In this document: positions 1-5,480 of the stretch, piece by piece
Layout: every line of letters starts with the position of its first letter
Numbering within the stretch: the first letter of the stretch is position 1
IMG/VR virus record: IMGVR_UViG_3300045988_017397
Length of the DNA stretch: 5,480 nucleotides
Origin: a virus
Strand: one strand, 5' to 3'
Program-made: the position numbers and the translations under genes
The notes under the pieces: model-generated
What the model saw: the letters and a program-made list of their open reading frames with translations, nothing else
Databases searched by the model: none
What the model was told of the DNA's origin: nothing

Positions 1-55
1 AACAACAAAAACTCTCTCTTGGCACTGGGCTTAAACACTCTGGGAGCTATCCAGC
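1..55. repeat. Terminal direct repeat, copy 1 (overlap created by linearising a circular genome)
   Basis: aacaacaaaaactctctcttggcactgggcttaaacactctgggagctatccagc at 1-55 is base-for-base identical to 5426-5480. It lies inside one continuous reading frame (VP2). An exact 55-nt end overlap is typical of a circular contig. Confidence 0.97.
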
Positions 56-543
56 AGGGCGTATATAACCGCATCCAGCAAGACGCGGCAATGAGATATA
101 ACTCAGCGGAAGCAGCGGCCAACAGAGCATGGCAGGAAAGAATGAGCAACACAAGCTATCAGAGGGCAATGGCCGACATGGAAAAAGCGGGACTTAATCC
201 CATACTGGCCTACGCACAAGGCGGCGCAAGCACTCCAACAGGCGCACACGGAACAATCGGGCAAAGCAGCATGAGCGCACCAAGCGTTGGAACGCAGTCG
301 GCAAGTATGCCGACAATCTCCGGCACAATGGCAAACTATAGCCGTCAAAAGGCCGAAAGCTGGTCGTGGACAGACTCGCACGGAGAGCAGCACAGCAGCG
401 GTTACAACAGCTATCAGACGGATTTCCCGGACTTAACCGGATGGCTCAACCAAAACAACAACAGCGGCAAAAACACAGCAGCCGGAAGCAGCAAAAAAGA
501 CGAACAAGGCTTCGGCGGCAGTAGAGGAGGCAGTTTTAAATGA
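1..543 (+). CDS. VP2: VP2 / DNA pilot (minor capsid) protein, C-terminal part. The gene wraps the linearisation point: 5153..5425 + 1..543, 271 aa in total.
   Basis: Frame 1 is open from base 1 to TGA 541-543, so the ORF-track TTG start at 19 is a cutting artefact. Position 1 equals 5426, and 5426-5153 = 273 = 91 codons, so it is in frame with ATG 5153. It contains [38 protein letters not shown], which I recognise as the conserved core of gokushovirus VP2/pilot proteins. The flanks are Gly/Ser/Gln-rich and low in complexity. There is an ATGA overlap with VP4. Confidence 0.85.
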
Positions 544-1562
544 GTTGTGAAAGACCACTCATCAGAATATATAATCCGAATGACCACAATATAACAGGGT
601 CAATTATGACCCTAGAAAAATACAGGGAAAGAGCGCATAATCCAGCGGCAACATACGAAAGTCTTGCATATCGCAAAGACGTTATGCTATTACCGTGCGG
701 AAAATGTCTGGGATGCAGACTCAGACAGCGACAAGACTGGGAAACCAGAATGTTGATGGAGTCAAAAACACTCACACCAGCATGGTTTTTTACTCTTACA
801 TGGAATCAAGAATATGTGCCGGGAATGATAAGAGCAACAGGCGAACTTATACGTGGAGCAGTACACCAGTGGACAACGGGAGACGCGCCAGAAGTTGTGC
901 AAATCCTATTACAAGAGGACATGGTGCTTTTTAATAAGAGACTCCGAAAAAAGCAAGAAATGTCCGATAAATGGGGTACAGACCTCAGATATTTTTATTG
1001 CGGCGAATACGGCGAAACCACAGGCAGACCGCATCACCATGCAATCTATTATGGGTTAGAAATACCAGACCTTAAGAAAAAAAGAGGCAATAATCCATAC
1101 TTTGAAAGCGAAACAATAGACAAAATCTGGGGAATGGGCAATGTGATAATTGCAGAGGCGTCACCGGAAACAATGGCGTATGTAGCGGGATATGTGACAA
1201 AAAAAGCCTACGGCAACGACACAAAACGATACAATGAGCTAGGGCTACCAGCGCCTTACTGCTGTATGTCACGAAATCCGGGTCTAGGATACGACTACTA
1301 CCAAGAGCACAAAGAGCAAATGTACAAAGACGATGGTTTATACTTTAACGGCAAAAAAAGGCCCATTCCAAGGTACTTTGACAAGATGCAAGAGACTGAA
1401 AATCCCAAAAGGTTATGGGAAGTCAAAAAAAAAAGGCAGTCAAGCGCAATAAATGCACTTAAAGTAAAAATGTCAAACACAGACGTGACCATAGAACAGC
1501 AAGGGAAAATCAAAGAAAAGAATCTCAGAGAACGCTTTAGTAAAGCAAGAGGAATTCTCTAA
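540..1562 (+). CDS. VP4: VP4 replication initiation protein (HUH rolling-circle endonuclease, phiX174 gene A analogue), 340 aa
   Basis: SD AGAGGAGG at 523-530 sits 9 nt before ATG 540, which overlaps the VP2 stop (ATGA). RCR motif I is FFTLTW (nt 786-803). The HUH motif is [10 protein letters not shown] (His triplet at nt 1032-1040). The double-tyrosine motif is YVAGYVTKK (nt 1179-1205), nearly identical to phiX174 A protein YVAKYVNK. The N-terminal [13 protein letters not shown] and PCGKCLGCR motifs are typical of gokushovirus VP4. Confidence 0.95.
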
Positions 1563-1569
1563 TGGTGTC

Positions 1570-1617
1570 AGTGGGCCTAATCCTATCAAGAAGAGGATTA
1601 GGCCCACTATTTATTTT
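1570..1617 (+). terminator. Intrinsic terminator after VP4
   Basis: There is a perfect 15-bp stem, agtgggcctaatcct (1570-1584) pairing with aggattaggcccact (1594-1608). The loop is 9 nt (atcaagaag), and atttatttt follows. It starts 8 nt after the VP4 stop (TAA 1560-1562). Confidence 0.85.
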
Positions 1618-1640
1618 CGCTTATTATATATAACTTGTTG

Positions 1641-1668
1641 TAGCCGTAGTAGTAGGGGCTGTGGAAAA
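1641..1668 (+). promoter_or_regulatory. Candidate DnaA-trio / GC-cluster / DnaA-box element (basal-unwinding-system-like)
   Basis: The sequence reads TAG CCG TAG TAG TAG (1641-1655), GGGC (1656-1659), TGTGGAAAA (1660-1668). The 9-mer is the reverse complement of TTTTCCACA, which fits TTWTNCACA at 9/9 and TTATCCACA at 8/9. An AT-rich tract (1611-1640) lies on the trio side. Confidence 0.5.
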
Positions 1669-1764
1669 GTTGAAAACCATAAATTTGAAACATAACATCG
1701 TAAAAAATAAGCATATTTCATTGTTGAAAGATTTGTTGAAAACTTGTTGAAATGTTGAAACACT

Positions 1765-1793
1765 TTACCAGACTAAAATCTATTGCGTATAAT
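1765..1793 (+). promoter_or_regulatory. Weak candidate promoter between the two repeat clusters
   Basis: TTACCA (1765-1770, 4/6 to TTGACA), a 17-nt spacer, then a perfect TATAAT (1788-1793). No gene follows within about 230 nt, so the function is uncertain. Confidence 0.25.
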
Positions 1794-1832
1794 GATGTTG
1801 AAAAGTATGTTGAAAATGTTGAAAACCATAAG

Positions 1833-1841
1833 TTTTCCACA
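1833..1841 (+). promoter_or_regulatory. Second DnaA-box match, inverted relative to 1660-1668
   Basis: TTTTCCACA matches TTWTNCACA at 9/9. It is the exact reverse complement of TGTGGAAAA at 1660-1668 and sits 1 nt after the second GTTGAAAACCATAA copy. Confidence 0.5.
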
Positions 1842-1893
1842 AACTGTTGAAAATCGGAATTAAAGGCCGCACGGCAGACAGCCGGAAAGTCAC

Positions 1894-1933
1894 GTCATGC
1901 TCTTCGCACGGCGCACCGCGCCTACCGCATGAC
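1894..1933 (+). other. Compound GC-rich stem-loop in the non-coding region
   Basis: The outer stem pairs gtcatgc (1894-1900) with gcatgac (1927-1933). The inner stem pairs ggcgc (1910-1914) with gcgcc (1918-1922) around a 3-nt loop. It sits in a 61% GC island (1861-1950) next to a 29% GC tract. Confidence 0.35.
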
Positions 1934-1974
1934 ATTCAAGGCAAAGTCCGATAAAAATTTTTTTCAAAAACCTC

Positions 1975-2003
1975 TTGACAAAATAGAAAAAGTATGATAT
2001 AAT
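1975..2003 (+). promoter_or_regulatory. Consensus sigma70/sigmaA-type promoter with extended -10
   Basis: TTGACA (1975-1980), an exact 17-nt spacer, then TGaTATAAT (TG at 1995-1996, TATAAT at 1998-2003). An A/T-rich UP-like tract ataaaaatttttttcaaaaa (1951-1970) lies just upstream. The predicted start near 2010 is followed by SD AGAGAGG (2014-2020) and ATG 2029. Confidence 0.85.
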
Positions 2004-2028
2004 GCAAACAGAAAGAGAGGTAAGAACC

Positions 2029-2214
2029 ATGAAAGCAAAATCTTTATGGCATCTGAGCACAAACGCAATCAGCGAGCTGTACGACAAGGGGATTTACGAA
2101 ACCAAAAAATACAGATACATAGTTGACCAGTGCGACGGCGAGATATACCGCATCGAAAAGGACATCCTGGGAACAACGGAAGCACTCGACCCGGAAAACT
2201 GGATAAAGCAGTAA
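2029..2214 (+). CDS. Hypothetical small protein, 61 aa (ORFan)
   Basis: SD AGAGAGG sits 8 nt upstream of ATG 2029. The ORF-track start at ATG 2002 lies inside the -10 box, upstream of the predicted transcript start, so it is disfavoured. This is the first gene after the consensus promoter. No motif recognised and no TM segment. Confidence 0.6.
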   Translation: MKAKSLWHLSTNAISELYDKGIYETKKYRYIVDQCDGEIYRIEKDILGTTEALDPENWIKQ

Positions 2215-2229
2215 AGAGAGGTGACAAAA

Positions 2230-2376
2230 ATGAAAAGACCTAGCAAAGTAGAAAAAGGAAAATATACCTACCAATATGTCAACGACTCATGGCACTGGGT
2301 ATTTCAGAAAGCCGAAGAAACTAATGAAGACCGGGAAGACCACGAAGTAATAAAAGAGGACAAAAATGTACGATAG
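2230..2376 (+). CDS. Hypothetical small protein, 48 aa (below the ORF-track cutoff)
   Basis: Hand translation gives MKRPSKVEKGKYTYQYVNDSWHWVFQKAEETNEDREDHEVIKEDKNVR, ending at TAG 2374-2376. The strong SD AGAGAGGTGA (2215-2224) sits 5 nt before ATG 2230. The ORF fills what would otherwise be an empty gap and overlaps the next gene by 11 nt. Confidence 0.45.
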   Translation: MKRPSKVEKGKYTYQYVNDSWHWVFQKAEETNEDREDHEVIKEDKNVR

Positions 2377-2572
2377 AGCATATCATGAACTGTATAAAGG
2401 ATACAGAGGGCCGGAAACACCGGAAGAATGTGAATATTTCATCCGAAAGCTTTACAGACTGTTCAAAAGAGCATATACTGTAGAAGAGGCGAAAGCCATC
2501 ACAGAAGAAATCTACAAATACAAAAGCCAAAAGGCAGAAATGGAGAAGAAAGAGTGGCAATCATCAGTGTGA
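2366..2572 (+). CDS. Hypothetical small protein, 68 aa (ORFan, predicted helical, charged)
   Basis: SD AAGAGGA (2354-2360) sits 5 nt before ATG 2366. The initiation context AGAGG-ACAAAAATG is shared with the 2230 ORF. No motif recognised. Confidence 0.6.
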   Translation: MYDRAYHELYKGYRGPETPEECEYFIRKLYRLFKRAYTVEEAKAITEEIYKYKSQKAEMEKKEWQSSV

Positions 2573-2697
2573 AGGAAATCAAGAACGCCATCAAAATCAT
2601 GATGGAAATCTTGGAAAAGCTGGACGCAATCTATCACGCACTACACGACAAGGAGGATAACAGCAATGGCGAAACGCACGAAGATGACCAGCAGTAA
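2569..2697 (+). CDS. Possible 42-aa ORF (GTG start coupled to the upstream stop), very uncertain
   Basis: The GTGTGA junction places GTG 2569-2571 over the TGA at 2570-2572. The frame is open to TAA 2695-2697. The peptide is VKEIKNAIKIMMEILEKLDAIYHALHDKEDNSNGETHEDDQQ, and alternative in-frame ATGs occur at 2599 and 2602. There is no clear SD. Without this ORF, 2573-2665 would be non-coding. Confidence 0.25.
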   Translation: MKEIKNAIKIMMEILEKLDAIYHALHDKEDNSNGETHEDDQQ

Positions 2698-2785
2698 AGA
2701 CAAAAAGGTCTTTACTCAGACGGCAAAAAAGACCAAGGCCGTCAACGTCAGCCCGAAGAACATGAGAGGAGGCACCAGACTGTAA
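2666..2785 (+). CDS. Small highly basic DNA-binding/packaging protein (phiX174 J / gokushovirus VP8-like), 39 aa
   Basis: The protein is MAKRTKMTSSKDKKVFTQTAKKTKAVNVSPKNMRGGTRL, with 12 K/R out of 39 residues and one acidic residue. The C-terminal MRGGxRL tail is what I recall from small basic Microviridae proteins. A perfect SD AGGAGG (2651-2656) sits 9 nt before ATG 2666. The stop overlaps the next start (TAATG). Confidence 0.7.
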   Translation: MAKRTKMTSSKDKKVFTQTAKKTKAVNVSPKNMRGGTRL

Positions 2786-3027
2786 TGCTGAGACGTTATT
2801 ATGCAATCTATGACAAGGTAGCCAAGACCTTCAGCGGCCTTTTCGAGCAGCAAAACGATGCTGTTGCAAGCAGACTCTTCGAGAGCCAGCAGAAAAACAA
2901 AGACAGCTTTATCAGCGTCAAGCCGGAAGATTTCCGGCTGCACTACATCTGCACCATGGAAGATGAGACCGGTGAAATCATCGATAACACCAACATGTGC
3001 GTATGTGAGGGCAAGCCCAATGAGTAA
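2785..3027 (+). CDS. Conserved Microviridae non-structural protein, VP5/ORF5-like (putative), 80 aa
   Basis: It is coupled to the upstream gene by TAATG. The sequence pattern YYAIYDKVAKTFSGLFEQQNDAVASRLF ... PEDFRLHYICTMEDETGEI resembles the gokushovirus ORF5 family as I remember it (xxYDxKAxxFxxPF..N...A.R.F ... PEDxxL..xGxxDxxTG). It sits in the usual position just upstream of VP3. The family assignment was not verified by search. Confidence 0.65.
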   Translation: MLRRYYAIYDKVAKTFSGLFEQQNDAVASRLFESQQKNKDSFISVKPEDFRLHYICTMEDETGEIIDNTNMCVCEGKPNE

Positions 3028-3496
3028 ATTTCGGAGCGCATACAGCGGGCAGGTAAGGCATACGAGCCTGACCGGCAACGGCCGTGAGCCGGAATATGAG
3101 TACAAGGTAACGGAAGAAGGCCGGGAGCTGGTAAAAACCGGAGAAAAGGACGTCTATGCACTCATCCAGAGCCGTCTGGATGAAACCAAAATCGAAAACA
3201 TCATCAAGCGGGCAACGTATGACCCGACTGCACTGGGCAGTCAGGACTGGCAGACCAGCGAGACGATGACCGATATTTCGGACGCGCCGACAAACTACCA
3301 CGAGTGGTATGGGCGTATCAAAGACGCGGAGGCAGAGTTTGACAAACTGCCCATCGAAGTCAAAAACAAGTGGGACAATGATGTCGAAAAATACATCATG
3401 GCCTATGGAACCCAAGAGTGGGCAGACAAAATGGGCATAGCAAAACAGCAAGCCGAAGCAGAAAAACCGGCTGAAAAAAGTGAGGTGAAAGAATGA
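3020..3496 (+). CDS. VP3: VP3 internal scaffolding protein, 158 aa
   Basis: I chose ATG 3020 (MSKFRSAYSG...), with SD GAGGG (3007-3011) 8 nt upstream, over the ORF-track start at 2858. The N-terminal xxFRSAY motif, the acidic middle and AEFDKLPIEVKNKWDND (the FxxLPxExRxxF-type motif) are typical of gokushovirus VP3. It overlaps the VP5-like stop (ATGAGTAA) and the VP1 start (ATGA). Confidence 0.8.
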   Translation: MSKFRSAYSGQVRHTSLTGNGREPEYEYKVTEEGRELVKTGEKDVYALIQSRLDETKIENIIKRATYDPTALGSQDWQTSETMTDISDAPTNYHEWYGRIKDAEAEFDKLPIEVKNKWDNDVEKYIMAYGTQEWADKMGIAKQQAEAEKPAEKSEVKE

Positions 3497-5109
3497 ACCG
3501 CAACAGTGAATACAACTTTGCGGAAAATCCGCAGGTCGGAGTAAGCCGCAGCCGATTCCAGCGCAACAGCGACAACAAAACGACCTTTAACACGGGCGAC
3601 CTCATCCCTATCTATCTGGACGAGGTGCTACCAGGTGATACACACCAAGTCGATGTTGCGTGTGTGATGCGAATGGCAACACCCATCTTCCCGGTGATGG
3701 ACAACGCCTTTTGCGACTTTTACTTCTTTTTCGTGCCTAACCGCTTACTGTGGGAACACTGGAAGGAGTTTATGGGCGAAAACAAGGAGACCGCATGGAC
3801 ACCTAAAACGGAGTACAGTGTGCCGCAAGTAACGGCACCGACGGGCGGATGGGCAGAAGGTACGCTGGCGGACTATCTAGGTCTGCCTACCAAAATCGAG
3901 GGCATCAGCGTAAGCGCTCTGCCCGGCAGAGCCTACGGTCTCATCTATAACGAATGGTTCAGAAACCAGAACGTGACACAGCCGACACTTGTAGAAGTGA
4001 CGGACGCGACCACGACCGGCAAAAACGACGGCAGCGCTACCAACGACAACGCAATCACGTTGGCAAAGCCTCTCAAGGCAGCAAAGGTGTTTGACTACTA
4101 CACCGGAGCACTCCCTGAGCCTCAGAAAGGCGAGCCAATCACGCTGCCTCTGGGCGGGGCAGCGATGGTACATCTTTACGAAGATAAAAGCCTAAGCAAA
4201 ATAGCGAGAAATGGATACGGATACATCGGAAAAGATGTATTGGACAATACACCATTCACAATGAGCGAAATAGCAACGGATGGCGTCAACGTACCAAACA
4301 AAGTAGACGCATTCACAGGAAACTGGCTGGGGGCAGACCTCAGCAACGTCACCGCAGCTACCATCAACCAGTTACGTCAGGCGTTTCAGATTCAGAAGCT
4401 GCTCGAAAAAGATGCGCGCGGCGGCACAAGATACCGTGAGGTGCTGCGCGAACACTTCGGGGTTATCTCTCCTGACTCTCGTATGCAGATTCCGGAGTAT
4501 CTGGGCGGCTACAGACTGCCTATCAACGTGTCTCAGGTTATCCAGACCTCTTCGAGCGACGACACGAGTCCGCTGGGCAACACAGCGGCGCTAAGTGTTA
4601 CCACGATGAACAAACCCATGTTTACCAAGTCCTTTACGGAACACGGATTTATCATGGGACTCGCAGTGGTACGAACCGACCAAACCTATCAGCAGGGTAT
4701 CGAGCGCATGTGGAGCCGAAAAGGCCGGTATGATTACTACTGGCCGGTACTGGCAAACATCGGCGAACAAGCCATCCTCAACAAAGAAATCTATGCACAG
4801 GGCAACGCAAAGGACGATGAAGCATTCGGCTATCAGGAAGCATGGGCCGACTATCGGTATAAGCCAAGCAAGGTTACCGGCCTGTTCCGAAGCAACGCAC
4901 AACAGAGTCTCGATGCATGGCACTATGCACAGGACTACGACGCGCTGCCTACTCTGAGCACCGCTTGGATGGAACAGGGCGAAACCGAAATGAAACGGAC
5001 TCTTGCGGTACAGTCTCAACCAGACTTTATCGGCGACTTCTACTTCATGAACAAAACAACTCGATGCATGCCGGTCTACAGCATTCCCGGCCTCATCGAT
5101 CATCACTAA
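3493..5109 (+). CDS. VP1: VP1 major capsid protein (Microviridae F-protein fold), 538 aa
   Basis: SD GAGGTGA lies at 3482-3488. Hallmark gokushovirus VP1 blocks are present: RSRFQRNSDNKTTFNTGDLIPIYLDEVLPGDT, FCDFYFFFVPNRLLW, ATINQLRQAFQIQKLLEKDARGGTRYREVLREHFGV and RMQIPEYLGG. The size is typical for the subfamily. Confidence 0.97.
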   Translation: MNRNSEYNFAENPQVGVSRSRFQRNSDNKTTFNTGDLIPIYLDEVLPGDTHQVDVACVMRMATPIFPVMDNAFCDFYFFFVPNRLLWEHWKEFMGENKETAWTPKTEYSVPQVTAPTGGWAEGTLADYLGLPTKIEGISVSALPGRAYGLIYNEWFRNQNVTQPTLVEVTDATTTGKNDGSATNDNAITLAKPLKAAKVFDYYTGALPEPQKGEPITLPLGGAAMVHLYEDKSLSKIARNGYGYIGKDVLDNTPFTMSEIATDGVNVPNKVDAFTGNWLGADLSNVTAATINQLRQAFQIQKLLEKDARGGTRYREVLREHFGVISPDSRMQIPEYLGGYRLPINVSQVIQTSSSDDTSPLGNTAALSVTTMNKPMFTKSFTEHGFIMGLAVVRTDQTYQQGIERMWSRKGRYDYYWPVLANIGEQAILNKEIYAQGNAKDDEAFGYQEAWADYRYKPSKVTGLFRSNAQQSLDAWHYAQDYDALPTLSTAWMEQGETEMKRTLAVQSQPDFIGDFYFMNKTTRCMPVYSIPGLIDHH

Positions 5110-5120
5110 AGAAAGGAGAC

Positions 5121-5148
5121 AGCCGGGGACAAAACCCCGGCTATTTTT
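5121..5148 (+). terminator. Intrinsic terminator / attenuator between VP1 and VP2
   Basis: An 8-bp GC-rich stem pairs agccgggg (5121-5128) with ccccggct (5135-5142) around the loop acaaaa, and atttttg follows. It begins 12 nt after the VP1 stop (TAA 5107-5109) and ends 5 nt before the VP2 ATG. Confidence 0.75.
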
Positions 5149-5152
5149 GAAA

Positions 5153-5480
5153 ATGGCAATACCAGCCTTATTAGGAGCCTTATCAACAGGCGCAAAAGTA
5201 CTGGGTGGCGTAAGCAGCCTTATAAGCGCAGGAACCGGCATCTTTAACGCACTCAAAGGCACATCGGGTAGCGGAGCAACAAGCTCGAGCGGATACCAAA
5301 CGAGTCAAGGGGCAAGCGGTTCGACCATGACCGGAGAAAGCGGAGTAAACATGGACCAGACAAAAGAGCTGGCAAAATACTTTCTGGGGCAGAGCCAACA
5401 AGCGCAGGGCATGCAGAGCTTGCAAAACAACAAAAACTCTCTCTTGGCACTGGGCTTAAACACTCTGGGAGCTATCCAGC
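5153..5480 (+). CDS. VP2: VP2 / DNA pilot protein, N-terminal part (continues through the circular junction into 56..543)
   Basis: The ATG is at 5153-5155. Hand translation gives MAIPALLGALSTGAKVLGGVSSLISAGTGIFNALKGTSGSGATSSS...[22 protein letters not shown] with no stop before the window end. The N-terminus is hydrophobic and Gly-rich, as expected for a pilot protein. The frame is continuous with 1..543. Confidence 0.85.
   Translation, partial: MAIPALLGALSTGAKVLGGVSSLISAGTGIFNALKGTSGSGATSSSGYQTSQGASGSTMTGESGVNMDQTKELAKYFLGQSQQAQGMQSLQNNKNSLLALGLNTLGAIQ
5426..5480. repeat. Terminal direct repeat, copy 2 (circular-genome overlap)
   Basis: Identical to 1-55. Confidence 0.97.

Follow-up and report, generated by a model that had tools for sequence, protein, structure and literature searches.

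In the textbook picture, microviruses replicate by means of a phage Rep nickase and the elongation machinery of the host, and the chromosomal initiator plays no part. The viral-strand origin of phiX174, for example, which gpA nicks at CAACTTG|ATATTAATAAC, is located within gene A and is free of DnaA elements. On the bacterial side, the closest described system is the basal unwinding system (BUS) of the Bacillus subtilis dnaA-dnaN, incC-type origin (Richardson 2016/2019; Pelliciari 2021, PMC8287927; PMC6669920; PMC10721633), which combines tandem DnaA boxes, a 4-nt G/C-rich spacer, three or more 5'-TAG-3' DnaA-trios and an AT-rich tract. The theta origins of P1 oriR, F, pSC101, R6K and RK2 also use DnaA boxes and depend on a plasmid Rep bound to iterons, and E. 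coli datA and the DnaA-box clusters of B. subtilis are DnaA-titrating loci. To our knowledge, no natural BUS has been described outside a chromosome, and the element analyzed here would be the first; a literature search on Microviridae or gokushoviruses with DnaA, DnaA box or oriC-like elements returned no relevant prior description.

The window (the whole 5,480-nt stretch analyzed, IMG/VR record IMGVR_UViG_3300045988_017397) represents a circular human-gut gokushovirus genome of 5,425 nt that encodes VP1 to VP5 and lacks dnaA and dnaN. VP4 is annotated as a complete HUH Rep (PF23343, phrog_942), four small ORFs at 2029-2697 have no family assignment, and no DNA-binding regulator is recognizable among the encoded proteins. 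Positions 1607-1853 hold an AT tract, trios, a 4-nt spacer, a tandem box pair and then nine further boxes (1722-1853), a stretch that, judged from sequence alone, resembles a mini-oriC of roughly 250 bp. The parts of this module, their order and their polarity are those of the BUS. With the iteron theta origins it has in common DnaA boxes beside an AT-rich region on an extrachromosomal replicon and, on our reading, an exploited host initiator; those origins are not known to carry DnaA-trios, and the "iterons" of the phage are the DnaA boxes themselves. No plasmid-type initiator binding iterons was found in the phage genome, only the HUH Rep and the family-less small ORFs, and a plasmid origin was rejected as the identity of the module, which has no match in PLSDB. 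Like datA and the B. subtilis clusters, the phage has dense boxes outside a chromosomal origin, whereas those loci are without trios or an unwinding region in register with the boxes.

Parts of the element and fit to the basal unwinding system

The features identified are as follows.

1570-1608, + strand: hairpin with a perfect 15-bp GC-rich stem (AGTGGGCCTAATCCT / AGGATTAGGCCCACT) and a 9-nt loop, the inverted repeat being 100% complementary
1607-1640, no strand: putative AT-rich duplex-unwinding region, ending in the family-invariant TAACTTGTTG (1631-1640)
1641-1655, + strand: DnaA-trio-like block of five in-phase trinucleotides, TAG CCG TAG TAG TAG (5'-TAG-3' is 3'-GAT-5')
1656-1659, no strand: spacer GGGC, 4 nt, between the trios and the proximal box
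1660-1668, + strand: box 1, TGTGGAAAA (reverse complement TTTTCCACA), one mismatch to the DnaA-box consensus
1668-1677, + strand: box 2, (A)GTTGAAAAC, abutting box 1; three mismatches when read as AGTTGAAAA at 1668-1676
1722-1761, + strand: box cluster II, direct boxes at 1722-1730 (TGTTGAAAG), 1734-1742 (TGTTGAAAA), 1745-1753 (TGTTGAAAT) and 1753-1761 (TGTTGAAAC)
1796-1853, + strand: box cluster III, direct boxes at 1796-1804, 1808-1816, 1817-1825 and 1845-1853, all TGTTGAAAA
1833-1841: inverted box of cluster III, TTTTCCACA on the + strand

An earlier note, made by a model without database searches, had proposed an oriC-like unwinding element at 1611-1668 within a 466-nt intergenic region. 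Its coordinates and sequences for the AT tract, trios, GGGC and box held exactly, and the intergenic length is accurate provided that translation of the first downstream gene begins at the ATG at 2029, which has a Shine-Dalgarno sequence ahead of it; another ATG, at 2002, falls within a promoter -10 element. The note covered only part of the element: beyond the basal unit there is a full array, with ten more boxes at 1668-1853, nine of them direct and one inverted, that it overlooked, as it did the hairpin directly upstream, whose T-rich tail makes up part of what it called the AT tract. In total, eleven predicted DnaA boxes lie within 195 bp, ten of them directed towards the trios.

This DnaA-origin-like element is not a chance match. 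The core 22-mer at 1647-1668 reads TAGTAGTAG-GGGC-TGTGGAAAA, the pattern TAGTAGTAG-N4-TGTGGAWAA has a single match in the window, and none of 200 dinucleotide shuffles matches it, even at two mismatches. The relaxed consensus TTWTNCACA occurs only twice, at 1660-1668 (- strand) and 1833-1841 (+ strand), with 0.36 matches expected. A search of Rfam placed the module in no known family and gave only two spurious miRNA-like matches on the hairpin (E about 0.5); with neither an Rfam family, a plasmid match nor a phage regulator, these sources therefore offer no other reading.

The phage element satisfies all the sequence rules by which the published program searches for a BUS (PMC8287927), a check that the earlier note had asked for. 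The box beside the trios is allowed up to two mismatches to TTATCCACA, and box 1 has one; the tandem second box is allowed up to four, and box 2 has three. The spacer may measure 0-16 bp (typically 4 bp and G/C rich, with the distal box at 10-13 bp), and here it is 4 nt, with the distal box of the tandem pair 12 nt from the first trio. At least three consecutive NAN trios (preferred 3'-GAT-5'), on the strand and in the polarity set by the box, are supplied by TAG TAG TAG, and the unstable AT-rich region expected past the trios coincides with the least stable 30-bp duplex of the genome, which starts at 1607 (nearest-neighbor dG -29.3 versus a mean of -40.4, sd 3.6); within it, 1611-1640 (ttattttcgcttattatatataacttgttg) is A/T at 24 of 30 positions. 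The TnnT pairs found opposite the trios in Firmicutes (definition in PMC10201434) are also present, since CTACTACTA, complementary to 1647-1655, has T as its second, fifth and eighth base, giving paired 5'-TnnT-3' motifs of the DnaD recognition element type; the criterion is weak, as every TAG repeat meets it. The one BUS trait that the phage genome does not meet is a chromosomal site beside dnaA/dnaN.

Differences from the bacterial BUS can also be listed. One phage trio, CCG, does not conform to NAN; of the two tandem boxes the proximal one is closer to the consensus, opposite to the published bacterial trend; the phage-specific TAACTTGTTG precedes the trios; and the setting is a 5.4-kb ssDNA-phage genome. 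The grammar and the duplex instability are observed directly; by its grammar the element works like a BUS, without being a chromosomal oriC, whereas binding by DnaA and strand separation are inferred. The earlier interpretation as an oriC-like BUS is thus supported by sequence, with its function unproven in the absence of DnaA binding or unwinding data. The B. subtilis junction given in that note is confirmed for the trio part, as the complementary strand is given as 5'-CTACTATTACTTCTACTA-3' (PMC10201434), so the trio strand reads TAGTAGAAGTAATAGTAG; for the GGCC-TGTGGATAA part we found no confirmation in text, and GGCC or GGGC followed by TGTGGAWAA is the commonest form among the bacterial matches described below.

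Conservation, orientation and position in relatives

The register is kept in 130 distinct gokushovirus modules, in genomes whose capsid and Rep are only about 45-50% identical to those of the window, and 49 GenBank records and over 100 IMG/VR contigs, drawn from a number of studies and animal hosts, carry the module collinear and in register. Loss of this register in related phages had been named in the earlier note as a result that would refute it, and the element passed the check on 75 distinct IMG/VR microvirus junctions. The search pattern behind these junctions constrained TTGTTG and the trios only, and the box-proximal TAG trios of the IMG/VR set are therefore imposed and not independent evidence of conservation. 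Among the unconstrained columns, the 4-nt spacer is kept, followed by (T/A)GT(G/T)GAAA(A/T) and then by a nearly invariant GTTGA(A/T)(A/T)A(C/G), while columns -13 to -5 are exclusively A/T and TAAC at -4 to -1 is nearly invariant, all in carriers with VP1 42-88% and VP4 32-98% identical to those of the window. In the GenBank relatives the trio block measures 15 nt and is in phase, and the three box-proximal trios are TAG in most, with TAA, CAG or NCG in L008-L010, L012 and L018. One trio is often NCG, at a varying position; most relatives have a spacer of 4 nt, and phage spacers are 75% purine; and box 1 is replaced by AGTGGAAAA or TGTTGAAAT where it is not TGTGGAAAA. Cluster II is kept in relatives, and single boxes of cluster III interconvert among TGTTGAAAA, TGTGGAAAA, TGTGGATAA and TGTTGATAA. 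As a negative control, 42 non-microvirus viral contigs with the same trio string had no box, their matches being low-complexity coding repeats. One apparent non-microvirus carrier, "Bacteriophage sp." MT836079.1, was rejected; it is actually a bacterial oriC and dnaA fragment.

Such fragments do occur in viromes and give some ground for regarding the module as an assembly artefact, with a host oriC joined to a phage contig, or as a recent functionless capture. This reading is all but excluded by the number of records and contigs with the module in register, by the recovery of the exact genome three times in independent human-gut assemblies and by the lack of long identity to any sampled bacterial origin.

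It could also be argued that the boxes are iterons bound by a product of the phage itself, be it VP4 (on the pattern of geminivirus or RCR-plasmid origins) or a protein of the small ORFs at 2029-2697, and that their likeness to DnaA boxes is coincidental. The direct repeats do adjoin the Rep gene, and the four small ORFs have no family. Against this, the repeat sequence stays constant while VP4 drops to 32-46% identity, unlike Rep-specific iterons; the same boxes and the same trio and spacer grammar occur in chromosomal dnaA-dnaN origins without phage genes; and the cassette shifts its genome position among carriers that vary in gene content. We therefore regard the iteron reading as very unlikely.

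In 15 of 77 IMG/VR contigs (19 of 81 in a second count) the module runs in the opposite direction to all genes, and in two genomes it lies between VP2 and VP4, making two genome positions overall. From the inverted carriers and the alternative position it follows that the module works independently of strand and position, and the double-stranded replicative form is most likely where it acts. The earlier note had offered three roles without choosing among them; the orientation data speak against every role tied to the viral strand. A related subclade (VP1 54-57%) has no module, which is therefore not essential to gokushoviruses as such.

The orientation data also bear on DnaA-assisted rolling-circle initiation, in which the opened duplex would let VP4 cut single-stranded DNA at a candidate nick, TAACTTG|TTG, at 1631-1640. 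HUH enzymes require a single-stranded substrate. In favor of this reading, the 75 relatives show hardly any variation in TAAC and TTGTTG immediately 5' of the trios (TTGTTG being fixed by the search), both of which are missing from the bacterial origins, and the phiX174 origin CAACTTG|ATATT (rep_origin at 4306) likewise places AACTTG in an AT-rich stretch near the gene for a Rep, gpA, that is homologous to VP4. The two origins have only those six bases in common, however, and a common 6-mer is weak evidence. The candidate nick flips with the cassette and so lies on the strand opposite all genes in the inverted carriers, where it would mean packaging of the antisense strand, which is unknown in Microviridae. 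TAACTTG was also rejected as a universal Rep site, since relatives without the module show no excess of it (6 and 4 occurrences versus 6.8 expected per strand). Duplex opening for VP4 to nick, one of the roles in the earlier note, is accordingly less straightforward, and we consider it unlikely, although it is not excluded.

Bacterial origins, box type and probable host

A scan of bacterial genomes with the 22-mer pattern returned at least 120 loci, mostly oriC regions, where about 35 would be expected by rough arithmetic under uniform composition. Among 120 matches, a fourth trio is present in 83, a second tandem box within 0-2 nt in 84 and an AT-rich flank in 93, and dnaA lies at a fixed geometry in 49. 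The exact 22-mer of the window occurs in 12, so that the phage core is identical to that of authentic dnaA-dnaN origins. Before TGTGGAWAA the spacer is most often GGCC or GGGC, with GGGC the commonest of all (21/120), and bacterial spacers are 75% G+C.

Two loci illustrate the match in box type. Rumen Ruminococcus sp. RGIG7051 (L095) and the human-gut Eubacteriales MAG CAKSSR01 (L134) have dnaA-[boxes-BUS-AT tract]-dnaN origins by Pfam, packed with TGTTGAAA(A/G)/TGTGGAAAA boxes and without the canonical TGTGGATAA. They resemble the phage in box alphabet (TGTTGAAAA/G, TGTGGAAAA) and in the dense, mostly direct arrangement of boxes beside five TAG trios and a GGGC or TGTC spacer. They differ in length (516 and 792 bp intergenic versus about 250 bp for the phage module), with arrays two to three times longer, and in also having inverted TTTTCAACA boxes; the likeness is at motif level, with no long alignment. 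Best blastn matches between the module and the 120 bacterial origin loci span only 33-58 nt, and tblastx of these loci found no phage genes, so recent capture from a sampled host was rejected. As the likeness to sampled bacterial origins is limited to motifs, the source of the cassette is unknown.

Published CRISPR host predictions (PMC9239249 Table S1) assign Faecalibacterium as host to KT264789 and KX513868, which carry the module, and Ruminococcus, Flavonifractor and Oscillibacter to relatives, which places these phages on Oscillospiraceae. Whereas the match in box type is an observed result, the host lineage remains a likely assignment to Oscillospiraceae-like Clostridia that share the box type with the phage. 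A DnaA residue accounting for the variant box was also considered. Tyrosine replaces the His439-equivalent in every GTTGAAA-box genome; it does so in some canonical-box genomes as well, and this explanation is only suggestive and was set aside.

Proposed mechanism and implications

Taken together, we favor, by a modest margin, the hypothesis that window 1607-1853 is a phage-borne mini-oriC read by host DnaA on the double-stranded replicative form. DnaA domain IV would bind the eleven close-set boxes of TGTTGAAAA/TGTGGAAAA type, as in the probable host's own origins, and an ATP-DnaA oligomer would grow from the tandem pair at 1660-1677 over the GGGC spacer onto the TAG trios of one strand at 1641-1655, opening the adjoining AT tract (1607-1640), which is bounded by the GC hairpin. 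The displaced CTA strand would then present TnnT motifs like those bound by DnaD in B. subtilis. The most likely outcome would be loading of the host replicative helicase, followed by Rep-independent (theta-type) replication or priming of the replicative form.

Confidence differs among these steps. Binding and opening of the element by DnaA is likely, with all evidence computational and no binding data, and every later step is likewise inferred. As to helicase loading or theta-type replication being the main purpose, we lean slightly towards doubt; after opening, helicase loading with theta-type replication, help with Rep nicking and DnaA titration are all possible and remain unresolved. Several points stand against the mini-oriC reading. 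A phage with a complete HUH Rep should need no second initiation system, and the DnaA model leaves the invariant TAACTTGTTG, which is specific to the phages, unexplained; the subclade without the module, the CCG trio, the better match of the proximal box and the merely motif-level likeness to sampled bacterial origins also count against it.

In B. subtilis, chromosomal initiation is disturbed by additional clusters of DnaA boxes on multicopy DNA, and titration alone could therefore be the selected effect. In such a sponge or switch, multicopy boxes would titrate host DnaA, block chromosome initiation and free replication resources, or would couple phage transcription to DnaA-ATP status, in either case without unwinding. 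The "inc" regions of B. subtilis are named for such incompatibility, and DnaA stimulates lambda pR. The density of the boxes, the independence from orientation and position, a promoter-like site at 1764-1793 between the box clusters and a perfect sigma-70 promoter at 1975-2003, about 120 bp downstream of the array, would all be compatible with this reading. A sponge or switch needs no trios, fixed 4-nt spacer or weakest duplex, however, although these are the most conserved parts, and in the close relative KT264799 the distal clusters are lost while everything from the hairpin through the AT tract, trios and spacer to two boxes is retained. We consider this alternative unlikely.

If the mini-oriC hypothesis is correct, phages may recruit the host chromosomal initiator DnaA, which is undescribed for this virus family, and one of the most abundant phage groups of the mammalian gut would have a second, host-initiator-dependent step or a plasmid-like lifestyle. 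A bolder and less likely possibility is a self-sufficient DnaA-dependent origin in gut gokushoviruses of Gram-positive Oscillospiraceae, with a minichromosome-like replicative form that replicates independently of Rep and coupled to the cell cycle. This could amount to a plasmid-like carrier state for "lytic" ssDNA phages that explains long persistence in the gut, and the phage box alphabet could report host DnaA specificity and be usable as a host-prediction signal. The grammar of an origin becomes testable on a 5-kb replicon. The analysis also provides sequence-based evidence that the clade infects Gram-positive Clostridia, where microvirus hosts are barely documented (PMC9239249), and points to an uncharacterized DnaA-box variant, TTTTCAACA, in Oscillospiraceae-like origins. 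At least for regulatory DNA, it counters the general statement that microviruses and host genomes share essentially nothing.

Box variants and neighboring structures

Several further candidates were considered and rejected. A Spo0A-box array, as in phi29-type sensing of host state, was suggested by TGTTGAA being one base off the 0A box TGTCGAA, yet position 4 of the box is T in 887 cases, G in 214 and C in none among about 1,100 boxes from 130 modules. Pairing of single-stranded 1660-1671 with 1830-1841, as an "A-site" or ABC-primosome DnaA box, is supported by arms complementary at 11 of 12 positions, but most relatives lack the inverted box. A GC-rich element at 1862-1950 might have marked the Rep origin in a strand-fixed way, but only 27 of 62 direct carriers and no inverted ones have it, and its fold is unexceptional (z = -0.9 versus shuffles). 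Box variants might co-vary within phages, as T at box position 7 is over-dispersed among modules (the observed variance was reached in 7 of 2,000 simulations), but this is confounded by phylogeny.

The hairpin at 1570-1608 starts 8 nt past the VP4 stop codon and is followed by a T-rich run. Its DNA fold (-17 kcal/mol, z = -6.1) was not equaled by any of 200 shuffles, and we infer from sequence alone that it is terminator-like and forms the GC-rich border of the unwinding region. Relatives carry hairpins of unrelated sequence at the same place, often with alternating CG/CA runs.

Genome context and parts of the module

The 5,480-nt window covers the whole circular genome of a gokushovirus (5,425 nt; bases 1-55 recur at 5426-5480), and this genome carries the module. 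Its closest GenBank record is Gokushovirus WZ-2015a KT264798 (92% identical), and its VP1 is recorded in identical form in three human-gut metagenome assemblies. Every gene lies on the + strand, and the module is sited in the 466 nt that separate VP4 from the gene after it.

Genes of the phage genome and box clusters of the module, in window coordinates
5153 across the junction to 543, + strand, VP2 (pilot)
540-1562, + strand, VP4 (Rep)
1660-1677, box cluster I
1722-1761, box cluster II
1796-1853, box cluster III
2029-2697, + strand, four small ORFs without family assignment
+ strand, 39-aa basic ORF
+ strand, VP5
+ strand, VP3 (scaffold)
3493-5109, + strand, VP1 (capsid)

The earlier note had claimed an oriC-like unwinding element at 1611-1668; its coordinates and strings were all correct on recheck, and it missed nine GTTGAAA motifs, the distal box clusters, an upstream hairpin, and the position of the least stable duplex genome-wide. 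The composite TAGTAGTAG-N4-TGTGGAWAA occurs once in the window and in none of 200 dinucleotide shuffles, even with up to two mismatches tolerated. TTWTNCACA has only two matches, at 1660-1668 and, inverted, at 1833-1841. The nine GTTGAAA all fall on the + strand, within 1669-1852 (0.86 expected per whole window; 0/200 shuffles as rich). Counted together with two TGTGGAAAA sites, they bring the number of 9-mers of this family in a 195-bp stretch to eleven, of which ten are direct and one is inverted. Directly upstream of the AT tract, 3' of the VP4 stop codon, is a GC-rich hairpin with a perfect 15-bp stem (1570-1608, z = -6.1), and the lowest-stability 30-bp duplex of the entire genome begins at 1607, between hairpin and trios.

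Two further details concern the same stretch. Immediately 5' of the trios, 1631-1640 reads TAACTTGTTG, near-invariant in the phage family and not present in the bacterial origins compared. Positions 1660-1671 (TGTGGAAAAGTT) and 1830-1841 (AAGTTTTCCACA) are complementary at 11 of 12 bases; single-stranded pairing that rebuilds a duplex DnaA box (an "A-site" or ABC-primosome) was considered and rejected, as the inverted copy is missing from most relatives.

Conservation in related phages

By blastn, the module was found in 49 GenBank microvirus records, in no other phage, and in no plasmid. An IMG/VR retrieval pattern fixing only TTGTTG and the trios returned 77 microvirus contigs, with VP1 42-88% (median 48.5%) and VP4 32-98% (median 46%) identical to those of the window. 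Conservation was scored at pattern-free columns of 75 distinct junctions: the AT side shows nine A/T-only positions and TAAC, and the box side a 4-nt purine-rich spacer, (T/A)GT(G/T)GAAA(A/T), and then GTTGA(A/T)(A/T)A(C/G). The register of box, spacer, and trios, which the earlier note had proposed to check in relatives, is conserved. As a negative control, the trio string also turned up in 42 other viral contigs, and these are low-complexity coding repeats without boxes. A chimeric assembly as the source of the module is all but excluded by its recurrence in independent studies.

Of 69 VP1 relatives sampled without bias, 49 have VP1 identity of at least 79%, and 37 of these passed a strict junction pattern. 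Six of the twelve failing contigs are full-length. Five of the six have the module, with slight differences in trios or boxes; the sixth (L283) is broken within it, as is the short contig L286, and the rest are short. The module is absent from a subclade at 54-57% VP1 identity.

In KT264799, a relative 88% identical to the window, the distal clusters are gone but hairpin, AT tract, five TAGs, spacer, and two boxes are still present; these are exactly the basal unit, and KT264799 is a natural "basal unit only" variant. This bears on the possibility that the module serves DnaA titration or DnaA-responsive transcription. The box count and the promoters close by would suit such a role, but it leaves unexplained the best-conserved trios, spacer, and AT tract, the very parts that KT264799 retains, and we consider it unlikely.

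Other parts vary. At 3548-4048 of KT264799, about 450 nt of unrelated sequence replaces the distal clusters, with an ORF starting near 3703. The spacer between clusters II and III (1762-1795) exists in two unrelated versions across the phage family (window compared with L006-L010, L012, and L016), one promoter-like, as in the window (TTTACC, 18 nt, TATAAT), and the other a small hairpin (TGCACAAA…TTTGTGCA). Only structure and G+C richness of the upstream hairpin are conserved across relatives; in L004-L011, L016, and L017 hairpins of alternating CG/CA runs (e.g., CATGCGCGCGCGCGCG…CGCGCGCGCGCATG) replace that of the window. Runs of this kind tend to form cruciforms or Z-DNA, and these hairpins might be a supercoil-sensitive boundary of the unwinding region.

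Match to bacterial origins

The window element passes every criterion of the published BUS search program: no more than 2 mismatches in the first box and 4 in the second, a spacer of 0-16 bp, and a minimum of three NAN trios. The Bacillus subtilis junction given in the earlier note could be verified in part: the strand opposite the trios is printed as 5'-CTACTATTACTTCTACTA-3' (PMC10201434), so that the trio strand reads TAG TAG AAG TAA TAG TAG.

When TAGTAGTAG-N4-TGTGGAWAA was searched for across the genomes of bacterial and archaeal species (185,579 in all), it yielded at least 120 loci, where about 35 would be expected by our own arithmetic under uniform composition. Among 120 oriented loci, 83 have an extra trio directly upstream, 84 a second box 0-2 nt away, and 93 an AT-rich flank; the commonest spacer, GGGC (21/120), is that of the window, and twelve loci contain the exact window 22-mer (1647-1668). 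A DnaA-like ORF was present within the fetched stretch at 49 loci, on a constant side and strand, with its 3' end towards the boxes. Taken together, these features identify the core element as a hallmark specific to dnaA-dnaN origins rather than a loose motif match. The phage element has every defining feature of a BUS that sequence can test, but it is not at a chromosomal location, and it is therefore best described as BUS/mini-oriC-like in a new setting. That the boxes are instead iterons for a phage protein is very unlikely, as they stay constant across highly divergent Reps and the same grammar occurs in chromosomes.

Some Clostridia origins (L077, Lachnospira multipara ATCC 19207; L042, Ruminococcus sp.) share phage-like details, namely a TAG TCG TAG TAG TAG block with one NCG interruption and TTGTTG right before the trios. 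The NCG in the phage may thus reflect how host origins are built rather than a copy defect. One GenBank entry labeled "Bacteriophage sp." (MT836079.1, 13,156 nt, human feces) is a bacterial chromosome fragment, carrying TAGx6-GGGC-TGTGAATAA-GTTGAAAAC beside a dnaA gene and having neither VP1 nor VP4.

Box alphabet and host lineage

Two bacterial loci also match the distal part of the module, one from a sheep rumen Ruminococcus sp. MAG (L095, 4984-5499) and one from an Eubacteriales MAG of the human Hadza gut (L134, 3993-4784). Both are dnaA-dnaN intergenic regions (genes Pfam confirmed) packed with TGTTGAAAA, TGTTGAAAG, and TGTGGAAAA boxes; GTTGAAA cores number 18 (L095) and 15 (L134) in 500 bp, and canonical TGTGGATAA is absent. 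Other Clostridia of the locus set use TGTGGATAA or TGTTGATAA, and box positions in the phage family switch among TGTTGAAAA, TGTGGAAAA, TGTGGATAA, and TGTTGATAA. Across 130 distinct modules, GTTGAAA was counted 846 times, GTGGAAA 182, GTTGATA 41, and GTGGATA 32; Spo0A boxes are ruled out, with C at the fourth position in none of these boxes.

Kirchberger et al. 2022 (Table S1, PMC9239249) assign the same accessions to "Family 3 Gokushovirinae B" and list Faecalibacterium as the CRISPR-predicted host of KT264789 and KX513868, and Ruminococcus, Flavonifractor, and Oscillibacter as those of relatives. Both KT264789 and KX513868 carry the module, and box alphabet and independent CRISPR prediction thus indicate the same host lineage.

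Within the two MAG origins, boxes are almost wholly TGTTGAAA(A/G)/TGTGGAAAA (reverse complement TTTTCAACA), without canonical TTATCCACA, and appear to represent an uncharacterized, lineage-specific DnaA-box variant. In the box-reading helix of DnaA domain IV (L042, L095, L134, and the further bacterial locus L124 among others), all GTTGAAA-box genomes have Tyr five residues past the RDH(S/T)T motif, at what we take to be the equivalent of E. coli His439, and canonical-box genomes have His. As Tyr is found there also in cyanobacteria using TTTTCCACA and in some canonical-box genomes, this link is only a hint.

Orientation and proposed function

The module occurs after VP4 on the strand opposite all genes in KT264800 and MG945867, and between VP2 and VP4, also inverted, in KT264784 and KX513864. 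The IMG/VR contigs comprise 62 direct and 15 inverted carriers (62 versus 19 with GenBank genomes added). Both orientations would be incompatible with a signal on the packaged strand (for example, an origin of complementary-strand synthesis or a site for primosome assembly) but not with one read on duplex DNA, and the module is thus likely to be read as duplex. DnaA-assisted Rep nicking might be favored by the phage-specific, near-invariant TAACTTGTTG beside the trios, which has AACTTG in common with the nick site of phiX174 gpA, CAACTTG|ATA; however, TAACTTGTTG inverts together with the cassette, and relatives without the module show no enrichment of it, making this role unlikely.

The best-supported reading, which we hold to be probable by inference and without binding data, is that host DnaA binds the module and opens the duplex. 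On the replicative form, host DnaA would bind the unidirectional array of boxes, oligomerize from the tandem pair past the 4-nt spacer to the TAG strand, and open the weakest duplex of the genome, with the GC hairpin bounding the opening. DnaD of B. subtilis recognizes TnnT pairs (PMC10201434), and the displaced CTA strand of the module has such pairs, so that helicase loading, followed by Rep-independent replication or priming, would be a natural next step; as the main purpose of the module, this inferred step is rather more doubtful than not. What is shown is grammar, conservation, a match to the host lineage, and duplex-level behavior, not binding. The interpretation in the earlier note is accordingly supported for sequence grammar, conservation, and host match; the element is larger than it claimed, and function is unproven.

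DnaA boxes occur in plasmid and phage-plasmid origins (P1, F, pSC101, R6K, and RK2), but these rely on their own initiators, and to our knowledge none has DnaA-trios. No prior description linking Microviridae, microviruses, or gokushoviruses to DnaA, a DnaA box, or an oriC-like element was found in the full text searched, which leaves most subscription journals outside its coverage. The novel aspect is a chromosomal-type DnaA origin module on a single-stranded DNA phage, of unproven function, which specialists would not expect and which existing assays can test directly.

Flanking elements

A GC-rich element at 1862-1950 (…GTCACGTCATGCTCTTCGCACGGCGCACCGCGCCTACCGCATGAC…) is conserved at the nucleotide level in 27 of the 62 direct carriers and in no inverted carrier, and its predicted fold is not better than shuffles. 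About 120 bp past the last box, 1975-2003 is a perfect sigma-70 promoter (TTGACA, 17 nt, TATAAT; TG ahead of the -10). For the first downstream gene, the probable start is ATG 2029, which has a Shine-Dalgarno sequence before it, rather than 2002; this start and the promoter together fit a Firmicute-type host. The interval from the VP1 stop codon to the start of VP2 contains, at 5121-5142, a strong bidirectional terminator-like hairpin (AGCCGGGG…CCCCGGCT).

Follow-up and report, generated by a model that had tools for sequence, protein, structure and literature searches.

The closest described counterpart of the locus is the basal unwinding system (BUS) of bacterial origins, which reportedly consists of tandem DnaA boxes, a GC cluster, DnaA-trios, and an AT-rich region, as at B. 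subtilis incC (Richardson 2016/2019, Pelliciari 2021). In the P1 oriR, pSC101, R6K, and F origins, boxes for host DnaA lie by the replicon's own initiator gene and an AT-rich region, and DnaA assists opening. These origins work with theta-type Rep proteins, their own iterons, and one to few DnaA boxes, and we know of no DnaA-trio unit described for them. The rolling-circle microviruses studied so far (phiX174) are not known to need DnaA, and the phiX174 origin is a 30-nt gpA recognition sequence, CAACTTG^ATATTAATAAC..., located in or beside the initiator gene. On the trio strand, the bacterial BUS reads 5'-AT-rich-(TAG)n-4 nt-box-box-3', with the boxes 8 nt apart. A trio is defined as 3'-[G/A]A[T/A]-5', i.e., 5'-TAG-3' (PMC7561715), A and C are the two bases at its middle position that support strand separation (PMC10721633), and a GC-rich tract of 4-5 bp is described directly between the proximal box and the trios (PMC8235120). 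T5-like phages have conserved, precisely arranged, non-coding DnaA boxes, including the TTATCAACA type, in their injection-stop region. Unlike the boxes described below, they are paired in inverted repeats, no trios or unwinding unit are described, and the authors argue that the cluster is not a replication origin (bioRxiv 10.1101/866236).

The window (the whole 5,480-nt stretch of DNA that was analysed) represents a 5425-nt circular gokushovirus, in which the locus lies between VP4 and a block of small ORFs. The following features were recorded:

540-1562, + strand: VP4, the rolling-circle replication initiator gene (Pfam REP_ORF2-G2P, E=1.6e-14)
1570-1608, + strand: perfect 15-bp hairpin with a T-rich run after it (inverted repeat I2; 9-nt loop, 100% complementary arms)
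1609-1631, + strand: AT-rich stretch, candidate DNA-unwinding element distal to the trios (1611-1631, 14% GC)
1632-1640, + strand: AACTTGTTG, a nearly invariant, phage-specific 9-mer (entropy 0.10 bits, 49 modules)
1641-1655, + strand: TAG CCG TAG TAG TAG, DnaA-trio-like block, conserved in 49 of 49 modules
1656-1659, + strand: GGGC, GC-cluster spacer from the trios to the proximal box, fixed at 4 nt in lineage A
1660-1668, + strand: TGTGGAAAA, proximal DnaA box, a perfect TTWTNCACA match with one mismatch to TTATCCACA
1668-1676, + strand: AGTTGAAAA, second co-oriented box with the first GTTGAAA copy, 8 nt start-to-start from the first box
1677-1721, + strand: A/T-rich spacer of ~45 nt, variable in sequence in the alignment
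1722-1761, + strand: box cluster 2, TGTTGAAAG, TGTTGAAAA, TGTTGAAAT, and TGTTGAAAC, starting at 1722, 1734, 1745, and 1753
1762-1795, + strand: central spacer, variable in the alignment
1796-1825, + strand: box cluster 3, three TGTTGAAAA starting at 1796, 1808, and 1817
1834-1842, - strand: perfect DnaA box in inverted orientation (read as TTTTCCACA on the + strand; inverted repeats I13 and I7)
1845-1853, + strand: last TGTTGAAAA box, sublineage-specific (6 of 49 aligned modules)
1894-1933, + strand: highly conserved GC-rich hairpin (GTCATGC ... GGCGC-acc-GCGCC ... GCATGAC) just downstream of the array

The part at 1609-1676 is built like a bacterial BUS. Its order is AT-rich DNA, AACTTGTTG, TAG CCG TAG TAG TAG, GGGC, TGTGGAAAA, and GTTGAAAA. 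The block at 1641-1655 has at least three consecutive trios with A in the middle. A DnaA box with at most two mismatches was sought within 0-16 bp 3' of the trios, in the orientation that gives TGTGGATAA on their strand, and the TGTGGAAAA box was found to start 4 nt past the last trio, oriented as in the S. aureus, S. elongatus, and B. subtilis scaffolds. The second, adjacent co-oriented box (at most four mismatches allowed) is AGTTGAAAA, so that 1660-1676 forms the tandem pair of the unit. GGGC provides the 4-5 bp GC-rich cluster between box and trios, and 1611-1631 the AT-rich region beyond them. Two known sequences come close to identity with this core, the S. elongatus scaffold and the dnaA-dnaN origin L175 of a Ruminococcus, and both also have the same GGGC spacer. 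The experimentally used scaffolds are TAGATCAGTAGTAGTAGGGGCTGTGGAAAATGTGGAAAA for S. elongatus and TAGTAATAGTAGTAGGTGCTGTGGATTGGTGGATAAGT for S. aureus; the B. subtilis and Clostridium rows agree with the phage in order, strand, and spacing, and the 8-nt box phase recurs in the rows of B. subtilis, S. aureus, and C. acetobutylicum (PMC8287927 supplement). The phage unit differs from the bacterial one in its location on a 5.4-kb rolling-circle ssDNA phage beside an HUH initiator gene instead of dnaA/dnaN, in the additional invariant AACTTGTTG between the trios and the AT-rich DNA, and in a GC cluster that is often not GC-rich in the phage relatives. A chromosomal origin typically lies beside dnaA/dnaN, and the module lies on a gokushovirus; therefore, it is an oriC-like element and not an oriC.

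Across the relatives, the parts of this unit vary in different ways. The counterpart of 1609-1631 is AT-rich in 49 of 49 aligned modules, with a varying sequence (1.04 bits). All 49 have TAG-NNG-TAG-TAG-TAG or a near variant with at least three consecutive TAG, and the middle base of the variable trio is A or C only. The spacer is free in sequence (1.49 bits) and often only half G+C (AGTA, GCAA, GGAG), and it measures 3 nt in most lineage-B modules versus 4 nt in lineage A. The proximal box is TGTGGAAAA in 17 relatives, TGTTGAAAT in 11, AGTGGAAAA in 8, and other words in the rest.

The repeat array was the subject of the earlier note, whose counts were confirmed. GTTGAAA occurs nine times, always on the + strand, at 1669, 1723, 1735, 1746, 1754, 1797, 1809, 1818, and 1846, exactly as it had listed, and a scan of the whole window found no copy outside 1669-1852. 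The number expected for the whole window is 0.86, and nine copies were reached in none of 200 shuffles; the region's own base composition gives 0.03 copies, in keeping with the earlier estimate of fewer than 0.05. The GC content of 1611-1860, given as 29%, is 28.8%. The five full TGTTGAAAA 9-mers (1734, 1796, 1808, 1817, and 1845), the adjacent perfect box at 1660-1668, and the spacings of 12, 11, and 8 nt in one cluster and 12 and 9 nt in the other were also found as described. The wider word TGTKGAWA has ten matches in 1660-1852 (nine on the + and one on the - strand) and a single one elsewhere (5181-5188, - strand), with 0.73 expected in the whole window. Thus, host-type matches are clustered and mostly co-oriented, and the array amounts to about 10 DnaA boxes per phage genome. 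The repeats are real, but the feature that they belong to is larger than had been claimed and starts at ~1609: the AT-rich stretch, the invariant AACTTGTTG, the TAG-repeat block at 1641-1655, and the 4-nt GGGC spacer had been overlooked. Once the trios, the GC spacer, and the AT-rich part are included, what had been described as an array of boxes becomes a complete unit for origin unwinding.

The TATAAT at 1788-1793 does lie between the two clusters, as had been noted; however, the alignment showed that it is no conserved part of the module. It belongs to a promoter-like TTTACC-18-TATAAT (score 10/12) that only this sublineage has within 1762-1795, and in other lineages palindromes (GCACAAA..TTTGTGC or CGTCA..TGACG) take its place, so the promoter reading was rejected for the module core. 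The inverted box, TTTTCCACA, is the reverse complement of TGTGGAAAA; it occurs in this sublineage and in lineage B only.

The module always adjoins VP4. In lineage A, it lies downstream of the gene and upstream of a perfect promoter (1975-2003 in the window); in lineage B, it is inverted and lies directly upstream. The hairpin at 1570-1608 serves as terminator of VP4 and bounds the module on the left; other lineages have different GC-rich hairpins in this position. The hairpin at 1894-1933 hardly differs among 40 loci, lineages at about 49% VP1 identity included, and one locus carries GTTGTGC/GCACAAC, i.e., two compensatory pairs. The single-strand fold of this GC-rich element (1855-1945) was no better than that of shuffled sequences (z = -0.82). 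Candidate roles are a hairpin for the nick site and an origin of the complementary strand. A permissive scan of the whole window against Rfam gave no match, and a distant blastn search of a plasmid collection with 1600-1870 gave none either.

The first 50 relatives were chosen by the motif itself, a bias mitigated by a VP1-based sample. In 49 aligned modules, homologous sites swap between TGTTGAAAA and the perfect boxes TGTGGAAAA and TGTGGATAA. The site at 1796 is TGTTGAAAA in 27 modules versus TGTGGAAAA in 21, and the site at 1734 is TGTTGAAAA in 32, TGTGGATAA in nine, and TGTGGAAAA in five. Core positions of the boxes have entropies of 0.07-0.38 bits versus 0.98 bits between boxes, and position 4 is T or G only, never C. 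The module DNA is 65-78% identical where VP1 is only 44-50% identical.

Gokushovirus clades have or lack the module as a unit. It is wholly missing from 43 of 44 relatives at 52-57% VP1 identity. A trio block, a AACTTGTTG context, or a comparable repeated 7-mer was not found in the module-less relatives, so other box flavours were rejected for them. Sister clades thus live without the module, which argues that it is not essential to replication in the family. In KT264799, deposited as a complete genome, the module is reduced to the AT-rich stretch followed by CTTGTTG, (TAG)5, GGAG, and a pair of boxes, i.e., a predicted minimal BUS. Two apparently array-less relatives, MG945199 and MG945144, were discarded as linear partial records that end at the module. 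A scan with the canonical box (TAGTAGTAG-N3-5-TGTGGATAA) found 28 viral loci and no microvirus among them.

The earlier note had suggested a search for the motif in candidate host origins. Genomes were scanned for three close copies of TGTTGAAA, and among the 120 matches listed, at least about 55 fall in Oscillospiraceae, Ruminococcus, and other Clostridia. The word fills dnaA-dnaN origins of Oscillospirales: TGTTGAAA is dominant, with 13-18 copies, in Pfam-confirmed dnaA-dnaN spacers of Ruminococcus/Oscillospiraceae genomes, a TGTKGAWA-type word is the top 8-mer in three such Oscillospirales spacers, and in three genomes, the interval from dnaA to dnaN (both Pfam-confirmed) has 16-18 boxes on the trio strand. 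These origins (L175, L200, L140, L131, and L166) share the grammar of the phage module. Their box words are the same, with TGTGGAAA as the minor one; most boxes are co-oriented with a few inverted ones interspersed, and the spacing is 8-12 nt in phage and host alike. The junction is (TAG)5-GGGC-TGTGGAAA or (TAG)5-GGGG(G)-TGTTGAAA, the trio block reads (TAG)5 or TAG TAG TCG TAG TAG, and an AT-rich run occupies the place of the phage 1609-1631. Two of the three origins examined have no box that matches TGTGGATAA with one mismatch or fewer, and the recognition helix of the hosts' DnaA reads DHSTIVY versus DHTTVIH. The host origins are longer (500-830 nt, 16-18 trio-strand boxes) than the phage module (~245 nt, ~10 boxes). 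A recent capture of a sampled host origin was rejected, as blastn detected no extended homology past box-level similarity and a 37-nt core match. Among the matches listed, no microvirus copy was present in the sampled bacterial genomes. We found no host prediction for this gokushovirus clade in the literature; the box flavour by itself points to Ruminococcus/Oscillospiraceae as the likely hosts.

To judge by these sequences, the repeats are the DnaA boxes used at gut Ruminococcus-type chromosome origins. The proposal of an oriC-like DnaA-box array thus appears strongly supported by the site swaps with perfect boxes and by the same word in host origins. Their description as low-affinity variants is probably wrong, since most boxes at the origins of the likely hosts themselves have this form. 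We consider it probable that 1609-1853 is a phage-borne, host-matched copy of the chromosomal origin opening machinery, comprising a BUS and an array of ~10 boxes. According to this model, the co-oriented TGT(T/G)GAAA boxes of the double-stranded replicative form would be bound by host DnaA. DnaA-ATP would then oligomerise from the tandem pair (1660-1676) over GGGC onto the + strand TAG trios at 1641-1655, and the adjacent AACTTGTTG/AT-rich segment at 1609-1640, beside the VP4 gene, would melt. Host helicase could then be loaded on the opened duplex, leading to theta-type, host-controlled replication of the replicative form. Alternatively, or in addition, the opening may expose single-stranded DNA for a nick by VP4, whose translation has the features of an HUH nuclease (HHHAIYY as the HUH motif, YVAGY as the tyrosine pair). 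The comparisons show the architecture of the module, its orientation and conservation, the interchange of its boxes with perfect DnaA boxes, and the grammar that it shares with host origins; from these, DnaA binding, melting, and the use of the opening are predicted. Weighing against the model are the DnaA-independence of phiX174, the sister clades that lack the module, and the many relatives whose GC cluster is not GC-rich. In contrast to the plasmid and phage-plasmid origins, a rolling-circle nuclease is the initiator here, and DnaA boxes are the only repeats. We found no papers joining Microviridae or gokushoviruses with DnaA.

A nick by VP4 draws attention to AACTTGTTG, which we infer to be a candidate recognition or nick site of this protein. 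AACTTGTTG is absent from the corresponding position of the host BUS junctions and from any such context in the module-less relatives, which also have VP4. Of the phiX174-type gpA sequence, with its origin core CAACTTG, only AACTTG (1632-1637) recurs in it. Like the phage module, the phiX174 origin lies in or beside the initiator gene and has an AT-rich run adjacent to AACTTG; unlike it, it has no DnaA boxes and is DnaA-independent, and the order of AACTTG and the AT-rich run is reversed. The TAG block and AACTTGTTG could instead be a VP4 recognition sequence that resembles trios by its looks alone, a further point against the model.

The strongest rival is a DnaA sink or regulator without unwinding, and we regard it as unlikely. 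The boxes would titrate or sense host DnaA on the multicopy replicative form, so that host initiation is blocked or reprogrammed, or phage promoters are coupled to DnaA-ATP, and the TAG block would serve some other end. Both datA and DnaA-regulated promoters are precedents. About 10 boxes per genome would suit such a role, as would the position of the array, which in lineage A precedes the perfect promoter and in lineage B immediately precedes VP4, and the conserved box clusters of T5-like phages are thought to be non-origin elements. The datA-like sink of the earlier note is possible, but a pure sink does not explain the invariant trios, nor the fixed 4-nt spacer, the correct strand and orientation, and the AT-rich flank. 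Moreover, a sink should keep boxes over trios, whereas the reduced variant KT264799 has kept the BUS core and dropped the distal boxes.

The repeats had also been offered as iterons for VP4 or another phage protein, by which the phage origin would be defined as by the Rep proteins of theta plasmids and CRESS viruses. They are direct repeats that adjoin the initiator gene, and the neighbouring AACTTGTTG is phage-specific and invariant. Nevertheless, this reading is highly improbable, since iterons are specific to their own initiator and co-vary with it, and the repeat word is constant across VP4 identities of 31-98%; it stays unchanged while VP4 drops to 31-48% identity, i.e., there is no co-variation. 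We found no other gene family common to all module-bearing and missing from module-less genomes. Families that seemed to track the module proved to be an M15 peptidase, a small ORF with a coiled coil, and spurious ORFs called over the conserved DNA, and the small ORFs gave no Pfam hit and no DNA-binding domain. Furthermore, bacterial dnaA-dnaN origins, which have no phage genes, show this word with the same spacing and the same trio junction.

A role in single-stranded DNA is highly improbable as well. The inverted box can pair with 1817-1826 into a 10-bp hairpin with one mismatch (I13), which is also present in lineage B, and the hairpin (1817-1841) would form a duplex DnaA box on the incoming viral strand. 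DnaA recruited to it would assemble a primosome from which the complementary strand is made, as at the 'A-site' hairpin of DnaA. However, most module-bearing lineages are without it, and the other ~9 boxes are direct repeats that cannot turn duplex in single-stranded DNA. The inversion of the module relative to the genes in lineage B also argues against a one-strand requirement, unless the packaged strand flips too. Mere DNA curvature, which we put in the same low class, would fit A-tracts every 8-12 nt, but leaves the sequence-specific G/T-only variation unexplained.

The 0A box TGTCGAA is one base from TGTTGAA, phage phi29 exploits sporulation, and response regulators of the OmpR/WalR type bind direct repeats spaced by about 11 nt. 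At B. subtilis oriC, Spo0A and DnaA boxes overlap (PMC7561715). An operator array had been suggested; one for Spo0A or such a regulator is nonetheless barely credible despite this one-base similarity and the 11-12-nt spacings. TGTCGAA has no match in 51 phage modules or in the three host origins, and the fourth box position alternates between T and G. In addition, perfect DnaA boxes replace the repeats at homologous sites, and boxes 8-9 nt apart are no rarer than boxes 11-12 nt apart.

The proposed DnaA-dependent opening module would have several implications. The box flavour TGTTGAAA offers a cultivation-free host clue for gut viruses with largely unknown hosts, and it points to an undescribed shift in the box that DnaA prefers, accompanied by a changed recognition helix of this protein, in a major order of gut bacteria. 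Since minimal and inverted variants exist in nature, the 245-nt module is a compact substrate for studying the cooperation of boxes, spacer, and trios. For the family, it is a tentative possibility that a widespread mammalian-gut gokushovirus clade has acquired a complete, host-matched opening module, with which host DnaA fires the replicative form. If so, a rolling-circle ssDNA phage has in effect been combined with an oriC minichromosome. Possible benefits are persistence as an episome coupled to the cell cycle (a pseudolysogenic or carrier state with no integrase) or DnaA-assisted exposure of the VP4 nick site, and the inversion of the module in lineage B would predict a packaged strand that is flipped relative to the genes. 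Microviruses are the textbook case of replication by a phage nuclease with host elongation factors, independent of the host initiator. If the module acts as a DnaA unwinding unit, some of them would recruit the host initiation machinery, which bears on the persistence of abundant gut microviruses without integrases.

The gokushovirus genome is circular and 5425 nt long (window bases 1-55 are repeated at 5426-5480), with all genes of the window on the + strand. The nearest deposited genome is Gokushovirus WZ-2015a (KT264798, human faeces; 92% identity). The features are arranged as follows:

VP2, + strand: spans the circular junction
540-1562, + strand: VP4, Pfam REP_ORF2-G2P; HUH motif HHHAIYY; tyrosine pair YVAGY
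1563-2028: non-coding region, 466 nt
3' of the non-coding region, + strand: small ORFs, no family matches
After the small ORFs, + strand: ORF5-like gene, then Chlamydia-phage-type scaffold gene, then VP1

A perfect sigma-70-type promoter (TTGACA-17-TATAAT, TG before the -10 hexamer, A/T tract upstream) was found at 1975-2003, 5' of the small-ORF block and with strong Shine-Dalgarno sequences downstream; this stretch is the source of short matches to Pseudomonas phage promoters.

Nine exact GTTGAAA copies, which the earlier note had placed at 1669, 1723, 1735, 1746, 1754, 1797, 1809, 1818 and 1846, were recovered there, all on the + strand, and none elsewhere in the window. By chance 0.86 would be expected per window, and 0/200 shuffles reached nine; from local composition (28.8% GC in 1611-1860) it is 0.03, in line with the previous estimate of fewer than 0.05. 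Five copies form the 9-mer TGTTGAAAA and a perfect box TGTGGAAAA lies at 1660, both as described before, with an inverted copy of TGTGGAAAA at 1834-1842. The spacings (12, 11 and 8 nt, then 12 and 9 nt) were reproduced, as was the TATAAT at 1788-1793, which proved lineage-specific among 49 aligned modules.

Window ~1620-1826 alone shows 70-78% DNA identity to ~45 deposited gokushovirus records, with little other DNA matching. An IMG/VR pattern scan for three close GTTGAAA copies gave at least 119 loci, 50 of them microviruses with 3-10 copies each, nearly all on the same strand; identity to the window's proteins in these 50 is 31-98% for VP4 and 44-88% for VP1. The alignment of 49 modules revealed a fixed plan: AT-rich run, AACTTGTTG, TAG-NNG-TAG-TAG-TAG, 4-nt spacer and two abutting boxes, followed by a ~45-nt variable spacer, four boxes, a ~35-nt variable centre and three or four boxes. 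In these modules, homologous sites switch between TGTTGAAAA and perfect DnaA boxes: site 1796 has TGTTGAAAA in 27 and TGTGGAAAA in 21, site 1734 has TGTTGAAAA in 32, TGTGGATAA in 9 and TGTGGAAAA in 5, and site 1660 has TGTGGAAAA in 17, TGTTGAAAT in 11 and AGTGGAAAA in 8. Over nine sites in 49 genomes the consensus is T-G-T-(T 85%/G 15%)-G-A-A-A-N, with an entropy of 0.07-0.38 bits at box core positions versus 0.98 bits between boxes. The repeats are predicted DnaA boxes. Two modules of the alignment differ in box number: in L086 a 55-nt segment running from the box pair into the first spacer is duplicated, and L018 has a ~40-nt insertion with additional boxes, so that local duplication alters the number of boxes.

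The basal unwinding system (BUS) of bacterial origins consists of tandem co-oriented DnaA boxes, a 4-5 bp GC-rich tract, at least three DnaA-trios and then AT-rich DNA (PMC7561715, PMC8235120). The trio is 3'-[G/A]A[T/A]-5', i.e. 5'-TAG-3' (PMC7561715). Strand and orientation of BUS scaffolds are explicit in the supplement of PMC8287927, which lists TAGATCAGTAGTAGTAG-GGGC-TGTGGAAAA-TGTGGAAAA for S. elongatus, TAGTAATAGTAGTAG-GTGC-TGTGGATT-GGTGGATAA for S. aureus, a B. subtilis row and Clostridium rows with TGTTGATAA-type boxes. The window reads TAGCCGTAGTAGTAG-GGGC-TGTGGAAA-AGTTGAAAA with AT-rich DNA (14% GC) on its 5' side, and has every sequence feature sought by the published BUS search program. 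The spacer of the relatives is constant in length and free in sequence (1.49 bits), and the middle base of the variable triplet in the TAG block is always A or C, the pair that reportedly allows strand separation (PMC10721633). The upstream part is thus a predicted origin-unwinding unit.

The first set of relatives was picked by the GTTGAAA motif itself; the control sample was selected by VP1 homology, not by motif. In this search across related Microviridae, which the earlier note had proposed, the array was present in 34 of 36 loci with VP1 at least 81% identical (30 also show the strict BUS pattern) and in 1 of 44 at 52-57%. Relatives without the module lack the trio block, the AACTTGTTG context and any other repeated word; the unit is gained or lost whole. 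KT264799.1 (L240, 755-815; 5179 nt, deposited complete) retains only the AT-rich stretch, CTTGTTG, (TAG)5, GGAG, TGTTGAAAT and GTTGAAT, directly followed by unrelated sequence, and lacks the distal box clusters. It is a natural version of exactly the minimal predicted unwinding unit. A peptidase-M15-like ORF (~130 aa; L003 3859-4248 and homologues) occurs in 28/50 module-bearing genomes and 0/44 module-less relatives, and is missing from the window.

Three close TGTTGAAA copies were sought in 185,579 species genomes, with at least 120 matches. Of the 120 matches listed, about 55 came from Oscillospiraceae, Ruminococcus, Ruminococcaceae and other Clostridia, and no microvirus was among the 120. 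Three genomes have their arrays in the spacer between dnaA and dnaN, both confirmed by Pfam, and the motif search suggested earlier for candidate host origins returned TGTTGAAA as the top 8-mer of these three spacers (13-18 copies); two of the three contain no box within one mismatch of TGTGGATAA. Box spacing is 8-12 nt in phage module and host origins alike. The origin junctions read (TAG)5-GGGC-TGTGGAAA (L175), (TAG)5-GGGGG-TGTTGAAA (L200) and TAG TAG TCG TAG TAG-GGGG-TGTTGAAA (L213), the TCG variant occurring also in phages. All five DnaA proteins found beside TGTTGAAA-rich origins of Ruminococcus/Oscillospiraceae (L200 4815-4955; L175 4855-; L140 1508-; L131 6352-; L166 4414-) share the recognition-helix sequence GGRDHSTIVY(A/S); its counterpart is DHTTVIHA in B. 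subtilis, and DHTTV(I/L)HA in B. subtilis and E. coli together. The DHSTIVY region presumably includes base-contacting positions, as in the E. coli DnaA-DNA structure; their alteration would fit a shifted box preference in these hosts, and the helix change may explain the shift from TGTGGATAA to TGTTGAAAA in Oscillospirales. On these grounds the repeats, which the earlier note took for DnaA-type sites, are more aptly called the native box of the likely hosts than weak variants. Box flavour indirectly makes Oscillospirales the likely hosts. None of the sampled host origins shows extended homology, so the resemblance lies in grammar and not in recent capture.

Related junctions were seen in other viral records. 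Non-microvirus IMG/VR contigs of 23-161 kb (L315/L324/L335, L323, L339, L328, L333, L338) contain (TAG)n-GGGC/GGGG-TGTGGATAA-TGTGGATAA and then canonical-box arrays, with no DnaA protein motif in the retrieved stretch; they represent either origins of phages or phage-plasmids that imitate the host unwinding unit, or host DNA in prophage calls. The 13-kb 'Bacteriophage sp.' record MT836079.1 (L343, 450-940) has (TAG)5-GGGC-TGTGAATAAGTTGAAAACC and then box-like sites, adjoining a reverse-read apparent DnaA C-terminus (..GDRDHTTVSHG..); it resembles an origin region on the dnaA side of a bacterial chromosome more than a phage. DnaA boxes in phages and plasmids are already known, e.g. in the T5 injection-stop region (bioRxiv 10.1101/866236). 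In the literature search, no paper dealt with Microviridae or gokushoviruses together with DnaA. To our knowledge, a BUS on a rolling-circle ssDNA phage has not been described.

We infer that host DnaA would bind the module boxes on the replicative form and oligomerise onto the + strand trios, melting the AACTTGTTG/AT-rich segment beside VP4. The opening could allow helicase loading and theta replication at the host's pace, VP4 nick-site exposure, or both. AACTTGTTG, a candidate VP4 nick site, is invariant in modules and phage-specific and shares AACTTG with the phiX174 origin. A pure DnaA sink is a possible reading of the boxes, but leaves both the trios and the minimal variant KT264799 unexplained. 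A single-strand hairpin role for the region suits some lineages only. Iterons for a phage protein, an alternative raised earlier, are disfavoured, as no phage gene family tracks the module. A Spo0A-box array was rejected: neither the phage modules nor the three host origins contain Spo0A boxes.

Just 3' of the array, at 1894-1933, lies a 40-nt GC-rich element, GTCATGCTCTTCG(C/T)ACGGCGCACCGCGCCTA(C/G/A)CGCATGAC, in which an outer stem of 7 bp surrounds an inner GGCGC-acc-GCGCC hairpin. The element is near-identical in 40 loci, including lineages with ~49% VP1 identity, and one locus has two compensatory pairs (GTTGTGC/GCACAAC); taken by itself, the folding energy is not significant. In other lineages GC-rich hairpins of different sequence occupy the same place. 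Long alternating CG/CA hairpins, e.g. cgcgcacacacatacgcgcg...cgcgcacgtgtgcgcacg, lie just 5' of the AT-rich run in L009, L021, L087 and others, at the position of the window's 1570-1608 hairpin. The presence of a GC-rich hairpin next to the AT-rich DNA seems to be constant.

Eight genomes with VP4 ~35% identical (L114 2676-2885; also L019, L008, L044, L078, L088, L057 and L049) carry the entire module between VP2 and VP4 in the opposite orientation to all genes, with the AT-rich end once more toward VP4. Should the rolling-circle nick site lie within the module, the strand packaged by these phages would be complementary to mRNA sense.

Follow-up and report, generated by a model that had tools for sequence, protein, structure and literature searches.

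An intergenic module of a gokushovirus genome that resembles the unwinding system of bacterial chromosome origins and probably acts on the duplex replicative form

The window (the whole stretch of DNA analyzed, 5,480 nucleotides) came from a circular 5.4-kb gokushovirus genome. Just past the VP4 stop lay a perfect 15-bp hairpin (1570–1608, + strand; 100% complementary) with the conserved loop ATCAAGAAG, which was a candidate for the VP4 rolling-circle nick site or for a terminator. It was followed by the region of interest (~1609–1853) and then by two neighbors: (i) a conserved GC-rich block (1856–1945, + strand) with a 7-bp stem (1894–1900/1927–1933), located outside the DnaA module described below and (ii) a sigma-70 promoter TTGACA-17-TATAAT with a TG extension (1975–2003, + strand; 12/12 consensus positions), predicted to drive the downstream small ORFs, of which four had no known family. 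Another candidate promoter was placed inside the region (1764–1793). The small ORFs gave no family match linking them to DnaA, and no Rfam family was matched anywhere in the window at E values up to 1. The promoter stretch (30 to 38 nt) matched annotated promoters of LUZ24-like phages, and the matches to Pseudomonas phages were discarded as consisting only of the consensus promoter (1974–2003).

The region was organized as an AT-rich tract, DnaA-trios, GGGC, tandem boxes TGTGGAAAA and GTTGAAAA, and two same-orientation arrays of weak boxes TGTTGAAA(A). Its components were as follows: (i) the unstranded AT-rich tract ATTTATTTTCGCTTATTATATATAACTTGTTG (1609–1640), located on the far side of the trios, where a DNA unwinding element would sit, and containing an invariant AACTTGTTG (1632–1640); (ii) the DnaA-trio run TAG CCG TAG TAG TAG (1641–1655, + strand; 5′-TAG-3′ equals 3′-GAT-5′), whose complement CTACTACTA had the DnaD recognition pattern 5′-TnnT-3′; (iii) the unstranded 4-nt GC-rich gap GGGC (1656–1659), separating the trios from the proximal box; (iv) the proximal DnaA box TGTGGAAAA (1660–1668, + strand; 1 mismatch to TGTGGATAA); (v) the second box GTTGAAAAC (1669–1677, + strand), abutting the proximal box and at least 90% conserved; (vi) array 2, composed of four weak boxes TGTTGAAA in the same orientation (1722–1761, + strand; starts 1722, 1734, 1745, and 1753; spacings 12, 11, and 8 nt) with columns at least 90% conserved; (vii) array 3, composed of three weak boxes in the same orientation (1796–1825, + strand; starts 1796, 1808, and 1817); (viii) the inverted DnaA box TTTTCCACA (1833–1841, − strand), forming a head-to-head pair with the box at 1817–1826 and hence a local palindrome TGTTGAAAAC–CATAA–GTTTTCCACA; and (ix) a final direct weak box TGTTGAAAA (1845–1853, + strand). 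Relatives carried TGTGGAAAA or the perfect box TGTGGATAA in the slots of array 2, and TGTGGAAAA in those of array 3. The weak box TTTTCAACA deviates from the consensus at a position that is important in E. coli.

The preliminary description had singled out two 9-mers and a repeated 14-mer, and all four positions proved exact: the left 9-mer TGTGGAAAA (1660–1668) and the right 9-mer TTTTCCACA (1833–1841) were perfect reverse complements, and the 14-mer GTTGAAAACCATAA occurred identically at 1669–1682, where it began with the second box, and at 1818–1831, where it began with the last box of array 3. The 9-mer complementarity extended to 11 of 12 nt (arms 1660–1671 and 1830–1841), and the 14-mers sat inside a longer 25-nt repeat of 88% identity (1662–1686/1811–1835). 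Simulating the 420-nt intergenic region with a first-order Markov model bore out the claimed rarity of an exact 14-mer direct repeat (P ~0.006); the 9-bp inverted repeat, formerly rated weakly significant, was not significant alone (0.92 pairs expected; P(≥1) = 0.46). Eight exact copies of TGTTGAAA, all on the + strand within 1722–1852, were counted versus 0.2 expected, and both the 14-mer repeat and the 9-mer inverted repeat are accounted for by this dense filling with one recurring motif. The 14-mer repeat reflects duplication of a double-box unit, its exact pair being found only in this genome (the closest GenBank relative, KT264798, matched 12/14 in copy 2). The right 9-mer is merely a distal predicted DnaA box in the opposite orientation, and the two 9-mers are able to pair incidentally, since both are DnaA boxes by prediction, as had been proposed.

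The basal unwinding system (BUS) of bacterial oriC consists of DnaA-boxes #6/#7, a GC gap, DnaA-trios, and an AT-rich element (Richardson 2016, 2019; Pelliciari 2021, PMC8287927). The sequence was compared with its rules element by element: (i) a box no more than 2 mismatches away from the consensus 5′-TTATCCACA-3′, which equals TGTGGATAA on the trio strand, was present as TGTGGAAAA at 1660–1668 with 1 mismatch; (ii) a tandem second box in the same orientation, with at most 4 mismatches and 0 to 3 bp away, was present as GTTGAAAAC/AGTTGAAAA, abutting the first and having 3 mismatches in the AGTTGAAAA register (1668–1677); (iii) at least three consecutive NAN trios (consensus 3′-GAT-5′), located 5′ of the box on the strand reading TGTGGATAA, were present at 1641–1655 on the + strand, the orientation being checked against the P. 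megaterium oriC and against PMC8287927 Table S1, which writes the BUS of B. subtilis, S. aureus, L. lactis, and S. elongatus 3′ to 5′; (iv) a spacer of 0 to 16 bp between box and trios, typically a GC-rich gap of about 4 bp after the proximal box, was present as GGGC (1656–1659), whose 4 nt equal the average GC-rich gap of chromosomal BUS; and (v) an unwinding element beyond the trios was present as the AT-rich tract at 1609–1640, as judged by composition and by the P. megaterium alignment. Read 5′ to 3′, the trio strand thus gave the AT-rich tract, at least four TAG trios, GGGC, TGTGGAAAA, and the abutting second box, i.e., the order, strand, orientation, and 4-nt gap of chromosomal BUS (Pelliciari 2021 Table S1), in keeping with the bacterial-origin geometry already noticed for the proximal box and its neighboring trios. 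None of 20,000 simulated 5.4-kb sequences had a DnaA box (at most 1 mismatch) with three TAG trios no more than 16 nt away.

Two chromosomal origins matched at the nucleotide level. Positions 1646–1668 were identical over 23 nt to the BUS core of the Synechococcus elongatus oriC, a BUS scaffold of which was unwound in vitro by S. elongatus DnaA. A blind blastn search of 1609–1860 against 7.3 Gb of plasmid records returned the Priestia megaterium dnaA–dnaN intergenic region as its best match, marginal on its own (E = 0.06); this spacer had the same layout (GCTTATTAT..., TAGTAGTAGTAATAG, GGGC, TGTGGAAA, and TGTGGATAA), and its AT-rich tract GCTTATTATTTATTATATTTTAAGA aligned with 1609–1640. Tandem abutting boxes were likewise found in B. 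subtilis, S. aureus, and P. megaterium, and the upstream same-orientation boxes of the viral sequence resembled incC boxes 1–5; in B. subtilis, the proximal pair functions in one orientation only, whereas the distal incC boxes tolerate being inverted and also act from a distance. The viral sequence differed from chromosomal BUS in its location, between VP4 and the small ORFs of a 5.4-kb rolling-circle ssDNA phage and away from dnaA/dnaN, in its boxes, mostly of the weak TGTTGAAAA form (DoriC gives 5′-TGTTGAAAA as the standard DnaA box for some species), and in having two orientations and two locations with respect to the phage genes. The region bracketed by the 9-mers is thus likely to be part of a phage-borne copy, about 245 bp long (~1609–1853), of the unwinding module of bacterial chromosome origins, and this module is predicted to work like a BUS yet is not a chromosome origin.

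The module is carried by many gut gokushoviruses in either orientation. The pattern AACTTGTTGTAGNNGTAGTAGTAG was found in at least 119 microvirus contigs whose VP4/VP1 were 32–59% identical to those of the window; most viral contigs compared came from a single IMG dataset, and GenBank records from several animal hosts agreed. Box columns were at least 90% conserved versus 40–70% for spacers, the gap from trios to box measured 4 nt in 113/142 related modules, and TGTTGAAAA, TGTGGAAAA, and the perfect TGTGGATAA interchanged between genomes in orthologous slots. A natural deletion variant (L260) retained the AT-rich tract, trios, and tandem boxes only. The proximal box had at least 3 mismatches to TGTGGATAA in 55/142 modules, so DnaA affinity may be low. 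By the criterion set in this analysis, the module was absent from 25 of 69 VP1 relatives, some being partial contigs and others, with VP1 40–57% identical to that of the window, having intergenic regions of unrelated sequence; the family can therefore do without the module. We came across no published description of a module of this kind in Microviridae.

The module followed VP4 in some genomes and separated VP2 from VP4 in others, and was inverted relative to VP1 and VP4 in 27/119 genomes. Coding-strand composition did not reverse with the inversion (AT skew 0.33 versus 0.37 genome-wide), nor did that of VP1 third positions (AT skew 0.32 versus 0.27; GC skew −0.17 versus −0.19). Hairpins with the loop (C)TATCAAG(T/A)A and covarying stems were present in 85 of 93 ‘same’ and four ‘opposite’ genomes, always in coding orientation. 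Because the module inverts and takes two positions while strand composition and hairpin orientation stay unchanged, an action on duplex DNA is indicated, and the module most likely functions when the genome is in the double-stranded replicative form (RF), not via a single-strand fold.

The module is probably a DnaA-dependent unwinding and loading element of the duplex RF, and from its architecture we infer the following course. Host DnaA would bind the tandem boxes (1660–1677) and also, cooperatively, the two same-orientation low-affinity arrays (TGTTGAAA, 8 to 12 nt apart); a DnaA-ATP oligomer would then pass from the proximal box over the 4-nt GGGC gap to the TAG trios of one strand and stretch that strand, opening the adjoining AT-rich tract. 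If the host is of Bacillota type, DnaD would be recruited by the TnnT motifs of the complementary CTA strand once exposed, and it would bring the DnaB co-loader and the DnaI–DnaC helicase complex. The purpose would most likely be to start or boost duplex RF replication via host-type helicase loading, possibly in theta mode; a related possibility is that the opening aids melting of the neighboring VP4 hairpin origin (1570–1608). In E. coli oriC, arrays of low-affinity DnaA sites reportedly guide DnaA-ATP oligomer growth from high-affinity anchors, as is attributed to Rozgaja et al. (2011); the module similarly has same-orientation 9-mers about 2 to 3 bp apart (11 to 12 nt start to start) with better boxes in some slots, but the organism group and the box sequence differ, and no IHF/Fis sites were identified in the module.

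Against an action on the duplex RF stands that it is not obvious why a phage replicating by rolling circle would need a DnaA origin. In a more far-reaching reading, the RF would be a DnaA-fired minichromosome, copied in step with the host and independently of VP4, so that the phage could be maintained like a plasmid, as an episome of dividing gut bacteria, and then produce ssDNA for virions by rolling circle; we consider this extension possible but unlikely.

Among the readings that give the module another function, the least improbable one is a DnaA sink, in which box arrays on multicopy RF titrate host DnaA and stop or retime host initiation with no role in replication start; in an alternative form, the DnaA-ATP level controls nearby phage promoters via the boxes. 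With about 12 boxes in each genome and many RF copies, competition with oriC would follow, candidate promoters lie within and just downstream of the module, and plasmid-borne DnaA-box clusters are incompatible with the B. subtilis origin, hence the names incA, incB, and incC. A sink, however, could do without trios, a gap fixed at 4 nt, and an AT-rich tract, which are the best-conserved features of the module; the deletion variant L260 dispensed with all but the AT-rich tract, trios, and tandem boxes, and a promoter sensor would have its relation to the promoters altered by module inversion. Both forms taken together are thus distinctly improbable. The P1 oriR, pSC101, F, and RK2 origins contain DnaA boxes, and datA and the B. 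subtilis DnaA-box clusters titrate DnaA. The module resembles these in being a cluster of DnaA boxes on a mobile replicon that would exploit host DnaA, but they combine boxes with Rep iterons or have no trios, while the module is a complete unit of boxes, trios, and AT-rich unwinding element beside a rolling-circle initiator gene, and the parts it has beyond a titrating box cluster, namely trios and AT-rich tract, are the best-conserved ones.

That the TGTTGAAA repeats are iterons for the product of a small phage ORF or for a host factor, their likeness to DnaA boxes being coincidental, is very unlikely. Most repeats were 2 mismatches off the DnaA consensus and the four downstream small ORFs had no known family, which would suit iterons, but the slots interchanged with perfect DnaA boxes and the box–gap–trio–AT layout matched chromosomal origins, including the 23-nt identity. 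Iteron-type origins have direct repeats of about 17–22 bp bound by a replicon-encoded Rep; here the unit was a 9-mer DnaA-box variant, no iteron-type Rep was encoded, and the sole replication protein, VP4, was an HUH rolling-circle initiator.

The preliminary description had proposed instead that virion ssDNA pairs 1660–1668 with 1833–1841, creating a duplex DnaA box 3′ of single-stranded TAG trios on which DnaA builds a primosome, so that the fold is the complementary-strand origin. DnaA oligomerizes in vitro on a tailed scaffold of the same geometry (duplex boxes with the trios as 5′ ssDNA), and fold prediction left the stem thermodynamically possible in this genome (ensemble probability ~0.26–0.30; enforcing it cost 0.1–1.3 kcal/mol over the minimum free energy, MFE), but the MFE structure was a competing local hairpin (1817–1841; probability 0.36–0.42), and the module was no more structured than shuffled sequence (z = +0.25). 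The role as complementary-strand origin found no support in relatives. Both 9-mers were kept in KT264798 and about nine relatives, but the exact complement of the proximal 9-mer was kept in only 9 of 142 distinct related modules, 43 had a canonical proximal box and no inverted box, and 25 had an inverted box with a non-complementary proximal partner; one 9-mer persisting without its complement was the very observation named beforehand as speaking against the fold. Covariation of the 9-mers failed in close relatives, where changes were uncompensated (AGTGGAAAA in L011, TGTGAAAAA in L271 and L283, and CTTTCCACA in L273); the inverted box was present in 34/142 modules with its columns just 40–60% conserved, and predicted long-range pairing of the proximal box had a median of 0.004 and never exceeded 0.5 across 120 genomes. 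Moreover, the module was flipped relative to the genes and to the strand-fixed hairpin in 27/119 genomes with strand composition unflipped, so the TAG trios cannot always be on the packaged strand. The idea that the packaged strand flips with the cassette, which would rescue an ssDNA model, was rejected as unlikely, given the unreversed skews and the constant orientation of the strand-fixed hairpin. The long-range fold as a primosome site and complementary-strand origin is accordingly highly improbable.

Masai and Arai are said to have described a DnaA-dependent ABC primosome assembling on an ssDNA hairpin with a DnaA box, the A site of R6K and pBR322. In the module, the stem of the long-range fold (P ~0.3 in the window; median 0.004 in 120 relatives) or of the local hairpin at 1817–1841 (~0.4 in the window) could hold a DnaA box, but the A site is compact and strand-specific, while the long-range stem is unconserved and thermodynamically unfavored and the module occurs on both strands; placement on the packaged strand and conserved pairing were contradicted by the 27/119 inversions and by the exact complement in 9/142 modules. 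The head-to-head pair at 1817–1841, folding in ssDNA with a DnaA box in its stem like that R6K/pBR322 site, is just as improbable, because the hairpin, although the MFE structure of its segment (0.36–0.42), a palindrome able to form on either strand, and joined by a similar palindrome (GTTGAAAAC–TCAA–GTTTTCCACA) in the ‘opposite’ clade so that orientation is no obstacle, occurred in only 34/142 modules, had a T–C mismatch within the box and poorly conserved columns, and was missing from L260. For complementary-strand synthesis, phiX174 uses a PriA assembly site, G4 a primase hairpin, and Gram-positive rolling-circle plasmids an sso primed by RNA polymerase; all three signals are folded ssDNA specific to one strand. 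The module is likewise intergenic in a small rolling-circle replicon, but it is orientation-independent and not unusually structured, and the strand-fixed hairpin (1570–1608) and the GC-rich block (1856–1945) are better candidates for such roles.

The search for a host origin used TTGTTGTAGNNGTAGTAGTAG against 185,579 bacterial genomes. No host oriC with the module sequence was among the matches listed; the only true module among them was in a microvirus contig of 5.8 kb that had been binned into a Prevotella MAG, and the others were unrelated low-complexity sequences and coding repeats. This bin assignment was not credible evidence for Prevotella as the host. Two further leads were discarded: (i) AACTTG (1632–1637) as a phiX-like nick site (CAACTTG/ATA), the resemblance being weak and AACTTGTTG also arising from the box–CT–box junction of array 2 and (ii) the AT-rich tract as a dif/XerCD-like site, with about 15/28 matches to E. 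coli dif in a by-eye alignment.

We know of no origin defined for the abundant gut gokushovirus lineages, knowledge of whose replication is about limited to the phiX-like initiator. The module was kept almost base for base though the viral proteins diverged to 35–50% identity, was exchanged between lineages, and was tolerated in either orientation, which points to a rolling-circle ssDNA phage that may hijack the host initiator directly. The module is a short DNA testable with purified DnaA, and the more than 140 natural BUS variants could show how far boxes, gap, and trios tolerate change. Its box and trio preference is a possible handle on host range, and the module itself is a candidate for how the phage might persist as an episome or interfere with host initiation. 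If the minichromosome reading were true, it would mean a lysogeny-like lifestyle for integrase-less gokushoviruses and could explain their long-term gut persistence as well as the nucleotide-level conservation and shuffling of the cassette.

The window was a complete circular gokushovirus genome with a terminal redundancy of 55 nt, and it showed 92% identity to KT264798 (Gokushovirus WZ-2015a, human faeces). It displayed the gene order VP2 (wrapping round and ending at 543), VP4 (rolling-circle initiator, 540-1562), an intergenic region of 460 nt, a set of small ORFs, ORF5/VP5, the VP3 scaffold, and VP1 (3493-5109). The intergenic region carried a module with the organization AT-rich tract (1609-1640), trios TAG CCG TAG TAG TAG (1641-1655, + strand), GGGC gap (1656-1659), DnaA box TGTGGAAAA (1660-1668, + strand), and an abutting second box GTTGAAAAC (+ strand), followed, each after a spacer, by four weak boxes (1722-1761, + strand) and three weak boxes (1796-1825, + strand), and then by an inverted box TTTTCCACA (1833-1841, - strand) and a last direct box (1845-1853, + strand). 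Eight exact copies of TGTTGAAA, all on the + strand, were present in 1722-1852 (0.2 expected). The spacer between the four-box and three-box arrays (1762-1795) contained a promoter-like TTTACC-18-TATAAT at 1764-1793 in the window, and it was occupied in relatives by non-homologous, mostly palindromic replacements, e.g., TTCGTCAAAATGACGAA and TGCACAAA...TTTGTGCA.

The basal unwinding system (BUS) of bacterial oriC has been defined as a DnaA box deviating at no more than two positions, three or more DnaA-trios with the consensus 3'-GAT-5', and a spacer of 0-16 bp, on average a GC-rich gap of 4 bp that follows the proximal box of a tandem pair (Pelliciari et al. 2021). Table S1 of that study, given 3' to 5', shows that the trio strand reads 5'-trios-gap-box-box-3' with boxes TGTGGATAA, as in B. 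subtilis (...TAGTAG-GGCC-TGTGGATT-TGTGGATAA). The window module matched the chromosomal BUS in the order of its parts, in their strand and orientation, and in the length of the gap; moreover, 1646-1668 (GTAGTAGTAGGGGCTGTGGAAAA) had a 23-nt identity with the BUS of Synechococcus elongatus oriC, a scaffold tested for strand separation by the cognate DnaA (Pelliciari et al. 2021). In a blind blastn search of 7.3 Gb of plasmid records, the best match of 1609-1860 was a Priestia megaterium dnaA-dnaN spacer (E = 0.06) with the layout GCTTATTATTTATTATATTTTAAGA-TAGTAGTAGTAATAG-GGGC-TGTGGAAA-TGTGGATAA, in a record opening with dnaA-dnaN-yaaA-recF; the E-value was marginal, yet the match fell in the sole ~190-bp site at which a Bacillota chromosome would be expected to show this architecture. 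NZ_CP140268.1 (region 1-3997), a 410-kb record labelled Priestia megaterium plasmid whose first genes are dnaA-dnaN-yaaA-recF, has the look of a chromosome's origin region, or of a chromid, deposited under the heading of plasmid. The trio-plus-box pattern had no occurrence in 20,000 simulated genomes. A full-text literature search of incomplete coverage found no link in this sense of DnaA-trio, DnaA box, or DnaA to Microviridae or gokushoviruses, and titles and abstracts of the literature naming DnaA-trio plus phage apparently held no phage-borne BUS; given this coverage, these negatives represent absence of evidence only.

The pattern AACTTGTTGTAGNNGTAGTAGTAG was present in at least 119 IMG/VR contigs, every one microvirus-sized, with VP4 and VP1 being 32-98% and 41-89% identical, respectively, to those of the window; among 69 VP1 relatives gathered without regard to the module, 44 carried it. 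In module-oriented alignments of relatives, box positions behaved as fixed slots: one slot held, varying by genome, TGTTGAAAA (5'-TGTTGAAAA being the DoriC standard DnaA box for some species), TGTGGAAAA, or a perfect TGTGGATAA. Conservation was at least 90% in box columns and 40-70% in spacers. Start-to-start distances of 8-12 nt in a single orientation are expected for cooperative growth of a DnaA oligomer, as in the E. coli oriC arrays. On sequence grounds, the weak repeats are DnaA-box variants.

Six genomes (L008, L016, L018, L071, L074, and L119) had VP4 96-99% identical to that of the window, yet their module belonged to another variant (GGGAGTGTTGAAATGTTGAATAC..., slot +102 being occupied by TGTGGATAA), whose other carriers were lineages with ~44% VP4 identity; the cassette is thus exchanged by recombination. 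A natural deletion 3' of VP4 in L260 (IMGVR_UViG_3300045988_002246) spared the first double box together with the trios and the AT-rich tract; this double box joins the GC-rich block described below directly, both arrays and the inverted box being absent, which suggests that AT tract, trios, and tandem boxes constitute the essential core. Genome L038 showed an internal tandem duplication of ~55 nt (module ~+28 to +140), composed of the proximal double box plus spacer (TGTGGAAAAGTTGAAAAGTAATAAATTTTAACGATGAAACGAAAATTAAAAG). In L002 (MG945157), the inverted box ATTTCCACA lay 7 nt past the second proximal box rather than at the far end, so inverted boxes differ in place between lineages. In many relatives (e.g., L023, L059, and L062), GC tracts in which purines and pyrimidines alternate, CGCGCACGCGCGCACGCGCG for instance, preceded the AT-rich tract by ~20-60 nt; these tracts, absent from the window, flanked the unwinding side of the module and looked prone to Z-DNA or cruciform formation.

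The preliminary description had proposed that 1660-1668 could pair with 1833-1841 in virion ssDNA, giving a possible complementary-strand origin. All its coordinates were exact: TGTGGAAAA and TTTTCCACA were perfect reverse complements, with complementarity extending to 11/12 nt (1660-1671 versus 1830-1841), and GTTGAAAACCATAA was an exact direct repeat (1669-1682 and 1818-1831) lying within a longer repeat (25 nt, 88%). When the intergenic region was simulated by a Markov model, a repeat like the 14-mer proved improbable (P ~0.006) and a 9-bp inverted repeat alone did not (0.92 pairs expected). Both repeats arose because a single motif (TGTTGAAA) is reiterated across the region; the exact 14-mer pair was already broken in KT264798, and direct repeats of at least 14 nt were present in 43/142 modules, being common since the boxes are iterated.

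When 1560-2030 was folded with DNA parameters, the proposed stem was missing from the MFE structure, in which the right 9-mer paired locally (TGTTGAAAAC-CATAA-GTTTTCCACA, 1817-1841). Ensemble probabilities were 0.26-0.30 for the proposed stem versus 0.36-0.42 for the local hairpin, forcing the stem cost +0.1-1.3 kcal/mol, and 1615-1865 was no more stably folded than shuffled sequence (z = +0.25); the proposed fold is therefore possible in the window but not favoured. Of 142 distinct modules, 34 had a canonical box in inverted orientation, 43 a canonical proximal box without inverted partner, 25 an inverted box with a non-complementary proximal box, and only 9 the exact complement of the proximal 9-mer. 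Uncompensated changes were found inside the window's clade (AGTGGAAAA in L011, TGTGAAAAA in L271 and L283, and CTTTCCACA in L273), and many genomes wholly lacked the inverted box. In relatives whose VP4 was 97-98% identical, the module was of another variant and had neither 9-mer. Inverted-box columns were among the least conserved, and the long-range pairing predicted for the proximal box in 120 genomes had a median of 0.004, exceeding 0.2 in 9 and 0.5 in none. As a comparison of sequences, this is decisive against the ssDNA fold.

Among the 119 contigs listed, 92 had the module on the same strand as VP1/VP4 and 27 had it on the other strand (in one opposite clade between VP2 and VP4, not after VP4); GenBank record KT264800 was a further opposite case. 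Coding-strand composition was alike in both groups (A 36%, T 17-18%; AT skew 0.33 versus 0.37; similar third-position skews), and a hairpin with conserved loop and covarying stems kept the coding orientation in both. The TAG trios, placed on the packaged strand in the preliminary description, therefore most likely occupy that strand in only part of the viruses and its complement in the rest, which cannot be reconciled with an ssDNA role tied to one strand and is expected of an element acting on duplex DNA. The DnaA boxes of that description stood, and its ssDNA fold and complementary-strand origin were left unsupported by fold prediction, relatives, and orientation.

In the window, this hairpin was a perfect 15-bp one (1570-1608) directly after the stop codon of VP4. 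Across 89 genomes, always in coding orientation, the loop (C)TATCAAG(T/A)A was conserved and the stems covaried. The complementary loop ACTTGATAG resembled the phiX174/pC194 nick motif CTTG|ATA, and the hairpin may serve VP4 as its rolling-circle origin, with nicking possibly on the non-coding strand, or be a mere terminator, since TATTTATTTT follows it. Most genomes had it next to the module on the side of the unwinding element (DUE), and four had it on the array side; the distance to the start of the invariant AACTTGTTG was ~24 nt in the window (with the whole AT-rich tract between), and in the VP2-VP4 clade the hairpin was ~25 nt away. Just 3' of the module, the GC-rich block (1856-1945) was 82-97% conserved in 28 genomes, always there and in coding orientation; it had a 7-bp stem GTCATGC/GCATGAC (1894-1900 and 1927-1933) with a double compensatory change in one genome (L030) and no Rfam match, and it may represent a strand-specific element in ssDNA or RNA form. 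A promoter at 1975-2003 (perfect TTGACA-17-TATAAT plus TG extension) preceded a 61-aa ORF (2029-2214) co-conserved with the intergenic region in KT264790; over 30-38 nt, this promoter matched promoters annotated in LUZ24-like Pseudomonas phages, presumably because both have converged on the consensus.

As for mechanism, DnaA would fill the tandem boxes and arrays on the duplex replicative form (RF) and then be passed onto the TAG trios, opening the AT-rich tract. In B. subtilis, DnaD recognises paired 5'-TnnT-3' motifs opposite the trios; such paired motifs were present on the complementary CTA strand of the module, and through DnaD they may lead to helicase loading. The distal box of B. subtilis functions in either orientation and also at a distance, the proximal pair being not flippable, and the inverted 9-mer would correspond to such a distal box. 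The strong Shine-Dalgarno sequences and the consensus promoter would fit a Bacillota-like host. A complete microvirus contig of 5.8 kb that carries the module (L239, CALBJK010000280.1) was binned in an 'uncultured Prevotella' MAG, probably spuriously, because its sigma-70-type promoter and strong Shine-Dalgarno sites suit Bacillota better.

Three roles were ranked: first, RF replication or helicase loading, possibly theta-type; second, help in melting the neighbouring candidate VP4 hairpin origin; and third, DnaA titration or sensing. As far as sequence can tell, the module is a DnaA unwinding cassette of chromosomal type that is invertible and is shuffled horizontally, carried here by a rolling-circle ssDNA phage, and it is well worth following up by experiment.
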